64,000 nucleotides of DNA from Candidatus Poribacteria bacterium (GCA_028824125.1 JAPPES010000085.1:79281-143280); one strand, 5' to 3'. Counted from the first letter of the stretch, positions 1-64,000 are shown. The notes: generated by a model from the sequence alone, not told the origin. Made by a program: numbers and translations.

Positions 1-67
1 AAAATAATTAAGTCGTATTCAAAACATTAATTATGTGAACAATCAAAATACAATGAGGAGTTAAATC

Positions 68-961
68 GTGTTAAAAAAAACTGTTTCTGTTGTCACATTG
101 ATGATCCTATTTAGTTTAAGTGTAACGTTACTCGCTAACGAATGGGCGACCTACTATTTTCCAGGCAAAGTTGGCAGTTCCTGGGTTTATGAAGATCAAG
201 ATGGCAACGAATTAACGCGCTATGCTGTTGAAGAAAAAAATGTTGAAGGCAATACGTTTCGCGCCTTTGAGTATGAACCTGAGATAGATGATTGGGAAAA
301 ATATATGTATGCTGTGCAACCCTTTTTGTATCAAGTCGGTGATGAATGGGTTGCTTTCTACGTTGGAGATGATATAGAAAACGCGACCGAGTCAATCCTG
401 AGTAAAAAACTTGACGAAACCCTTGCGATCATCCGTCAACAAACCGCAGGGCAACTCCCTCCCGGTGTCACGATTGATTTCGACTATACTATTGACCCCA
501 AAGCACAAGATTATTTTTACCTATTTCCAACACCTGTTGCATATAATGAAGAGTGGGTCGCTATGGAGTTAGATGTAAAAGTAGGGATGACCATGGACAT
601 TCAAGGAGCACCCGTTGAAATTCCTGCAGCACTTAAAACCGTTTCATCTACGACTAATGTTGTCGAAACAGGTAACGTTGTTGGAAAGGAAACTGTTGAA
701 ACTGAAGCAGGTACATTTGAAGAGTGTTTAAAAATTGAATATAGAACCAAAACAACTGTAGACACCGAACTCCCTCCCGAATACAAGCAGCTCCTTCCAG
801 AACAACAAACAAATGAATCTGTTTCAACCTTGTGGTTAGCCCCTAATGTCGGAATTGTCAAATTCAAGAGTGAACAGGAGAATTCAGATGAGGTGAAAAC
901 GCTTGAATTAAAAAGTTACGAAATCCAATCTGATGGATCCGAAAACGGAGAAAGTAAATAA
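68..961 (+). CDS. Secreted protein, member 1 of a tandem paralog family of unknown function. It has a signal peptide and one ~280-aa module.
   Basis: The ORF has an N-terminal hydrophobic signal peptide and is preceded by an AGGAG RBS before a GTG start. It shares the motifs [44 protein letters not shown] and LELKSYEI with the next four genes. Confidence 0.75.
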   Translation: MLKKTVSVVTLMILFSLSVTLLANEWATYYFPGKVGSSWVYEDQDGNELTRYAVEEKNVEGNTFRAFEYEPEIDDWEKYMYAVQPFLYQVGDEWVAFYVGDDIENATESILSKKLDETLAIIRQQTAGQLPPGVTIDFDYTIDPKAQDYFYLFPTPVAYNEEWVAMELDVKVGMTMDIQGAPVEIPAALKTVSSTTNVVETGNVVGKETVETEAGTFEECLKIEYRTKTTVDTELPPEYKQLLPEQQTNESVSTLWLAPNVGIVKFKSEQENSDEVKTLELKSYEIQSDGSENGESK

Positions 962-1021
962 TCTGTAGGACTTGCTTGGACTGCTGTCAGATTGATGATT
1001 CTTTATAAGGTGACATTCCGC

Positions 1022-1987
1022 ATGTTGAAAAAACTGTGTCCTTTCTTGATATTTTTCCTAACTTTTTATTTCAGTACGACTCTAATAGGAAACGAATCCA
1101 CGCAAAAGTATTTTCCAAGTACGCTTGATAGTTTTTGGGTTTATGAAGACCAAGGTGGGAACGAGTTAACACGTCGTGTGATTGAAGGAGAAGAAATTGC
1201 GGGGAAGACATATTACGGTTTCAGTTACGAACCTGTGTCAAAAGATTGGATAGATTTTAACCGTTACATGCATCTTTCTCTGTTTAATATTGGGGAGGAG
1301 TGGATAACGTTTCTTGTCGAAGAAGAAATAAAAAAAGCCGTCAAGGCACGCTTAACCAAAGAGATGGAAATTTTCTCTAAATTGGCAAAGAGTTCTTTAG
1401 AAAACAACACCCCACCCGAACTCAACCTTACTGTTGAGTTCAACTATCATGTGGAAGTAGAAGCAAAAGACGAATTCAATTTACTCCCGATCCAAGCAAC
1501 TCCGGATGAAGAATGGGACACATCACAAATTAATGCCAAAATCACCATGAAGTTCGACATACAAGGATTGCCAGACTTTCAGGGTGCTGCAGAAATGCCT
1601 GAAATCACACTTGATTTTACTATCGTTGAAACGGGAAAAATCCTTAACACAGAAACTGTTGAAGTGGCCGCTGGAACGTTTAAAGATTGTTTGAAAATCG
1701 AGTATAAAACGAAAACAGAAATGATAGCATCCCATCCATCAGGAACAAAAGATTTACCAGGTGAATCGATTAACACATTATGGTTAGCACCCAATGTTGG
1801 AATTGTCAAATTTCACCAACAATCTGATAAGATTTTTCTCAATATGATGTCAGATAGAGATGCCGTTGATGCGACAATGTCTGATGAAGAAGCTGCAGAG
1901 ATTACTGCTCCTTCAGTCAAGACTTATGAATTAAAGAGATACGAAATAGTGTCTGAAGTTTTACCAAACGATGACAACAAAGAATAG
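1022..1987 (+). CDS. Secreted protein, paralog family member 2. The start was moved from the ORF-track 992 to the internal Met of MLKKLCPF.
   Basis: The protein has a signal peptide and the motifs [46 protein letters not shown] and YELKRYEI. The other paralogs all begin MLKK/MLKR, which supports the later start. Confidence 0.75.
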   Translation: MLKKLCPFLIFFLTFYFSTTLIGNESTQKYFPSTLDSFWVYEDQGGNELTRRVIEGEEIAGKTYYGFSYEPVSKDWIDFNRYMHLSLFNIGEEWITFLVEEEIKKAVKARLTKEMEIFSKLAKSSLENNTPPELNLTVEFNYHVEVEAKDEFNLLPIQATPDEEWDTSQINAKITMKFDIQGLPDFQGAAEMPEITLDFTIVETGKILNTETVEVAAGTFKDCLKIEYKTKTEMIASHPSGTKDLPGESINTLWLAPNVGIVKFHQQSDKIFLNMMSDRDAVDATMSDEEAAEITAPSVKTYELKRYEIVSEVLPNDDNKE

Positions 1988-2035
1988 ATAATTTTCAGAA
2001 TTATACCAACGAGAAAACAGATATGGAGGGTTCTC

Positions 2036-2968
2036 ATGTTAAAAAGATTTTGTCCGGTATTGATATTACTTTTAGTCTTTGGTTTTAGCACAACCTTGTT
2101 AGGGAACGAGTCAGTGCAAAAATATTTTCCTGGCACTTTAGATAGTTTTTGGGTTTATGAAGACCAGGATGGAAATGAGTTAACACGTTATTCAATTGAA
2201 GGCGAAGAGATTGCCGGTGAAACGTATCTTTCTTTTAGTTATGACCCTGAGTTAGAAGATTGGGCGAATTATAGTTGTTTTATTCATCCGGGGCTATATA
2301 GTGTGAATGATGAAGGGATCACACTTGTTGTTGACAAAGCGGTAGAGAATGCCGTTGAAGCGCGTCTTAAAAAGGAAATGGATATGTTCGTAGAAATTTT
2401 AAAACAAGAAGTTTTTAGCCAAGCACCGCCAGGTGTAGAAATACCCGCCTTTAATTTAGATGTTGATGTTGAGGCACAAGGGCAAGAAAATTTTTTGCTG
2501 CTACCTGAAAATGTTGTGGCGGATGAAGAATGGGACGCAAACCAAGTCAAAGTCAAGGCTAAGATGACCATGGAAGGGCCAGGCGTTGTTACGAGTGATG
2601 AACCGTTGGGGATGGATTTCACGATAATAGAAACAGGAATTGTGCTTGGCACAGAAACAGTTGAAACGATTGCTGGCACGTTTAAAGACTGTTTGAAAGT
2701 TGAATATCGGACAGAAACAACCGTAGTATTGACCCCAACGCCTTCACCTGATGAAGTAGCACCTCCAGGAGAAACCGTAACGACAGTTTGGTTTGCACCT
2801 AACGTTGGAATCATAAAATTACATCAAAAATCGGGATACATGTTCTTAGATATGATACCAGATGATGCTGATTTTCCTGTAGCTCCGCCTCCTCCTACTG
2901 AGAGAACACTGGAATTAAAAAGATATGAAATCAAAACCGCTGAATCGGAAAGTGATACTGAGAATTAA
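2036..2968 (+). CDS. Secreted protein, paralog family member 3.
   Basis: A GGAGGG RBS precedes the start. The protein has a signal peptide and the motifs [46 protein letters not shown] and LELKRYEIK. Confidence 0.75.
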   Translation: MLKRFCPVLILLLVFGFSTTLLGNESVQKYFPGTLDSFWVYEDQDGNELTRYSIEGEEIAGETYLSFSYDPELEDWANYSCFIHPGLYSVNDEGITLVVDKAVENAVEARLKKEMDMFVEILKQEVFSQAPPGVEIPAFNLDVDVEAQGQENFLLLPENVVADEEWDANQVKVKAKMTMEGPGVVTSDEPLGMDFTIIETGIVLGTETVETIAGTFKDCLKVEYRTETTVVLTPTPSPDEVAPPGETVTTVWFAPNVGIIKLHQKSGYMFLDMIPDDADFPVAPPPPTERTLELKRYEIKTAESESDTEN

Positions 2969-3015
2969 TATACAAGAAGTCAGACATCACCTTCAACTGA
3001 ATTGGAGAAAATATC

Positions 3016-5634
3016 ATGTTAAAAAGACTGAACATCATTTTAATACTTTTATTCGCCTTTAGCTTTAGTGGGACACTGCTGGCAGATGAATCTGCAAATA
3101 AATATTTTCCATCAACGCTTGGAAGTTTCTGGGTTTATGAAGACCAAGATGGTAACGAGTTGACGCGTCATGCGATTGAAGGTGAAGAAATTGCTGGTAA
3201 GACTTTTCCTGCGTTCAATTATGAACCGGAGTTAGAGGACTGGGCAGAATATAGTCCTTTTATTCGTCCGTCTCTATATCAAGTTAGTGATGCAGGAGTC
3301 ACATTGTTTGTAAGAGAAGAGGTCGAAAAGGCAGTCAAAGCACGGCTTACCAAAGAAATAGAGACTGTAATTACAAAGTCTGAGGAAGAAGATCCTTCTT
3401 TTAAGCTTGACTACGATGTGGAAGTGGAAGTACCAAACATATTTTATATTCTGCCGGAGATTGTAACTAAGCAAAAAGAGTGGGAGGCAGTAAAAATAAA
3501 TGCCAAAATCACTACAGAATTTGGTGAAGCCAATTTCAATATTATTGAATCCGGAAAAATACTCGGCACACAATCTGTCAAAACATCTGTTGGCACGTTT
3601 AAAGACTGTTTGAAAGTTGAATACCGCACTGAAACAATCTTGCAAATATCTCCTCCAGACGAAGATGTCGGGTCCCCTGGCGAGTCGATAACAACACTTT
3701 GGTTAGCACCTAACGTGGGGGTTGTCAAGGTCCATCAAAAAGTCGAAGATATGCTTTTAAAAGCTATGCTTGACCTTAAGCTACCATCTGCAGCCACCGT
3801 TAGGACACTTGAATTAACAAAATACGAAATCAAATCAGCTGATACTAAAAGCAGCGAAAACAATTCTATTTCTGTTGTAAAATCTACAGAAGAAAAAGTT
3901 GAAACTGAAAAAGCAAAGTCGTTATCAAACGACACACAGCGTATAAATTATCTTCCCAGTCCGTTGGGAAGTTTTTGGGTGTATGAAGACCAAGATGGTA
4001 ATGAATTGACACGCCGCGCAGTTGAAGGCGAGGAAATAGTGGGTAAGGCATACCAATCCTTTAGTTATGAACCTGAATTAAAAAAATGGATGGATTATAG
4101 TTTCTTTATTCGTCCGTCTCTATATCAAGTTAGTGATGCAGGAGTCACATTGTTTGTAAGAGAAGAGGTCGAAAAAGCAGCCAAAGCACGGTTAAGTAAG
4201 GAAATGGAGTTATTGAGAGGAATAATAGAATTAGATGATCCAGATGCAGCAAACTTCACCTTCATAATTGAAGCAGAAGCACAAGACCAGGTCCATCTAC
4301 TACTCACCCCTGTAATCCCCTACGAAGAATGGGACGTAAATCAAATAAAAGCCAGTCTTAAATTGCAATTTGAAGGTGACCAACCGTCAATAGATTACAC
4401 CATTATAGAAACGGGAATTGTCACCGGAACTGAAGATGTTGAAACAGCTGCAGGTGTATTTGAAGATTGTCTAAAAGTTGAATACCACACAGAAACAACC
4501 GCAATTATCACCCCTGACCCTCGACCTGGCGAGAAAAAATCACCAGGAGAAACTATGACAACTGTATGGTATGCTCCCAACGTCGGAATCGTAAAATTAC
4601 ACCAAAAAAGAAAATACGCATTTTTTGATATGATTCCAGATGATGATAGTTTTCAAAAACCGCCTGATCCAAAACCGATAACGCTTGAATTAAAGAAATA
4701 TGAAATCAAGACAGTTGATCTTGAAAGTGCCAGGAAACAGTCTATTACGACACCCAAGCCACTAAAAGGTGATGCCGAAAAAGGAAAAACTAAAACAAGT
4801 AACGCACAATCCCCGAATTATTTTCCTGGCACATTAGATAGTTTTTGGGTTTATGAAGACCAAGATGGTAATGAATTAACACGCCGTGCTGTTGAAGGTG
4901 AGGAAATTGCTGGTAAAACTTATCCTGCATTCAGTTATGAACCGGAGTTGGAGGATTGGGCAGAATATAGTTGGTTTATTCGCCCTCCTTTGTATCAAGT
5001 GAGTAATGCTGGTATCACACTTGTTGTTAGCGATGAGGTTGAAAAAGCAGTTAAAGCACGCCTTAAGAAAGAGGTAGGTATTCTCACTGACGCAATAAAA
5101 CGGGATGCTCCACTGGACGCAGGTATTGACGCTGATATTAAGGTACAGGGACAAAACCAGTTATTCCTCCTCCCCGACACTATTATTCTTTTCAATGAGG
5201 AGTGGGACGTTAACCAGATTGAAGCAAACGTCAAGATGAAATTTCTGGGTGGAGGTGTCCCAGAGGATCAACAATTGGTAATTGATTTCACGATTTTAGA
5301 AACAGCAATTATCTCTGGTACTGAAACTGTTGAAACACCCGCTGGAAAGTTTGAAAACTGCCTGAAAGTTGAATATCGTACAGAAACTACTGCAGCAATG
5401 ACGCCTGCCCCACCACCCGATGAAGTAGAACCGCCAGGAGAAACCGTAACGACTGTGTGGTATGCTCCAAATGTCGGAATTGTCCAATTTCGTCAGGAAA
5501 CGAATTACATTTTTTTAGAAATGATTCCAGACGATGAAGATCTTCCTGTGCCACCTGGACCTAAAACGAAAACGTTTGAATTAAAGAAATATGAAATCAA
5601 ATCTGAAGAACCAGAAAATGAAGAAAGCAATTAA
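3016..5634 (+). CDS. Secreted protein, paralog family member 4. It is an in-frame fusion of three complete modules under a single signal peptide.
   Basis: The 872-aa product repeats the full module three times, with [14 protein letters not shown] at aa ~35, ~325 and ~610. Each module ends with a (T)LELxKYEIK motif. Low-complexity linkers separate the modules. Confidence 0.75.
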   Translation: MLKRLNIILILLFAFSFSGTLLADESANKYFPSTLGSFWVYEDQDGNELTRHAIEGEEIAGKTFPAFNYEPELEDWAEYSPFIRPSLYQVSDAGVTLFVREEVEKAVKARLTKEIETVITKSEEEDPSFKLDYDVEVEVPNIFYILPEIVTKQKEWEAVKINAKITTEFGEANFNIIESGKILGTQSVKTSVGTFKDCLKVEYRTETILQISPPDEDVGSPGESITTLWLAPNVGVVKVHQKVEDMLLKAMLDLKLPSAATVRTLELTKYEIKSADTKSSENNSISVVKSTEEKVETEKAKSLSNDTQRINYLPSPLGSFWVYEDQDGNELTRRAVEGEEIVGKAYQSFSYEPELKKWMDYSFFIRPSLYQVSDAGVTLFVREEVEKAAKARLSKEMELLRGIIELDDPDAANFTFIIEAEAQDQVHLLLTPVIPYEEWDVNQIKASLKLQFEGDQPSIDYTIIETGIVTGTEDVETAAGVFEDCLKVEYHTETTAIITPDPRPGEKKSPGETMTTVWYAPNVGIVKLHQKRKYAFFDMIPDDDSFQKPPDPKPITLELKKYEIKTVDLESARKQSITTPKPLKGDAEKGKTKTSNAQSPNYFPGTLDSFWVYEDQDGNELTRRAVEGEEIAGKTYPAFSYEPELEDWAEYSWFIRPPLYQVSNAGITLVVSDEVEKAVKARLKKEVGILTDAIKRDAPLDAGIDADIKVQGQNQLFLLPDTIILFNEEWDVNQIEANVKMKFLGGGVPEDQQLVIDFTILETAIISGTETVETPAGKFENCLKVEYRTETTAAMTPAPPPDEVEPPGETVTTVWYAPNVGIVQFRQETNYIFLEMIPDDEDLPVPPGPKTKTFELKKYEIKSEEPENEESN

Positions 5635-5696
5635 TGGTGTCAGACACATCATTTTTCCTTAAACTCAATCTATAATTGTCAATTAAAGGAGTTATT

Positions 5697-6587
5697 ATGT
5701 TAAAAAAAGTTTGTGCTGTCCTGATATTTTTGTTCGTCTGTAGTTTTAGTGCAACCCTACTGGGAAATGAGACAGCGAAAAAGTATTTTCCCAGCACACT
5801 TGGAAGTTTTTGGGTATACGAAGATCAAGATGGCAATGAGTTGACGCGTAAGGCGGTTCAAGGTGAAGAGATTGCAGGTGAAATGTATCATGCTTTTGAA
5901 TATGAACCGGCATTTGAAGAAAATTGGGAGAAGTATGAGTATTACGTCCATCCCACGCTTTTTAAGGTAGAGGACACAGGAATTAAGTTCTTGATTGGTG
6001 ATGAGGTTAAGAAGGCTTACAAGGAGCGGCTTACTAAAGAGGTAGAGGCTACTGTCCAACGTCCAGTCGGACAGTCAGTTTCTACTTCTAACTACGATGT
6101 AAAGGTAGAAGTAGAAGTACAAGACAATTTCTTCTTGCTTCCTATACCTTTCGCCCTCAACGAAGAATGGAATTCAATCTGGATAAAACCTAAGGTTAAA
6201 ATAACACTGAGTTTTGGAAACTCTGGTGTTGAGGCAGAATTGGCTGGAATGTCGCGGGTAAGTAACTTCTATTTTACAATTATAGAAAAAGGTATTATCA
6301 CTGCCAAAGAAACCGTTGAGACACCTGCTGGCACATTCAAAGACTGTTTGAAAATTGAATACCGGACAGAAACTGTGATGCCAACATTCGCAGGACAAGG
6401 CGCTCCTACAGCTGGTGAATCTGTTTCAACATTGTGGTTAGCTCCCAACGTCGGGATTGTGAAATTTCACCAAGATGCTGAAAGACCTATTGTCAGCGAT
6501 TTCAACGATCCTCATACCCTAACACAAGTGAAAACACTTGAGTTGAAGAAGTATGAAATTAAAACAGATGCAGCGAGGACTGAATGA
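5697..6587 (+). CDS. Secreted protein, paralog family member 5. The start was moved from the TTG at 5676 to the ATG of MLKKVCAV. Its stop overlaps the hemB start.
   Basis: An AAAGGAG RBS lies 6 nt upstream of the ATG. The protein has a signal peptide and the family motifs. Its TGA stop lies inside an ATGA shared with hemB. Confidence 0.7.
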
Positions 6588-7561
6588 GCGTTTTTCCTAT
6601 TTATCGTCCAAGACGGTTACGCGCAAATGAAAACCTGCGTCGACTTGTCCGAGAAACGAGTCTGTCTGTAGACGATCTTATCTATCCGATGTTTGTTGTC
6701 CACGGAGATGACACGGCAATAGAAATTTCTTCTATGCCGGGATGTTACCAATATTCTATTGATCGGCTTGTTAAAGCTGCGAAGGATCTTGCATCGCTTG
6801 GAATTCCCGGGACGATCTTGTTCGGAATTCCTGAAACGAAAGATGCACTTGGATCGGAAGCTTATGCCGAAGATGGTATCATTCAGCAGGCGGTACGCGC
6901 CATTAAGGATGCTGTTCCTGACCTACTTGTGATTACAGATGTTTGTCTGTGTGAATATACCGATCACGGACATTGTGGTATCGTGGAAGGCGGAGATGTG
7001 CAGAATGATCCAACACTTGACTTGCTTGTTAAAGAGAGTGTATCGCACGCGCAGGCAGGGGCTGATGTCATTGCTCCATCGGATATGATGGATGGCCGTG
7101 TCGGCGCAATTCGTGATGCCTTAGACGAAGAAGGCTATGAAAATATACCTATAATGGCGTATTCGGCAAAATACGCTTCTGCTTTTTATGGTCCCTTTCG
7201 TGAAGCGGCGGAATCAGCACCGCAATTCGGGGACCGCCGTTCATATCAGATGGACCCAGCGAATGCCGAGGAAGCACTACGAGAAGTGGCACTGGATATT
7301 GAGGAAGGCGCAGACATTGTGATGGTGAAACCCGCACTCTCATATCTTGACGTTATCCATCAAGTGAAGACAGAATTTCAGATGCCTGTTGCAGCCTATA
7401 ACGTCAGTGGCGAATATGCTATGATAAAGGCAGCCGCACAGAATGAATGGATTGACGAAAAACGCGTAGCACTGGAGGTCTTAACAAGTATCAAACGTGC
7501 TGGTGCAGATATGATTTTGACCTACTTCGCAAAGTCGGTCGTCGAATGGCTTGAAAATTGA
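6584..7561 (+). CDS. hemB: Porphobilinogen synthase (delta-aminolevulinate dehydratase).
   Basis: The N-terminus is RPRRLR. A zinc-type Cys cluster [14 protein letters not shown] is present. The match to HemB family proteins runs the full length. Confidence 0.9.
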
Positions 7562-7595
7562 GGTGCGGGTAATAGTAAAACCTATAATTAAGGGA

Positions 7596-7740
7596 CATTT
7601 CTGTAGCGTAAACTTCCAGTTTGCGTCAAATATGCACAAACTAACAGTTTGTGCTACAACTTCTATTGTCCGTTATGTCTCCAAAACAGGTTTATCAAAG
7701 TGTCCCAATAATTTCAAAGTTTACTATGAGTAGGTTCGAT
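7596..7740. repeat. MITE-like repeat, family A. Its terminal motif is TGTAGCACAAACTT-like. It carries an ~85-bp tail that is near-identical to 43985-44070.
   Basis: The sequence gtagcgtaaacttccagtttgcg...gtttgtgctacaac recurs at about 16655, 20650, 43840, 57690 and 60965. The ORF-track ORF 7551..7733 lies inside this element and is probably spurious. Confidence 0.6.
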
Positions 7741-7810
7741 AATAAAACCGTTCCTACCGTTGATGTATTTACATAATTTAGATTTTACAAATTAGAATTG
7801 GAGGAACGAA

Positions 7811-9094
7811 TTGGAGAGTAGCAAATCTTTATCAGCGTGGCAAAAATCACAACAATTTATCCCTGGCGGTGTCAACAGTCCCGTCCGTAATTTTAGCAAG
7901 GTTGGTGGACATCCCCGCTTTATTGATCGCGGTGAAGGGGCCAAGATTTACGACATAGACGGAAACGAGTATATCGATTATGTCGCTTCATGGGGACCAT
8001 TAGTTTTGGGGCATGCACATCCTGATGTGGTCGAAGCCGTCAGGACTGCAGCAGCGCGAGGCACAAGTTTCGGTGCTCCGACAGCATTAGAGACAGAACT
8101 TGCAAAAACTATCGTCAACGCAGTGTCTTCCATTGAACAGGTCCGACTTGTCAACTCAGGTACGGAAGCGACAATGAGCGCGATTCGTGTCGCACGCGGT
8201 TATACAGGACGCAATAAAATCATCAAGATAGATGGTTGCTATCACGGACATGTAGACTATCTATTGGCAAAAGCGGGTTCAGGCGTTGCAACTTTCGGTC
8301 TTTCGGATAGCGGTGGCGTGCCAGAGGATTTCGCACGGAATACACTCACTATCCCGTTTAACGATCCTGAGGCATTGACAACAACAATTGAGGCTAACAC
8401 GGACGAGATCGCCTGTCTCATACTGGAGCCTATTATGGGCAACATGGGGATTATCCCACCACGTGAGGGGTACCTCAATGAACTTCGTGAGATTACTGAA
8501 CAGCATGGGATCGTGCTTATCTTTGATGAGGTAATTACCGGTTTTAGGGTCGCTTATGGTGGCGCACAGTCATATTATAACGTTACACCAGATATGACAT
8601 GTTTAGGGAAGATAATCGGTGGTGGTTTGCCTGTCGGTGCTTACGGCGGAAAACGGGAGATTATGCAGTGTGTTGCCCCAGAAGGCGATGTGTATCAGGC
8701 AGGCACATTATCTGGTAATCCGTTGGCTGTCACTGCAGGTATAACGACTTTGAAAAAGCTGGCGGAACCAGGGGTTTATGAGCAACTTGAAAACCGCGCA
8801 TCTACTCTGGCAGACGGAATAGCAGAAGCAACCCAAAAACATGGAATTGATGCATGGCATAGCCGCGTCGGTTCAATGCTGATGCTATATTTTACAGCAG
8901 AGACTGTTACTGATGCAGATGGTGCACGAACAGCCGATATAGAACGTTATCGTCAGTACTTTTGGGGACTCCTTGAACGTGGTGTTTATGTCGCCCCTTC
9001 CCAATTTGAAGCCGGATTTGTATCCTTAGCGCATTCCGAAGAGGATATCAATATGACCGTTCAAGCTGCAACTGAGGTAATCGCAAATCTGTAA
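7811..9094 (+). CDS. hemL: Glutamate-1-semialdehyde 2,1-aminomutase.
   Basis: The N-terminus reads GGVNSPVR, followed by a class-III aminotransferase fold. The similarity to HemL is full length. Confidence 0.9.
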
Positions 9095-9112
9095 CAGTAG
9101 TAAAGGAATTGA

Positions 9113-10093
9113 ATGTCAAGTTTTGATCAGATTGTAAATTTAATTGCTGACGATCTTAGTGCTGTAGAGGCGAAACTGACTGAAAATACAGCGAGCGAAT
9201 ATAGTTTTGTAGATATGGCGGTTCAGCATGTTGTAGAAGGAGGCGGTAAACGCTTACGTCCTATCCTTGTTGTGCTATCTGCAAAAGCGCGTGGATACGA
9301 AGGTGCGGATGCACACACACTCGCAGCAGTTGTTGAACTCATCCATGTTGCATCCCTTGTGCATGATGATGTGCTTGATGAAGCTGCAATCCGCCGTGGA
9401 CGTGAAACATTACAGACAAAATGGGGCAATAAGGTGGCAGTACTTGTTGGGGATTACTTGCATGCCCGCGTTCTTTCAATGCTCGTTTCCCGCCGCGCAG
9501 ATGACCCCGCAATGGCGATCCTTGCCGATACCACGCAGGCAATGTGTGAGGGGGAAGTCATCCATGCCTATAAAAGTGGAGATTTTGATATATCAGAAGA
9601 GGAATACCTAAAGATAATTAGTTTTAAGACCGGTAAGTTGATTGCCGCCTCTTGCACGCTCGGTGCGATCCTCGGACCTCATGACACTCAGCAGATTGAG
9701 GCATTCACAACCTACGGCAAACAAATTGGAACTGCATTCCAAATTGTAGATGATCTGCTTGATTTCGTGGAAGACCCAGAAAAATTAGGAAAAAATGCTT
9801 TTGGTGATCTTCGTGAAGGGAAACTTACTTTTCCTATTATACATACCCGAAAAGTGTGTGATGATAATGAGAAACAAACGCTTGAAAAAGTGCTAAATCC
9901 TGACACCGATGAAACCGAAGCTATTACCTTTGTTGAATCTTTATTCCAAAAATATGGTGTGGAAATTCACTGTTTGGAAATTGCACAGAGTTATGCCGAC
10001 CGTGCTAAAACTGCGTTAACAAATATACCACAATCGGATGCGCGTACAGCCTTGCAAAACCTTGCGGATTACGTCGTTTCACGGGATTCATAG
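9113..10093 (+). CDS. Long-chain trans-polyprenyl diphosphate synthase (IspB/HepT-like).
   Basis: Two aspartate-rich motifs are present: LVHDDVLDEAAIRRG and FQIVDDLLDF. A KTGKL motif is also present. Confidence 0.8.
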   Translation: MSSFDQIVNLIADDLSAVEAKLTENTASEYSFVDMAVQHVVEGGGKRLRPILVVLSAKARGYEGADAHTLAAVVELIHVASLVHDDVLDEAAIRRGRETLQTKWGNKVAVLVGDYLHARVLSMLVSRRADDPAMAILADTTQAMCEGEVIHAYKSGDFDISEEEYLKIISFKTGKLIAASCTLGAILGPHDTQQIEAFTTYGKQIGTAFQIVDDLLDFVEDPEKLGKNAFGDLREGKLTFPIIHTRKVCDDNEKQTLEKVLNPDTDETEAITFVESLFQKYGVEIHCLEIAQSYADRAKTALTNIPQSDARTALQNLADYVVSRDS

Positions 10094-10097
10094 TAAA

Positions 10098-11219
10098 ATG
10101 TTTTATCCAGCACATATAAATCTGCAAAATAGAGCATGCCTTGTTGTTGGGGGGGGCACTGTTGCTGAACGTAAAGTTGTCTCTATGCTCATCAGTGGTG
10201 GAAATGTAACTGTGATTAGTCCAGACGCAACCGAATTAGTTATATTCCTTGCTGAGATAGGCACAATACAATGGCACAAACGGCAGTTTAAGACAGGAGA
10301 TACGAGCGGATATTTTCTTGTATGTGCCGCAACCGATTTTACAGATATAAACACCGCAGTATACGCTGAAGCACATAAAGAGAAGAACATTCGTTTAGTC
10401 AATGTCGTTGACGTTATCCCACAATGTACATTTGCTGCTGCGTCTGTAATAACAGATGGCAAACTCATGATTAGTATCTCCACAAGTGGTATGAGTCCAG
10501 CGACAAGTCGGCGCATCCGAGTACATTTTGAAGAGACGTTAAAGACGTCATCTTTATATACGCTTGGATATGAAAATGGAAAACCTGTACCAATTGAAAA
10601 TCAAAGATTGCCATATCCAGTTTACCTGTTATTGGAAGATCGCAAGTGTGTTGTCCTATATGAGCAGGAAACATCGGAAATTGAACGTAGAGTCTCACTA
10701 TTACGTCAGTGTGGCGCGATAGTGGTGCATAATCCTATGGACTTTGATGATGCATTCCTTGTGATTTCCGATACATCTATAAGTGATGTTTCTGATGGCT
10801 TCTTACAAGAGATTCTCGATAGACCAAACTCTGCTGACTTCTTTACACCGAATCTCGTTATAGATGATAACCTTATTATTAGCATATCAACAAAGGATAG
10901 CACAGATGTAAGCAAGATGGAACGTTTACATGCGAAACTCACGCATCAGTTTGAAAACAGCGGTTACGGTGCATTTATTGACCTGCTTGGCAAGCGGCGT
11001 CCGGAAGTCCTCAAAACTTTTCCTACGTCCAAAATGCGCGGCGATTTTTTTGAGAAACTTATCGGACACGTCGTAGACAGTCCACAAACATGTTGTCTAA
11101 GTCTTACAAACCCTGCGTGTTCTGCCGAATGCCTTTTCAACTGGGTACGACATGGTAAAATTAAGGACGCAAACAACTTTATATCGGAGTTTTTAAGCGC
11201 ACAGCAAGCAAAAATATAA
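10098..11219 (+). CDS. Precorrin-2 dehydrogenase / sirohydrochlorin ferrochelatase-like protein (SirC/Met8 family) with an internally duplicated degenerate domain. The start was moved to ATG 10098, just after the upstream stop.
   Basis: The N-terminal Rossmann signature LVVGGGTVAERKV is typical of SirC and the CysG N-terminus. The second half (aa ~190-370) repeats the same fold pattern in degenerate form. Confidence 0.65.
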   Translation: MFYPAHINLQNRACLVVGGGTVAERKVVSMLISGGNVTVISPDATELVIFLAEIGTIQWHKRQFKTGDTSGYFLVCAATDFTDINTAVYAEAHKEKNIRLVNVVDVIPQCTFAAASVITDGKLMISISTSGMSPATSRRIRVHFEETLKTSSLYTLGYENGKPVPIENQRLPYPVYLLLEDRKCVVLYEQETSEIERRVSLLRQCGAIVVHNPMDFDDAFLVISDTSISDVSDGFLQEILDRPNSADFFTPNLVIDDNLIISISTKDSTDVSKMERLHAKLTHQFENSGYGAFIDLLGKRRPEVLKTFPTSKMRGDFFEKLIGHVVDSPQTCCLSLTNPACSAECLFNWVRHGKIKDANNFISEFLSAQQAKI

Positions 11220-11222
11220 CGA

Positions 11223-12080
11223 ATGTCAACAGAACTCCTGCATTTTCTTTTTCTTATTACCGTATTAGTCTATTTAGCAGCCAGTATTTTTCAGGCACTC
11301 TACCTTGCAATAGGGGAACGATCTGAAACGCCGACTCTACGTCCACGGATCGCCTCAATCGCTTTCTGGGGAACGTGTCTTGGGTTTGCTTTGTTAACGC
11401 TTTTCATTGGACTCTGGTGGTCATTTCAAGGACATTTCCCAATGACGCACTGGACGGACTCAACAGCTTTCTTTGCGTGGGCAATCACCTTAATCTACCT
11501 GATTGTTGTTCGAATGACGCAGCTACATGCTATTGGAAGTTTTGTGATGCCTCTTGCATTCATTACAATCCTGATTTCCTATAGTTTCTCCAGAAATACA
11601 TCAGCATTGCCAGAAGATTTGGAAACCTATTGGTTAGTTCCACACGTTACACTTATTCTGCTTGCTTATGCTGCATTTATCACAGCCTTTGGGTTTGGAC
11701 TGCTTTACCTGATGGCAGAGAAAAAGATCCGTGAAAAGCAACATACGATCTTTCAAAACCTTCTTCCGTCCCTCGGTGCTTCGGACGAACTTGGTTTCCG
11801 ATGTACATTACTCGGAGTGATCCTATTGACAACGGGGGTAATTGTCGGGGCACTATGGACTCAGTATATTAATGAGGAAGTGAGATGGAGATGGCTTGAT
11901 TCTAAAGTTCTTTTTACTGTCGTGACATGGGTCATCTATGTTGTGCAAATTGGTATCCGTCAAGTGTGGGGTTGGCGTGGCAGAAAAGCAGCGTATTCTG
12001 AAATCGCCGGTTTTATTGCCGTACTCTGTACCTATATTGGTGTGAATCTGTTCTTAGACAGCGCACACACATTTCGGTAA
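11223..12080 (+). CDS. Cytochrome c assembly protein family membrane protein (CcsA/HemX-like).
   Basis: The protein is a multi-TM protein with a Trp-rich segment (WWSFQGHFPMTHWTDSTAFFAW, QVWGWRGRK). Its position between sirC and hemA matches the Bacillus hemAXCDBL arrangement. Confidence 0.7.
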   Translation: MSTELLHFLFLITVLVYLAASIFQALYLAIGERSETPTLRPRIASIAFWGTCLGFALLTLFIGLWWSFQGHFPMTHWTDSTAFFAWAITLIYLIVVRMTQLHAIGSFVMPLAFITILISYSFSRNTSALPEDLETYWLVPHVTLILLAYAAFITAFGFGLLYLMAEKKIREKQHTIFQNLLPSLGASDELGFRCTLLGVILLTTGVIVGALWTQYINEEVRWRWLDSKVLFTVVTWVIYVVQIGIRQVWGWRGRKAAYSEIAGFIAVLCTYIGVNLFLDSAHTFR

Positions 12081-12119
12081 TATGAGATAGTTGCACAAAG
12101 ATGTGACAAGTGCAAAATT

Positions 12120-12149
12120 TGACATTCTATCCTCAATTGTGATATAATT
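12120..12149 (+). promoter_or_regulatory. Near-consensus sigma70-type promoter (TTGACA-18-TATAAT) about 50 nt upstream of hemA.
   Basis: Read directly from the sequence: tttgacattctatcctcaattgtgatataatt. Confidence 0.45.
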
Positions 12150-12199
12150 TACTAACTATCGGACATTCGCAAGTATTCAGTATCCGACGAGCAAGTATC

Positions 12200-13501
12200 A
12201 TGAATCAGATTGTATCTATTGGGACAAGCCATCATATAGCACCCGTTGAATTCAGAGAAAAGCTGGCTTTTTCCGAAGAACAACTCATAGAATCCCTCCA
12301 TCATCTGCGCGAATCACATAAGGTTGATGAGGCAGTAATTCTCTCTACCTGTAATCGCGTAGAGGTTTATGGGGTCGCTAATTCCCAGCGAACAGCCAAA
12401 TCACCTGTTTCAGTCTTGTTTGACTTTTTATCTGATTACCATCGAATTAGTGTGGATACACTCAAAAAATGGAGCTATCGTCACCATAACCTTGATACCA
12501 TTTTACATCTTTTCCGGGTTACATCCAGCCTTGATTCAATGGTTGTGGGTGAATCTCAAATTTTAGGTCAAGTCAAAGAGGCTTATGATTTTTCACGTTC
12601 AGCAGGAGGTGCAGGGGCAATCCTAAACCGCCTTTTCGCGAAGGCATTCAGTGTTGGTAAACGTATACGTTCAGAAACCACTATTGCTGCAGGAGCTGTG
12701 TCGATCAGTTATGCAGCGGTAGAACTTGCTAAAAAGATTTTCAATACTTTAGAAAACAAAACCGTAGCGATTATTGGCGCGGGTGAGATGAGCGAACTGA
12801 CTGCCAAACATCTCGTCGCGAATGGTGTTTCAAAAGTAATCGTTGCGAACCGTACTTATGAACGTGCTGTCAAGATTGCCGAGAAGTTTAAAGGCGTCCC
12901 TGTTGCTTATGAGGAAAACCTAAACTTTCTCATTGATGCGGATATCGTCATCAGCTCCACAGACGCCCCCTATTATCTCATTGAACGCAAACCGCTTGCT
13001 GAGATTATGAGAAAGCGGAAACATCGGTATATGTTTCTCATTGACATCGCTGTTCCACGCGATATTGAACCGGACGTGAGTAAAATCAACCACGCCTTTC
13101 TCTATAACATTGATGATTTAGAAGCTGTTGTAGCGTCTAATCTCCAAGAACGGAAACAGGAAGCGGTTCGCGCTGAGCAGATTGTCTCTGAAGAGGCGAA
13201 GCAATTTCACGACCAATTGCAAATCCTCGAAGTTAATCCCACCATTAAAGCACTACATCAGCAGTTTCAACAGATAGCCGAATGTGAACTCAAAGTCTGC
13301 TTGGGTAAGACTACATTGTCAGACACACAAGAAGATGCTGTTGCATCTATGACACAAGCAATCGTTAAAAAACTTCTACATCACCCGGTAGAAAATTTGC
13401 GCCACGCTGTTAACGATGGCAATGCTGATCATGGGCAATATGTTCATGCCCTCCAAGAGTTGTTCGCTTTGGACAATAATGACGATAAGGAACAGGAATG
13501 A
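12200..13501 (+). CDS. hemA: Glutamyl-tRNA reductase.
   Basis: The N-terminus reads IVSIGTSHH...LSTCNRVEVY with the catalytic Cys. An NADP-binding GAGEM motif is present. Confidence 0.9.
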   Translation: MNQIVSIGTSHHIAPVEFREKLAFSEEQLIESLHHLRESHKVDEAVILSTCNRVEVYGVANSQRTAKSPVSVLFDFLSDYHRISVDTLKKWSYRHHNLDTILHLFRVTSSLDSMVVGESQILGQVKEAYDFSRSAGGAGAILNRLFAKAFSVGKRIRSETTIAAGAVSISYAAVELAKKIFNTLENKTVAIIGAGEMSELTAKHLVANGVSKVIVANRTYERAVKIAEKFKGVPVAYEENLNFLIDADIVISSTDAPYYLIERKPLAEIMRKRKHRYMFLIDIAVPRDIEPDVSKINHAFLYNIDDLEAVVASNLQERKQEAVRAEQIVSEEAKQFHDQLQILEVNPTIKALHQQFQQIAECELKVCLGKTTLSDTQEDAVASMTQAIVKKLLHHPVENLRHAVNDGNADHGQYVHALQELFALDNNDDKEQE

Positions 13502-14424
13502 GCAGCTCGGTTACAATTGGCACGCGTGGCAGCCAACTTGCGCTATGGCAAGCATCCTTTGTAAAACAGCAATTAGCACACCATTTCCCCGATGTTGAAG
13601 TTAACCTCAAAATCATCAAAACCACCGGTGATACTATCCAAAATCGTTCTTTGGTGGGATTAGGCAAAGGCGTTTTTACCAAAGAGATAGAAATCGCGCT
13701 ATTAAACGGTGATATAGACCTTGCTGTTCATAGCCTTAAAGACCTCCCAACAGAATTACCCCAAGGACTTTGTATAGCCGCGATCCCAAAGCGTGAAGAC
13801 CCACGCGATGTACTCGTTACATCCACAGGGTTCTTCTTAGAAGATTTGCTGCATGGTGCGAAAATCGGCACTACAAGCCCACGGCGAAAGGCACAACTTC
13901 TCCATCTACGTCCAGATTTGCAAGTTATTGATGTCCGAGGCAATGTTGATACTCGGATCCGTAAACTTGAAGAAACCGATCTTGATGGGATTATTCTCGC
14001 TGCGGCAGGGATTAAACGCCTCCTTAAGGAAGAAGTTATCACGCAATTTTTTGAAATAGAGCAGATGGTGCCAGCAGTTGGACAGGGAGCATTGGCGATC
14101 GAAGCGCGTGAAGGAGATAGCGACATTGAAAACCTACTTGTTCCTTTGAACGACACAACGACAGTTGCCGAAATTACCGCTGAAAGAACTGTATTGGAAA
14201 GTCTCGGCGGCGGATGTCAAGTGCCGATAGGCGCGTATGCTGAACACGTTGAGGGTGAACTCTCACTTATCGGCACTGTATGCCATCCTGAAGGGAGAGT
14301 CCGTATTGTAGAAAGCGCAGCGGGAATGTTAGACGATGCACAGCACTTGGGCAGAATTGTTGCTGAAAGATTGCGTAACAGCGGAGCAAATGAACTGTTG
14401 AAAGCACTGTCAGATGTGGAATGA
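13498..14424 (+). CDS. hemC: Hydroxymethylbilane synthase (porphobilinogen deaminase).
   Basis: The N-terminus reads IGTRGSQLALWQA. The start shares an ATGA overlap with the hemA stop. Confidence 0.9.
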   Translation: MSSSVTIGTRGSQLALWQASFVKQQLAHHFPDVEVNLKIIKTTGDTIQNRSLVGLGKGVFTKEIEIALLNGDIDLAVHSLKDLPTELPQGLCIAAIPKREDPRDVLVTSTGFFLEDLLHGAKIGTTSPRRKAQLLHLRPDLQVIDVRGNVDTRIRKLEETDLDGIILAAAGIKRLLKEEVITQFFEIEQMVPAVGQGALAIEAREGDSDIENLLVPLNDTTTVAEITAERTVLESLGGGCQVPIGAYAEHVEGELSLIGTVCHPEGRVRIVESAAGMLDDAQHLGRIVAERLRNSGANELLKALSDVE

Positions 14425-14426
14425 AT

Positions 14427-15836
14427 TTATTCTCTTTGCGCACAAGGCACAATAATAGAATCCACCATCCCGTGTAATATCTTCTTATCGGCAGGACAGA
14501 CAGCTGCCTGAATTCCACCGAGTTTCACAGTATCACCTACAACAAAATAGTATGGACGCAGAAGTGGGCGGGCGGGCAGCTCTTGCATATCCGCAGTTTC
14601 AAAATCGTAGTATTGCATCCTTACACGTTGGGCGGTGTGGAATTGCTGTAATACGTGTGGTGTTTTCTCAAAAGACGCAAGACCATTTTCAATTGCAGCT
14701 CCCCACTCCTCTGTTGACAGATCATGCCCGATTTTGACGCCACGGCTACCCCAGGCGAGTTCCGAAAACCCCGAAGGTTTGATTACTAATTCCCGTTGCC
14801 GTTGTGTTACAATACTGAGTTGTCGCCAGTCCGTTACAGGCATATTCTCTATTTCCAAGTTTGGAATAATAGCATGCGGCGGTAAAGGACGCGGATCAAG
14901 GACCCACGTCTGTGGAATCGCTTCCTGTAGAAACGGATAGGTTTTTTTGCCAAGTTGACGTTGCCAAAAAGGTTGAAGTGAGGGATGGTGGAAGAGCGCG
15001 AGACACAATTTCTCTTCTAAATAGGCTTTCGGAGGAGGTGTCATCACAACGGTGCGCTTCTTCGCACTATAGAAGATTAATTCTGCTTTCGGGATGTTCG
15101 GAAGATCAAATAACTCATAGAAGCGGTAAACGACATCAACCTCCATCTTACCATCTGCATTTTGAACAAATAGCCCATCTTCGGTAAAGAAAATCTCGTG
15201 AGGTTTAACGGCGGCAGTTCTGAGTCCAGCATCACAAAGTGCATTAGCAAGCCACGCCATTTCTGGTCTATAATCTTCAGATTCGTCTGAAACAACAATT
15301 GCAAGTGTAGGATTATCCTTCTTTGCTAAAGCGCGGATCATTTCCGCATAGGAATTCACCATGCCATCTTTCCCGCCGATGATGGGATAGCCAAGTTTCG
15401 CATACAACCTCGCCAAGCAACCTGTCGCACCGATGAAACCAGGGATAGAATCAAGCTCTGTTATTATTTTGCTGTTGTCCGTAGTCGGTAAAATATCAGG
15501 GCGTATGACGCCAGGCAGTTGGCTTTTGAAGCGGTTCATCCGTCCCTGCTGGATGACACTTTCAGGTTTACCAATATCTAAATATTCTGCTACCCAAGCG
15601 GGTTGAATCCCTCTCGCGCTTTGGGAATAGAGCAAGTTGCAAGCGCGATAAAAACTTAATAGGTGCGGACCGAGTTCCTCAAACCAATTCAAGTCCTCTT
15701 GTGAAATCCAAAACGGTTCCGGTGAAATTCGCCATGATGTATTACAATCGGGGTGAACCTCCCGTTTTTCTGATGAAAATAATTTTTCCTTCGATATCTC
15801 ATCGTTGATTAACAAACATATCTGTTTTGCATCCAA
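14427..15836 (-). CDS. Circularly permuted ATP-grasp / glutathionylspermidine-synthase-like amidoligase family protein.
   Basis: VIRPDILPTTDNSKIITELDSIPGFIG and EEKLCLALFHHP segments resemble CP-ATP-grasp type 2 / GspS family signatures. Confidence 0.45.
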   Translation of the reverse strand: MDAKQICLLINDEISKEKLFSSEKREVHPDCNTSWRISPEPFWISQEDLNWFEELGPHLLSFYRACNLLYSQSARGIQPAWVAEYLDIGKPESVIQQGRMNRFKSQLPGVIRPDILPTTDNSKIITELDSIPGFIGATGCLARLYAKLGYPIIGGKDGMVNSYAEMIRALAKKDNPTLAIVVSDESEDYRPEMAWLANALCDAGLRTAAVKPHEIFFTEDGLFVQNADGKMEVDVVYRFYELFDLPNIPKAELIFYSAKKRTVVMTPPPKAYLEEKLCLALFHHPSLQPFWQRQLGKKTYPFLQEAIPQTWVLDPRPLPPHAIIPNLEIENMPVTDWRQLSIVTQRQRELVIKPSGFSELAWGSRGVKIGHDLSTEEWGAAIENGLASFEKTPHVLQQFHTAQRVRMQYYDFETADMQELPARPLLRPYYFVVGDTVKLGGIQAAVCPADKKILHGMVDSIIVPCAQRE

Positions 15837-16009
15837 ACTAAAACTCCCTATAATTCATACATTAGCATATATTTTTTATCTATAGAATTATATAGAATTT
15901 CTGTGATTTACGCAACATTAAGTGGCATTTCGTTATGGAGCAGGGCAAATAAAAAAGTGTGATGGTATTCAGCAGAAAGCCTACTCACTATCACATCTCG
16001 ATTGTCGCT

Positions 16010-16468
16010 CTAATCATTGAAGTGACGATACATCTTTACTCTGAGCGTTTCTACCTCGGCTGTGAGTAAACTGATCATCTCACTCTGTTTCTGTATGAGT
16101 GCCGCAATCTGCATTTCTGACGCGCTATCCTTCCTACTACGCCATGTGATGATGAGCTGTGGAATACCTACGGCTATCACTATGAGTGCTACCAAAGCGT
16201 ATACAAGGTTTGCAACCATTGCGATCTGTTTTTCAACGCCGGTTAAACGTCCATCTAATCGCGCAAAACCCTCTTTTAAAGACACAATATCGGATTTTAT
16301 AGATACGATATCAGCTTTTATAGGCGTGAGTTCCTTATCAAGAACTGTTTCGATTTCCTCTTTGACAATCAAGCGAATTTCTTTAAGGTCTTGAGGTGTC
16401 AACTGAGCGAGAGATGGCAACGTAATAGTACACAAACAGACCGAGAAACAGAAAATAGTTTTCAACAT
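16010..16468 (-). CDS. Hypothetical secreted/membrane protein with coiled-coil segments and a C-terminal TM helix.
   Basis: The product has a signal peptide and heptad-like VSIKSDIVSLKEG repeats. A hydrophobic stretch LVYALVALIVIAVGI is present. Confidence 0.4.
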   Translation of the reverse strand: MLKTIFCFSVCLCTITLPSLAQLTPQDLKEIRLIVKEEIETVLDKELTPIKADIVSIKSDIVSLKEGFARLDGRLTGVEKQIAMVANLVYALVALIVIAVGIPQLIITWRSRKDSASEMQIAALIQKQSEMISLLTAEVETLRVKMYRHFND

Positions 16469-16654
16469 GGTTTACTCCTTTCGGGAAACCTTTTATTTTG
16501 GACTAAAGGAATTATACACAATTTTTCCAATTAAAACAACAAAAAGGCGGGGCCCCAGCAATGGGTATGTAAAGTTTTTGTCACATATAGCATTGTCCCA
16601 TCAGGAAAGACGCATAAACTTGTCAGAATCGCAGATGATGCTAAAACTCGCAAG

Positions 16655-16690
16655 CGTTTTGTAGCATAAACTTCCAGTTTGTGCTATCCC
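16655..16690. repeat. Partial family-A MITE terminus.
   Basis: The sequence gtagcataaacttccagtttgtgctatcc matches the family-A end. Confidence 0.5.
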
Positions 16691-16711
16691 CAAAAGCTCA
16701 ACATGGAAGTG

Positions 16712-16810
16712 AAATCAACGGTATGAATCATGGCGAATGCCATACGGGGAATGCCTAAATGGCATTCATACCGTTGATTTGGCGCATTCGTCTTTAGGCA
16801 TTCCCCGTGC
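16712..16810. repeat. Family-B palindromic REP-like repeat (GGGGAATGCCTAAATGGCATTCATACCGTTGATT) with nested inverted copies.
   Basis: The motif recurs at about 43798 (reverse), 53826 and 61098. The hairpin gaatgcc/ggcattc is perfect. Confidence 0.65.
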
Positions 16811-16861
16811 TACAGAAACGGACTATCGGACGAGAAACATCGCCCAGACGAAAAACGATTT

Positions 16862-16925
16862 GGCATCTCCATGCATATAATCCGCGCAATCCGCATAATC
16901 CGTGACAATCCGCGATTCAAATAAA
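16862..16925. repeat. Family-E short tandem/inverted repeats (AATCCGCGATTCAG-type).
   Basis: The sequence taatccgcgcaatccgcataatccgtgacaatccgcgattcaaat is present here. Related copies lie at 57470-57795 in both orientations. Confidence 0.5.
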
Positions 16926-17065
16926 AAGGTGACAAAACTTTACACACCCTCCCAGCAATCAAATTATTGACTTAAAATCTCTATTTTGATAATATAACCA
17001 CAGTCTGTTGTATTGTTCACTAATAATGTTTCTACAGTTCGGTATTAATCGGAATAAAGGAGGAT

Positions 17066-17866
17066 ATGAAAGTGCAATATATCTATTCAAAATTATCCCT
17101 TATCTTAGTCATAACTATGGTCTTAGTGATACTCAGTGTTATGTCCACACACGCAGCAGTTGACAAACACACCGTTGCCGTGTGGCTCTTTGAAGAAGGA
17201 GATGGAAAGACGGTCCGAGACGCTTCTGGTAATGGACATAATGGTAAAATAACCGGTAGTCTCAAATGGGTAAAAGCGAAGTCTGGCACAGGGTTAGAAT
17301 TCCCTGGGGATGGCAGCGGTTATATTGTCGTGGATTCAACAAAAAAATTGGAGTTGGAAACACTCACGATTGAAGTGCTGGTCAAGGTAACAGGACATGA
17401 TGGTAAATGGCAGGGAATCGTCTGCAAACAGCAGGTAGGATGCACTAATCGGAACTACGGTATATGGGTGCATAATAATGAGCAGGTCCTGCATGCACAG
17501 ATCGGTGCAAATGGAGGATGTGCCTTCAACATGAATGGTACAACGCGAATCACAGACAACACATGGCATCATCTTGCTTTTACGTTTGATGGGGATATGG
17601 GGCGCCTCTACGTTGATGGTCAATTAGAGACAGAGAAAGCCAATGCGGCTACGTTTCAGAGCAACGATCCGATTACCATCGGTGTGCCGAATATTGACAA
17701 TGCTAACGGATTAATAGGTATCATTGAAGAGATACGTATCTCCAACATCGCACGAAGTGAAGATGAAATTAAAGAGGCTAAGGATATCGGCTTAGCCCAA
17801 ATTCTTAGCGTTGACCCACAATCAAAATTAACGACACGTTGGGGTTATATCAAACAGGTCCCATAA
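17066..17866 (+). CDS. Secreted LamG (concanavalin A-like lectin/glucanase) domain protein.
   Basis: The product has a signal peptide. It carries a LamG_3-like pattern (VRDASGNGHNGKITG...WHHLAFTFDG...LYVDGQ). Confidence 0.7.
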   Translation: MKVQYIYSKLSLILVITMVLVILSVMSTHAAVDKHTVAVWLFEEGDGKTVRDASGNGHNGKITGSLKWVKAKSGTGLEFPGDGSGYIVVDSTKKLELETLTIEVLVKVTGHDGKWQGIVCKQQVGCTNRNYGIWVHNNEQVLHAQIGANGGCAFNMNGTTRITDNTWHHLAFTFDGDMGRLYVDGQLETEKANAATFQSNDPITIGVPNIDNANGLIGIIEEIRISNIARSEDEIKEAKDIGLAQILSVDPQSKLTTRWGYIKQVP

Positions 17867-17885
17867 ACTACAAAGGAAACCAAAT

Positions 17886-19130
17886 TTGAGGATATTAAAG
17901 TATACGATATTATCACTTTTGTGTGTTAGCATACTCGTTTACGGAGCCGCTACAGATGTGCCAGAACATGGTCTTCCGATGGCGGTGCCAGAGGATGTTG
18001 GCGTTTCTACTGAACGGCTTGAAAAAATCGCACCTGTTCTGCAGGGATACGTCAACAAAGGACAAACACCAGGATTCCTTACTGTCATCGCGAGGAAAGG
18101 GAAAATCGCACATTTTGAGACCATCGGTATGCAGGATATTGAAAATAAAAAACCGGTTGAACCAGATACAATCTTCCGTATCTATTCAATGTCAAAACCG
18201 ATTACCAGCGTTGCTGTGATGGTCCTCTACGATGAAGGGCATTTGAAACTTGATGATCCTGTTGAAAACTATATTCCCGCATTCAAAGACATGAAGGTCT
18301 TTAACAATGAACAGACTAAAACCCATACCGCAAAAAATAAGATGACAATCAAGCATCTACTCACACATACTTCCGGTTTGACTTACGGGTGGGGCGACAG
18401 ACCCGTTGATAAACTTTACGCCAAATTGAAAGTATTTGAACGTGATTCAACGTTGGCAGAAAAGGTAGAGAAACTTAGCAAAATCCCGCTTGTTTTCGAA
18501 CCCGGCAAGAGATGGAAATACGGTGTTTCTACGGATGTTCTCGGTTATCTTGTGGAGGTTGTATCTGAAATGCCGTTTGAAGAATTTTTACAGACGAAGA
18601 TTTTCAAACCACTCGGCATGGTAGATACTGGGTTTTCGGTGCCACAAACAGAAGTAGAACGATTTGCGGCTATATATAGAGCTGCTGAATCAGGGGAACT
18701 ACAACGTGTCGGAAAACCGCCTCTTGCAACTGATAACCTCACTTTCTTTCCTTCTGGGGGTGGCGGGTTTGTTTCTACTGCTGCGGATTACCTCCGTTTT
18801 TGTCAGATGTTACTCAATGGCGGTGAATTAGATGGTGTGCGTATTTTAAAGACCGAAACCGTTGAACTGATGCATTATCCACATCAACAATATCACAGAG
18901 ATGGATGGGCTTACGGTTTTGGATTCCATGTTGTTACACGTAAAAATTATGGGAAAAATGGACGGTCATCTGGATCATTTAGTGGAGGTGGTTTAGCTGC
19001 GACTAACTTTTGGATTGACCCAGAAAGAGAACTCATCGGCATTCTGATGACGCAGCTGATGAATAACCGTTATCCTTTTCAAGGGGAATTCAGGAAGCTT
19101 ACCTATCAGGCTTTAATTGACTCGGAATAA
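17886..19130 (+). CDS. Secreted beta-lactamase-family serine hydrolase (class C beta-lactamase / EstB-like), paralog 1.
   Basis: The product has a signal peptide. An S-x-x-K catalytic motif (YSMSKPITS) is present, and the fold is beta-lactamase-related. Confidence 0.8.
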   Translation: MRILKYTILSLLCVSILVYGAATDVPEHGLPMAVPEDVGVSTERLEKIAPVLQGYVNKGQTPGFLTVIARKGKIAHFETIGMQDIENKKPVEPDTIFRIYSMSKPITSVAVMVLYDEGHLKLDDPVENYIPAFKDMKVFNNEQTKTHTAKNKMTIKHLLTHTSGLTYGWGDRPVDKLYAKLKVFERDSTLAEKVEKLSKIPLVFEPGKRWKYGVSTDVLGYLVEVVSEMPFEEFLQTKIFKPLGMVDTGFSVPQTEVERFAAIYRAAESGELQRVGKPPLATDNLTFFPSGGGGFVSTAADYLRFCQMLLNGGELDGVRILKTETVELMHYPHQQYHRDGWAYGFGFHVVTRKNYGKNGRSSGSFSGGGLAATNFWIDPERELIGILMTQLMNNRYPFQGEFRKLTYQALIDSE

Positions 19131-19210
19131 TAGCGTAATTAGAGACAAAAAACGGTCTACGTTGAAAATTATTGGAGTGCTTATTCTAAAATTATAGACT
19201 TCAGCAATTG

Positions 19211-19288
19211 TCGGGAATCGGAGTTCCCTTCTACAATGTTAGATCCATCTTCAGTAGGAGCGATCTCAGAATCGCGACCTTTACCCAT
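19211..19288. repeat. Family-F repeat (GGGAATCGGAGTTCCCT / GTAGGAGCGATCTC.GAATCGCGAC).
   Basis: Matching segments occur at 48270-48340 and 50482-50528. Confidence 0.5.
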
Positions 19289-19341
19289 AAAATTTCGGCA
19301 GACACATCACTATATGACACGAAAATAAAAAGGAGAATAGA

Positions 19342-20589
19342 TTGAAACGATTAACTTGCTTACTTTTACTACTATTTTGGACCACTGCACTTGCATTCGG
19401 ACAAGGACTTCCGATAGCTGAGCCAGAGGATGTTGGTGTTTCTACTGAACAGCTTAAAGAAATCGCACCGACGCTGCAGGGGTACATTGACAAAGGGCAA
19501 CTACCTGGATTCCTCACAGTTATAGCGAGGAAAGGGAAGATTGCACATTTTGAAACCATCGGCATGCGAGATGTTGAGAATAAAAAACCGATTGAACCAG
19601 ATACAATCTTCCGTATCTATTCAATGTCAAAACCGATTACCAGCGTTGCTGTGATGGTACTTTACGATGAAGGGCATTTGAAACTTGATGATCCCGTTGA
19701 AATGTATATACCCGCCTTTAAAGGCATGCAGGTATTCAACAAAGAACAGACTGAAACACATGACGCTAAAAATAAGATGACAGTAAAACATCTCTTAACA
19801 CATACTTCCGGCTTGACTTACGGGTGGGGTGACAAACCTGTTGATAAACTCTATGGTGAGCTCAAAATATTCAAACGTGGTTCCGGTTTAGCAGAGATGA
19901 CAGAAAAACTGGGCGATATCCCGCTCGTTCACGAACCTGGAGCAAGATGGACCTACGGTGTTTCTACAGATGTTCTCGGCTATCTTGTGGAAGTCGTATC
20001 TGAAATGCCGTTTGAGGAATTCTTACAGACAAAGATTTTCAAACCACTCGGCATGGTAGACACTGCATTTTCAGTACCGAAGGAAAAAGTAGAGCGATTT
20101 GCAGCGTTGTATAGACCTACAGAAGAAGGTGGACTTAAACTTGCGAGAAACGCGCCGCTTGCAAATGATGATGTCACTTTCTTTCCTTCTGGTGGTGGCG
20201 GTCTTGTTTCTACTGCTGCGGATTACCTCCGTTTCTGTCAGATGTTACTTAACGGTGGTGAATTGGAGGGGGTCCGCATTTTAAAGACCGAAACCGTTGA
20301 ACTCATGCGCTATCCACATCATCAATACGGCAAAGATGGTGCTTTCGGACTCGGATTTCATGTTGTAACCCGTAAGGATGGCGATAAAAATAAAAGGGCT
20401 ACAGGTGCATACAGTTGGGGCGGTGCAGCCGCTACAACCTTTTGGATTGACCCAGAAAAAGAACTCATCGGAATTTTGATGACGCAGCTGATGAATAACC
20501 GTTATCCTTTTCAAGGGGAATTCAGGAAGTTGACTTATCAGGCTTTAATAGAAGCAGAACCAGAACAGTCGGATAATCAGCAAAAATGA
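19342..20589 (+). CDS. Secreted beta-lactamase-family serine hydrolase, paralog 2. It is near-identical to paralog 1 across long nucleotide tracts.
   Basis: The product has a signal peptide and a YSMSKPITS motif. About 80% of residues are identical to 17886..19130, with 60-75-nt identical DNA tracts. Confidence 0.8.
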   Translation: MKRLTCLLLLLFWTTALAFGQGLPIAEPEDVGVSTEQLKEIAPTLQGYIDKGQLPGFLTVIARKGKIAHFETIGMRDVENKKPIEPDTIFRIYSMSKPITSVAVMVLYDEGHLKLDDPVEMYIPAFKGMQVFNKEQTETHDAKNKMTVKHLLTHTSGLTYGWGDKPVDKLYGELKIFKRGSGLAEMTEKLGDIPLVHEPGARWTYGVSTDVLGYLVEVVSEMPFEEFLQTKIFKPLGMVDTAFSVPKEKVERFAALYRPTEEGGLKLARNAPLANDDVTFFPSGGGGLVSTAADYLRFCQMLLNGGELEGVRILKTETVELMRYPHHQYGKDGAFGLGFHVVTRKDGDKNKRATGAYSWGGAAATTFWIDPEKELIGILMTQLMNNRYPFQGEFRKLTYQALIEAEPEQSDNQQK

Positions 20590-20639
20590 TAAATCCAAGT
20601 TGTCCGCCTATCTGATGCCAATAACTTTGGATATTATTG

Positions 20640-20965
20640 TAGCGCAAAACTTTTAGTTTGCATCCACTACTGCACAAACTAAATGGAGATTAAATAAATA
20701 TTATGGTAATTTCTTTAGTCCCGTAGGGACGCAATGTTTATAGAAAAATGTTGTCCTTCCCCTCTTGAGTTCCGTAGGAACGGCATATTTATTGTTGATG
20801 CGCTTCGAAACATATCGTCCCTACGGGACTAAGGAATGAGGTTGTCCGCGCTGCTATAAACATATCGTCCCTACGGGACTGAAGAGCACTTAAAATGTTT
20901 CGAATATGTATAATGAAAAATTACCGATTTAATTACTTCATCTTCATAAAGTTTGTGCTACAGCA
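20640..20965. repeat. Full-length family-A MITE. Its core contains four copies of a GTCCCTACGGGAC palindrome, one of them inverted.
   Basis: The ends are tgcacaaactaaatggag... and ...cttcataaagtttgtgctacag. Internal repeats lie at about 20718, 20767, 20806 and 20856. Confidence 0.65.
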
Positions 20966-21048
20966 CAGTTTGGCGGTTTAGGTCCCACGGACCAAAAGTG
21001 GTGTGTATGTATTTTTGGATTTCACTATAACTGAGGAGAAACAGACTT

Positions 21049-22221
21049 ATGGACTATGGAATTCCGCGCGCGGTGCCTGAAGAGGTCGGTATGTCCGCAG
21101 CGCGGTTGCAACGAATTGCACCTGTCATACAACGTTGGGTAGACGATGGCAAAATACCTGGCGCATTAACAATGATCGCTCGTGAAGGTAAACTCGTACA
21201 TTTCGAAAAGTTCGGCATGCAGGACGTTGCAACTGCTAAACCAATGGAGTTTGATACCATCTTCCGCATCTACTCAATGACAAAACCGATTACAAGTGTT
21301 GCCGTGATGATGCTCTATGAGGAGGGACATTTTCAACTCAATACACCTGTATCTGAATTTATCCCTGCTTTCAAAGAAATGAAGGTTTACGCAAATCATG
21401 GCGATGCGATTGTTGATGCGGAACGAGAGGTGACGGTCAAACACCTACTCACCCATACTGCAGGCCTTATCTATGGTGGCGACTGGGTACACCCGATTAA
21501 TGACCGATATAGAGAAGCGGACTTTTACGGTGGGGACCTCTCACACATGGCACAAGAACTCGGTAATATCCCGCTTTTACACCACCCAGGCGACGCGTGG
21601 AATTACGGCATGTCTACCGATGTTCTCGGTTATCTTGTAGAAGTCGTTTCAGGAATGCCGTTTGCGGAGTTCTTGAAGAAGCGGATTTTTGAACCCTTAG
21701 ACATGGTAGATACAGATTTCTCTGTTCCTGAAGAAAAGGCCGACAGATACGCCACGTTATATGAACCTGCGGAAGATGGCGGTATTCATGTGCTGGAAAA
21801 TGCGCCTGTTTCAAGTGGTCCACTTAGTTTTCACCATTCGGGTGGTGCAGGGTTGCAGTCAACCGCTGCAGATTACCTCCGCTTTTGCCAAATGATGCTC
21901 AATGAAGGCGAACTCGACGGTGTCCGTTTGCTCGGTAGAAAAACGGTGGAACTTATCACAATGAATCATATCCCTGATGATTGGCAACCACTGTGGAGAA
22001 CTGGATGCGGTTTCGGTTTAGGATTTGCTGTTGTCACCGATGTGGCTGACACACATGCCCTTGGTTCTTTAGGCACTTACAGTTGGGGTGGTCTGGCAAG
22101 TACCACATTTTGGATTGATCCCGTTGAAGAATTGATCGGCATTCTAATGACGCAATTAATCGGTGATGCCCCCTTCCACGCCCAATTCCGAGTGCTAACC
22201 TATCAGGCTATTATTGATTAG
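21049..22221 (+). CDS. Beta-lactamase-family serine hydrolase, paralog 3. It has no signal peptide and is probably cytoplasmic.
   Basis: A GAGGAG RBS precedes the start and a YSMTKPITS motif is present. Identity to paralogs 1 and 2 is about 60%. Confidence 0.8.
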   Translation: MDYGIPRAVPEEVGMSAARLQRIAPVIQRWVDDGKIPGALTMIAREGKLVHFEKFGMQDVATAKPMEFDTIFRIYSMTKPITSVAVMMLYEEGHFQLNTPVSEFIPAFKEMKVYANHGDAIVDAEREVTVKHLLTHTAGLIYGGDWVHPINDRYREADFYGGDLSHMAQELGNIPLLHHPGDAWNYGMSTDVLGYLVEVVSGMPFAEFLKKRIFEPLDMVDTDFSVPEEKADRYATLYEPAEDGGIHVLENAPVSSGPLSFHHSGGAGLQSTAADYLRFCQMMLNEGELDGVRLLGRKTVELITMNHIPDDWQPLWRTGCGFGLGFAVVTDVADTHALGSLGTYSWGGLASTTFWIDPVEELIGILMTQLIGDAPFHAQFRVLTYQAIID

Positions 22222-22228
22222 ATTTGCA

Positions 22229-22436
22229 AAGTAGTAGACACACGCCGTGTGCCGTAAGTTCGTAGGTTGGTTAGAGCGTAGCGAAACCCAACATTTGCCG
22301 TTTTAACATCGCCCGATAGTTCTTATGGGAGGGTTTTGTAATCCCGATATAAAGCAGCGTTTGTAGTAACACAATTCATTGTACGTCTTTGAACTTGTGG
22401 ACGGCACGCGGAGCGTGCCTACTACCTTTAAGCACA
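22229..22436. repeat. Family-C MITE (~208 bp) with ~30-bp terminal inverted repeats GTAGTAG(A/G)CACACGCCGTGTGCCGT.
   Basis: Both terminal repeats are present in inverted orientation. Related copies lie at 24290 (a solo terminal repeat) and 39710. Confidence 0.65.
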
Positions 22437-22499
22437 TATATGACATTGAATTATTTATGCATACCCCTCAAATAAATGTGATAGGAGAAAAATACATCA

Positions 22500-23114
22500 A
22501 TGAAGATCGCAGTCGTAACCGGAGAACACGGATTTCGAGAAAAAGACTTTGACGCAGTCTTTCAAAATATGGAAGGCATTGCGTTTGTTAGAGAAGACCT
22601 GGATGTCTTTGTAGACGATCCAGACCAGAAGGAATATGATACTGTTGTGTTTTACAACTTCCACCGTCCGTATCCAAAAGAGGAACAAGCGAAAACCATT
22701 TTGGGACTCACTGAACGTGGGCAGGGATTGGTCATCTTGCATCACGCTATCCTTGCCTTCCCAGAGTGGGATGCCTATTCTGATATGTGTGGTATTGACA
22801 GTCGTGCTGATTTCGGTTACTTTCCGAAGCAAACATTGCAGATGCAAGTTACTGACCCTACCCATCCGATTACTCAAGGACTCACCGATTGGGAGATGGG
22901 AGACGAAACCTATACGATGAAATTTGCAGGTGAAGATAGCACTATCCTGCTAACCGTTGACCATCCGAATAGCATGGACGTGATAGGGTGGGCGCGTGAA
23001 TATGGAAATTCTCGTATTTTCTGTCTCCAGAGCGGACATGACAACGTCACCTATTCTAATCCGAACTTCCGAGAGGTATTGCGGCGCGGCATTGAATGGT
23101 GCGCTAGAGAATAA
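22500..23114 (+). CDS. ThuA-like (trehalose utilisation) glutamine amidotransferase-like protein.
   Basis: The ORF is about 200 aa. ThuA-family patterns are present (VILHHAILAFPEWDAY, GHDNVTYSNPNF). Confidence 0.6.
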   Translation: MKIAVVTGEHGFREKDFDAVFQNMEGIAFVREDLDVFVDDPDQKEYDTVVFYNFHRPYPKEEQAKTILGLTERGQGLVILHHAILAFPEWDAYSDMCGIDSRADFGYFPKQTLQMQVTDPTHPITQGLTDWEMGDETYTMKFAGEDSTILLTVDHPNSMDVIGWAREYGNSRIFCLQSGHDNVTYSNPNFREVLRRGIEWCARE

Positions 23115-23173
23115 AGAGCAACGGTAAGAGCGGATCCTAACCGCTCCGTGTTGTTAAGAAATGTGCAGTTTTT

Positions 23174-24271
23174 ATGTTTTCTAAACATCTTAGAATTACA
23201 ACAATTTGTGTCCTTCTCTTACTTTCAACGATACTCGTAAACTCTGAAAAAGGAAAAACAATGGCCCAAACTTCGTATTCAGTTTGCAAAGCATGGGATT
23301 CTCAGGACTTTGATGTCTACTCCATAGAACAAGGTGGCAAAGCGATTGCCGAGATTGCTCCATCACTCGGAAATAACTGCTACGCGTTCAGGGTCTTCGA
23401 TGGAAAAAACTGGCTCAAATTGATAGACGAACCACCGGATTTAGAAACGTTGGAACAACGTCCAACTGCCTTCGGTAACCCAATTCTTTTTCCGTTCCCT
23501 AATCGAATTCGGAACGGAAAATGGGAATTTGAGGGTAAAACCTATCAGTTTGACAAAGAGCCTGAATCACCGACTACTATTCACGGTCTGCTATTGAACC
23601 GTCCATACAAAGTTGACAAACACCATGCGAGTGAAAACGGTGCAACATTGGTGTCTTCGCTAAATTCAGGAGATTTTCCGGATATTAGTCGCCAATATCC
23701 TTTTCCATTCAAAATTGAGATTACCTATACAATCAAAGATGCCGTGTTAACGATGGTGGTTTCTATCCAAAACACAGGCGATGGAAATATGCCGATGGGA
23801 TTTGGCATTCATCCGTATTTTAGCACAAACCTAACCGGAACAGCGGACGCGTCAAAAGCAGTGATTACCGTTCCTGCCAACAAATATTGGGAATTGGATG
23901 AGGTTCTCGTGCCTACCGGCGAACAGAAGGATGTCACAGGAACGCTTGACCTACGCAACGGACAACCCTTTGCAAAATTGAAACTTGACCATGTTTTCAC
24001 AGATGTTCAATTGGTTGACGGTGTAAGTCGATGCGTTATTGAAAATAGAGATACAGGACACGGCATGATTATGGAATCGGATGCGCAATTTAGGGAACTG
24101 GTTGTATATACGCCACCGGAGCGAGATGCTATCTGTTTTGAACCGTATACCTGCCCGACAGATGCCATCAATTTAGAGGCGAAAGGCATTCCAGCAGGTG
24201 TTATTGTGCTGTCCCCGCAAGAGATATTTTCAGCAACCGTACGCATAATGCCGACGTATAATTCTAAATAA
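23174..24271 (+). CDS. Secreted aldose 1-epimerase (galactose mutarotase-like) family protein.
   Basis: The product has a signal peptide. Mutarotase-like segments are present (PFPFKIEITYTI...GFGIHPYF). Confidence 0.6.
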   Translation: MFSKHLRITTICVLLLLSTILVNSEKGKTMAQTSYSVCKAWDSQDFDVYSIEQGGKAIAEIAPSLGNNCYAFRVFDGKNWLKLIDEPPDLETLEQRPTAFGNPILFPFPNRIRNGKWEFEGKTYQFDKEPESPTTIHGLLLNRPYKVDKHHASENGATLVSSLNSGDFPDISRQYPFPFKIEITYTIKDAVLTMVVSIQNTGDGNMPMGFGIHPYFSTNLTGTADASKAVITVPANKYWELDEVLVPTGEQKDVTGTLDLRNGQPFAKLKLDHVFTDVQLVDGVSRCVIENRDTGHGMIMESDAQFRELVVYTPPERDAICFEPYTCPTDAINLEAKGIPAGVIVLSPQEIFSATVRIMPTYNSK

Positions 24272-24289
24272 AACAAAGTTTGCATTTAA

Positions 24290-24322
24290 AAGTAGTAGGC
24301 ACGTTCCGCGTGCTGTCCACTT
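24290..24322. repeat. Solo family-C terminal repeat, followed by a degenerate D motif.
   Basis: The sequence here is agtagtaggcacgttccgcgtgctgtccactt, followed by ctatgaatctccctcaataaattt. Confidence 0.5.
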
Positions 24323-24365
24323 ACTATGAATCTCCCTCAATAAATTTAGGTGGTGCGAAAATAAA

Positions 24366-25313
24366 ATGAAAAACACCACATTGCTATTATTTTTAATTTT
24401 GCTCATACTCACAAAACCGTGCAGTGCTATTTTTGAAGGCACAGCGAATGCCAACATCTTTATCAAAATGTCCGAACAGCGCGGTGATTTTGGTAGGCTT
24501 GCCCTCTGGCACGAAGCTGCGGCAGAATGCCTCACCCTAATTTCTGTGCCGATGAACGAGATCGCCCTCAATTACTACAAACGCAACGGATATGAGAAAT
24601 GGGCTGCGCGCACAGAAAAGGAAGCACTCGAAATTCAGGAACAACGCCAATTGCACCTCAAACGCACCAAAGCTGCGTGGAAAAAATCGAAAACTTCAGA
24701 AGTTGACCTAAAAGTGGAACGCGAAAAAATTGCCAAATTCATTACAACATGGTTACCACATTATCCAGATAGATTTTATAACTTTGGTATCTACGCTACT
24801 TTTTTTGCAGAGTTGAAGGAACGCGCGGAACAGAAAAAAGAGTATGCAAAAGTACTACATCTTGAGGCTGATGCAGCTGAAATGTGCGCAGTACAGTATG
24901 AGAAGATTCCAATAAAATATGGATTGAAAAACTATGAACAACTTCGAGACGCATATCTCCGACATGCGACCTTACTTCGCACCCTTGCAAAGCAATCGCC
25001 AAAGGCATTGCCTCCTGAAGCAAACATCGGTAAACGGATCCAACTTGAGAGACCGAAACCGCAAATAACACCATCAAAAAAAGCAGATAAAATCCTTCAT
25101 ATAGCAAAATCTGATCTACGCATCAAAGCTGCATTGGCGGATCAAAAGGGGATTCGTGAATATGCATGGTTTCAAGGATTTGCTTGGACAGTCAGTTTCT
25201 ATAATCACGGTTGGGGCAATCTCGCTATCGGTATTATTGATGACAAAACCGGAAAAGTTGTAGATGTTTTGAAAGGCGAACCCGAGACAGGTAAACTTGA
25301 ACTACTGGATTAG
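24366..25313 (+). CDS. Hypothetical secreted protein.
   Basis: The product has a signal peptide. No recognisable domain was found. Confidence 0.4.
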   Translation: MKNTTLLLFLILLILTKPCSAIFEGTANANIFIKMSEQRGDFGRLALWHEAAAECLTLISVPMNEIALNYYKRNGYEKWAARTEKEALEIQEQRQLHLKRTKAAWKKSKTSEVDLKVEREKIAKFITTWLPHYPDRFYNFGIYATFFAELKERAEQKKEYAKVLHLEADAAEMCAVQYEKIPIKYGLKNYEQLRDAYLRHATLLRTLAKQSPKALPPEANIGKRIQLERPKPQITPSKKADKILHIAKSDLRIKAALADQKGIREYAWFQGFAWTVSFYNHGWGNLAIGIIDDKTGKVVDVLKGEPETGKLELLD

Positions 25314-25319
25314 CAGCGT

Positions 25320-28300
25320 ATGAATCAGCAGACATCTTCAAAAAATCTGTCCCTTTTTGTCCTTTTGATTATCGGAATAATCAGTTACTGTACTGCTGTT
25401 GGAAATGCTACCCCGCCTGAAATTACACCGGGTGAATTATTAATTCGCCTGACACCAGAAGCATCAACCGATCTACAGCGACTGCAAGTCAAATCTCCCA
25501 TAGCAGCATTGTATGCAAAGCACAGTGTAGAATCTCTGAGATCTATCTTCCCATCTGTCACCCGTTTTTCAAAACATAACGCCAAACTTAAGCGCACCTA
25601 TCTCCTAAGGTTTTCACTCACTGTAGACCTTTCAGCACTTAAAGCAGCATTTGAAAAGAGCGAACTTATTGAGGCGGTCACGTATAACTATTTACGTCCA
25701 ACTTTGGTGAATGAAATTGTTCCCAACGACCCAAAATATCCAGAGCAATGGAGTTTGCCGCTGATAAATTTGCCACAAGCATGGGCAATTGAGAAGGGCA
25801 ACCGTGAAGTGGTTATCGCTATCATCGATTCTGGTATTGACTATAGACACGATGATCTCGCCTCAAAAATTTGGGTAAATCCTGGCGAAATTCCTGATAA
25901 TGGTTTAGATGATGATGGCAACGGTTACGTTGATGATATACATGGATGGGATTTTACCGATGCCCCCAATCTGCAAGCAGAAGGCGATTTCATAGAAGGC
26001 GATAACGAACCAATTGATGAATCTGGGCATGGGACACACGTTGCTGGCATAGCGGGTGCAATGCCAAATAACGGTATCGGTATTGCTGGAGTTGCGTGGA
26101 ATTGCCCGCTGATGGCGGTGCGCGCTGGACTTTCACTCGGTGGCGGTTCTCGTATGCAGGATGACGACTCCGCCGCAGCGATTGTCTACGCCGCTGATAA
26201 CGGTGCGGATATTATTAACATGAGTTGGGGCAGCGCACAACACTCCTTTGTTATCCAAGACGCTATTGATTATGCATATCAACGGGGGGCGGTATTAATA
26301 GGAGCGGCGGGCAATTCAAATGAAGCAGAGAGTATTTTTCCCGCCGGATACCGAAAAGTTATTTCTGTAGCATCAACGAACCAACACAAACAACGTTACT
26401 ACAAATCCAATTTCGGTGCATCTGTGGACATAGGAGCTCCCGGAAACGCTATTCTCAGCACACAAATCGACAACGACTACCGTATTCTTACTGGTACTTC
26501 TATGGCAGCACCGCACGTCGCAGGCGTTGCAGCATTAATGCGAGCAAAACGACCTTCTCTGACCCACGAAGAAGTCCGACAAATACTCACCAGCACTGCC
26601 GATGTGGTTTTGGAAAAAGATAGTGATGAACCTGATCCGAAACTTGCAGGTGCGGGAACCCTCAATGCTGAACGAGCTTTATTAGCAAGTGGTGTCTTAC
26701 AAGCACGAATTCATGCACCGCAAACAAATAGTGGCGGATCAACTTCAATTACATTTATCGGCACTGCAGGAGGTTATAAGTTTAAATCGTGGCAGCTGTT
26801 TTATGGAAGTTCTACTACCCCTACAACTTATGTTCCGTTTACAGACCCTTTATCAACGCAAAAAGTAGCCGAACAGTTAGCCGTATGGGATACGACTGAT
26901 ATACCAGAGGACGTTTACACTGTTCGCCTCGTTGCCACGGGAAGAGATGGTAGCCAAACACACGACCAAGTTGTGTTAACGGTGGACCGCACACCCCCCA
27001 AAGTTTTCTCTGTTACGGCAACTGAGACGTTATACGGAGACAGTTCTTCCACGATTTTCACTTGGGCTACAGACGATGTAACTCGGAATACCTTCTATTT
27101 TCGGCGCAGTGGTCAAATCACGCCTTTTGCTCCTATTGAGGAAAGAGGACTCGCCAAAGAACACTTATTTTCTCTGGAATTGGAAACAGGACAATATCAG
27201 TTTTACATCGCAGCACAAAACACTATCGGATTAAAGACAGTTGATGACAACAATGAGAAGTACTACACAATCGACGTTATTGGCAGTTCTATATCACCTA
27301 ATGGGTTCATTGAAACGGCACTTGACATGCCCCAGCTCCGCCTCGCAAATGTTTCTACTGATTTTGATAAAGATGGCTTACCCGAACTTGTCGGTGCACC
27401 TTTTTCAAATACCGCTGGGGAAAAACTTACGACACCTGACGGTATCGTTTTTTATGAACGATCACCAACAGGCAAATATCAGATAGCGCACAACCTCTCC
27501 AACATAGATTCGCTTGAAATCTTGGATCAAGACATAAATTTAGAAACGTTCACACCGTGGACAGTAGACGACACAGATAAAGATGGCTTGCTGGAAATAC
27601 TTGCTAACGACGAAGATCAAACATTCCTGATAGAAAGTCTTACACCAAATGGTTACCCTGCACAAATTATTTGGGCGACACCGTTTCTTTCAGGCGGAAA
27701 AATCGCAGACTTGGATGGTGATGGTAAAAAGGAAATTGTTGGCGTTGATAACAACAATAACCGGATTCTCATCTTTGAAAATAGAGGAAATAACGTGTAT
27801 GACAGAATTGCTGAGTTAGTTAATCAAACGGAAGGGAAAAATGTCTTTGCGTTAGACTTTGCAATTGACGACTTCAATGTTGATGGGAATGACGACTTAA
27901 TTGTTGGTGATAGTGAAGGGGAACTTTTCATTTATACTGCTACAGCAAATAACACTTTCCACCTCCAGTGGCAAACTCAACTTGGGATAGATGTTAGGCT
28001 ATTAATCTCTGGGGATTTAACCGATGACGGCAGGGCAGAATTTGTTGTTGGTGGCACTGTCTCACCGCCTGATGTGTCTTCCGCTTCACCTATCTGGAAG
28101 TTCCTTGTTTTTACGTATACAGCTGGCAAGTATGTACAGCTCTGGGAACAAGCTATTGCGCCGTATCGACTCCGTGGAAACAGTCTCGCCATAGCTGAAT
28201 TAGATGGAGATGGGGCCAACGAACTTGCCATCATTACACAGCCGAACCTCTACGTGATGAAATGGAACGGAACAACATTTGTACCGACATTTCATCAAAA

Positions 28301-29345
28301 AGTCACTGAAACACCTACGCTCTTCACCGCTGATCTCAATAAAAATGGGTTTCACGAGCTCTATGTTAACTCTGAAGAAGGGCTAAGTTTTATTGAATCT
28401 GCTTTTGCGATGGATAATAACTCTGTTGCTATGCTAACGCCATGGGACGTTTCCGCTACGCCTTTGACTGCAAAGGTCGTTCAGGTTACGTGGAAAACTG
28501 CAGAAGAAACGCAAGTGCCCACCGTCTTTACTATCTATCGCGCGATCGGTGAAAAGAGCGAAGCACCTGCAGGGACTAAGTTTGAGGCAATTGCTAATAA
28601 CCTCACCTTACCCAGATTCTTAGACAGAACGGTTGAAACAGGGACAACTTATTGGTATGCTATCACTGCCAAAGGAGAAACAGGCATAGAAACAGAACGA
28701 ACAAAGGCAATTTCTGCAACACCGCGCCTTGCTCCTAAAATAATCAGTGCTACCTATCAACCTCCGAATTGGATAATTGTCACTTTTGATCGGCAAATGA
28801 ATTTTACAATTAGTGATGAGCGAAGGTATCTTTTGCGTCAGCCAAAACAATTGGGCGGGTTACGGCCAATGTCTGCTATTCGTGACAGAATGGGAACGCG
28901 CGCGCTCTTAGCCTTTGATACAGATAAACTACAAGCACTAATCACCGTTTCAACAAACCAATATGAGATTGCTGTGTCCAATGTAACTGATGTTGATGAA
29001 AACCCGATTAGGGCTACTACTAACTTAGTTGAGGTACAGCAGCGTGCTGCTGAAACAAAAATAAAAGATTTTACACAGTTACGCGTCTATCCAAACCCTG
29101 TTCGTCCGAACATATCAGACAAAGGCGTAGTCACCTTTAATAAAGTGCCTGTAGGAACCCGCATTCAACTTTTCACACCTAAGGGTGAACTGCTTGAGAA
29201 CTTGAACGTCACCGAAAGCGATGGAAACAGTAAACAGTGGTGGTTGACAAACGGCAGCATCGGTGATATAGCTACCGGTATATATATTTATATACTTGAA
29301 TTTGAAGCGCAGAAAAAAGTTGGGAAGATTGCTGTGATTAAGTAA
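25320..29345 (+). CDS. Giant secreted subtilisin-like serine protease (S8) with FG-GAP/VCBS beta-propeller repeats, an Fn3-like region and a T9SS-type C-terminal sorting domain.
   Basis: The catalytic triad motifs AIIDSGIDY (Asp), HGTHVAG (His) and GTSMAAPHVAG (Ser) are present. FG-GAP repeats are of the DxDxDG type (DFDKDGLPELV and others). The C-terminal YPNP...GIYIYILEF stretch matches the Por_Secre_tail pattern. Confidence 0.8.
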   Translation: MNQQTSSKNLSLFVLLIIGIISYCTAVGNATPPEITPGELLIRLTPEASTDLQRLQVKSPIAALYAKHSVESLRSIFPSVTRFSKHNAKLKRTYLLRFSLTVDLSALKAAFEKSELIEAVTYNYLRPTLVNEIVPNDPKYPEQWSLPLINLPQAWAIEKGNREVVIAIIDSGIDYRHDDLASKIWVNPGEIPDNGLDDDGNGYVDDIHGWDFTDAPNLQAEGDFIEGDNEPIDESGHGTHVAGIAGAMPNNGIGIAGVAWNCPLMAVRAGLSLGGGSRMQDDDSAAAIVYAADNGADIINMSWGSAQHSFVIQDAIDYAYQRGAVLIGAAGNSNEAESIFPAGYRKVISVASTNQHKQRYYKSNFGASVDIGAPGNAILSTQIDNDYRILTGTSMAAPHVAGVAALMRAKRPSLTHEEVRQILTSTADVVLEKDSDEPDPKLAGAGTLNAERALLASGVLQARIHAPQTNSGGSTSITFIGTAGGYKFKSWQLFYGSSTTPTTYVPFTDPLSTQKVAEQLAVWDTTDIPEDVYTVRLVATGRDGSQTHDQVVLTVDRTPPKVFSVTATETLYGDSSSTIFTWATDDVTRNTFYFRRSGQITPFAPIEERGLAKEHLFSLELETGQYQFYIAAQNTIGLKTVDDNNEKYYTIDVIGSSISPNGFIETALDMPQLRLANVSTDFDKDGLPELVGAPFSNTAGEKLTTPDGIVFYERSPTGKYQIAHNLSNIDSLEILDQDINLETFTPWTVDDTDKDGLLEILANDEDQTFLIESLTPNGYPAQIIWATPFLSGGKIADLDGDGKKEIVGVDNNNNRILIFENRGNNVYDRIAELVNQTEGKNVFALDFAIDDFNVDGNDDLIVGDSEGELFIYTATANNTFHLQWQTQLGIDVRLLISGDLTDDGRAEFVVGGTVSPPDVSSASPIWKFLVFTYTAGKYVQLWEQAIAPYRLRGNSLAIAELDGDGANELAIITQPNLYVMKWNGTTFVPTFHQKVTETPTLFTADLNKNGFHELYVNSEEGLSFIESAFAMDNNSVAMLTPWDVSATPLTAKVVQVTWKTAEETQVPTVFTIYRAIGEKSEAPAGTKFEAIANNLTLPRFLDRTVETGTTYWYAITAKGETGIETERTKAISATPRLAPKIISATYQPPNWIIVTFDRQMNFTISDERRYLLRQPKQLGGLRPMSAIRDRMGTRALLAFDTDKLQALITVSTNQYEIAVSNVTDVDENPIRATTNLVEVQQRAAETKIKDFTQLRVYPNPVRPNISDKGVVTFNKVPVGTRIQLFTPKGELLENLNVTESDGNSKQWWLTNGSIGDIATGIYIYILEFEAQKKVGKIAVIK

Positions 29346-29368
29346 GATCGGTTTTATAGGAACCGAAT

Positions 29369-30265
29369 ATGGACGATTTTATCCTTATTGCAAATCCAAT
29401 ATCCGGTAAAGGCAAGGCAAAAGCAGTTGCTGAACAAGCTTACACTGCCCTTATGGCAGATGGATGTAATGGCGAGATAAAGCTAACGACTGGCTCTGGA
29501 GATGCAACTCGTTTTGCTCAAGAAGCAGTCTCAAGTGGGATTCGGCAGGTAATAGCTTGCGGTGGCGATGGCACGCTTCACGAAGTTGTCAATGGCATTG
29601 CAACCGTCCCAGATGTTACCTTAGGCTTAATTCCGTGTGGTCGTGGTAACGATTTAGCAACTGCCGTAGGTATCCCACGCCAACCGCAACATGCGATTCA
29701 GACGCTATTTACTGGTAAATCAAGATTTATCGATTTAGGTTACGTCCGTTCAGAAAAAGGGAGTGAGCACTATTTTACGACCATCACAACGTGTGGTTAC
29801 GACACAGAGGTCAGCCGTCGCGCTGCCGCACGCACCACGCCATTTTCAGGAACAGCCTCTTACGTCTATGCCGCTATTGCAACACTGTTCCAATACGAGT
29901 GTCCGTCTGTCCGAATTAAGGGCGACTTCGGTGTTTATGAAGACTCAATTTTGCTTGCTGCAACCGGAAGCACAAAAAGTTATGGTGGCGGATTTAAAAT
30001 CGTCCCAGACGCACAATTTGATGACGGACTTTTTGATGTCTGTATTATCCGTCCCGTTTCATCCTTTACAGTACTTCGTCTGATGGTTACGCTCTTCTGG
30101 GGTGGTCATGTTTCTCATCCTGCAGTGGAAATCCATCAGACCCGTAGTTTGAAGATAGAAACTGACCCTCCCGTTATGCTTTACGCTGACGGTGAACCGA
30201 TGTGTGAAACACCTGCCACGATTGAGATAATCAAGCATGGACTTACTGTTCTTGTGCCATCTTAA
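29369..30265 (+). CDS. Diacylglycerol kinase catalytic domain lipid kinase (YegS/DagK family).
   Basis: The N-terminus reads ILIANPISGKG. A GGDGTLHEVVNG motif is present. Confidence 0.8.
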   Translation: MDDFILIANPISGKGKAKAVAEQAYTALMADGCNGEIKLTTGSGDATRFAQEAVSSGIRQVIACGGDGTLHEVVNGIATVPDVTLGLIPCGRGNDLATAVGIPRQPQHAIQTLFTGKSRFIDLGYVRSEKGSEHYFTTITTCGYDTEVSRRAAARTTPFSGTASYVYAAIATLFQYECPSVRIKGDFGVYEDSILLAATGSTKSYGGGFKIVPDAQFDDGLFDVCIIRPVSSFTVLRLMVTLFWGGHVSHPAVEIHQTRSLKIETDPPVMLYADGEPMCETPATIEIIKHGLTVLVPS

Positions 30266-30338
30266 GTATTTGATCCGCTGCTAAATCAGAATATTAAACG
30301 TGCAAAAAACTATTGGATAGAATACAAGGAGAGGTTAA

Positions 30339-30707
30339 ATGACTAAAATATATGAAACATGGGACGCTTTCCTGATTGATCAACTTGCCGAAGAGGAAGA
30401 TATGAGCGGTTTCCTTTCTGCCGTAATGGAAGAATATCAAACACATGGGAATCCAGCTGTAATTCAGATATCCTTAGAGAGTATCGTTGAAGCAAAGGGC
30501 GGAATCTCTGAATTTGCCAAGAAAACTGACATTGACCCACAACTTCTCTCGGAAGTGTTAACGAGCAAAGAAGCACTACATATTGACGCGCTTAGAACCG
30601 TTCTCAATGCTTTGGGATGTTGTCTTTCAATTGTGCTTTTAGAAAATGTAGATACCTATATTGAGAGTGCTGCTGATGCGCGAAAACAACCGTGGCAACG
30701 CATATAA
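30339..30707 (+). CDS. Putative addiction-module antidote protein (HigA-like, COG3636 type), apparently an orphan.
   Basis: The segment GNPAVIQISLESIVEAKGGISEFAKKTDIDPQLLSEVLTS...LNALGCCLSIV follows the TIGR02684-type pattern. No toxin partner is adjacent. Confidence 0.5.
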   Translation: MTKIYETWDAFLIDQLAEEEDMSGFLSAVMEEYQTHGNPAVIQISLESIVEAKGGISEFAKKTDIDPQLLSEVLTSKEALHIDALRTVLNALGCCLSIVLLENVDTYIESAADARKQPWQRI

Positions 30708-30744
30708 AAGCAAAGTCGTGTAGGTCAGGTAGAGATTCGCAAAA

Positions 30745-32520
30745 TCAGGATTCTTCCGGATACATCCCTTCTATCACATCACCATATTTTTCAATAATAA
30801 CGTTCCGCTTCAACTTCAGTGTCGGAGTCATCTCGTCTTCTTCCTGTGAGAATTCCTGTTCAAGCAGTGCAAACCTTCGCACCTGTTCAAAATCCGAGAA
30901 ATCAGTCAAACGTTCTCGTATCTCACCCTGAATGAGTTGTTGCACCTCACGTGTTTTCAACATCTCAGGAATGTCAGTCGAATCAACACCGTTCTCTGAT
31001 GCCCATGATTTGAGTGCATCAAAATTCGGCACAATCAGCGCAGCAACATTTTTACGTTCATTACCCACTAACATAATCTGGTCAATAAAAGGACTTTGCA
31101 CCAGTTGGCTCTCTATCGGTTGCGGTGCCACGTTTTTGCCATTAGATAGCACAATAATGTTTTTCTTCCGATCAGTAATCTTGATAAACCCATCATCGTC
31201 AATGATACCGATGTCACCAGTGTGAAACCATCCCTCACTATCAATAACTTCTGCAGTTGCGTCTTCATTGTTGAAATAACCCTTCATCACATGTGGTCCG
31301 CGGGTTAAAATCTCACCATCTTCAGCGATCTGCACTTCAATACCAGGAACAGGTTCACCGACCGTTCCGAACCTCCATTTAGCCGGATGATTCATGCTAA
31401 TGACAGGTGAGGTTTCCGTTAAACCATACCCTTCCAAAATCAGAATGCCTGCTGCGTGAAAAAACTCGGCAATTGATTGCGGCAACGCAGCACCACCGGA
31501 CACGAAAAATCGTAGTTGTCCACCTGTTGCTGCCTTCAATTTCGCGAAGACTAATTTATCCGCAATGTTCTGTTTTAACTGCAATAGCGCAGACGGGTTT
31601 TCCCCATGTTGAATCTTGGAACTCACCGCCGAACCAACGGAGACACCCCAGTGAAAAATTTTCTGTTTGAGCGATGAACCTGCTTGCACAGCACGTAAAA
31701 CCCTATCGTGCATTGTTTCATACAAGCGCGGCACGCTGAGCATGACCGTCGGTGAAACCTCCTGCATATTCTGGGCAACTGTAAAAGTGCTTTCTGCATA
31801 AGCTATTTTCGCGCCAGAGAACAGCGGCACATAGTGCCCGCCAAGCCGCTCAAAGACGTGTGATAACGGGAGGAAAGATAACAATACATCTGTGTCATCT
31901 ACATCAATAAGCGATTTGCATGCCTTAAAGTTTGATAAGAAATTTGCATGCGTTAGCATAACACCCTTAGGATTACCGGTCGTGCCAGAGGTATAGATAA
32001 TCGTTGCAATGTCGTCTTCATTTGTCTCATCAGTCTCAAGTGCATCTGCCTCTTTACCGCGTTCACAGACTTCCTCAAAACTAACAACGTCTTCAGGAGG
32101 TTCACCTTCAATTGAATCAAAGATAATTATCTGTTCAAGTGTCTCTACTTCATTTCGGATTGCAATCACCTTTTCCAGTTGCTCCGTAGTCGAGACACAG
32201 ATTATTTTTGACCCAGAATCTTTGAGAATATAACCAACCTGTGCTGCTGTCAATGTTGAAAACATCGGCACGTTAACTGCACCGGTTTTGAGAATGCCGA
32301 AGTCGGAGATAGCCCATTCGGGACGATTTTCGGATAGGATTGCAATTCTGTCCCCCTTTTGCACCCCTAATGCACTAAGACCTCTACTGAAAGCATCCAC
32401 CGATTCACCGAGTTCGATGTAAGAGATGTCCTGATATGTGCCACCTTTCGGTTTATGCGCTAATGCGGGTTTATCACCGTACTGCTGAATTGATTGTTCA
32501 AACATTGATATCAGTGTCAT
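30745..32520 (-). CDS. Long-chain fatty-acid--CoA ligase (AMP-dependent synthetase). The start was moved to the Met of MTLISMFEQ, which has a GGGAGA RBS.
   Basis: An AMP-binding motif IIYTSGTTGNPKGVMLTH is present. Similarity to acyl-CoA ligases is full length. Confidence 0.8.
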   Translation of the reverse strand: MTLISMFEQSIQQYGDKPALAHKPKGGTYQDISYIELGESVDAFSRGLSALGVQKGDRIAILSENRPEWAISDFGILKTGAVNVPMFSTLTAAQVGYILKDSGSKIICVSTTEQLEKVIAIRNEVETLEQIIIFDSIEGEPPEDVVSFEEVCERGKEADALETDETNEDDIATIIYTSGTTGNPKGVMLTHANFLSNFKACKSLIDVDDTDVLLSFLPLSHVFERLGGHYVPLFSGAKIAYAESTFTVAQNMQEVSPTVMLSVPRLYETMHDRVLRAVQAGSSLKQKIFHWGVSVGSAVSSKIQHGENPSALLQLKQNIADKLVFAKLKAATGGQLRFFVSGGAALPQSIAEFFHAAGILILEGYGLTETSPVISMNHPAKWRFGTVGEPVPGIEVQIAEDGEILTRGPHVMKGYFNNEDATAEVIDSEGWFHTGDIGIIDDDGFIKITDRKKNIIVLSNGKNVAPQPIESQLVQSPFIDQIMLVGNERKNVAALIVPNFDALKSWASENGVDSTDIPEMLKTREVQQLIQGEIRERLTDFSDFEQVRRFALLEQEFSQEEDEMTPTLKLKRNVIIEKYGDVIEGMYPEES

Positions 32521-32694
32521 ATATCGTCTCCCTGCTGTTTTTTCGCTATTGTAACATACAGCTTGATACAAGTCAAGTTAAACGCTTCATGTACTCTTAT
32601 TTTTCTTGACTCATCCTGATAGAAACGGTATACTCACAGTGAATGGAGATGCACTTCATAAGATAAAATTCACCCAAGCATAAATGGTAAAACA

Positions 32695-33282
32695 GTGAAA
32701 ATTCCAAAAATCTTCATTATCGGAGAGAATTCGCAGGCAGGAACTTATGTCCTGCGAATTCGACTTAAAGAAGCTATCGAATTACAATTTGGACGATTTA
32801 AGAAAGGTAAACTGATTTCATTGCCTGCAGGTGCCTATACCTATGTCGGTTCTGCGCTCTCAGAAAAGGGCGCAACTTCACTTGCACGTAGACTTGTACG
32901 ACATGCAACACGAAGCGGCAGCAAACCGCCACACGCTATGAGAGCAGAAATGTTAAAGCAATTTCGTGAATGCTGTTTGGGGCCACGCGATCCGCTGCCA
33001 AAAAACGGCAAAAAATTGTTCTGGAACATAGATTTTATGCTGGATTTAGAATTAGCGGAGATTATCAACGTTATTACAATTCGTTCTTCCGAACGGTTGG
33101 AAAATAAAATTGCTGAGTTTCTCGAACACAACGCATATACACAGATAATAGAAAAAAGTTTAGGCGCAAATGATGCACCACGCTATACCCATATTTTACG
33201 TGTGAACGCAGACGATACATGGTGGGCATCCATTGCAGAAAATATACAAGAAAACTACTTATTTCATTCAAACGATACTTGA
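32695..33282 (+). CDS. GIY-YIG nuclease superfamily protein (DUF123-like).
   Basis: The segment AGAYTYVGSALSEKGATSLARRLVRH...WNIDFM resembles DUF123 signatures. Confidence 0.45.
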   Translation: MKIPKIFIIGENSQAGTYVLRIRLKEAIELQFGRFKKGKLISLPAGAYTYVGSALSEKGATSLARRLVRHATRSGSKPPHAMRAEMLKQFRECCLGPRDPLPKNGKKLFWNIDFMLDLELAEIINVITIRSSERLENKIAEFLEHNAYTQIIEKSLGANDAPRYTHILRVNADDTWWASIAENIQENYLFHSNDT

Positions 33283-33306
33283 AATTAAACCACTTCCGAG
33301 GTAAAT

Positions 33307-34422
33307 ATGCACGACCCACGACTTGATAAACTTGCAAACGTACTCACAACCCATTCCACTAAAGTCCAACCCGATGAATTTGTCCTAATTGAAGCCATTG
33401 ACATTCCGCAGGAGATGGTAATCGCCCTTATCCGTGCTGTGAGAAAAGCAGGCGGTATTCCTCTCGTTGAATTAAAACAAAATCGCATTCAACGCGAAAT
33501 TATTCTGGGCGGAGATGATATCGGCATAAAATTGATTGGTGAATACGAAACGTACAGAATGAAAAAGGTTCAGGCTTATATTGGAATACGTGGCAGCCAT
33601 AACATTACCGAGATGTCCGATGTTCCATCAGAAGCAATGCAGCGTTACCAAAAGCATTGGCTGCGTCCGCTTAATGATATCCGCGTGCCACGCACAAAAT
33701 GGGTTGTGTTACGTTGGCCCTTACCGGCGATGGCACAGCAGGCGAAGATGAGCACAGAAGCATTTGAAGATTACTATTTTGACGTTTGCACGCTTGACTA
33801 TAGTAAAATGGAGCGTGCGATGCAACCCCTCAAGTCTTTGATGGAAGAAACAGATCAAGTCCACATCGTCGGTGAGGATACTGATTTGCGGTTCAGCATA
33901 AAGGATATACCGGTTATTCCGTGTGCAGGCGAGTATAACATTCCCGACGGCGAGTGCTTTACCTCGCCTGTGCGAGATTCTATCAACGGCACGATCCATT
34001 TCAATACCCCTACAATCTATCAAGGAACAACGTTTACTGATGTTCGGTTCCGCTTTGAAAATGGCAAAATCGTTGAAGCATCTGCAAATTACACCGAAAA
34101 GTTGAATACTATTCTTGATACAGACGAAGGCGCACGTTATATTGGAGAGTTTGCCATCGCGTTCAATCCGTACATCACAACCCCGATGCTCGATATCTTG
34201 TTTGATGAGAAAATTGCGGGATCGTTCCACTTCACACCCGGACAGGCTTACGAAGAAGCGGATAACGGTGTTCGCTCTGCTGTTCATTGGGATATGGTAA
34301 TGATTCAAACGCCAGAGCATGGCGGCGGTGAAATCTATTTTGATGGAAATCTCATTCGCAAAGATGGTCGATTTGTTCACCCAGAATTGGATGCATTAAA
34401 TCCGGAAAATCTAATCAGTTAA
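33307..34422 (+). CDS. Aminopeptidase, M29 family (AmpS/PepS/aminopeptidase T-like).
   Basis: The ORF is about 370 aa. An M29-like segment is present (NIPDGECFTSPV...FENGKIVEASA...EGARYIGEFAIAFN). Confidence 0.55.
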   Translation: MHDPRLDKLANVLTTHSTKVQPDEFVLIEAIDIPQEMVIALIRAVRKAGGIPLVELKQNRIQREIILGGDDIGIKLIGEYETYRMKKVQAYIGIRGSHNITEMSDVPSEAMQRYQKHWLRPLNDIRVPRTKWVVLRWPLPAMAQQAKMSTEAFEDYYFDVCTLDYSKMERAMQPLKSLMEETDQVHIVGEDTDLRFSIKDIPVIPCAGEYNIPDGECFTSPVRDSINGTIHFNTPTIYQGTTFTDVRFRFENGKIVEASANYTEKLNTILDTDEGARYIGEFAIAFNPYITTPMLDILFDEKIAGSFHFTPGQAYEEADNGVRSAVHWDMVMIQTPEHGGGEIYFDGNLIRKDGRFVHPELDALNPENLIS

Positions 34423-34438
34423 CATAGAAGGATACACT

Positions 34439-35874
34439 ATGTCACAATCCCCTAATATTCTTTTTCTACTTACCGATCAGCAACGTTTTGATTCATTAGG
34501 TTGCAACGGTGCCCCTGTTTGCCAAACGTCTGCGGTGGATAATATTGCTGCAACAGGGATGCGTTTCACAAAAGCTTATACACCCATTGCACTCTGTTCA
34601 CCTGCACGGGGTTCATTACTTACAGGACTTTATCCACATAATCATGGGCAGCTCTCAAACATGGGTAATTTTAATGCAGTATTTGCAAATCAGATTCTTG
34701 ACAAACCTGCATATCCGCAACTCCTAAAAGCCGCCGGATATAATGTGGCATGTGTTGGTAAATGGCATCTTGCTAAACAGGGAGATACTGAGTTCTGGGG
34801 TTATGACAAGTGGCACCCATATAGCGAATGGCATCAATGGCTCCGAGACGATGGGATTGATTTTAGGATTGACCGTGATGCTGTGCAACCTTTGGAATGG
34901 GGGGAGAGGCTCCGTTCTACGGCAGGCTTCCACTTCCTGTTGAACGCACGATGGAGGCGTGGACTGCAGATAAAACGATTGAATTAATCAACGGATATAC
35001 CAATTCCGAGCAACCCTTCATGATTGCGGCTAATTTCTTCGGACCGCATTTTCCCTACGCTGTGCCAGAACCTTACGATACTATGTACGACCCTGATTCT
35101 GTTGAACGTTGGGGGAACTTTGATGAACAGTTCATCAACAAACCACTTATTCAGCAGAAAGAGATGCTTCGCTGGAACGCGAGTCATTTGACGTGGCCTG
35201 ACTGGCAGAAAGTCATCGCTGCGTATTGGGGATTTTGCACCTTTATTGACGACCAAGTTAAACGAATAATTGATTGCCTTGAAGAGAACGGTTTAGCAGA
35301 AAACACTATCGTTATCTTTTCAACTGACCACGGCGATATGCTCGGTAGCCACCGACTTTTCAACAAAGGTTTTCACATGTACGAGGAGACACACCATATT
35401 CCACTTATGGTCCGATGGCCAGGGGTGACATCGCCTGGAACGACCTGTGATGAATTTGTGAACCTTGTTGACCTTATGCCAACATTCTTGGAAATTGGTG
35501 GTGCCACAATGCCTGATAATCTCGACGGAAGGTCTATTGTACCGATCCTCAAAGGAGAAACATTAGCAGATTGGCCCGACGACGTTTTCGCTGAATTTCA
35601 TGGATACGAACCAACACTTGCATCTGTACGGATGGTGCGCACCGACTCTTGGAAATACGTCTACAATCCATATAGTGAAGACGAACTCTACGATATGCAA
35701 AGTGACCCGCATGAACTTCATAATCTTGCAACACATCTCGGGTACAAACACGTGCTTCGCCGCATGAAAGACCGTATGGTCAAGCGGTTACGCGAAACGA
35801 AGGATAATATCGTTATGGAAGGTGGATGGCAGAGCAATTCGTTTGATCTGCTTGTGTCTGATCGGGAAAGATAG
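34439..35874 (+). pseudogene. Sulfatase (arylsulfatase family) split by a frameshift in a 6-G homopolymer at about 34899-34904. It may be a sequencing error or a genuine frameshift.
   Basis: ORF 34439..34987 carries LLTDQQRFD and the formylglycine motif CSPARGSLLTG. ORF 34897..35874 continues the sulfatase fold (FSTDHGDMLG). The two frames meet at ggaatggggggagagg. Confidence 0.7.
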
Positions 35875-35910
35875 CTATGTTAAATGTCTCACAGAATAAA
35901 CGATTGATTT

Positions 35911-36375
35911 TTATTGGTGTGCCGCAGTCATGAGAATTGCCTTGGTAGTGTCCGAGATGTTAAGCGTTCTGAATGCTGCATCGGACAACCCAACCAAATA
36001 GTATGCTTGATGTTCGGTAGGACTGAGTTTGATCTTACCATCCTCTATCTCAACAAGAAAGTTGAAATGTCTCGTTTTTTTGCCAGAACTGGATGTATTA
36101 TCAAAGGATCCGAGATATTTTAGGACCGATTTCAGAATAAGTCCTGTTTCTTCTTGGACTTCTCGAACGAGTGCTGTAAGTAGACTTTCTCCCGTCTCCA
36201 CGGTACCGCTTGGTATTTCAACAGCTCCACCCATGAAGTCAGATAGCACACGTTCCAGGAGCAAGAATTTGTTATCTTTGTAGATTACCGCGCCCACAAC
36301 CAGTTTTTGCACGCCGTCTTTTTGAGAATCGGTGAGCAGCTGCTGAATAATAGTGTGCTCAATGTTTGACTGCAT
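35911..36375 (-). CDS. NUDIX hydrolase.
   Basis: A Nudix box GGAVEIPSGTVETGESLLTALVREVQEETGL is present. Confidence 0.8.
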   Translation of the reverse strand: MQSNIEHTIIQQLLTDSQKDGVQKLVVGAVIYKDNKFLLLERVLSDFMGGAVEIPSGTVETGESLLTALVREVQEETGLILKSVLKYLGSFDNTSSSGKKTRHFNFLVEIEDGKIKLSPTEHQAYYLVGLSDAAFRTLNISDTTKAILMTAAHQ

Positions 36376-36543
36376 ATTATGGTTCTACCTTTTCCACAAA
36401 CTCACATCCTTCGCGGAACCACTCTATGAGTATCATATTCTCATTGTGAGTCCGTTTTGCTTGTGATAACACCAGTTCTAAAAATTGATGTCGCATTACC
36501 CGTTTTTATGAAATGTAGTGTAAATTTGGTATAAGTCCTGAAT

Positions 36544-36599
36544 AATAAAGAATCTCCCGACAACAATTTAAAATGTTTGTTATCGGGAGATTCTTTATT
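36544..36599. terminator. Perfect 17-bp-stem hairpin (AATAAAGAATCTCCCGA...TCGGGAGATTCTTTATT) downstream of the minus-strand gene 36637..38118. It is a candidate terminator or regulatory hairpin.
   Basis: The inverted repeat was read directly from the sequence. No clear U-tract follows it. Confidence 0.4.
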
Positions 36600-36636
36600 A
36601 AATGAGGAGTAGAACTGAACAATCCTAAATAGATTG

Positions 36637-38118
36637 TTAGTCAGTAGCTCCAATTTTTGCTGCTTCAGGTGCACTTTCCGGAAGATTCTTCTTCGCTAAA
36701 GTATCTTCAGGTACATAACCTTTGTAGTCGGAGATGGAGCCGTGTGTCAACGCGTATACTACAACGTTCGTCATAAAACGATAAACACCGGGTGAATAGT
36801 GTACACTCCGGGTTGGGAGACTAACAGCTTCCATTGCGCACATATAGTCACGACGGACGACAATAACGGACAACTTTTCACCTACGGAGAAACCTTCAAG
36901 GAAATTGCGTTTCGGTGGACGTGTGCCCCACCAGAAAATGTCGAATCCGACAGGCGGCCCGCCGATTGTATAGAAGTTGTCGTAGATCTCGTGGGAGTTG
37001 TCAATCCGTTCAATTTGGTATTCAGGCATGACATAGCGCATTTGTGCAAGGAACAAACGGACCATTGCTTGTGCTGGCGCATTTACACCACAGTCGTCAA
37101 AGACAAGGAATCCGCCTTTTTCAACGAGGTATTTACGGAGTCCCCCCGCTTCTGCTTCGGTAAACCGGTTATCCATTTTACCACCACCATATTGTTTTCC
37201 AAGCAGGTTCCGTGATCGCGTAAGTGAAGGATCGTGCCCTGTCATGAAAGCGAGTGGTGTTTTAAATAGATTTGCATCGGTCAGCTTTAAGGATCCGCCT
37301 TCAACGTTCATGTCCGTTTTGATTTTGGTTTTCTCGTTGAGCCATTTGGTAAGGGCATTCAACGAGGAAGAATCAGCCCACCAGTCGGAAAGGGTATGGC
37401 GGATACGTGTAAAACGGAGGACGCCACGAATATCACGTCCTTTACCGATGACCCGTCCCCCCGGTTCGCCCTTGGGTAATGGTGGTACTTCAACGTTACC
37501 AAGCGTAATGCTTTCAGCGACATCGCCAAGTGCATCGCGAACTACACCGACGTTTTCAACCATGGCTAAACCCGGTTGCCGTCCAATTGTAAGTTTTACT
37601 TGAACCGGACTTCCCGCGACACCGCGTTCAATGTTAGCGGGGCCCGCGGAAGGTGCATTCGCTGCAGGACCGGCAAAAGCTAAAGCACTCGGTGAACTTG
37701 ACACAGGTAAATCCGCGTGAGTAACCACCTCTGGCACAGGAGCATCCGGTCTAACTACTTTCGGTACATTTGGATTAATCGGGGCATCTATCTTAACAGC
37801 TTGATTAGAAAATTCCAACACCGTTTGTTGGATATTTTGAGTTGTCTTCGGCGCGAAAGCCGTTGTTAAGCGCGGTTGAACTTGTACCGGTTCAGTAACA
37901 ACCGTAGTTTCTACCGGGACAATTGGTTTGTTAAGCTGCTTAACAATAGGTTTGCGCACCTTAGGTTTCGGGGGATCCGGCGGTTCAAACGTTTCTATTC
38001 CAACTAAATCTTTGAATGTCTGTGTTTGCGTAACAAAATAGAGTCCAAAGATTAGAATAACAACCCCGTGGATTACCAGCGCCGTCATTAAGGCAGCTGA
38101 TGTTCTTTTAGCACTCAT
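36637..38118 (-). CDS. Hypothetical membrane-anchored protein. It has an N-terminal TM helix, a Pro-rich TonB-like linker and a C-terminal domain of unknown function.
   Basis: The N-terminal TM segment is VIHGVVILIFGLYFV. A PPDPPKPKVRKP linker follows. The C-terminal ~300 aa has no recognised motif. Confidence 0.45.
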   Translation of the reverse strand: MSAKRTSAALMTALVIHGVVILIFGLYFVTQTQTFKDLVGIETFEPPDPPKPKVRKPIVKQLNKPIVPVETTVVTEPVQVQPRLTTAFAPKTTQNIQQTVLEFSNQAVKIDAPINPNVPKVVRPDAPVPEVVTHADLPVSSSPSALAFAGPAANAPSAGPANIERGVAGSPVQVKLTIGRQPGLAMVENVGVVRDALGDVAESITLGNVEVPPLPKGEPGGRVIGKGRDIRGVLRFTRIRHTLSDWWADSSSLNALTKWLNEKTKIKTDMNVEGGSLKLTDANLFKTPLAFMTGHDPSLTRSRNLLGKQYGGGKMDNRFTEAEAGGLRKYLVEKGGFLVFDDCGVNAPAQAMVRLFLAQMRYVMPEYQIERIDNSHEIYDNFYTIGGPPVGFDIFWWGTRPPKRNFLEGFSVGEKLSVIVVRRDYMCAMEAVSLPTRSVHYSPGVYRFMTNVVVYALTHGSISDYKGYVPEDTLAKKNLPESAPEAAKIGATD

Positions 38119-38266
38119 TATTTCACCTCACAAAATATTTACGAAATTGGTCTTTAAAATATAAACTTTACTAAATTTAAGACTAAACCTATACTACTCT
38201 ATGCAATTTATGTGCCAATTAGAATAGTGTGTAATATATGTAGTAACCCCATATTGAGAGTGTAAT

Positions 38267-38318
38267 AGCTGCACAAAATGGGGCAGCTCGGTTATAAGCT
38301 GCACAAAATGGGGCAGCT
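38267..38318. repeat. Two tandem copies of a 22-bp hairpin unit AGCTGCACAAAATGGGGCAGCT, 30 bp apart.
   Basis: The direct repeat was read from the sequence and each copy is internally palindromic. ORF 38194..38376 is probably an artefact of the repeat. Confidence 0.5.
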
Positions 38319-38517
38319 TTTCCTCTGGATCAGTAGTGAACCCCACAAAAATAGTATTTTGAAATAAAAATTGCACCTTATTATGAGTTAGGCAACACGT
38401 ACTGCTGCAACTTTTGCCAATGCAAATACTCAGAATTTCATTTTTCTTGTGATACTATAACAAATTTGCAAAAAAATGTCAATAAAAATTGAGTCTTAAA
38501 AATAATTATTTCAATTG

Positions 38518-39678
38518 CTATGAGTTCGTTCCCGTAAATTTCTCAAAATTTTCGATCTTCTGGATTACATCAACCACCTGAATTTGAGACATACACCCTT
38601 CTGCTCCGAATCGACAGGTAGAACCTGAACAGGGAGGGCAATCAAACTTCTTTTGAATAGTTTGGCATTTATTGCCGACAGGCCCGAATCGTTTCGGATC
38701 GCTGGGGCCGTAGAGTCCAATGGTCTGCGTGCCTACAGCCGCCGCGAGATGCATCGGACCGCTATCATTTCCGATAAACATACTACATACTTGTAAGATT
38801 GATGCTAACTGCGTTATGTTTGTTTTGCCTGCAATGTTCGTTGATTTTCCTTGCATTCGGTCTTGAATTTGATTTATTATCGGGATTTCATCTTTCACAC
38901 CGACAAACAAGATTTGTGCACGTTTTTGTGCAATTAACCAATCCGCTAATTCTGCGTAACGTTTGGGGTCCCACCTTTTTAATGGAATTGGAGACCCTGG
39001 ATGAATGACGATAAAAGGCTGCTCTATCTGAATCTGATGCGTTTTGAGAAAATTAGATGCCCATTTTTCATTCTCTCTGTCTACTGAGAAAGTGGTAGTT
39101 TCTATTGATGTTGGAATACCTGATCGCCTCAGGACATCAAGATTTCGCACCGTTTCATGCGTTCCACTGAATCGGGGAAAACCTAACTTGTTTGCAATCT
39201 GTAGGGATGCACGGTTGAGACGTCTCGGTGTAACGCGTAAAAGCGCAAAACAAACAGTCCGCCAATCCCCCCGAAGTTCTACTAACAGATCGTATTTGTG
39301 GTGACGTAATTGCCGATATAGTTGAAGTGCATTCTTCAAAGATGTTCGTTGTTCAGATCGGCAGAATGCGGGCGAATTGTATTCTAATACTTTATCCACA
39401 TCGGGGTGGTTTTCCAAAATAATACGCCCCCATGTCCCTATGAGCGCGTGCAGTTCGGTGTTTGGATACGCCAAACGCAGATTGGAAAACACAGGAGTCG
39501 CTAACAATACGTCTCCAAGGTGATCAAGTTTAACGACGAGAATACGTTCTGGGGTATAGTCCTTCGGTAAAGGTTTTCTGTAAAAAAGCCACTGCACAAT
39601 AGCAGAAATAATTAGCGTGAGAATTTCGGATGCGTTCTGAAACATCGTTTTTAGTTTATCTAATTGAGGGGTGTGCAT
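38518..39678 (-). CDS. Glycosyltransferase family 9 (ADP-heptose:LPS heptosyltransferase-like) with a Cys-rich C-terminal tail. The start is uncertain, because the ORF-track start at 39741 runs into a repeat element.
   Basis: A GT9 N-terminal motif ILVVKLDHLGDVLLATP is present. The C-terminal tail reads CPPCSGSTCRFGAEGC. The first ~21 codons of the track ORF lie inside the family C/D repeat. Confidence 0.7.
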   Translation of the reverse strand: MHTPQLDKLKTMFQNASEILTLIISAIVQWLFYRKPLPKDYTPERILVVKLDHLGDVLLATPVFSNLRLAYPNTELHALIGTWGRIILENHPDVDKVLEYNSPAFCRSEQRTSLKNALQLYRQLRHHKYDLLVELRGDWRTVCFALLRVTPRRLNRASLQIANKLGFPRFSGTHETVRNLDVLRRSGIPTSIETTTFSVDRENEKWASNFLKTHQIQIEQPFIVIHPGSPIPLKRWDPKRYAELADWLIAQKRAQILFVGVKDEIPIINQIQDRMQGKSTNIAGKTNITQLASILQVCSMFIGNDSGPMHLAAAVGTQTIGLYGPSDPKRFGPVGNKCQTIQKKFDCPPCSGSTCRFGAEGCMSQIQVVDVIQKIENFEKFTGTNS

Positions 39679-39866
39679 AAATAATTCCGATGTTAAATAT
39701 GCGTTTAAAGGTAGTAGGCACACGCCGTGTGCCGTCCACAAGTTTAAAGAGGCGCAATGAATTGCGCGACTACAAACAGCACTTTGTGAAATAATGCCGC
39801 ACCTAAAGTCCGTCCCTGTCTGTGCTGATGCGCCAAATATTTATGCACACCCCTCATATAATTTAC
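39662..39866. repeat. Composite repeat. Inverted D motifs (TTATTTATGCACACCCCTCA) flank a family-C terminal repeat plus an internal segment.
   Basis: The left end is aggggtgtgcataaataattcc and the right end is atttatgcacacccctcatataat. An internal segment caatgaattgcgcgactacaaac matches 22364-22392 in reverse. Confidence 0.55.
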
Positions 39867-40123
39867 ATAGATTTGTCAAGAGGTATAGTGGAAACACATC
39901 GAATAGAACGTAGCAACTGCTTGATGGGACATTGGTTCGGACGCTTCAAGCGCAAGTCCATTATTGTTTCAAAAAGCGTGGAGATGGTAGACTTGACAAT
40001 CGCCTTATTTGCGAGATTCCGAACTAATGGAAATGTCTTGACATCTTAAATATCGGAGAATGACGCCGAATATCATTATTTAGTTAATACCCTCAATTTT
40101 AATGCATCTCGTCATATTTTTAC

Positions 40124-41074
40124 TTACCGACTCAACATTTTCTCACGATGCCATGCTAAAGCACTTTGAGCAGGAAAAAGTTCTTGTTGTTCTGGCAATA
40201 ATATCGCTTTACCATTTAATGCTTTTAACATCCATTCTGTTGGTCCTCGTTCAGTCATCAATTCTGAAACAATAACATTATACGACTCGTCTACGGAAAA
40301 CAAGTATCTATCAAACGCCCAATGGTGTAGTTTGCATAGAGAAATTCCATTTCGAACATCGTCATTGTTTGATTTATTGAACGGAATTATGTGTGCGGCT
40401 TCAGTAACACTTTCACCATTCAACGTTAAAATCTGCAACTCACAGACAGCACAAGTATAGTCGTAAATCCTCATGATTGTGCGGCGAAAACCAGGTTCTC
40501 GAATCTTTTTTTCACTTTCAATTGGTTCCTCAAGTTCTGTTGAGAAATCGTGTTGAACATAATCCAATAGTTCCTTGCTAAAACCACTGATCTGTTGTTC
40601 TTCTGAAATAACACTTTGGATTTCATTCGTCAAACCGAGGAAATATTTGTCAATAAGTGTTTTCCGTAATATCTCTCTTTCCAATGGTTGAATTAGTAGA
40701 GTAAAGAGTTCTTCATCAAGACTTGCATGTGATATCATCTTTCGTAGTTGAGAAAAAGTTTTTATTTGAGAAACGACTTCTAATGCTTTCTCATAACCAG
40801 AATTTGGGTGATGATGCCAAAAACTACGGCTCTTTAGGTGGAAGAATGGTAAAGCAGGATTTGGTTTCCTATTTGTGACGCAATTCCAATACTTTAGGAA
40901 TTTCTCAACCAAATGGGGCGATGGAGGAATTTTGTTAATTTCAATCTGTTCTTGCTCAATCATTTCAATAATTGTTAACAAGAGTACTGGTTGATGTGGG
41001 GCATTACCATGTGCCCTATCTATTCGCAAATTCCTAAACTCATTGATGTATTTTCTCAGGATCTCTTCATTCAT
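40124..41074 (-). CDS. HNH-family nuclease (HNH_2 type) with an uncharacterised ~190-aa N-terminal domain. It may be restriction- or defence-related.
   Basis: The C-terminal segment YDYTCAVCELQ...EAAHIIPFN...NGISLCKLHHWAFDRYLFSVDE matches HNH_2 signatures. The N-terminus contains NAPHQPVLLLTIIEMI. Confidence 0.6.
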   Translation of the reverse strand: MNEEILRKYINEFRNLRIDRAHGNAPHQPVLLLTIIEMIEQEQIEINKIPPSPHLVEKFLKYWNCVTNRKPNPALPFFHLKSRSFWHHHPNSGYEKALEVVSQIKTFSQLRKMISHASLDEELFTLLIQPLEREILRKTLIDKYFLGLTNEIQSVISEEQQISGFSKELLDYVQHDFSTELEEPIESEKKIREPGFRRTIMRIYDYTCAVCELQILTLNGESVTEAAHIIPFNKSNNDDVRNGISLCKLHHWAFDRYLFSVDESYNVIVSELMTERGPTEWMLKALNGKAILLPEQQELFPAQSALAWHREKMLSR

Positions 41075-41124
41075 AATTCTTAAATTTTCAAATATTCCAG
41101 AAGTAGATTACCACAAGGTGCAAC

Positions 41125-43635
41125 CTACTTCCGCAACAACATCTTCCGAGTCTCCGTAAAATCCCCCGCAGAAAAGGTATAAAAATAGAGACCACTCGCA
41201 ACCGCTTCCCCGTAATCATTACGACCATCCCAATATGCGGCACTGCTCCGACCATAATACGTCCCCGCAGATTGATGCCCCAAATCTAACCTTCGGATAA
41301 GGTTTCCGCGCATATCGTATATTGTGATTGTAACATTAGTATCAGTCGCTAACTGATACGGTATCCATGTCTCAGGATTGAACGGGTTCGGATAGTTTTC
41401 CAAGAGGCGAGTTTCAGTTGGCATCACGGCTGCGAGCATTTGTTCGAGTACCGCTATACCTTGGACTACGGTTGCGTCTTTATTAGGCAATCGCTTTGCC
41501 ATATCAATCCACTGCTGTAAAGTTTTCGCATTGCGTGAGGCTATAAGATACGATTGTGTTGGTGCAGCATTCGCTTCAGCATTAATTTCATTTACAACCA
41601 ATAGCAGATCAAGAATATCCACAACCCCATCCGCATTGACATCAGGATTTGGATGGATGCTGCCGATGATGGTTTTGCCGAAGTTGGCAGCAACAAGCAC
41701 AAGATCGGTCGTATCAACCGTTCCATCTCCATTTATGTCGGCGCGGTTTTCGCCCGAAGACGGTTCCCCTGCCCGTAGCACATATCCTTGACGGGTGATA
41801 TTCCCGTGAACATCAATAACCTGAAGCCTAATTGTGTTTATCGGAAGTGCTGTTAAGGGGGCAATGTCAAATTCAACTACGGTACTCTGTGCGTCTATCC
41901 GTTTGCAATGATATAATTTTGTGCCGTGCGCCGGGTCATCGTTAGTTGTTGAGACAAGCAGCTGAACCTGATGGATACCATCAAAATCAGTTATATAAAA
42001 TATAATTGGGAAACTGGTAGCGTTTGCGGGATAAGTTTCTGAAGTTAACATCTGCAGCGTCGTCAGGTCGTTAAATGCTGGTTGGCCACTATTAAAAAAC
42101 CGACTCACGCTCAACCATTCTGTCGCACATCCGGAAAACCTATCTGGAGCCGCACCGTAAGACATAATATATTTATCGTCTCGGAAGTCGTGATCCAACC
42201 CGAAAGCATGCCCGAGTTCATGTGCAGTGACAATTACGCCTGTCTCACCGTCAAAACACTCTCCGGATGCGGGAATAACTGCGTAGCCTCCATGTGATTT
42301 TACCTGCTGTTCTAATCCAAGCCAATTACTACCACCGACTCCACACACATCTTTGTGTTCAATAGCTTGGCTACTGACCTCCGCAACAATTAGATAAACG
42401 TGCTTTTCCATATCAAACTGTGAAGCAACTTCAGCATGAATCTTATTGGTAGTGTTGGTATGATAGTAAACGTCATTGGAGTTTCCATCAATACGATAAA
42501 CAACAGTTTGCTCGTTCTCATCAGTTTCAAAAGTAAATGTTTTTCTGCCGAATCCGTTCGCCTGCATCTGGTCAGCATAAAGGTCTTGAACATCTCTGAT
42601 GAGGCGATCCAGTTTTGCCCACATATCAGGTTGTGCAGTACGGTTGCGTGGAATGAAATAGATAATTCTCACCAAATCAGGCATAACAGACTCATAAGGT
42701 GTAATATCCCAGAGTCGTAACGTGCCATCGCTGCCACCACTGGTTAAGTAAGTCCCATCCGGTGAAAAAGCGGTAGCATTGACCCATCCAACGTGCCCGC
42801 TCAGCGTTGCGATATTCACACCATTTTGAATTGTCCAGAGGTTTACCACTTCATAATCTGTGCTGGCAAATTTGCTGCTATCTGGTGAAAAACTGAGGTC
42901 AGTGACTGTACTGTTAGTCGGCAAAATGCCGACCTGTTCCCAATTCGGTAGTTTCCACAGTTTAACGCCGCCGTTATACCCAGCACTTGCAAGTGTTTGG
43001 TCGTTAGGTGAAAACTTAACAGTAGATATAAAATCGGGATCACCTTGAAATTGGGCGATATCTTGTTGGTTTTGGAGATTCCTGACTTTTATCTGTCCGC
43101 TTGCATCCCCTGTGGCAAGGAATTTCCCATCGGTAGAAAACGCTACAGTCAAAACCCATTCGCCATGCCTTAGTGTCATAATTTCTCTGAGTGTATGAAT
43201 ATCCCATATCTTTACGTGTCGTCCTGCAGTTGCTATTTTTTGTCCATCGGACGAGAAGGCAATCGCTTTGATTTGGGATCGAGCATGATCGGTAATATGC
43301 GAAAGCGTCGAGAGGTGGCGTTTGCCTGGAACATTCCATAATTTGAAGGTAAAATCATCGCTGCTACTAACGAGTCGCTGTCCGTCCGGAGAAAAAGCGA
43401 TGGAATTGATAGTATCTTTATGGCTGCCTAAGGTTGTCACACTGCCCTCTGCCAAATCCCATAATTTAACTGTGTGATTTCCGCCAGCACTTGCAATAAG
43501 CGAAGAGTTGACTGGGGAATACGCCACTGCTTGGACACTGCCGCCGTGGGTTAATGCAGTGTGGTCTTGCGCAAGGGTAGTCAATGGAAATAGTATCAGA
43601 ACGGTTATTGTGAGAAAAATGTATTCGCGGCGCAT
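41125..43635 (-). CDS. Secreted multidomain protein with WD40 repeats, a metzincin zinc protease (HELGHAFGLDHD), dockerin type-I repeats and a T9SS-type C-terminal sorting domain.
   Basis: The product has a signal peptide. At least six WD40 units (GHxxxVxxxAFSPDG...WD) are present. A HExxHxxGxxHD motif is present. Dockerin repeats are DINGDGTVDTTDL and DVNADGVVDILDL. The C-terminus reads YPNPFNPET...IYDMRGNLIRRL...GLYFYTF. Confidence 0.75.
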   Translation of the reverse strand: MRREYIFLTITVLILFPLTTLAQDHTALTHGGSVQAVAYSPVNSSLIASAGGNHTVKLWDLAEGSVTTLGSHKDTINSIAFSPDGQRLVSSSDDFTFKLWNVPGKRHLSTLSHITDHARSQIKAIAFSSDGQKIATAGRHVKIWDIHTLREIMTLRHGEWVLTVAFSTDGKFLATGDASGQIKVRNLQNQQDIAQFQGDPDFISTVKFSPNDQTLASAGYNGGVKLWKLPNWEQVGILPTNSTVTDLSFSPDSSKFASTDYEVVNLWTIQNGVNIATLSGHVGWVNATAFSPDGTYLTSGGSDGTLRLWDITPYESVMPDLVRIIYFIPRNRTAQPDMWAKLDRLIRDVQDLYADQMQANGFGRKTFTFETDENEQTVVYRIDGNSNDVYYHTNTTNKIHAEVASQFDMEKHVYLIVAEVSSQAIEHKDVCGVGGSNWLGLEQQVKSHGGYAVIPASGECFDGETGVIVTAHELGHAFGLDHDFRDDKYIMSYGAAPDRFSGCATEWLSVSRFFNSGQPAFNDLTTLQMLTSETYPANATSFPIIFYITDFDGIHQVQLLVSTTNDDPAHGTKLYHCKRIDAQSTVVEFDIAPLTALPINTIRLQVIDVHGNITRQGYVLRAGEPSSGENRADINGDGTVDTTDLVLVAANFGKTIIGSIHPNPDVNADGVVDILDLLLVVNEINAEANAAPTQSYLIASRNAKTLQQWIDMAKRLPNKDATVVQGIAVLEQMLAAVMPTETRLLENYPNPFNPETWIPYQLATDTNVTITIYDMRGNLIRRLDLGHQSAGTYYGRSSAAYWDGRNDYGEAVASGLYFYTFSAGDFTETRKMLLRK

Positions 43636-43797
43636 AAGATGTGTTTGTAGAAAATCTAAATTCTAATACATTCCTGTGGATTTGAGGCGTTTGTAATCAC
43701 GTAATTCATTGCGTCTCTTACATTAGACTGAACATGCTCCTTTTTTATAGTAAAACTTACAATTAATGGGACACTTATGAGCATCAAACTTTTAGTA

Positions 43798-43831
43798 AAT
43801 CAACGGTATGAATGCCTTATGGCATTCCCCG
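43798..43831. repeat. Family-B palindromic repeat, reverse orientation.
   Basis: The sequence is aatcaacggtatgaatgccttatggcattccccg. Confidence 0.6.
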
Positions 43832-43834
43832 TGT

Positions 43835-44070
43835 CTCATCGGCACAAACTAAATGAAGTTTAAATAAATATTTCGGTAAGGGGGCGAGGTTAGGAAACCT
43901 CGCCAGCAGCAGGTGTACATCTCTGCTGGCGAGGTTTCCTAACCTCGCTAAATTACCCAATTTATTTTTTTATCTTCATAAAGTTTGTGCTACAACCTCT
44001 ATTGTCCGTAATGTTCCAAAATAGATTTATCAAAGTGTCCCAATAATTTCAAAGTTCACTATAGTTAGCG
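43835..44070. repeat. Family-A MITE with an internal 26-bp perfect-stem hairpin and an 85-bp tail near-identical to 7651-7735.
   Basis: The left end is gcacaaactaaatgaagtttaaataaatatttcggtaa. The hairpin is gcgaggttaggaaacctcgccagcag/ctgctggcgaggtttcctaacctcgc. The right end is ttcataaagtttgtgctacaacctctattgtccg... Confidence 0.65.
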
Positions 44071-44271
44071 AGCTTTTCTCTATGGAATAGACACTGTTTT
44101 GCTTTACATTATAACCGAAAGTGCCATTAATTCATAGACAAAAAACGGAGTTTTCTGTTATTATAAATTTCATACCTTACGAAAGATCAGACAATATACT
44201 TGCTAAATACGTTATGCTTGATTCGATAGTCAAATTCTTTCAAACACCTGTAAACTGGGAGGAAAAGGCAT

Positions 44272-45102
44272 TTGTCAGCCGAAATCCTTAATGGAACCCG
44301 CCTCGCGCAGCGGATCCGTAGCCAAATCCGGCAGAAACTGAAAAAACTCAAATTCACTCCCGGTCTTGCTGTGGTCCAAGTCGGCGATGATCCTGCATCT
44401 ACCCTCTATATCAAACATAAACAACGCGATTGTGAAAAAGTACATTTCCATTCAGAAGTTCATCGGATCCCCGTGAACATAACTCAGCAAGTACTCATTG
44501 ATAAGGTAATGGAATTAAATGTTCGCGAAGATGTCCACGGCATTTTAGTGCAAATGCCGCTGCCAGATACAATTGACGCACAAGTCGTTATAGATGCAAT
44601 CGTGCCTGATAAGGATGTAGATGGGTTGACACCTTTCAATTTAGGTAATCTATTCATCAATCGAGAAACAATTACACCATGCACACCTACTGGAATTATT
44701 CGACTTATCGAATTGACAGGAGAGCCAATTGAAGGCAAGCATGCGGTCTGTGTCGGCAGAAGTCATCTTGTCGGAAAGCCGGTCGGCGTAATGCTTCTCA
44801 ATCGTAACGCTACCGTCACTTACTGCCATTCCCGCACGAAAAATCTTGCAGAGGTAACAAAGGAAGCGGATATACTGGTTGCTGCCGTTGGAAAACCTGA
44901 ATTTATTACAGCAGATATGGTTAAGCAGGGAGCAACTGTCATTGATGTCGGTATCAACTCCGTTGCTGAGCGTCTTGTGGGCGATGTAAAATTTGAGGAA
45001 GTCAAAGAGATAGCAGGATTTATTACGCCGGTGCCAGGCGGTGTCGGTCCACTGACGCGCGCGATGTTGTTGGAGAATACACTAAAGTTAGCAAGTAGAT
45101 AA
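44272..45102 (+). CDS. folD: Bifunctional methylenetetrahydrofolate dehydrogenase/cyclohydrolase.
   Basis: An ILVQMPLP motif is present and the FolD similarity is full length. The start codon appears to be TTG. Confidence 0.85.
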   Translation: MSAEILNGTRLAQRIRSQIRQKLKKLKFTPGLAVVQVGDDPASTLYIKHKQRDCEKVHFHSEVHRIPVNITQQVLIDKVMELNVREDVHGILVQMPLPDTIDAQVVIDAIVPDKDVDGLTPFNLGNLFINRETITPCTPTGIIRLIELTGEPIEGKHAVCVGRSHLVGKPVGVMLLNRNATVTYCHSRTKNLAEVTKEADILVAAVGKPEFITADMVKQGATVIDVGINSVAERLVGDVKFEEVKEIAGFITPVPGGVGPLTRAMLLENTLKLASR

Positions 45103-45140
45103 ACAAGTACTGAATAATCTTAGATAAATGGAGGATATAT

Positions 45141-45905
45141 ATGGCATTTCCAGGATTTGAATTAAATGATAAGGTAATGTTAATTACCGGTTCCGGTAAA
45201 GGTATCGGCAGAGGTATAGCCCTTGCTGCCGCACAGATGGGAGCGAAGGTAATCTTGAACAGCCGAACCCAATCTGACCTTGAAGAAGTTGCTGAAGAGA
45301 TTCGGACTAACGGAGGAGAAGCGGAGCCAGTCGTGTTTGATGTAAGTGACATGAAATCTGTTGCAGAAGGAGCGCAAGCTGCAATTGATGTATGGGGTAG
45401 GGTTGATGTCCTTGTCAATAACGCTGGAACGAATCGTCCTAAACCTGCATTAGAACTCACTGAAGAAGATTGGGACGCAATTTATGATCTCAACCTAAAA
45501 GGTCTATTCTTTTTAACACAAACGCTTGTTAAACCGATGATCGAACGCGAAAGCGGAAAAATTATCAACATCTCCTCTACTATGGGTTTAGTTGGCGGAC
45601 CTTTGCGTACTGCCTATTCGGGTAGCAAAGGTGGCGTTGTTTTATTAACAAAAGGCCTCGCAGTTGAATGGGCACCGCATAATGTCACCGTAAACGCTGT
45701 TGCTCCCGCATTCACCCGCACGCCACTTGCAGATGTTCTACTGCAACGCAAAGAATTTTACGAAGACGTCGTCCGTCGAATTCCAATGGGGCGGGTCGGT
45801 GAGGTAGACGAAGTTGTCGGTGCTGTACTTTTCTTAGCCTCGGACGCAGCAAATTGGATCACTGGACAAACCATTGCCGTTGATGGTGGTTGGGTCGCAT
45901 GGTAG
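45141..45905 (+). CDS. SDR family oxidoreductase (3-oxoacyl-ACP reductase-like).
   Basis: A TGSGKGIG cofactor motif and a YSGSK catalytic motif are present. Confidence 0.8.
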   Translation: MAFPGFELNDKVMLITGSGKGIGRGIALAAAQMGAKVILNSRTQSDLEEVAEEIRTNGGEAEPVVFDVSDMKSVAEGAQAAIDVWGRVDVLVNNAGTNRPKPALELTEEDWDAIYDLNLKGLFFLTQTLVKPMIERESGKIINISSTMGLVGGPLRTAYSGSKGGVVLLTKGLAVEWAPHNVTVNAVAPAFTRTPLADVLLQRKEFYEDVVRRIPMGRVGEVDEVVGAVLFLASDAANWITGQTIAVDGGWVAW

Positions 45906-45937
45906 TTTCTAACTACTTATATACTGCGTTGTTTTTC

Positions 45938-45966
45938 TTGCAAATTCACGCCTTGTAGAGTATAAT
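45938..45966 (+). promoter_or_regulatory. Sigma70-like promoter TTGCAA-17-TATAAT upstream of the lipoprotein gene 46110.
   Basis: Read directly from the sequence: cttgcaaattcacgccttgtagagtataatt. Confidence 0.4.
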
Positions 45967-46109
45967 TTGCATGATAGATATGAATTTGTACTGAAGAAAT
46001 TATCTCTATTTGAATCCGTTTTATACAAATAGATTCTGTTAGCCAAATTCAATATTAATTTTTTATAATTCTATGAAAACAGAGAGAAATCTCTATTTAG
46101 GAGAAAATA

Positions 46110-48107
46110 GTGAAACGTTTTTTTCTTTTAGCAGGAATCGCAATCGTGATTCTTTGCCAGTTGAGTTGTTCTTCTGATGAAGAGCAAGCAAAAATTAAAA
46201 ATCCCGCAATCACTGATGCTACAGATGGATTTATCGCTGCACCGGTGGTTGGTGAAGTTAAACTCGAAAGCATGTATGAAGATGAAGTTCGCAGACTTGC
46301 GACAAAAACGCCTATTGAAATGATCACAGTGATTGAAGGCACAAGTAAAGTGATTGTTGAGGCAGAATTTCGCAGAGTTAAAAATTCCAGGTTTGGATTT
46401 CCACTTTATGAATGTGTCCTGACAGATGAGGCAGTTGCAGCAATGGGTGGAGTTGCGAAAGGAATGTCCGGCAGTCCGGTTGGCACTTCTGGACGGGTTT
46501 TCGGGGCACTTGCGTATGGAGATAATTGGGCAAAAACACCACATCGGTTCTTGGTAACACCAATTGAGGCAATGGAGGCCACACTGGATCACCAAACATT
46601 TGGCGAATTTTTGAATCCTCCCGCTGCACCCGGTGCTGTCGTGAACGCCACCTATACCGCAGTGAAAACACCTATTACGATTTCTGGAGTTGACTCTAAC
46701 AGGCTGCAACAACTCTCTTCACACCTCGCGGATACACGATTTAATAATGTTGAATTCTTTTCCCGCTTCGGTGGAGCACCTGGAGCACCTCCGGCGAATG
46801 CATCGCCTAACCTTTCAGCAGGGGACATGATCGGTGTCGCTCCTGTAACGGGAGATGTTTTCAACTTTATAGGTTTTGGGACTGTGACACAGGTTTATGG
46901 CGATAAATTTGTTGCATTCGGTCATGAAATGTTCCGTGAAGGAAAATCATCACTACCAGTATATAGGGCAGTCGTGGATATAATTGTTCCTCATTTAGAG
47001 GCATCTTATAAATCCTCATCAGCTTATGGAAATCCGATCGGCACGATAACGAAAGACCTCAGAGCCGGAATTGTTGGCGAACTTGGCAAATTACCGCCGA
47101 TGATTCCTGTAACAGTTACATATCAACCTGTCAATACGCCAGAACCAGTTCAAACACATCACAAGGTCGCTTACGGTCAAGAATGGGCAATACCAATTGT
47201 CGCTGCTGCAACTTTGGATTCTGTTCGCAGTGAGGTTAGTCCGGGAACTATTGAGGCAAACGTAGTGATTAGTTTTAAAGAGACTGATAATGTCTATACA
47301 GAATCTTTCAGGACTATTGCACCAGATCCGTTTGAAGCTGTATTGGGAAACATGGACATCATTGTTGAGTCATTTACCAATATTCTTGCAAATGGTGCAG
47401 GCAGAGCAACAATAGATGAAATTAACATCTCTCTCATTGACATTCCGAACATTCTCCATACAGAGATTACCGACATTCATGTTATAGGGGAAGTCAAGCA
47501 AGGTGAAGAGGCAACTTTTGTTGTTGAGATGTTACCCCATTGGAGTGCTGCAGGTAAGAATCGCAAAATGTATAGAGAAGTGAAACTGCAGATTCCTGAA
47601 AATTTCATTTCTGGACCAGCAAACTTATCTATAGCCGCTGCAACTGAATATGGCTTTAATCCGTTCAGTAATCTATTTGCCCCATCCCCAGAAAATTTAG
47701 ATGAGCTGATTGGACAACTGAAGGATATCCAGTTTGATAAAGGATTAATCCTTGTGACGCTTGCTACATTGGAGGAGGAGGAGCCTGAACAAATAGATCC
47801 TGCTTTAGAGGCATTTTTCGTAGAGTTCTTTGAAGCACTTTTCGCAGACTTATTTGATGTTCCACCTGAAGATGGAGAAACCCCACCTGAAGATGGTGAA
47901 TTACCACCTGAAGATGGTGAAATGATTGAAATGATTGATCAAGAAGAGCTGATGGATGACCTGGCACCAACCCCGCGTCCGGTCCCTATTACTGGTACTG
48001 CGCTTGTTGTCTATCGCTTCATCGTAACAGGGGATACAGAAATAGAAATTGAAATTCAACCTATTGAAGTTGAACCGGAAACTGAAGTTGAACCAAAGGC
48101 TGAGTAA
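46110..48107 (+). CDS. Lipoprotein with SpoIVB/S55-like serine-peptidase motifs in apparently permuted order and a C-terminal acidic PPEDGE tandem repeat.
   Basis: A lipobox LSC|S is present. GMSGSPVGTSGRVFGALAYG, an S55 Ser-motif-like segment, lies at aa ~118. IGFGTVTQVYGDKFVAFGHEM, an S55 His-region-like segment, lies at aa ~255. PPEDGE is repeated three times near the C-terminus. Confidence 0.45.
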   Translation: MKRFFLLAGIAIVILCQLSCSSDEEQAKIKNPAITDATDGFIAAPVVGEVKLESMYEDEVRRLATKTPIEMITVIEGTSKVIVEAEFRRVKNSRFGFPLYECVLTDEAVAAMGGVAKGMSGSPVGTSGRVFGALAYGDNWAKTPHRFLVTPIEAMEATLDHQTFGEFLNPPAAPGAVVNATYTAVKTPITISGVDSNRLQQLSSHLADTRFNNVEFFSRFGGAPGAPPANASPNLSAGDMIGVAPVTGDVFNFIGFGTVTQVYGDKFVAFGHEMFREGKSSLPVYRAVVDIIVPHLEASYKSSSAYGNPIGTITKDLRAGIVGELGKLPPMIPVTVTYQPVNTPEPVQTHHKVAYGQEWAIPIVAAATLDSVRSEVSPGTIEANVVISFKETDNVYTESFRTIAPDPFEAVLGNMDIIVESFTNILANGAGRATIDEINISLIDIPNILHTEITDIHVIGEVKQGEEATFVVEMLPHWSAAGKNRKMYREVKLQIPENFISGPANLSIAAATEYGFNPFSNLFAPSPENLDELIGQLKDIQFDKGLILVTLATLEEEEPEQIDPALEAFFVEFFEALFADLFDVPPEDGETPPEDGELPPEDGEMIEMIDQEELMDDLAPTPRPVPITGTALVVYRFIVTGDTEIEIEIQPIEVEPETEVEPKAE

Positions 48108-48132
48108 TTTAAAATCGCATCTAACCTGATGT

Positions 48133-48168
48133 ATGGGCAGATCCACGGATCTGCCCAAATTTCTTTCC
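48133..48168 (+). terminator. Rho-independent terminator-like hairpin (TGGGCAGATC-CACG-GATCTGCCCA) followed by a T-rich stretch, downstream of 46110..48107.
   Basis: The stem-loop and the following aatttctttccc were read directly from the sequence. Confidence 0.55.
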
Positions 48169-48269
48169 CTTCTGTTGTTATCATAAAGAATATCTCTTGT
48201 TGAGGGTTTTGTAGCCCGATTTTACCGATTTATTTTTTTATAGTGAATTAGAAAATAAGTTTACACTTC

Positions 48270-48340
48270 TTCTGTAGGAGTGATCTCCGAATCACGACTC
48301 AACCTATTAGCCTTAGGGAATCGGAGTTCCCTCCTACAGC
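48270..48340. repeat. Family-F repeat with CTGTAGGAG...CTCCTACAG terminal inverted repeats.
   Basis: The sequence ctgtaggagtgatctccgaatcacgac...gggaatcggagttccctcctacag shares its arms with 19211-19288 and 50482-50528. Confidence 0.55.
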
Positions 48341-48420
48341 TCAGATGTAAAGTTAATTGTAGAATCCTCTATAAACTTCATCAAAACGCGCCTACCGAGA
48401 GAAATCGCGTTAATTTGGTG

Positions 48421-49512
48421 TTATTCACACTTAACAGGCGACCTATCTACATAACATTTAACAATGTTAATAATCAGTTCAATATCGCTCCGCGCAGATT
48501 CAAGGGAGGTATAGCACGTTTCGCCTTTCGTGATGCAAGCATGGAAATGACGCAGCTCTCGCACAAATGCACTTTCCCATTCAATTGCAGGTGTTTTGCT
48601 ATAAGTTGTTCCATCTGCATCTATACCTTGGACTGTTACCTCTGACAAAATGCCTCGTGAAAAACCGGTAGGGTAAGACACCAACACACGTTTATTATCT
48701 CCGTAAATCTCTAAAGTCTCCTTAAAATCCCATAGATCGGGCAGGTCAACCCAAGTCGCAATACAACGTGCTCCGTTCGGAAAACCAAAAACGATGCTTA
48801 CACCTTGTCCATCAGACCACACTTCAGCACTTATGACTTCACTCGGTGAGCCCAACATCACACGTAAACTGTAGATGTCGTGGATCATACTGCCGGAAAG
48901 CAGGAAAAATGCGCGTTCCGCTTCGGCTGATACATCACCTATGGCTTCTCTCCGTGCTGATTCACGCGCAGCATGTGCAGGCGCATAAGCATCTGGCGGC
49001 ACATCGTTGAAACGCTCCACGTCAAATTGACTAAGATGCAATCGGTTGTTCGGATGTAGATGATTTATCTGAACGAACCGATAACTTTCCATTGTTTCAA
49101 CTTCGCGCTTTGCAAGTTGAAAAGCAGGATCATGCACCTTCATATAACCTGCTTGTCCGACTTTCCCTGCTTTCTGTTGGGCAGCAATCATCGCATCAAT
49201 CTCTTGTAATGAAAAACAGACAGGTTTCTCAATGAAAACATGCTTTCCTGCTTCAAACGCGGCAAGGGCAACTTCCGTTTTCGGGTCACCATGGCACAGC
49301 AGCACGGCATCGACATCACTGTCTAAAAGTTCGGTATAATCTGTTACAAAGTGGGGGACGTTGAATCTTTTGGCAGCTGCTTCTGCTGCACCCGGCGACA
49401 AGTCGCATACAATCTGCACTTCAAATTCACGGTGAAGTTGATTTAGGTTCGGCAAATGGTGAACCTGGGCAATTGCACCACATCCAATAACGCCAATCTG
49501 GACACGACTCAT
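48421..49512 (-). CDS. Gfo/Idh/MocA family oxidoreductase. The start was moved to the Met of MSRVQIGVIGCG, which has a GGAGG RBS.
   Basis: The N-terminus carries a Rossmann motif IGVIGCGAIAQ, and the C-terminal domain is Gfo/Idh/MocA-like. Confidence 0.75.
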   Translation of the reverse strand: MSRVQIGVIGCGAIAQVHHLPNLNQLHREFEVQIVCDLSPGAAEAAAKRFNVPHFVTDYTELLDSDVDAVLLCHGDPKTEVALAAFEAGKHVFIEKPVCFSLQEIDAMIAAQQKAGKVGQAGYMKVHDPAFQLAKREVETMESYRFVQINHLHPNNRLHLSQFDVERFNDVPPDAYAPAHAARESARREAIGDVSAEAERAFFLLSGSMIHDIYSLRVMLGSPSEVISAEVWSDGQGVSIVFGFPNGARCIATWVDLPDLWDFKETLEIYGDNKRVLVSYPTGFSRGILSEVTVQGIDADGTTYSKTPAIEWESAFVRELRHFHACITKGETCYTSLESARSDIELIINIVKCYVDRSPVKCE

Positions 49513-49686
49513 TGTGTTTCTAACCTCCAACGAATTCTCTGAATATGTCCTTATCGTATCATATATCCAAAATAGATGCACTCCATTTTACAATGGATAA
49601 TTGCAGAAACAAAATTGATTTGACACCTAAACACAGCATGTGATAATCTGTATCTATCAGCGTGCTTCAACGTTTAGCGTGATATA

Positions 49687-50442
49687 ATGCGAAATATCAA
49701 ACTTGTGCTTGAATATGATGGCACCAATTACCACGGGTGGCAAACACAACCTAACCTTCCAACAATTCAGGGAACAGTTGAGGAGGCATTGACACAGTTA
49801 ACGAAAACACCGATACAAATTATCGGAGCGGGTAGAACAGACACTGGTGTTCACGCGGAGGGGCAGGTGGCAAATTTTCATACTAATTTGTCAATCCCGC
49901 AAGTCGCTTTTCAGAAAGGACTTAACACGCTTTTACCACGAGACATAGTTGTCTGTTCTGTTACAGAAGTGGATGCGGACTTTCATGCACGTTTCAGTGC
50001 CATCAGCAGGCGGTATCGATATACGATTTTAAATAGAACGTATCCATCTGCTATTTTGCGGCGGACTGCTTATTTCTATCCTGTACCAATTGATGTAGCG
50101 TTAGTCAACGCTATCTGCCAGAGCATAATTGGAAAATGGGATTTTTCTTCTTTCCAAAAAACAGGAAGTGATAGACTAAACCCTGTGTGTGAGATATTTG
50201 AAACGTGCTGTTGGAAAGCAGAAGAATATGTCTACTTTGAAATTGAAGCGAATTCGTTTTTGCGAGGAATGGTTCGTGCTATTGTTGGCACAATCTTAAA
50301 ATGTATCAAGCATGTCAATGGCAATATGGAGAATATTTGTGATCGGTTTCACAGCATATTAGAGGCGAAGGACAGAGCATTAGCAGGTCCATCAGTCCCT
50401 GCTCACGGGTTGTCGCTAATTCGCGTTGAGTATAACAACTAA
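49687..50442 (+). CDS. truA: tRNA pseudouridine(38-40) synthase.
   Basis: The N-terminus reads LEYDGTNYHGWQTQ and GAGRTDTGVHAEGQV follows. Confidence 0.85.
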   Translation: MRNIKLVLEYDGTNYHGWQTQPNLPTIQGTVEEALTQLTKTPIQIIGAGRTDTGVHAEGQVANFHTNLSIPQVAFQKGLNTLLPRDIVVCSVTEVDADFHARFSAISRRYRYTILNRTYPSAILRRTAYFYPVPIDVALVNAICQSIIGKWDFSSFQKTGSDRLNPVCEIFETCCWKAEEYVYFEIEANSFLRGMVRAIVGTILKCIKHVNGNMENICDRFHSILEAKDRALAGPSVPAHGLSLIRVEYNN

Positions 50443-50481
50443 TACCGTTTGTAATATATAATGTGTCATTTGCTGGGATAT

Positions 50482-50528
50482 CCTGTAGGAGCGACCTCCA
50501 GGTCGCGACCTGGAGGTCGCTCCTACAG
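50482..50528. repeat. 46-bp perfect palindrome (CTGTAGGAGCGACCTCCAGGTCGCGACCTGGAGGTCGCTCCTACAG), related to family F. It lies just downstream of truA.
   Basis: Read directly from the sequence. It may act as a terminator. Confidence 0.6.
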
Positions 50529-50616
50529 AAGAAAGGGACATTCAGCAAACAATAACAGTTGAATTTCTTAACGGATAGTATTTATTTTAATTGGTATAAC
50601 GTAAAACGAGGTTTTT

Positions 50617-51636
50617 ATGAACTACGCCCAAGTCTTGAATGAACTGGAAACATTGGTTACTGAAACTTTTGGTCTTTGGGAACACAACAGAGTTGGATTT
50701 CAATGGCGGCACTATACCTGGAACCACACCATGCGCGTCCGTGCTATGAGTATGGAACTCGGCAGACGCGAAGGGGGTGATGTCAAGCTGCTTGAGGTTG
50801 CAGGAACTTTACACGACATCACCAAACGTTACGATGGTGTCATCCTAACTGATGACAACGGAAAACGTATCCTTGACCATAACGGCTTCTGGCTAAATGA
50901 AATGCTTACGCCTGCGGGGAAAAACATTGTCACAGAACTTTATGAAAAGCACAATCTAAACGGAAAGGTCCACCATGAATCTGGGGCAGTCATCACTGAA
51001 AACATTTTGGCGATGTACGATTTTGAGCCAGCGTTTGTGGAAGCCGCTACGTCTGTCGTTTTGGCACACCTGAAGCCAATGAATCTAACTGCTGAAGATT
51101 TTAAGCTGTTATATGGTAACATAGAAAACCAGATCCTTTATGATGCAGATACCATGGATCCGAATGTTGGGTATACCGGCTTTTTCCGCAATATCCATAT
51201 TCATGCTTATTTTGCACTTCAACGTGGAAACTTTGATTTAGAGGAATATGTCAGAAATCTGCCGCGTTGGATTAATTCCAAGCAGGAATTTGTGGATAAA
51301 CTGCTAACTGAATCGTCCCGTGAAGTAGGACAAATCAGGCAAGATCGGAATCAACGACTCTTTGCCCAAATGGTAGATGAATTAGATGATATGGAGATCA
51401 ACCGCAAATACGGGTTACTCGGTATAATTGAATATTTCGTTAGTGAGACAGAAGACCCACATTTCCTGAATCAGCTCAATTATCTGCAAACCGAATGGCT
51501 TCCACAACGGCAGCAGTGGATAGCTGAAGAGGAGAAGAGCGAATCTGCACGTGAACGCGCCCAAGCTGCCGTTGATCGCGTTAACGATTTTTTGACCTTG
51601 TTTGAACAAGAAGGCAGAGGTGAATTTAAGGAGTAA
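50617..51636 (+). CDS. HD-domain phosphohydrolase family protein.
   Basis: H...HD signatures are present (HTMRVRAMSMELG...LHDITK). Confidence 0.5.
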   Translation: MNYAQVLNELETLVTETFGLWEHNRVGFQWRHYTWNHTMRVRAMSMELGRREGGDVKLLEVAGTLHDITKRYDGVILTDDNGKRILDHNGFWLNEMLTPAGKNIVTELYEKHNLNGKVHHESGAVITENILAMYDFEPAFVEAATSVVLAHLKPMNLTAEDFKLLYGNIENQILYDADTMDPNVGYTGFFRNIHIHAYFALQRGNFDLEEYVRNLPRWINSKQEFVDKLLTESSREVGQIRQDRNQRLFAQMVDELDDMEINRKYGLLGIIEYFVSETEDPHFLNQLNYLQTEWLPQRQQWIAEEEKSESARERAQAAVDRVNDFLTLFEQEGRGEFKE

Positions 51637-51642
51637 TTAATT

Positions 51643-52515
51643 ATGAATCATCCAGCGACTGCCGAACCTAAAGGCTTTGTTACTACCAGACCAATTCCGT
51701 ACCCCGACGACCTCTACCGTTTTGATACGGTGGCAAATAGCATCTCTGGTGGTTTTTCAGCGGTAACCGACGCGGATATTGAATATTTCCATCAGCATGG
51801 ATATCTTGTCATTGAAGATGCTTTTACTCGTGATGAAGTTCAGGACGCATTAGACGGTATGGTGCATCTAATGGATGGCAAAAACCCTGACTTTCGTGCC
51901 ATCCAATTTGAGCCGAAACTCACAAAACTCAAAGATGACATGAATACTGATGAACGCCGCGATGCGATCAGAAAAATCTTCAACTACGTAAATTATGAAC
52001 CACGTCTAAATGCGATGGCAGCGCACGCTGGACTTCTCGGTGTTTTGGAACAGATTATGGATGACAAACCTGCGCTTTTTCAAGATATGGCATTAGTCAA
52101 ACCGCCACGACAAGGCTCCGAAAAACCGTGGCACCAAGATTGTGCGTACTTTAATTTAGAGCATGGAACAACCGTTGTCGGCGTTTGGATAGCCTTAGAT
52201 GCAGCCACGCCTGAAAACGGATGCATGCACATCATCCCTGGCTCACATAACGAAGGACCGATGATCCACTTTAAACGCAGAGATTGGCAGATTTGTGATA
52301 CAGATGTCCCAGTTGCTCGCGATACGATGGTGCCACTGCAACCGGGAGGCTGTCTATTCTGGCACGGATTGACCCATCACGGGAGTCCTGTCAATCACTC
52401 ATCACAACGGCGCCGCGCGCTTCAGTTGCATTATAAACCTGCAAGTTCTGAAGATATTACGACACAAGCACGGATGGATATATACGGAAGTGAGGGAAAA
52501 GACGTAGACTGCTAA
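51643..52515 (+). CDS. Phytanoyl-CoA dioxygenase (PhyH) family Fe(II)/2-oxoglutarate-dependent oxygenase.
   Basis: PhyH-family motifs WHQDCAYF and HIIPGSH are present. Confidence 0.7.
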   Translation: MNHPATAEPKGFVTTRPIPYPDDLYRFDTVANSISGGFSAVTDADIEYFHQHGYLVIEDAFTRDEVQDALDGMVHLMDGKNPDFRAIQFEPKLTKLKDDMNTDERRDAIRKIFNYVNYEPRLNAMAAHAGLLGVLEQIMDDKPALFQDMALVKPPRQGSEKPWHQDCAYFNLEHGTTVVGVWIALDAATPENGCMHIIPGSHNEGPMIHFKRRDWQICDTDVPVARDTMVPLQPGGCLFWHGLTHHGSPVNHSSQRRRALQLHYKPASSEDITTQARMDIYGSEGKDVDC

Positions 52516-52521
52516 AAACGA

Positions 52522-52543
52522 AAGGACGGATAATCCCGTCCTT
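52522..52543. terminator. Hairpin AAGGACGG-ATAATC-CCGTCCTT between two convergent genes. It is a candidate bidirectional terminator.
   Basis: The stem-loop lies between the ends of 51643..52515 (+) and 52596..53645 (-). Confidence 0.45.
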
Positions 52544-52595
52544 AACATATTTATGTTAGATTTGAAGTTCTTCGTGTGGTAAGGATTTATAAACC

Positions 52596-53645
52596 TTACT
52601 TCTGTTCTGGGAACGGTGCGCGGATGTCGTAACGCCCCTCTTTAAACACCGGTAACTTTCCGCCTTCAACTAACAAGTCAAGCGGATTAGGACGCGTTTC
52701 TAACGGGAATGTGACAACGTCTTGTAGGCGCACGGATTCATAAAACGCCATCAGAATTTCTATGGTGCAGAGTCCATGTCTCCCCGCATTACGGTGCTCA
52801 TCAACTTCGCCTTCAATCCATGCTAACATCTCTGAAAATTGATTCGGTTCGCTTTGGCGAGGTTTGATAGTCTGCCAGCCTGCGGCTTTGCTATTCAGAA
52901 GTTCAATCGTGCCATCGCCACCTCGGCGGAGTTGGCCATCGTCGCCATACACAGCATCACCACGGAGACCTGGTCCCGGCAAATCACTTTCGTAGATACC
53001 ACGGATGCCGCCTTCAAAGCATATCTCTGCCACACAAAGGTCTTCAGTTCGAACACGTCGTTCCCAACGATCAGTTTTTCGTGAAACTTGCCCGATAAGC
53101 CACTGTGGCTCAGGATCGCCGAGGATAAAACGCATTTCGTCAATCTCGTGCGTTCCGCGATTTAGTAATCCGTGTCCATCACGACGCAGCATCGCTTGAG
53201 GTTGACCAATTGCCCCCTCTTGGATAAGTCTTCGTGCTTCACAGTTTTGGGAGCTAAAACGCCTTTGATGTCCGACAACCAATTTTGTGCCGTTCTTTTC
53301 ACAGGCGTCCATCATGTCTTGTGCATCGCCAACAGAGGCAGCCATCGGTTTTTCTGTGATAACACCCAATGCCCCATTTTCTGCTGCGGCGATTGTCGGT
53401 TCAGCACGTACGCTCTGCCAAGTGGTAATACTTACAATGTCAAGTTCTTCTTTCTGGCACATTTCCTCAAAATCGGTGTAATGTGAAGGAAGGGAAAACT
53501 CATCAGCAAATTTTGCTGCAGAATCAGCACTAATGTCCGATGCGGAGACAACTTTAGCACGACCACTACCGTTCCAACTCCGCGCATGGGCACGCCCCAT
53601 ACCACCACAACCAATAACGCCAACACGATATGTTTTTTCTGCCAT
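52596..53645 (-). CDS. Gfo/Idh/MocA family oxidoreductase.
   Basis: The N-terminus reads YRVGVIGCGGMGRAHA. Confidence 0.75.
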   Translation of the reverse strand: MAEKTYRVGVIGCGGMGRAHARSWNGSGRAKVVSASDISADSAAKFADEFSLPSHYTDFEEMCQKEELDIVSITTWQSVRAEPTIAAAENGALGVITEKPMAASVGDAQDMMDACEKNGTKLVVGHQRRFSSQNCEARRLIQEGAIGQPQAMLRRDGHGLLNRGTHEIDEMRFILGDPEPQWLIGQVSRKTDRWERRVRTEDLCVAEICFEGGIRGIYESDLPGPGLRGDAVYGDDGQLRRGGDGTIELLNSKAAGWQTIKPRQSEPNQFSEMLAWIEGEVDEHRNAGRHGLCTIEILMAFYESVRLQDVVTFPLETRPNPLDLLVEGGKLPVFKEGRYDIRAPFPEQK

Positions 53646-53825
53646 CTTTTTACCTCATCTTACAAAAAAGTTGATGTTAAAGCCAAAGTTTATCAAAAGT
53701 TAATGCGCAATGCAAGTCAATTCCTAACAAAAACGAACAATTCACAATAACATGTGTCTTTTTTAATACAATTTAATTTATAGCTTTTCATTATAATAGT
53801 ACACAGGACTTATGCAAAATGGTAG

Positions 53826-53860
53826 GCGGGGAATGCCTAAATGGCATTCATACCGTTGAT
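53826..53860. repeat. Family-B palindromic repeat.
   Basis: The sequence is cggggaatgcctaaatggcattcataccgttgatt. Confidence 0.6.
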
Positions 53861-54074
53861 TTGGCGTTTTATCCACGCGCTGATAATTCAGAATGCTGTT
53901 GGAAGTTACACCATTTTAGCCATAATTTTCGCAACAATTGCGAAAATTGCATAAGTCATGGTACACTTATATTTGTAACAAGTACGCTGTTGGCATCGTT
54001 TATGCAAGACAATAGATAACAAACTTAAAACGCGCGACGTTTATCCAATCAAATATTAATTCACGGAGAATAAA

Positions 54075-55346
54075 ATGCAAAAATTAATAATCAACGGCGG
54101 TGCCAGACTTGAAGGTAAAATTCAGATAAACGGTTCAAAAAATGCTGTCCTACCTATTGCAGTCGCTGCAGCTATTCTTGGGGATAGTGTCAGTGTGCTT
54201 CACAATGTCCCAAATCTTACAGATGTAAAAACACTGAGTGCTGTTCTGGAAGGTCTTGGTGCTTCAATCACACGAAAAAACGGTTCTCTCTATATTGAAC
54301 CGATAAACCGCATGGAGTACGAAGCACCTTACGATTTGGTGCGAAAAATGCGAGCATCCATATACGTTTTGGGACCGCTCGTAGCAAAACTTGGACGCGC
54401 AAAAGTCTCTTTCCCCGGTGGGTGTGCTATCGGTCCACGCCCAGTTGATTTACACATCCGAGGTTTAGAGCATTTAGAGGCACAGGTTGAGGTCAAAAGA
54501 GGCTATATCTTTGCACAAGCAGAACGGCTGGTTGGTGCTAAAATGGATTTGATTGGTCAACACGGTCCCAGTGTCGGCGCAACCGCAAATGTCTTGATGG
54601 CGGCAACGTTAGCTGAAGGAACAACCGTTATACAAGGTGCCGCATGTGAACCCCATATCAGTGACCTTGCCCGATTTCTCAATGCAATGGGCGCAAATAT
54701 AGAAGGTATTGGCACTTCTACTTTGACAATTCAAGGTGTAAAACAGTTGCACGGCACAGAACATACAATTATTTCAGACGATATTGAAGCGGGTACTTTC
54801 ATGGTCGCAGCCGCGATGACTAATGGTGATGTTTACCTTGAAGGTATCACGCCACCACAAATACACGCTGTTTCAGAAAAATTATTAGAAGCCGGTGTGC
54901 AATTAGATTGGGATGGGACAGGTGTTCGAGTTACTACACCGGGCCAACTCAAACCGATAGATGTTACGACTGCTCCATTCCCAGGATTTCCCACTGACAT
55001 GCAAGCGCAGATGATGGGATTGCTCAGTCTTGCATCAGGCACAAGCATTATCACTGAAAACGTTCATACGGATCGCTTCATACATGCTGCAGAACTAAAT
55101 CGGATGGGCGCGGATATAAGACTTGAGGGACGCAAAGCGATAGTGAATGGTGTTCCATCTCTCAGTGGTGCGCCAGTGATGGCTTCTGATCTGCGCGCTG
55201 GTGCTGTACTGGTCGTTGCTGGTATGGCAGCTGCAGGTGAAACCACTGTCTCGCGTATCTATCATATTGATAGAGGCTACGAAGCAATTGAGAAAAAACT
55301 GAACAGTATCGGTGCTGATATTCGTAGAGTCAGCGACAGTGAATAG
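54075..55346 (+). CDS. murA: UDP-N-acetylglucosamine 1-carboxyvinyltransferase.
   Basis: The N-terminus reads KLIINGGARLEGKIQINGSKNAVLPI. The MurA similarity is full length. Confidence 0.9.
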   Translation: MQKLIINGGARLEGKIQINGSKNAVLPIAVAAAILGDSVSVLHNVPNLTDVKTLSAVLEGLGASITRKNGSLYIEPINRMEYEAPYDLVRKMRASIYVLGPLVAKLGRAKVSFPGGCAIGPRPVDLHIRGLEHLEAQVEVKRGYIFAQAERLVGAKMDLIGQHGPSVGATANVLMAATLAEGTTVIQGAACEPHISDLARFLNAMGANIEGIGTSTLTIQGVKQLHGTEHTIISDDIEAGTFMVAAAMTNGDVYLEGITPPQIHAVSEKLLEAGVQLDWDGTGVRVTTPGQLKPIDVTTAPFPGFPTDMQAQMMGLLSLASGTSIITENVHTDRFIHAAELNRMGADIRLEGRKAIVNGVPSLSGAPVMASDLRAGAVLVVAGMAAAGETTVSRIYHIDRGYEAIEKKLNSIGADIRRVSDSE

Positions 55347-55380
55347 GAAGATTTTTTGAACTTGATTGTAAGGTAATACC

Positions 55381-56679
55381 ATGTTGCGAATTATTGAAAC
55401 ACAAACCCCAGAAAGTGAATCCTTTATTACTAAACTGAATGAACGCGGTAGGTTAATGGATGAAACCATTTTAAAAACTGTGCGCCGTACGTTAAACGAT
55501 GTACAATCAGAAGGCGACAAAGCGGTCGCTCGGTATACCCGCAAACTTGATGCACCACGAATTTCTGTAAAAGAACTGCAAGTGCGACAAAGCGAATTTA
55601 AACAGGCATACACCGAAGTAGACCCTGATTTTATTGAGGCAATTGTACACGCAAAGAAAAACATAGAAAGTTTCCATCAAAAGCAGATGCGAACTTCTTG
55701 GTTTTCTACTGAGGCAGACGGCGTCCTGTTAGGACACATTATCCGCCCGTTAAAACGCGTTGGTGTTTGTGTGCCATCTGTCAGCCAACTGCTTGTCTCT
55801 TCACTGCTCATGGTTGTTCTCCCTGCAATTGTTGCTGGCGTTGAAGAAATTGCGGTTTGCATGGGACCTATGCGGAATCGGCAGATAAACCCACACATGC
55901 TGGTTGCCGCCGCTGAATGTGGTATTAACGAGATCTACAAATGTGGTGGGGCCCAAGCCGTTGCAGCGATGGCTTACGGTACTGAAACTATTTCGCCCGT
56001 TGATAAAATAGTCGGTCCAGGGAACTTATACGTGCAATTTGCTAAAAGAGAGGTTTTTGGACACGTTGATATTGATAAAATAGCCGGACCAAGCGAAATC
56101 CTTGTTATTGCAGATAGCACTGCAGACCCTGATTTTGTCGCTGCGGATCTTATTTCACAAGCGGAGCACAGTCCAGAATGTTCAGCAATTCTTGTTACAC
56201 CATCACGGGGATTTGCTGAACAGGTTAAAGCAGCAATCGAAGTCCAAGCGCAGACTCTTCCTCGTCAAGATGAAATTGTCCAAGCATTTGAAAACTACGG
56301 CGCCGCGTTCGTTGTCAACGATTTAACAGAAGCAGTTGCCTTCGCAAACCAAATTGCTCCTGAACACGTTGAACTACACATTGAAAATCCGCTTGATTGG
56401 ATTGGGGAGATACAGAATGCGGGTGCTATCCTTGTCGGACCTTATTCTCCTGAAGCTGTAGGGGATTATATTGCTGGACCAAGCCACATCCTCCCGACAG
56501 GCACTGCAGCACGTTATGCTTCCCCGTTAAGCGTTCACGACTTCCTTAAAAAGACAAGTCTGATTTCTTATACCAAAACCGCGTTAGAAAAAGTTACGCC
56601 GGATGTTGTCAAACTTGCAGAGGTAGAGGGTTTGGAAGGTCATGCTGCAGCTATGAAAATCCGATTTGAAGACGATTAG
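55381..56679 (+). CDS. hisD: Histidinol dehydrogenase.
   Basis: A GGAQAVAAMAYGTETI segment is present. The HisD similarity is full length. Confidence 0.85.
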   Translation: MLRIIETQTPESESFITKLNERGRLMDETILKTVRRTLNDVQSEGDKAVARYTRKLDAPRISVKELQVRQSEFKQAYTEVDPDFIEAIVHAKKNIESFHQKQMRTSWFSTEADGVLLGHIIRPLKRVGVCVPSVSQLLVSSLLMVVLPAIVAGVEEIAVCMGPMRNRQINPHMLVAAAECGINEIYKCGGAQAVAAMAYGTETISPVDKIVGPGNLYVQFAKREVFGHVDIDKIAGPSEILVIADSTADPDFVAADLISQAEHSPECSAILVTPSRGFAEQVKAAIEVQAQTLPRQDEIVQAFENYGAAFVVNDLTEAVAFANQIAPEHVELHIENPLDWIGEIQNAGAILVGPYSPEAVGDYIAGPSHILPTGTAARYASPLSVHDFLKKTSLISYTKTALEKVTPDVVKLAEVEGLEGHAAAMKIRFEDD

Positions 56680-56738
56680 TCTTACATCCTACCTTGTAGG
56701 AAAGATTTGACCACCCGATTTACGAGAATAAAACTGAA

Positions 56739-57410
56739 ATGCTTTTTATACCGTCACTTACCAAACCAATTTCCCCAGTTGCGACATTTTCCATTGTTGG
56801 ACACGATCCAAACAGTGGCGATTTAGGTATTGCCGTCCAATCCAAGTTTTTTGCAGTCGGTGCTGTGGTGCCGTGGGCAGAAGCTGGCGTTGGCGCAATT
56901 GCAACGCAATCCTGGGCAAACACGACTTATGGCCCCAGAGGATTGGAACTGCTCAAAATAGGACTTTCAGCACAACAAACTTTGGACCACCTCCTCAGAG
57001 ATGACTCTGGAAAGAAAACACGTCAAGTCGGCATCGTTGATGCGAATGGCACCCCTGCTAATTACACAGGCGAAGAATGCCACGATTGGGCAGGTGCTGT
57101 TTCTGGCAAAAATTACACGGCACAGGGAAACATCCTCGCTGGAGAAGCGGTTGTTGAAGCGATGGGAAAAGCGTTTGAAGAAACGGAAGGCGAAGTGGCG
57201 GATAAATTGATGGCCGCACTTTCTGCTGGACAAGAAAAGGGCGGCGATAAACGTGGACAGCAGTCTGCGGCGCTGCTCGTTGTTCGGAAAAATGGTGGCT
57301 ATGGCGGTTTCAATGACCGATACATCGATCTACGCGTTGACGATGCTGAAGAACCAATCGAAGAACTGCACCGACTCTTAGGTATTCATAAAAAATTCTT
57401 TCCCCGCTAA
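56739..57410 (+). CDS. DUF1028 family protein (Ntn-hydrolase-like).
   Basis: The segment TFSIVGHDPNSGDLGIAVQSKFFAVGAVVPWAEAGVGAIATQSWAN matches the DUF1028 consensus closely. Confidence 0.65.
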   Translation: MLFIPSLTKPISPVATFSIVGHDPNSGDLGIAVQSKFFAVGAVVPWAEAGVGAIATQSWANTTYGPRGLELLKIGLSAQQTLDHLLRDDSGKKTRQVGIVDANGTPANYTGEECHDWAGAVSGKNYTAQGNILAGEAVVEAMGKAFEETEGEVADKLMAALSAGQEKGGDKRGQQSAALLVVRKNGGYGGFNDRYIDLRVDDAEEPIEELHRLLGIHKKFFPR

Positions 57411-57439
57411 TTATTCCTCTTGCGTAGGCGGCAGCTCCG

Positions 57440-57800
57440 CGTAAATCGAATGAAGATTAATTTTTTAATTCGGACCTTTTCTTTCCGCACTTGTCTGAAT
57501 CGCGGACTACGCGGAGAATACGGAAAACACGGATTATTGAGTCTGGAACTCCCAAACACTTATTCAAAGTGTGCCTCAATCGTTTGAAAAGGAACTTATT
57601 TTGCCAAACCCCCATCCGCGTAATCCGCGATCCAGACAGAATAGTAATAAGCCGCGTCTTCTGCGTAATCCGCGATTCAGACACTAAAAAAATGTAGCAC
57701 AAACTTTCCAGTTTGTGCCAAAATACGCAAACTAAAAGTTTGCAGTACAAAAGACAAAATCCGCGTTCTCCGCGCACTTCCGCGATTCAGATCGGAATTA
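57440..57800. repeat. Intergenic repeat cluster. It contains family-E AATCCGCGATTCAG units in both orientations, a family-A terminus at about 57690-57750 and a D motif at about 57795.
   Basis: gtctgaatcgcggactacgcgga lies on one side, and tccgcgtaatccgcgat(c/t)cagac occurs twice on the other. The sequence tgtagcacaaactttccagtttgtgcc belongs to family A. The D motif reads ttatttgtgcacacccctcaa. Confidence 0.55.
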
Positions 57801-57908
57801 TTTGTGCACACCCCTCAACTAAATAACCCTGATCTAAATTTGCATTGATATTAGCTAAAAAATTTGTTATTATATTGAGTATAGTTACTTTATTAAAGGC
57901 ATTCGCTT

Positions 57909-58610
57909 ATGAACGCTGAACCAACCGCTATAGAAGAGATACTCACTCAGATTCGTCAACACTTGCTCCCGCAGGTGGCAGGTCTTACCAAGTTTCAAAC
58001 AGCGATGGGATTGCAAAAATTTCGGAGTCGTTTGCACAGTATCCACAATTTTTGCCTTCGTGCTGAGTTGTCAGGTGAGATTAGCAATCAAGTTGAGGTA
58101 CTGCTTTCAACCAGTGCGAGTTTTTGGCATCTTATTACCGAAAACGAGTTAATACTGACGAACTTGAAAGACTTTACACGTGTTCGCACCTTTTCAGCAG
58201 AAGCAGAAGGCATAACCAATTTAGAAGAGCTGCTTTCGGGTGAGGACACGCTCCGAGATGTGATTGTCAATAGTATCGCCTTTATGTTAAATTGGAAAGC
58301 CAATACGATTTGGGTTGATACTGCTAAGAAGGCACGCACCGCGATGACAAAAAACTATATGCTTGAAATTCAGGACAGGATTTGGCAGTTTATTAAAGAG
58401 AGTAAACAAGAAACAGAACCAATTGATGTAGCACAAGCTGAGCGGATTCGAGTACGAGCAGAAAAGTTCATGCAGATCATTCAAGTGGGTGAATTAACAA
58501 CTGAAGCACAAGTGACTTTGTTGATGCAAATTTATAACATGTTACTCCGGTTCCAACTTGGGCAACTGATTATCCAATTAGAAAACCTGCAAGAAAATGA
58601 AACGGATTAG
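57909..58610 (+). CDS. Hypothetical protein, predicted to be alpha-helical.
   Basis: The ORF has coding-like composition. No motif was recognised. Confidence 0.4.
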   Translation: MNAEPTAIEEILTQIRQHLLPQVAGLTKFQTAMGLQKFRSRLHSIHNFCLRAELSGEISNQVEVLLSTSASFWHLITENELILTNLKDFTRVRTFSAEAEGITNLEELLSGEDTLRDVIVNSIAFMLNWKANTIWVDTAKKARTAMTKNYMLEIQDRIWQFIKESKQETEPIDVAQAERIRVRAEKFMQIIQVGELTTEAQVTLLMQIYNMLLRFQLGQLIIQLENLQENETD

Positions 58611-58642
58611 ATGCGGCTGCCTGATGGTAAAGGGATTATTTT

Positions 58643-59425
58643 ATGGAAAAAGATCTGTTTGAATCGCTTGTTGAAGTTATCGCAACATTGAGGGGCGAAA
58701 ACGGGTGCCCGTGGGATCGGGAACAGACACATACATCTTTAAAACCGACACTCATTGAAGAAACCTACGAGACGGTTGAAGCGATTGATTCTGGCGATCC
58801 AAAGAAATTAAAAGAGGAACTTGGCGATCTTTTATTAAACGTTATGCTTCAAGCACAGATCGCTGCAGAAAACAGGGATTTTGATATTTACGATGTGATT
58901 GACACGTTGACAGAGAAATTAATTCGGAGACATCCGCATGTGTTTGGTGATGTTCATGTGGATGATGCAGAAGAGGTTGTGAAAAACTGGGAAGCTATTA
59001 AAAGCCAAGAGGCAGGTTACGAAGATAGAGAATCAGTGCTTGATGGCATTCCGAATGCCTTACCCGCTTTGCTTCGGGGGCAGAAAATACAGAAACGTGC
59101 GGCGCGAGTCGGTTTTGATTGGGATGACATTGCTGATGTGGTCGCGAAGGTGGACGAAGAGTTAGCAGAGGTTAAGGACAGCTTGCACAATAATGACTCT
59201 GATGCTGTTGAAATGGAGATCGGAGACCTTTTGTTTGCCGTTGTGAATTTATGTCGTTTTGTCGATCTTCAAGCCGAAGAGGTGTTGCGAAAATCAAACC
59301 GTAAGTTCGTTGCCCGCTTTAAACGGATGGAGGCAGAACTGGAAAAACAGGGAGAATCCTTTTCCGAGAAAACACTTGCCGAACTCGACGAAATTTGGGA
59401 AGATGTAAAAAAAGATGAATCATGA
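58643..59425 (+). CDS. mazG: Nucleoside triphosphate pyrophosphohydrolase MazG.
   Basis: A tandem MazG-domain pattern is present (LRGENGCPWDREQTH...EETYE..., second EExxE/D set). Confidence 0.8.
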   Translation: MEKDLFESLVEVIATLRGENGCPWDREQTHTSLKPTLIEETYETVEAIDSGDPKKLKEELGDLLLNVMLQAQIAAENRDFDIYDVIDTLTEKLIRRHPHVFGDVHVDDAEEVVKNWEAIKSQEAGYEDRESVLDGIPNALPALLRGQKIQKRAARVGFDWDDIADVVAKVDEELAEVKDSLHNNDSDAVEMEIGDLLFAVVNLCRFVDLQAEEVLRKSNRKFVARFKRMEAELEKQGESFSEKTLAELDEIWEDVKKDES

Positions 59426-60152
59426 AGTTCTTGACAAGTTTCGAGCATATCCCGAATATGAAAAGTATTCCCAGCTTATTAATGAATTGGATCCGAACGC
59501 ACCCCCACAGGTCGTAATTGTACATCGGACACCTGATCCTATCTGTGGATCGGGTAAAAAACTCGGTATCTTTTCTGGTTCTTTTAATCCGCTCACTGTG
59601 GCACACATCAAAATGGTTGAGGAAGCGCGAGAACGTTTTCAACTTGATGAGCTGCTTTTGCTGCTTGCTAAGGCAAATGTTGATAAAGATTTATTTGGAT
59701 GGCCGTTGGCAGGGAGAATTCTGTCCCTCAAACGTTATGCTGAAGATCAAAACAATATTTCAATTGGTATATCCAGTCACGGTCGATATATTGACAAAGT
59801 AGAAGCCTTAAAAACGATCTATCCTGTTGACACCGAGTTTCACTTCATTGTCGGTTACGATACATTGGTCCGGATTTTTGATCCGAAATACTATACGGAT
59901 ATTCAAACAGAATTACAACACCTTTTTTTAGAGTGTCGTTTTATCGTAGCAAACCGCGACCAGGTAGATATTGAAACGATAAAAGAATTCCTTTCACAAC
60001 CAGCACATCAACAGTATAGATCATCTGTTACGCCCTTGAGACTCCCAGACTTCTATGCCGAGGTATCTTCCACCGAGGTGCGCCAGCGGATAGCGCAAGG
60101 GGATACTATTTCTCATTTAGTCCCACCTGTTATTGCCGAATTTTTTGAATAG
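59415..60152 (+). CDS. Nucleotidyltransferase of the NadD (nicotinate/nicotinamide mononucleotide adenylyltransferase) family. It has a ~55-aa N-terminal extension and an atypical T-x-A-H motif.
   Basis: The segment GIFSGSFNPLTVAHIKM is NadD-like. The C-terminal ISSTEVRQRIAQG...VPPVIAEF matches NadD. The start overlaps mazG by 11 nt. Confidence 0.55.
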   Translation: MNHEVLDKFRAYPEYEKYSQLINELDPNAPPQVVIVHRTPDPICGSGKKLGIFSGSFNPLTVAHIKMVEEARERFQLDELLLLLAKANVDKDLFGWPLAGRILSLKRYAEDQNNISIGISSHGRYIDKVEALKTIYPVDTEFHFIVGYDTLVRIFDPKYYTDIQTELQHLFLECRFIVANRDQVDIETIKEFLSQPAHQQYRSSVTPLRLPDFYAEVSSTEVRQRIAQGDTISHLVPPVIAEFFE

Positions 60153-60732
60153 CATTCTGTAATTCCCACCTGTAGTTAATGACCGGTTTTCCCAATTTTT
60201 TACACGTATAAATGCGTGCATCTAAATGTTCACAAAACAGACACGAATGAAAAAGCCGAATTTCAGGTATAGGTTGAAAGTGAGCGCACCTATTTGCAGT
60301 TTCAACCATCTCATTTAGATATGTTCGGAAAACGATATTATTTAATTTTGATTTGGCAGCACGATCTATTGCCCGTTTCTTTTCTCCGTGTTGTTCCCAG
60401 ATTCTATTAATGACCTCTGTCAAAATAGCGCGATATGTTTGTTCACCAGGAGGCTCAGGGGAATAAAGCGTAACTTCGTTTTGAAGGCAATAATTCGAGA
60501 GCCTTTTAAGCAGACTGGTCTCACCTTTTCCGTATTCCTTTCGCAATTCTGCTTTAAACCTTTGCTGAAACTGTCCCCACTCAATAGTCCGCGATTCCCA
60601 TTTTTTTAACAGAAGCACAGAAGGTGTGAGTTCGGGGATGACTCTGATGCCCTCTACTTTCTGATGGCAGATAACGAACTTATTCTGTGTGTCGTTTTCT
60701 CTTTGGTTTTCGAGTGCGTCTAAATACAACAC
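60130..60732 (-). CDS. DUF488-like domain protein with a Cys-rich C-terminal extension.
   Basis: LTPSVLLLKKW...FQQRFKAEL...VTLYS resembles the YeaO/DUF488 core. A CxxC...C cluster lies near the C-terminus. Confidence 0.35.
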   Translation of the reverse strand: MLYLDALENQRENDTQNKFVICHQKVEGIRVIPELTPSVLLLKKWESRTIEWGQFQQRFKAELRKEYGKGETSLLKRLSNYCLQNEVTLYSPEPPGEQTYRAILTEVINRIWEQHGEKKRAIDRAAKSKLNNIVFRTYLNEMVETANRCAHFQPIPEIRLFHSCLFCEHLDARIYTCKKLGKPVINYRWELQNAIQKIRQ

Positions 60733-60964
60733 GTTCTGTGTCCTCTTCAGAAATACTATTCACCATATTTATTGTAACGTTAAAATAAAAATGTGGTTTG
60801 GTTTATTTTAACATTACAATAAAAATTGTGCAACAAATATTTCAAATTGGCACAAAAGTAGATAGAATAAGGTGTCAATATAAAAAAAGAGGTTGGTTAG
60901 GTGGGTTTTATAGTGAAATCCAAAATTTATGCACACTTTTGGTCCGTGGCACCTAAACTGTCAG

Positions 60965-61160
60965 ACTGTGTTGTAGCACAAACTTTTAGTTTGTGTAGTA
61001 GTGTACGCAAACTGAATGAAGTTTAAAGAAATATTTCGGTAATTTGGCGAGGTTAGGAAAACTCACCAGCAGAGATGTACACCTGCTGCTGGCAAGGCGG
61101 GGAATGCCTAAATGGCATTCATACCGTTGATTTCTTCCTAACCTTGCCAATGTCCAAGTA
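60965..61160. repeat. Family-A MITE that carries a family-B element (61098-61132) nested inside its internal hairpin.
   Basis: The element begins tgtagcacaaacttttagtttgtg...aaatatttcggtaa. A TTGGCGAGGTTAGGAA...TTCCTAACCTTGCCAA stem is interrupted by cggggaatgcctaaatggcattcataccgttgatt. Confidence 0.6.
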
Positions 61161-61245
61161 ATTATGGATTTTATTATAAAAATCAACGCCAAATACCATG
61201 CGCGTATTTGGCGGATTTCAAGGATTTTGGGAAACCTTAATCTAT

Positions 61246-62106
61246 CTATTGCTTGTCTCCATACATTGGGTTCTCAAGCAAAGATTGGACTTCATAGATT
61301 GAACCTTTCTTTTCAGAATAAGGTTCTGGCATACGAACAGGTGTCGGGACAATACGGGGTTGGTTAGTGGGTTCACCTTGAATAATAAATTCGTTGAATG
61401 TTTCCCAATCTGGAATGCCTTTCAGTGGCCACGCATCAACAGCGCAATATTGGAAAAGTAACAAGCGGCGGGATTTATCAGAGGTATTCGGGGCGGACCC
61501 ATGTAAAGCTCGAACATGGTGAATGGTAATTCCACCTGCTTTCAACTCAATAGGCACAGCACCTTCTGGCGTAAAATCAGGGTCAGTCACTGCACCGATA
61601 AAAGCACCGTTTTGGTGATGATCCAAAGTGGGCCCCTTGTGAGAACCGGGAAGTATCATCAATGCACCGTTCTCGACAGTCATATCGTCAATAACAACAC
61701 CGACTGCAAGCAGATCATCGTTGGTGTGCGGGTAAAACGCCCAATCTTGATGCCATTCCACAGGACTACCAAATTCGGGGTATTTCATATTGAGTTTGTG
61801 CCCGTTATACCGAATTCCTGAACCGATAAGTTGGGACACTATGCCGAGTATATTCGGGTGGCGTAAGGTTTGGTCATAGACGGTGTGGTATAGGCATGGG
61901 CTTTTGATACGGCGCACACGCGGATTTGCAGCGGAGTGTCCTGGCTCTAAATCGAAAATATCGTTGTGTTCTGTGACTTCTCTGGATTTTTCAACAAATT
62001 CATCGGTAACGCGACGGAGTGCTGCTACTTCTTCATCGTTTAGCACTGCCTCAACACCGATATAACCGTTTTTATCATAAAAATCAAGTTGTTCTTGTGT
62101 TAGCAT
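61246..62106 (-). CDS. Phytanoyl-CoA dioxygenase (PhyH) family protein.
   Basis: The N-terminus reads LTQEQLDFYDKNGYIGVEAV. The core contains WHQDWAFYPHT. Confidence 0.7.
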   Translation of the reverse strand: MLTQEQLDFYDKNGYIGVEAVLNDEEVAALRRVTDEFVEKSREVTEHNDIFDLEPGHSAANPRVRRIKSPCLYHTVYDQTLRHPNILGIVSQLIGSGIRYNGHKLNMKYPEFGSPVEWHQDWAFYPHTNDDLLAVGVVIDDMTVENGALMILPGSHKGPTLDHHQNGAFIGAVTDPDFTPEGAVPIELKAGGITIHHVRALHGSAPNTSDKSRRLLLFQYCAVDAWPLKGIPDWETFNEFIIQGEPTNQPRIVPTPVRMPEPYSEKKGSIYEVQSLLENPMYGDKQ

Positions 62107-62160
62107 TCATAAACCTCCTGGGCTACGTTTTCCTCCATTTGCGTATATCTTATGCCTTTC

Positions 62161-62565
62161 TCAACTGGAAAAGACAATTTCAGAACAAGTGACTATATAC
62201 CTTGATCCAGTGCATACGAACTCAAAATCCCATACGAAATTATCTCCCTTATCTACACAATGTACTCCGAGAATTCCCCATATAGGTCCAGAATCCTCCG
62301 CCGATAAGATTTTAAATGTTTTTACATCTTTAAATTCAACATGAACAAGTTGATTGTGTTCTTTTCCGTAAGGATGTGTGTTGACAGTGAGAATAATGGT
62401 CTTATCAGCGTCTCCAATCCCCGTAGACCTGCCTTCGTCATTTATGGCTTTGTAATTCTCAAATTTAATTTCTATTCCAGCAACATAATCATCATGAAAA
62501 TGATTAAAATGTTTTAAGGCTGCATCAACTTCTTCAATATTGGTGGCTTCAAATCTTTCATCCAT
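62161..62565 (-). CDS. Hypothetical protein.
   Basis: The ORF is 134 aa with no recognised motif. Confidence 0.35.
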   Translation of the reverse strand: MDERFEATNIEEVDAALKHFNHFHDDYVAGIEIKFENYKAINDEGRSTGIGDADKTIILTVNTHPYGKEHNQLVHVEFKDVKTFKILSAEDSGPIWGILGVHCVDKGDNFVWDFEFVCTGSRYIVTCSEIVFSS

Positions 62566-62612
62566 AAGGCATGTCTTGTTTTGAAAATTCTGTTTTTAAT
62601 ATCATAGTACAA

Positions 62613-63725
62613 TTATACATCATTCTCATTAATAGTTTCAATTAGTTTTTCATATATGTTCTGAATCTTTTGGACATGCTTTTCAATGCTGAATGCTTCC
62701 TCAGCATGTTTTCTTGCAGCTTTACCCATCTGTTTACACTTATCAAAATCTGTAACCAATTGGACAATCTTATCTGAGATCGTCTCAATTGAGTCTAACG
62801 GAACAACGTATCCTGTAACACCGTCTACAATCATTTCGGATGTGCTCCCGATTGGTGTGCCGATGACAGTCTTCCCTGATGCCATTGCTTCGGCTATCAC
62901 ACTTCCTGCTGATAAAGTAACCAAAAGATCAAGTTCTTGCATAACGCGCGGCATGTCGTCCCGGTGTCCTGTAAAATAGATCACATCTTCTAACTTGTAT
63001 TCAGAAACCAGTTGACGAACTTCCTTATCATAAGCGCGATGTTCGGGTGTATCAAGTGCAGCACCGATGATGTGAAATCGAACATTTTGGCATTGCTGGG
63101 CAACATGAGATGCTATCTCAACAAAAGTTTTCTGTTTTTTGAATGGTTCAATTCTGCCTACTATTCCAACTATAAATGGATCTGACTCCCTCTTTTTTTT
63201 TGAATCAGGTTGAAAAACAGAAATATCAACACAGTTTAAGACGACATCAATTTTTTCAGAAGGAACACCTGCTTGAACGAGTGGACTTTTACTCTGTTCA
63301 GAGATTGCGATGATGCGACTCATTTGATCAAAGTTGTACTTTGCAATCTGTGCAGGTGTTAGGATATTCCGCACATGTGAAATAACAGGAACGTTCAACT
63401 GGTTTTTAACTTGTAACAGGTATGGATTGAGCCATGAATCGGAGGTATGCACTAATCGGACATTATGTTTCTTTGCGAGATCGGTTAACTTAGCGGCAGC
63501 TGTGCGGCGAGTGAGACGGGATACCACTTTTCGCCACGGTGGGAGATTCAGAATAGTGGTAGGGATATTTGCTTCTCTTAATTGTTCAGCAAAAATACCG
63601 TCGTCCGGACAGACGACGATTGGTTGATAAAGATTTTTGTTTAGATGTGTAACAAGGTAATAGAGTTGTTTTTCGCCCCCACCGATGCTTGACCCACAAT
63701 GGCTAAGGTAAAGTATAGGAATCAT
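62613..63725 (-). CDS. Glycosyltransferase family 4 (glycosyl transferase group 1).
   Basis: A GT4 C-terminal pattern is present (EPFKKQKTF...GTPIGSTSEMIVDGVTGYVVP). Confidence 0.75.
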   Translation of the reverse strand: MIPILYLSHCGSSIGGGEKQLYYLVTHLNKNLYQPIVVCPDDGIFAEQLREANIPTTILNLPPWRKVVSRLTRRTAAAKLTDLAKKHNVRLVHTSDSWLNPYLLQVKNQLNVPVISHVRNILTPAQIAKYNFDQMSRIIAISEQSKSPLVQAGVPSEKIDVVLNCVDISVFQPDSKKKRESDPFIVGIVGRIEPFKKQKTFVEIASHVAQQCQNVRFHIIGAALDTPEHRAYDKEVRQLVSEYKLEDVIYFTGHRDDMPRVMQELDLLVTLSAGSVIAEAMASGKTVIGTPIGSTSEMIVDGVTGYVVPLDSIETISDKIVQLVTDFDKCKQMGKAARKHAEEAFSIEKHVQKIQNIYEKLIETINENDV

Positions 63726-63754
63726 CTGTTTATCAGTAGGAGCGAAATTTCTGT

Positions 63755-64000
63755 TTACACTGCAAAGTCAAGATGTTGGTCACGGAAAACTTGGCTCACG
63801 GATCTATGCTGATGAACTCTTAGAATAGCTTGCGCGAGAAGTGATGCGATAGAAAGCACTTTAATTTTTCCATCAAGCTGCTTTTCAGCAGGGACAGGAA
63901 TCGTATCCGTCGTGACCACTTCGCGAATTGAAGGGTGCATGAGTCGTTCCAATGCGGGACCTACGAGCACAGCATGTGCAATGCTAACATAAGCGGGTTT
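63755..64000 (-). CDS. prs: Ribose-phosphate pyrophosphokinase, C-terminal part. The gene is partial and continues beyond the window end.
   Basis: The sequence TIPVPAEKQLDGKIKVLSIASLLAQAILRVHQHRSVSQVF matches the Prs C-terminus. Confidence 0.6.
   Translation of the reverse strand, partial: KPAYVSIAHAVLVGPALERLMHPSIREVVTTDTIPVPAEKQLDGKIKVLSIASLLAQAILRVHQHRSVSQVFRDQHLDFAV

Follow-up and report, generated by a model that had tools for sequence, protein, structure and literature searches.

The enzymes of solved structure closest to the protease described here, OgpA and Amuc_1438, are mucin-cutting enzymes of Akkermansia muciniphila, a bacterium of the gut. Experiments have shown both to be O-glycopeptidases, with cleavage beside an O-glycosylated Ser/Thr (PMC7518263, PMC9513282). 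In both, a catalytic domain is joined to a β-sandwich and the active-site cleft lies between the two; Y171 and Y217 have been implicated in glycan binding of Amuc_1438, and Phe/Trp recognise the O-glycan in OgpA (PMC7518263, PMC9513282). A further point of reference is the T9SS, where the C-terminal domain (CTD) of Porphyromonas cargo serves as the outer-membrane translocation signal and is cleaved off at the surface, as outlined in PMC8545088; published abstracts describe the system as restricted to Bacteroidota or to the FCB group. Por-type CTDs have also been reported in Poribacteria, whose single-cell genomes yielded no Por structural genes; the export route of the CTD proteins was left open (Kamke et al., 2014; PMC3909097).

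The gene considered here lies in a stretch of poribacterial DNA of 64,000 nucleotides, which was analysed as a whole and is referred to below as the window. Poribacteria count among the dominant symbionts of sponges and have yet to be cultured, and we know of no mechanism assigned to their abundant eukaryote-like WD40/LRR proteins. In the gene product such a repeat domain is fused with an enzyme, and among solved structures the nearest relatives of that enzyme cleave O-glycoproteins of the host; the dockerin of the gene product now has candidate cohesin partners in the same lineage. The reading that we prefer, with a probability of roughly 0.55, is that this sponge-symbiont protease is an active exported endopeptidase and a client of a phylum-wide cohesin-dockerin surface-protein system.

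Gene, domain order and family

The gene and the modules of its product are listed here with the evidence for each.

41125..43635, minus strand: whole gene, predicted exported multidomain zinc metalloprotease, 836 aa (ORF list, ATG start)
41125-41127, minus strand: stop codon of the protease gene
43570..43635, minus strand: Sec-type signal peptide, residues 1-22, MRREYIFLTITVLILFPLTTLA/QD (inferred by inspection of the sequence)
42700..43563, minus strand: seven-bladed WD40 β-propeller, residues ~25-312 (PF00400, PDB match, model)
42061..42678, minus strand: metzincin catalytic domain, OgpA/Amuc_1438 type (PF12044), residues ~320-525 (PF12044, phmmer, Foldseek)
42187..42222, minus strand: zinc-binding/catalytic motif H472-E473-L-G-H476-A-F-G479-L-D-H482-D483 (sequence, homolog alignment)
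42154..42165, minus strand: candidate Met-turn M491-S492-Y493-G494 (invariant in the family)
41761..42060, minus strand: β-sandwich packed on the catalytic domain, residues ~526-625 (confident two-domain model, Foldseek)
41578..41745, minus strand: type-I dockerin, residues ~631-686, two Ca-binding loops (Dockerin_1, model)
41404..41562, minus strand: helical linker, three helices, residues ~692-744 (model; recurrent in the dockerin-linker-CTD cassette)
41128..41403, minus strand: T9SS type-A-like CTD, β-sandwich, residues 745-836, NYPNPFNPETWIPYQL ... TRKMLLRK (TIGR04183, PF18962, FlgD_ig, model)
43636..44271, no strand assigned: intergenic region of 636 bp upstream of the protease gene, divergent from folD (ORF map)

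The modules thus follow one another in the order signal peptide, WD40 propeller, metzincin, β-sandwich, type-I dockerin, helical linker and CTD. Because WD40 matches swamped the full-length Pfam and PDB scans, the protein was split for the domain searches. The hydrophobic N-terminal segment MRREYIFLTITVLILFPLTTLA, followed by QDHT, was read as a signal peptide by inspection and is modelled by AlphaFold2 as a helix over residues 3-15 at low pLDDT; the AQ(D/E)HT junction behind it is kept across the protease family. For the propeller, PF00400 finds seven WD40 repeats with a score of 167.5 bits (cutoff 27; E 2e-50), sequence matches in the PDB reach E 2e-128 (2YMU), and in the AlphaFold2 model residues 25-310 form seven blades of four strands each, 28 strands in all, for the most part at a pLDDT above 90. 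The mean column conservation of this segment is 0.72 among 119 homologs. The full-length model has a pTM of 0.54 and is therefore silent on how the propeller is placed relative to the active site.

The earlier note on this DNA, which was made from the sequence alone, had placed a signal peptide and about seven WD40 repeats at the N-terminus, followed by a zinc metzincin, two type-I dockerin Ca-binding repeats and a C-terminal sorting-type domain. Each of these modules was recovered, with the dockerin and the metzincin both above their Pfam cutoffs in the domain search, and the structure prediction called for in the note returned the propeller, the metzincin with its sandwich, the dockerin helices and the CTD sandwich. 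The note had also likened the protein to the eukaryote-like domain mosaics of symbiont lineages, and indeed every named relative comes from Candidatus Poribacteria, a phylum of sponge symbionts. Its view of a chimeric and very unusual combination has to be abandoned: at least 119 full-length relatives (56-97% identity) keep all modules and are constrained in every segment, and the pairing of WD40 with a Por-type CTD had already been reported (PMC3909097). On this comparison of sequences the protease is a conserved orthologous family within the lineage, not a one-off chimera.

The exact 836-aa protein is encoded on a 150-kb ENA contig of metagenome assembly ERZ23495471. The genes around the protease gene are housekeeping genes, and this synteny is retained in a 5.24-Mb closed-scale contig, where the ortholog is 97% identical. 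A recent chimera or an assembly artefact was ruled out by the collinearity of the 119 relatives, by the synteny in the 5.24-Mb contig and by the GC content of the gene, which resembles that of the rest of the window. The 636-bp intergenic region is presumed to be the promoter region of the protease gene; a consensus scan of it returned promoter-like sites no commoner than in shuffled sequence, and a terminator scan between the protease gene and the HNH gene downstream found none above the shuffled background.

The modules recur well beyond the orthologous family. At E≤1e-6 the dockerin-linker-CTD cassette turns up in 4,579 proteins, where it carries WD40, LRR, Big_1, LDL-receptor-B or cohesin cargo. 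The wider family, which is very large, fuses the same protease cassette with WD40 or LRR repeats, dockerin and CTD; among 142 cluster representatives with the catalytic cassette, LRR repeats occur in ~67 and WD40 repeats in ~33, on either side of the cassette. This modular swapping suggests an exosite role for the WD40 and LRR repeats. A different use of the propeller would be the recognition of poribacterial WD40/LRR/CTD cargo by a protease that processes or sheds the surface proteins of its own cell, trimming cargo or releasing it from a cohesin-dockerin assembly. Putative substrates sharing the C-terminal cassette number in the thousands, and members of the protease family are found within gene clusters for secreted proteins with WD40, cohesin and dockerin modules, as such a role would have it. 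However, neither a conserved cleavage motif nor genetic coupling has been shown for the protease gene, which sits amid housekeeping genes, and the nearest characterised enzymes act on host glycoproteins, so that a processing or shedding function is regarded as very unlikely.

The catalytic unit

The zinc motif HELGHAFGLDHD (residues 472-483) is the sole HExxHxxGxxH in the six frames of the window and is located on, and just past, a helix modelled over residues 463-477. In an alignment of 59 homologs reaching down to 57% identity, H472, E473, H476, H482 and D483 never vary, and the conservation of G479 is 90% or higher. The invariance of the catalytic residues rules out a pseudoprotease. The sequence M491-S-Y-G, likewise invariant in the 59 homologs, begins nine residues past the third His and is a candidate Met-turn on sequence grounds; the same spacing resembles that of matrixins. 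Four cysteines (C431, C460, C503 and C577) are also invariant in this alignment and fit an extracytoplasmic protein. The extended zinc motif with its catalytic Glu, together with the modelled catalytic fold of a central β-sheet and the active-site helix, places the enzyme in metzincin clan MA(M), and from its invariant catalytic residues the protease is most likely an active zinc endopeptidase.

Within the metzincins, the relationship is to OgpA and Amuc_1438. PF12044, the best Pfam family, matches with E 1.4e-8 and 34.2 bits against a gathering cutoff of 27, and the same family is precomputed for most homologs of the protease. Among solved structures the best sequence match of the catalytic region is Amuc_1438 (8DEK/8DF2; phmmer, E 7e-8). 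The model of the catalytic domain with the β-sandwich is confident (pLDDT 94.9, pTM 0.93), and with this two-domain query of 306 residues Foldseek finds OgpA and Amuc_1438 at E 1.4e-14 to 3e-13 and a probability of 1.00. The TMq is 0.63-0.66 over alignments of 349-362 columns (gaps included), at an identity of only 14-17% and an rmsd of 5.6-7 Å. Since the alignments reach this length, the sandwich is seemingly part of the match, and the protease has the catalytic-plus-sandwich layout of OgpA-like enzymes. No other strong fold match was found in the PDB: the remainder are ~10 orders of magnitude weaker and cover only ~100-140 residues of immunoglobulin-like or sandwich proteins.

The earlier note was thus right in calling the protein a zinc metzincin, on the grounds of both motif and fold, while its reprolysin/M12-like label gives way to the nearer OgpA/Amuc_1438 family. 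In Pfam, Reprolysin_3 (26.6 against a cutoff of 22.4) and Reprolysin_4 (25.1 against 22) pass marginally, Reprolysin_5 (26.6 against 27) and Reprolysin_2 fail, and Peptidase_M10 matches weakly. The best M12B structure is ecarin, with a Foldseek E of only 2.4e-3 and a TMq of 0.33, compared with ~1e-14 for OgpA, and ADAM17 reaches a sequence E of about 1. Filing the protease under reprolysin M12B was rejected for these reasons.

Whether the enzyme depends on O-glycans bears on a second alternative, in which it is a general, glycan-independent secreted metzincin with a nutritional role; the dockerin would then be a calcium-stabilised linker and the WD40 propeller a non-specific module for adhesion or solubility, with no cohesin assembly. 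The zinc motif is generic, the marginal Reprolysin passes would suit such an enzyme, and the tyrosines implicated in glycan binding by Amuc_1438 show no evident conservation. In the HMMER alignment, within a poorly aligned stretch of low confidence, Y171 lies opposite a gap and Y217 opposite V469; as neither has an aromatic counterpart, O-glycan dependence is a guess. By contrast, the fold match to the O-glycopeptidases goes past the catalytic core, and the dockerin and the cohesins of the lineage, described below, also weigh against a free-standing nutritional enzyme.

Dockerin, C-terminal domain and the cohesins of the lineage

Dockerin_1 (PF00404) matches with E 7.5e-13 and 48.9 bits against a cutoff of 22.9, and the best dockerin match in the PDB is 2Y3N_B. 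The two 12-residue loops DINGDGTVDTTD (D633-D644) and DVNADGVVDILD (D665-D676) have the form DxNxDGxxDxxD typical of type-I dockerins, and each is followed by a modelled helix (642-650 and 674-683). The ligand residues D633, N635, D637, G638 and D644 of the first loop and D665, N667, G670 and D676 of the second are invariant in the 59 homologs, which argues against a merely nutritional protease. Behind the dockerin, AlphaFold2 places linker helices at 695-698, 703-714 and 721-737, and the linker also occurs in paralogs.

No segment of the protein is better conserved than the CTD (mean conservation 0.79 among 119 homologs), which carries the invariant motif NYPNPFNPETWIPYQL and is modelled as a β-sandwich over residues 756-834. 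It scores 28.9 bits with TIGR04183 (cutoff 23), 28.9 bits with Por_Secre_tail (PF18962; cutoff 27, barely exceeded) and 41 bits with FlgD_ig (E 1.8e-10). A TIGR04183/PF18962 sandwich combined with a signal peptide, here one read by inspection, is the sequence signature of T9SS type-A cargo, and the protein is probably exported. The CTD alone is no proof of export by a T9SS. Since T9SS genes were reported absent in Poribacteria (PMC3909097), and the system is called Bacteroidota- or FCB-confined in published abstracts, the export step is without a known machine. The higher score of FlgD_ig over Por_Secre_tail and the reported lack of Por genes would be consistent with a periplasmic or outer-membrane-associated protease that acts in the cell envelope and whose CTD is a structural Ig-like (FlgD-like) domain instead of an export signal. 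This is highly improbable, however: the CTD is shared with thousands of signal-peptide proteins carrying adhesion-type domains, so that its conservation and wide distribution form the pattern expected of a recognised sorting signal, and dockerin and cohesin modules are, to our knowledge, extracellular in all characterised systems.

In many microbes dockerin-like modules are found with no cohesin to match, which speaks against taking cohesin binding for granted. The earlier note had taken the dockerin to imply a cohesin-bearing partner, an expectation that failed in the window and held for the lineage. A cohesin HMM scan of the 64-kb window at E≤10 found none (positive control 78/78). In species-representative genomes, by contrast, there are 276 cohesin-encoding stretches, often several to a genome; of the best 80, 79 have Poribacteria in their title, and orthologs of the protease (57-79% identical) occur together with cohesins in at least six genomes or contigs. 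The poribacterial cohesins score 32-72 bits against a Pfam cutoff of 24.1, and a profile built from them matches only cellulosomal cohesins in the PDB, among them those of ScaB and ScaA, including 2Y3N_A. Paralogs 47-49% identical to the protease are collinear with it and differ by one inserted cohesin plus dockerin; in two genomes the distance between such cohesin-bearing paralogs and genes for dockerin-less proteins of the type Coh-Coh-X-CTD or WD40-Coh-X-CTD is 3-4 kb. Furthermore, 16 of 78 cohesin loci have a metzincin cassette within 4 kb. On the basis of co-occurrence, gene fusion and gene neighbourhood, a putative docking of the protease dockerin to these cohesins is proposed.

The absence of a cohesin from the window and the housekeeping nature of the neighbouring genes agree with the nutritional alternative. 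Against it, the lineage is rich in cohesins, which are found fused to paralogs of the protease and clustered with metzincin genes, and we consider a purely nutritional enzyme unlikely. Even then, the family would be a well-defined new subfamily of OgpA-like metzincins.

The architecture of the cohesin proteins gives an indication of the kind of assembly. A single cohesin is present in 93 of 96 cohesin ORFs, with a maximum of two, and most cohesin proteins combine one cohesin with their own dockerin, which suggests chains or networks and not one large scaffoldin. A cellulosome component in the strict sense was rejected, given the predominance of single-cohesin ORFs and a cargo (including Big_1) that is not made up of glycoside hydrolases. 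By analogy, the poribacterial cohesin-dockerin system may nevertheless work like a cellulosome.

Proposed function and comparison with described systems

In the preferred reading, that of an exported endopeptidase held in a cohesin-dockerin system, the Sec signal peptide would carry the protease to the periplasm, and the type-A-like CTD would guide it through the outer membrane or fix it there, possibly by a T9SS-like or divergent pathway. The Ca-binding dockerin would then plug into cohesins of other CTD-bearing poribacterial surface proteins, for which the two-cohesin, dockerin-less scaffoldin-like proteins and the longer paralogs of the protease are candidates, and the protease would in this way be retained on the surface of the cell as part of larger protein assemblies. 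There, the metzincin and the sandwich, with the cleft between them, would cut extracellular host or particulate proteins, while the WD40 propeller would serve as an exosite, binding the substrate protein so as to select or tether it, a role seemingly taken by LRR repeats in paralogs. Because the only close solved relatives are O-glycopeptidases, mucin-like or O-glycosylated proteins of the sponge matrix or surface are the favoured substrates, an O-glycoprotein specificity that we infer by analogy.

More tentatively, and with considerable doubt, the proposal can be widened to the phylum: Poribacteria would possess a non-cellulolytic surface interactome in which thousands of signal-peptide proteins with a terminal dockerin-linker-CTD cassette, many of them bearing a cohesin as well, self-assemble into chains or networks at the outer membrane and display WD40/LRR binders and OgpA-like metzincins to the sponge. 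Export would depend on the CTD and follow a route other than the T9SS of Bacteroidota, with the present protease as a cohesin-less client and the repeats as substrate-targeting exosites. Should the proposed system be confirmed, cohesin-dockerin assembly would extend to a Gram-negative animal symbiont and to cargo that is not carbohydrate-active, the eukaryote-like repeats of Poribacteria would gain a job as targeting exosites of host-glycoprotein proteases, and a handle would be available on how the symbiont interacts with the sponge matrix or cells. The strong conservation of the CTD, for its part, implies that Poribacteria, from which the T9SS is reported to be missing, have sorting machinery dedicated to it.

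With OgpA (Amuc_1119; 6Z2D/O/P/Q) and Amuc_1438 (8DEK/8DF2) the protease shares the metzincin motif, the β-sandwich that follows it and PF12044. Like Amuc_1438, it pairs the catalytic unit with a separate targeting module; that of Amuc_1438 is a C-terminal carbohydrate-binding module, whereas a protein-binding WD40 propeller is found here, and a dockerin and a CTD are present in addition. The setting is a sponge host instead of the mammalian gut, and the activity is predicted from sequence and fold.

Type-A cargo of the Bacteroidota T9SS, such as gingipains and M6-like and M36 metalloproteases, likewise consists of secreted proteases with a signal peptide and a C-terminal β-sandwich of ~90 residues recognised by TIGR04183 and PF18962. 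In contrast to this cargo, the poribacterial CTD follows a dockerin and a conserved helical linker and bears an invariant motif of its own, NPFNPETWIPYQL; it occurs outside Bacteroidota, in a phylum for which Por structural genes were reported absent (PMC3909097). The poribacterial WD40 proteins of Kamke et al. (2014; PMC3909097) come from the same phylum and have the same combination of signal peptide, WD40 repeats and TIGR04183-type CTD, but dockerin, peptidase and protease are mentioned zero times in that work, whereas here WD40 is joined to an enzyme. This suggests that some poribacterial WD40 repeats, at the least, have a definite task. Literature searches that reached few subscription papers returned nothing relevant for Poribacteria and dockerin, with or without cohesin, where an unrelated preprint on a salt lake was the single match, or for sponge symbionts with both modules, and a paper on Latescibacteria (PMC4454575) does not mention dockerin; within that literature no published description of a conserved modular protease-dockerin-cohesin system was found.

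Firmicutes have cellulosomal as well as non-cellulosomal systems of this kind, among them the scaffoldins of Acetivibrio and Bacteroides cellulosolvens. The canonical duplicated Ca-loop and helix of the dockerin is common to these systems and the protease, and the two-cohesin, dockerin-less proteins of Poribacteria resemble anchoring scaffoldins. Modules of NagH and NagJ from the glycosidase complexes of Clostridium perfringens are among the weak matches; we take these to be host-glycan-degrading enzymes that assemble via cohesin/dockerin-type modules. Unlike the Firmicutes systems, the one proposed here belongs to a Gram-negative phylum, would be anchored through a T9SS-like CTD and not through SLH domains or sortase, and carries WD40, LRR, LDL-receptor-B and metzincin modules in place of glycoside hydrolases.

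Domain layout and protease type

The reading frame proposed in the earlier note was borne out by the ORF list and its translation, with the gene lying at window positions 41125..43635 on the minus strand and comprising 836 codons from an ATG start. The protein was divided into segments for the domain scans, since the WD40 signal otherwise dominates, and seven parts were recognised:

Residues 1-22: signal peptide, hydrophobic, ending in ...TLA before QD (by inspection only)
Residues ~25-312: seven WD40 repeats (PF00400, E 2e-50), modelled as seven four-stranded blades with pLDDT mostly >90
Residues ~320-525: zinc metalloprotease domain; its residues 472-483 read HELGHAFGLDHD
Residues ~526-625: beta-sandwich (predicted structure)
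Residues ~631-686: type-I dockerin (Dockerin_1, E 7.5e-13) whose two Ca loops are canonical
Residues ~692-744: three-helix linker (predicted structure)
Residues 745-836: C-terminal beta-sandwich, the C-terminal domain (CTD; FlgD_ig, E 1.8e-10; Por_Secre_tail, 28.9 bits against 27; TIGR04183, 28.9 bits against 23)

The Pfam and TIGR profile scores, the zinc motif and the AlphaFold2 model thus uphold all four elements named in the earlier note (WD40 repeats, metzincin, dockerin and C-terminal sorting domain), and the structure prediction it had suggested returned the WD40 blades as well as a confident model of the catalytic and sandwich domains. Judged by its sequence, the dockerin is bona fide. 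Within the 64-kb window this gene is the sole carrier of the metzincin motif, the dockerin loops and the C-terminal NPFNP motif, and its GC content resembles that of the surroundings.

In Pfam the catalytic region scores best with PF12044 “Metallopep” (34.2 bits, cutoff 27), followed by Reprolysin_3 and Reprolysin_4, which only just pass their cutoffs, while Reprolysin_5, Reprolysin_2 and Peptidase_M10 stay below theirs. Among solved structures, 8DEK and 8DF2 come nearest in sequence (E 7e-8), and the alignment to them starts at the first beta-strand and ends at the third histidine. A model of residues 320-625, built with AlphaFold2 on 54 diverse paralogs, reached a pLDDT of 94.9 and a pTM of 0.93, and its sole strong PDB matches in Foldseek were the Akkermansia muciniphila O-glycopeptidases OgpA (6Z2D/O/P/Q) and Amuc_1438 (E 1.4e-14 to 3e-13, TM 0.63-0.66; alignments of 349-362 columns including gaps, for a query of 306 residues). 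The matches ranked after these fell behind by about ten orders of magnitude in E and were confined to ~100-140 residues, in immunoglobulin-like or sandwich proteins; among reprolysins, ecarin came out best (E 2.4e-3, TMq 0.33). The layout of a catalytic domain plus a sandwich is also found in OgpA and Amuc_1438, and the substrate cleft of OgpA lies between the two domains (PMC7518263, PMC9513282). Together, the sequence matches, the fold matches and the shared two-domain layout indicate a metzincin of the OgpA/Amuc_1438 type, that is, a member of PF12044 by sequence and predicted fold. The earlier note had called the enzyme a reprolysin/M12-like metzincin; the metzincin motif and fold hold, but M12B membership is not convincing, with PF12044 ahead in Pfam and OgpA/Amuc_1438 far ahead in Foldseek.

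Conservation and pairing of the catalytic cassette

An identical protein is encoded on a 150-kb contig of the ENA metagenome assembly ERZ23495471 (ROBB21-1_SAMN13943213), and the homology search returned more than 120 homologous clusters, all of ~835 aa, with 98-100% query coverage and 56-97% identity. Where source names are given, all are “Candidatus Poribacteria bacterium”, and the existing labels are limited to “dockerin type I domain-containing”, “T9SS type A sorting domain-containing” and “hypothetical”. Across 119 aligned full-length relatives each segment is conserved, with mean column conservation of 0.72 for the WD40 propeller, 0.75 for the catalytic domain, 0.70 for the beta-sandwich, 0.68 for the dockerin and 0.79, the highest of the protein, for the CTD. 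Among 59 homologs, the zinc ligands and catalytic Glu (H472, E473, H476, H482 and D483), the candidate Met-turn M491-S-Y-G, the cysteines C431, C460, C503 and C577, the Ca ligands of both dockerin loops and the CTD motif N-x-PNPFNP-x-TW-x-PYQL, inside NYPNPFNPETWIPYQL, are invariant, and Y748, E755 and I758 of the CTD are at least 90% conserved. The protein is therefore predicted with high confidence to be an active zinc enzyme. Furthermore, a 97%-identical ortholog on a 5.24-Mb contig lies in the same gene order, with folD and an SDR gene on one side and HNH, GT9 and DUF4159 genes on the other. The conserved segments and residues, together with the kept gene order, indicate that the gene is vertically inherited and selectively maintained in this sponge-symbiont phylum. 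The full-length relatives and the synteny refute the view of a one-off chimera of recent origin, and the conserved family and gene order likewise rule out an assembly artefact.

Several neighbouring genes deserve mention:

40124-41074 (-): 316-aa HNH_2 endonuclease (PF13391, E 5.6e-14), with a weak precomputed match to the ScoMcrA DNA sulfur-binding domain
25320-29345 (+): 1341 aa, subtilase S8 domain (E 7e-55) plus FG-GAP/VCBS-like repeats, a second large putative secreted protease in the window, without a dockerin-CTD cassette
46110-48107 (+): 665 aa, with an N-terminal hydrophobic signal-like segment containing a Cys, a sub-threshold SpoIVB/S55 peptidase match (23.2 bits against 25), no recorded Pfam family, and a very acidic, Pro/Glu-rich C-terminal region with PPEDGE... 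repeats
~34439-35874 (+): two overlapping sulfatase ORFs of 182 and 307 aa, both PF00884 (coordinates converted from locus L001), which suggest a frameshifted or split gene or a sequencing error
3016-5634 (+): 872 aa, with DUF3108-like and DUF3108 (PF21347, three stretches) as sole Pfam matches

The HNH_2 gene, which may be type IV restriction-like, follows the protease gene on the same strand at a distance of 50 bp, and the pair is kept in the 5.24-Mb genome. A terminator scan of the gap found no terminator-like site, and co-transcription is possible.

The catalytic cassette (residues 320-625, metzincin plus sandwich) also occurs in many other settings. A word-indexed search matched 112 paralogs, in which it stands alone, with C-terminal LRRs, with partial or full WD40 repeats on either side, with a dockerin, or with a dockerin and a CTD. 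An exhaustive phmmer scan of 1.84 billion cluster representatives yielded 1,782 clusters (E<=1e-3), or 642 when the limit is set at E<=1e-30. The position of the cassette ranges from ~30 to ~1,700, and the length of the proteins from 206 to 2,340 aa. By simple sequence signatures, which make the counts approximate, 124 of 142 representatives have an intact zinc motif, ~67 LRRs, ~33 WD40 repeats, 66 dockerin loops and 76 an NPFNP CTD. Mainly because one catalytic cassette is thus repeatedly paired with interchangeable protein-binding repeats, the WD40 propeller can be read as a targeting exosite, a reading to which we give about even odds.

Cohesins and the dockerin-linker-CTD cassette

At E<=1e-6, the C-terminal cassette (residues 626-836) occurs in 4,579 proteins, every named match being poribacterial, on cargo such as WD40, LRR, Big_1/invasin, LDL-receptor-B/YWTD and cohesin (PF00963) domains. 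Six of these proteins score 32-48 bits with the Pfam cohesin model, above its cutoff of 24.1. A profile of their cohesin regions matches only cellulosomal cohesins in the PDB, including ScaB (E 9e-13) and ScaA of 2Y3N, the entry whose dockerin chain is the top PDB match of the protease dockerin, and by these matches the cohesins appear to be real. The same cohesin-only profile gave 276 confirmed stretches in 185,579 species-representative genomes; 79 of the best 80 are titled Poribacteria, often with several per genome. At least six cohesin-bearing records also encode orthologs of the protease:

OZ241980.1: P0015, 76% identical
OZ242381.1: P0027
OZ220722.1: P0067
CBDBPM010000002.1: P0117
CBDAUI010000001.1: P0103
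JAPPIG010000100.1: P0009, 79% identical, with a cohesin locus (L022) on the same 176-kb contig

The earlier note held that the dockerin implies a cohesin partner. This is supported for the lineage and the close relatives, but the 64-kb window itself contains no cohesin (HMM scan at E<=10, with an HMM that recovers 78/78 positives), and the ten larger neighbouring ORFs scanned contain no domains related to the system. A protease that serves only nutrition and whose dockerin does not dock would suit the lack of a cohesin in the window and appears rather unlikely beside the ortholog-bearing records; docking of the dockerin to real cohesins is somewhat favoured.

The cohesin-bearing ORFs span 230-1,490 aa, mostly start with a hydrophobic signal-like segment and usually follow the order cargo, one cohesin, dockerin, CTD, with one cohesin in 93/96 and two in 3/96. 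Three of them (L071, L073 and L080) are paralogs of the protease, collinear and 47-49% identical over ~820 residues, which differ by a single ~185-residue insertion of a cohesin and a second dockerin between the first dockerin and the linker. In two genomes such paralogs sit, amid runs of WD40 genes, 3-4 kb downstream of dockerin-less proteins, namely a 693-aa Coh-Coh-X-CTD protein (L082 3479-5560, contig JAJEJA010000092.1) and a 949-aa WD40-Coh-X-CTD protein (L078 2933-5782, contig PYJC01000173.1), which are candidate anchoring scaffoldins. Their shared region X, ~300 residues between cohesin and CTD, has conserved motifs (e.g. AFGT..TYF.L.VQYPTLT) and no Pfam match. A metzincin cassette lies within ±4 kb at 16/78 cohesin loci (in the cohesin's own ORF at 9, in a neighbouring gene at 8, one locus having both), and another dockerin-CTD gene at a further 23/78.

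Two dockerin flavours occur in the family. A long inter-loop linker ending in PNPDVN marks the dockerin of the protease (residues 631-686, window 41578-41745) and, in the extended paralogs (e.g. L071), the first of their two dockerins, whereas the second dockerin of these paralogs is of the generic cassette type with the short linker FGQxGQNxADVNGDG, which is also the only dockerin of the full-length, 57%-identical P0119 (compare P0121). This difference may point to distinct cohesin specificities, or to the loss of a domain when the two dockerins recombined. In OZ241980.1, which encodes the 76%-identical ortholog, a 1424-aa protein (L033, ORF with 4001-4381) combines LRRs and a YW(T/S)-type repeat region, recalling LDL-receptor class B by sequence and motif counts, with a cohesin, dockerin and CTD. 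Another protein, P0317 (locus L002 10001-11095), has a dockerin-like Ca-binding loop, DVNSDGVVDIGDL, inserted within its cohesin domain; since its contig belongs to a TARA metagenome record (TARA_SAMEA6039926), it may stem from a source other than a sponge.

Surface delivery, proposed action and known systems

The CTD fits type-A T9SS sorting-domain models in profile score and predicted fold, and it is the most conserved part of the protein, as would befit a signal that a conserved machinery has to recognise. CTDs of this kind in Porphyromonas direct translocation across the outer membrane, after which they are removed by cleavage (PMC8545088). However, T9SS is described as limited to Bacteroidota or the FCB group. 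Poribacterial WD40 proteins often have a Por-type CTD, and a search of single-cell genomes of Poribacteria turned up no Por structural genes (Kamke et al. 2014, PMC3909097). Thus, export and CTD-based surface association are likely, while a canonical T9SS route is not assumed. Confidence is strong for an extracytoplasmic location and appreciably lower for an outer-membrane or surface location via the CTD; a protease that acts in the periplasm or envelope, with a CTD that plays no part in export, would accord with the reported lack of Por genes, and we consider it improbable given the strong conservation of the CTD. These stepwise confidences are rough judgements, none of them computed.

We propose that the protease would be exported by Sec into the periplasm, delivered to the surface in dependence on its CTD, and docked in a Ca-dependent manner through its dockerin onto cohesins of other surface proteins. 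There it would cleave extracellular proteins, probably host-derived and possibly O-glycosylated, in the cleft between metzincin and sandwich, with substrates selected by the WD40 exosite. To this package as a whole we assign a rough probability of 0.55; dependence on O-glycans is judged somewhat less likely than not. Processing or shedding of the bacterium's own surface proteins is given a low probability.

The family is already present in public databases under generic names, and the combination of WD40 repeats and CTD in Poribacteria is published. In the literature searched, whose coverage was incomplete, no description was found of the OgpA-like identity of the family, of the systematic fusion of such a protease to WD40/LRR repeats, or of a phylum-wide cohesin-dockerin-CTD system. 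A cellulosome component in the strict sense is rejected, since there are at most two cohesins per protein and no glycoside-hydrolase cargo was seen. Closest in mode of working is the O-glycopeptidase OgpA/Amuc_1438, to which the protease adds a targeting domain; its proposed display is similar to that of a cellulosomal enzyme, and its sorting tag is of the same style as that of the gingipains.
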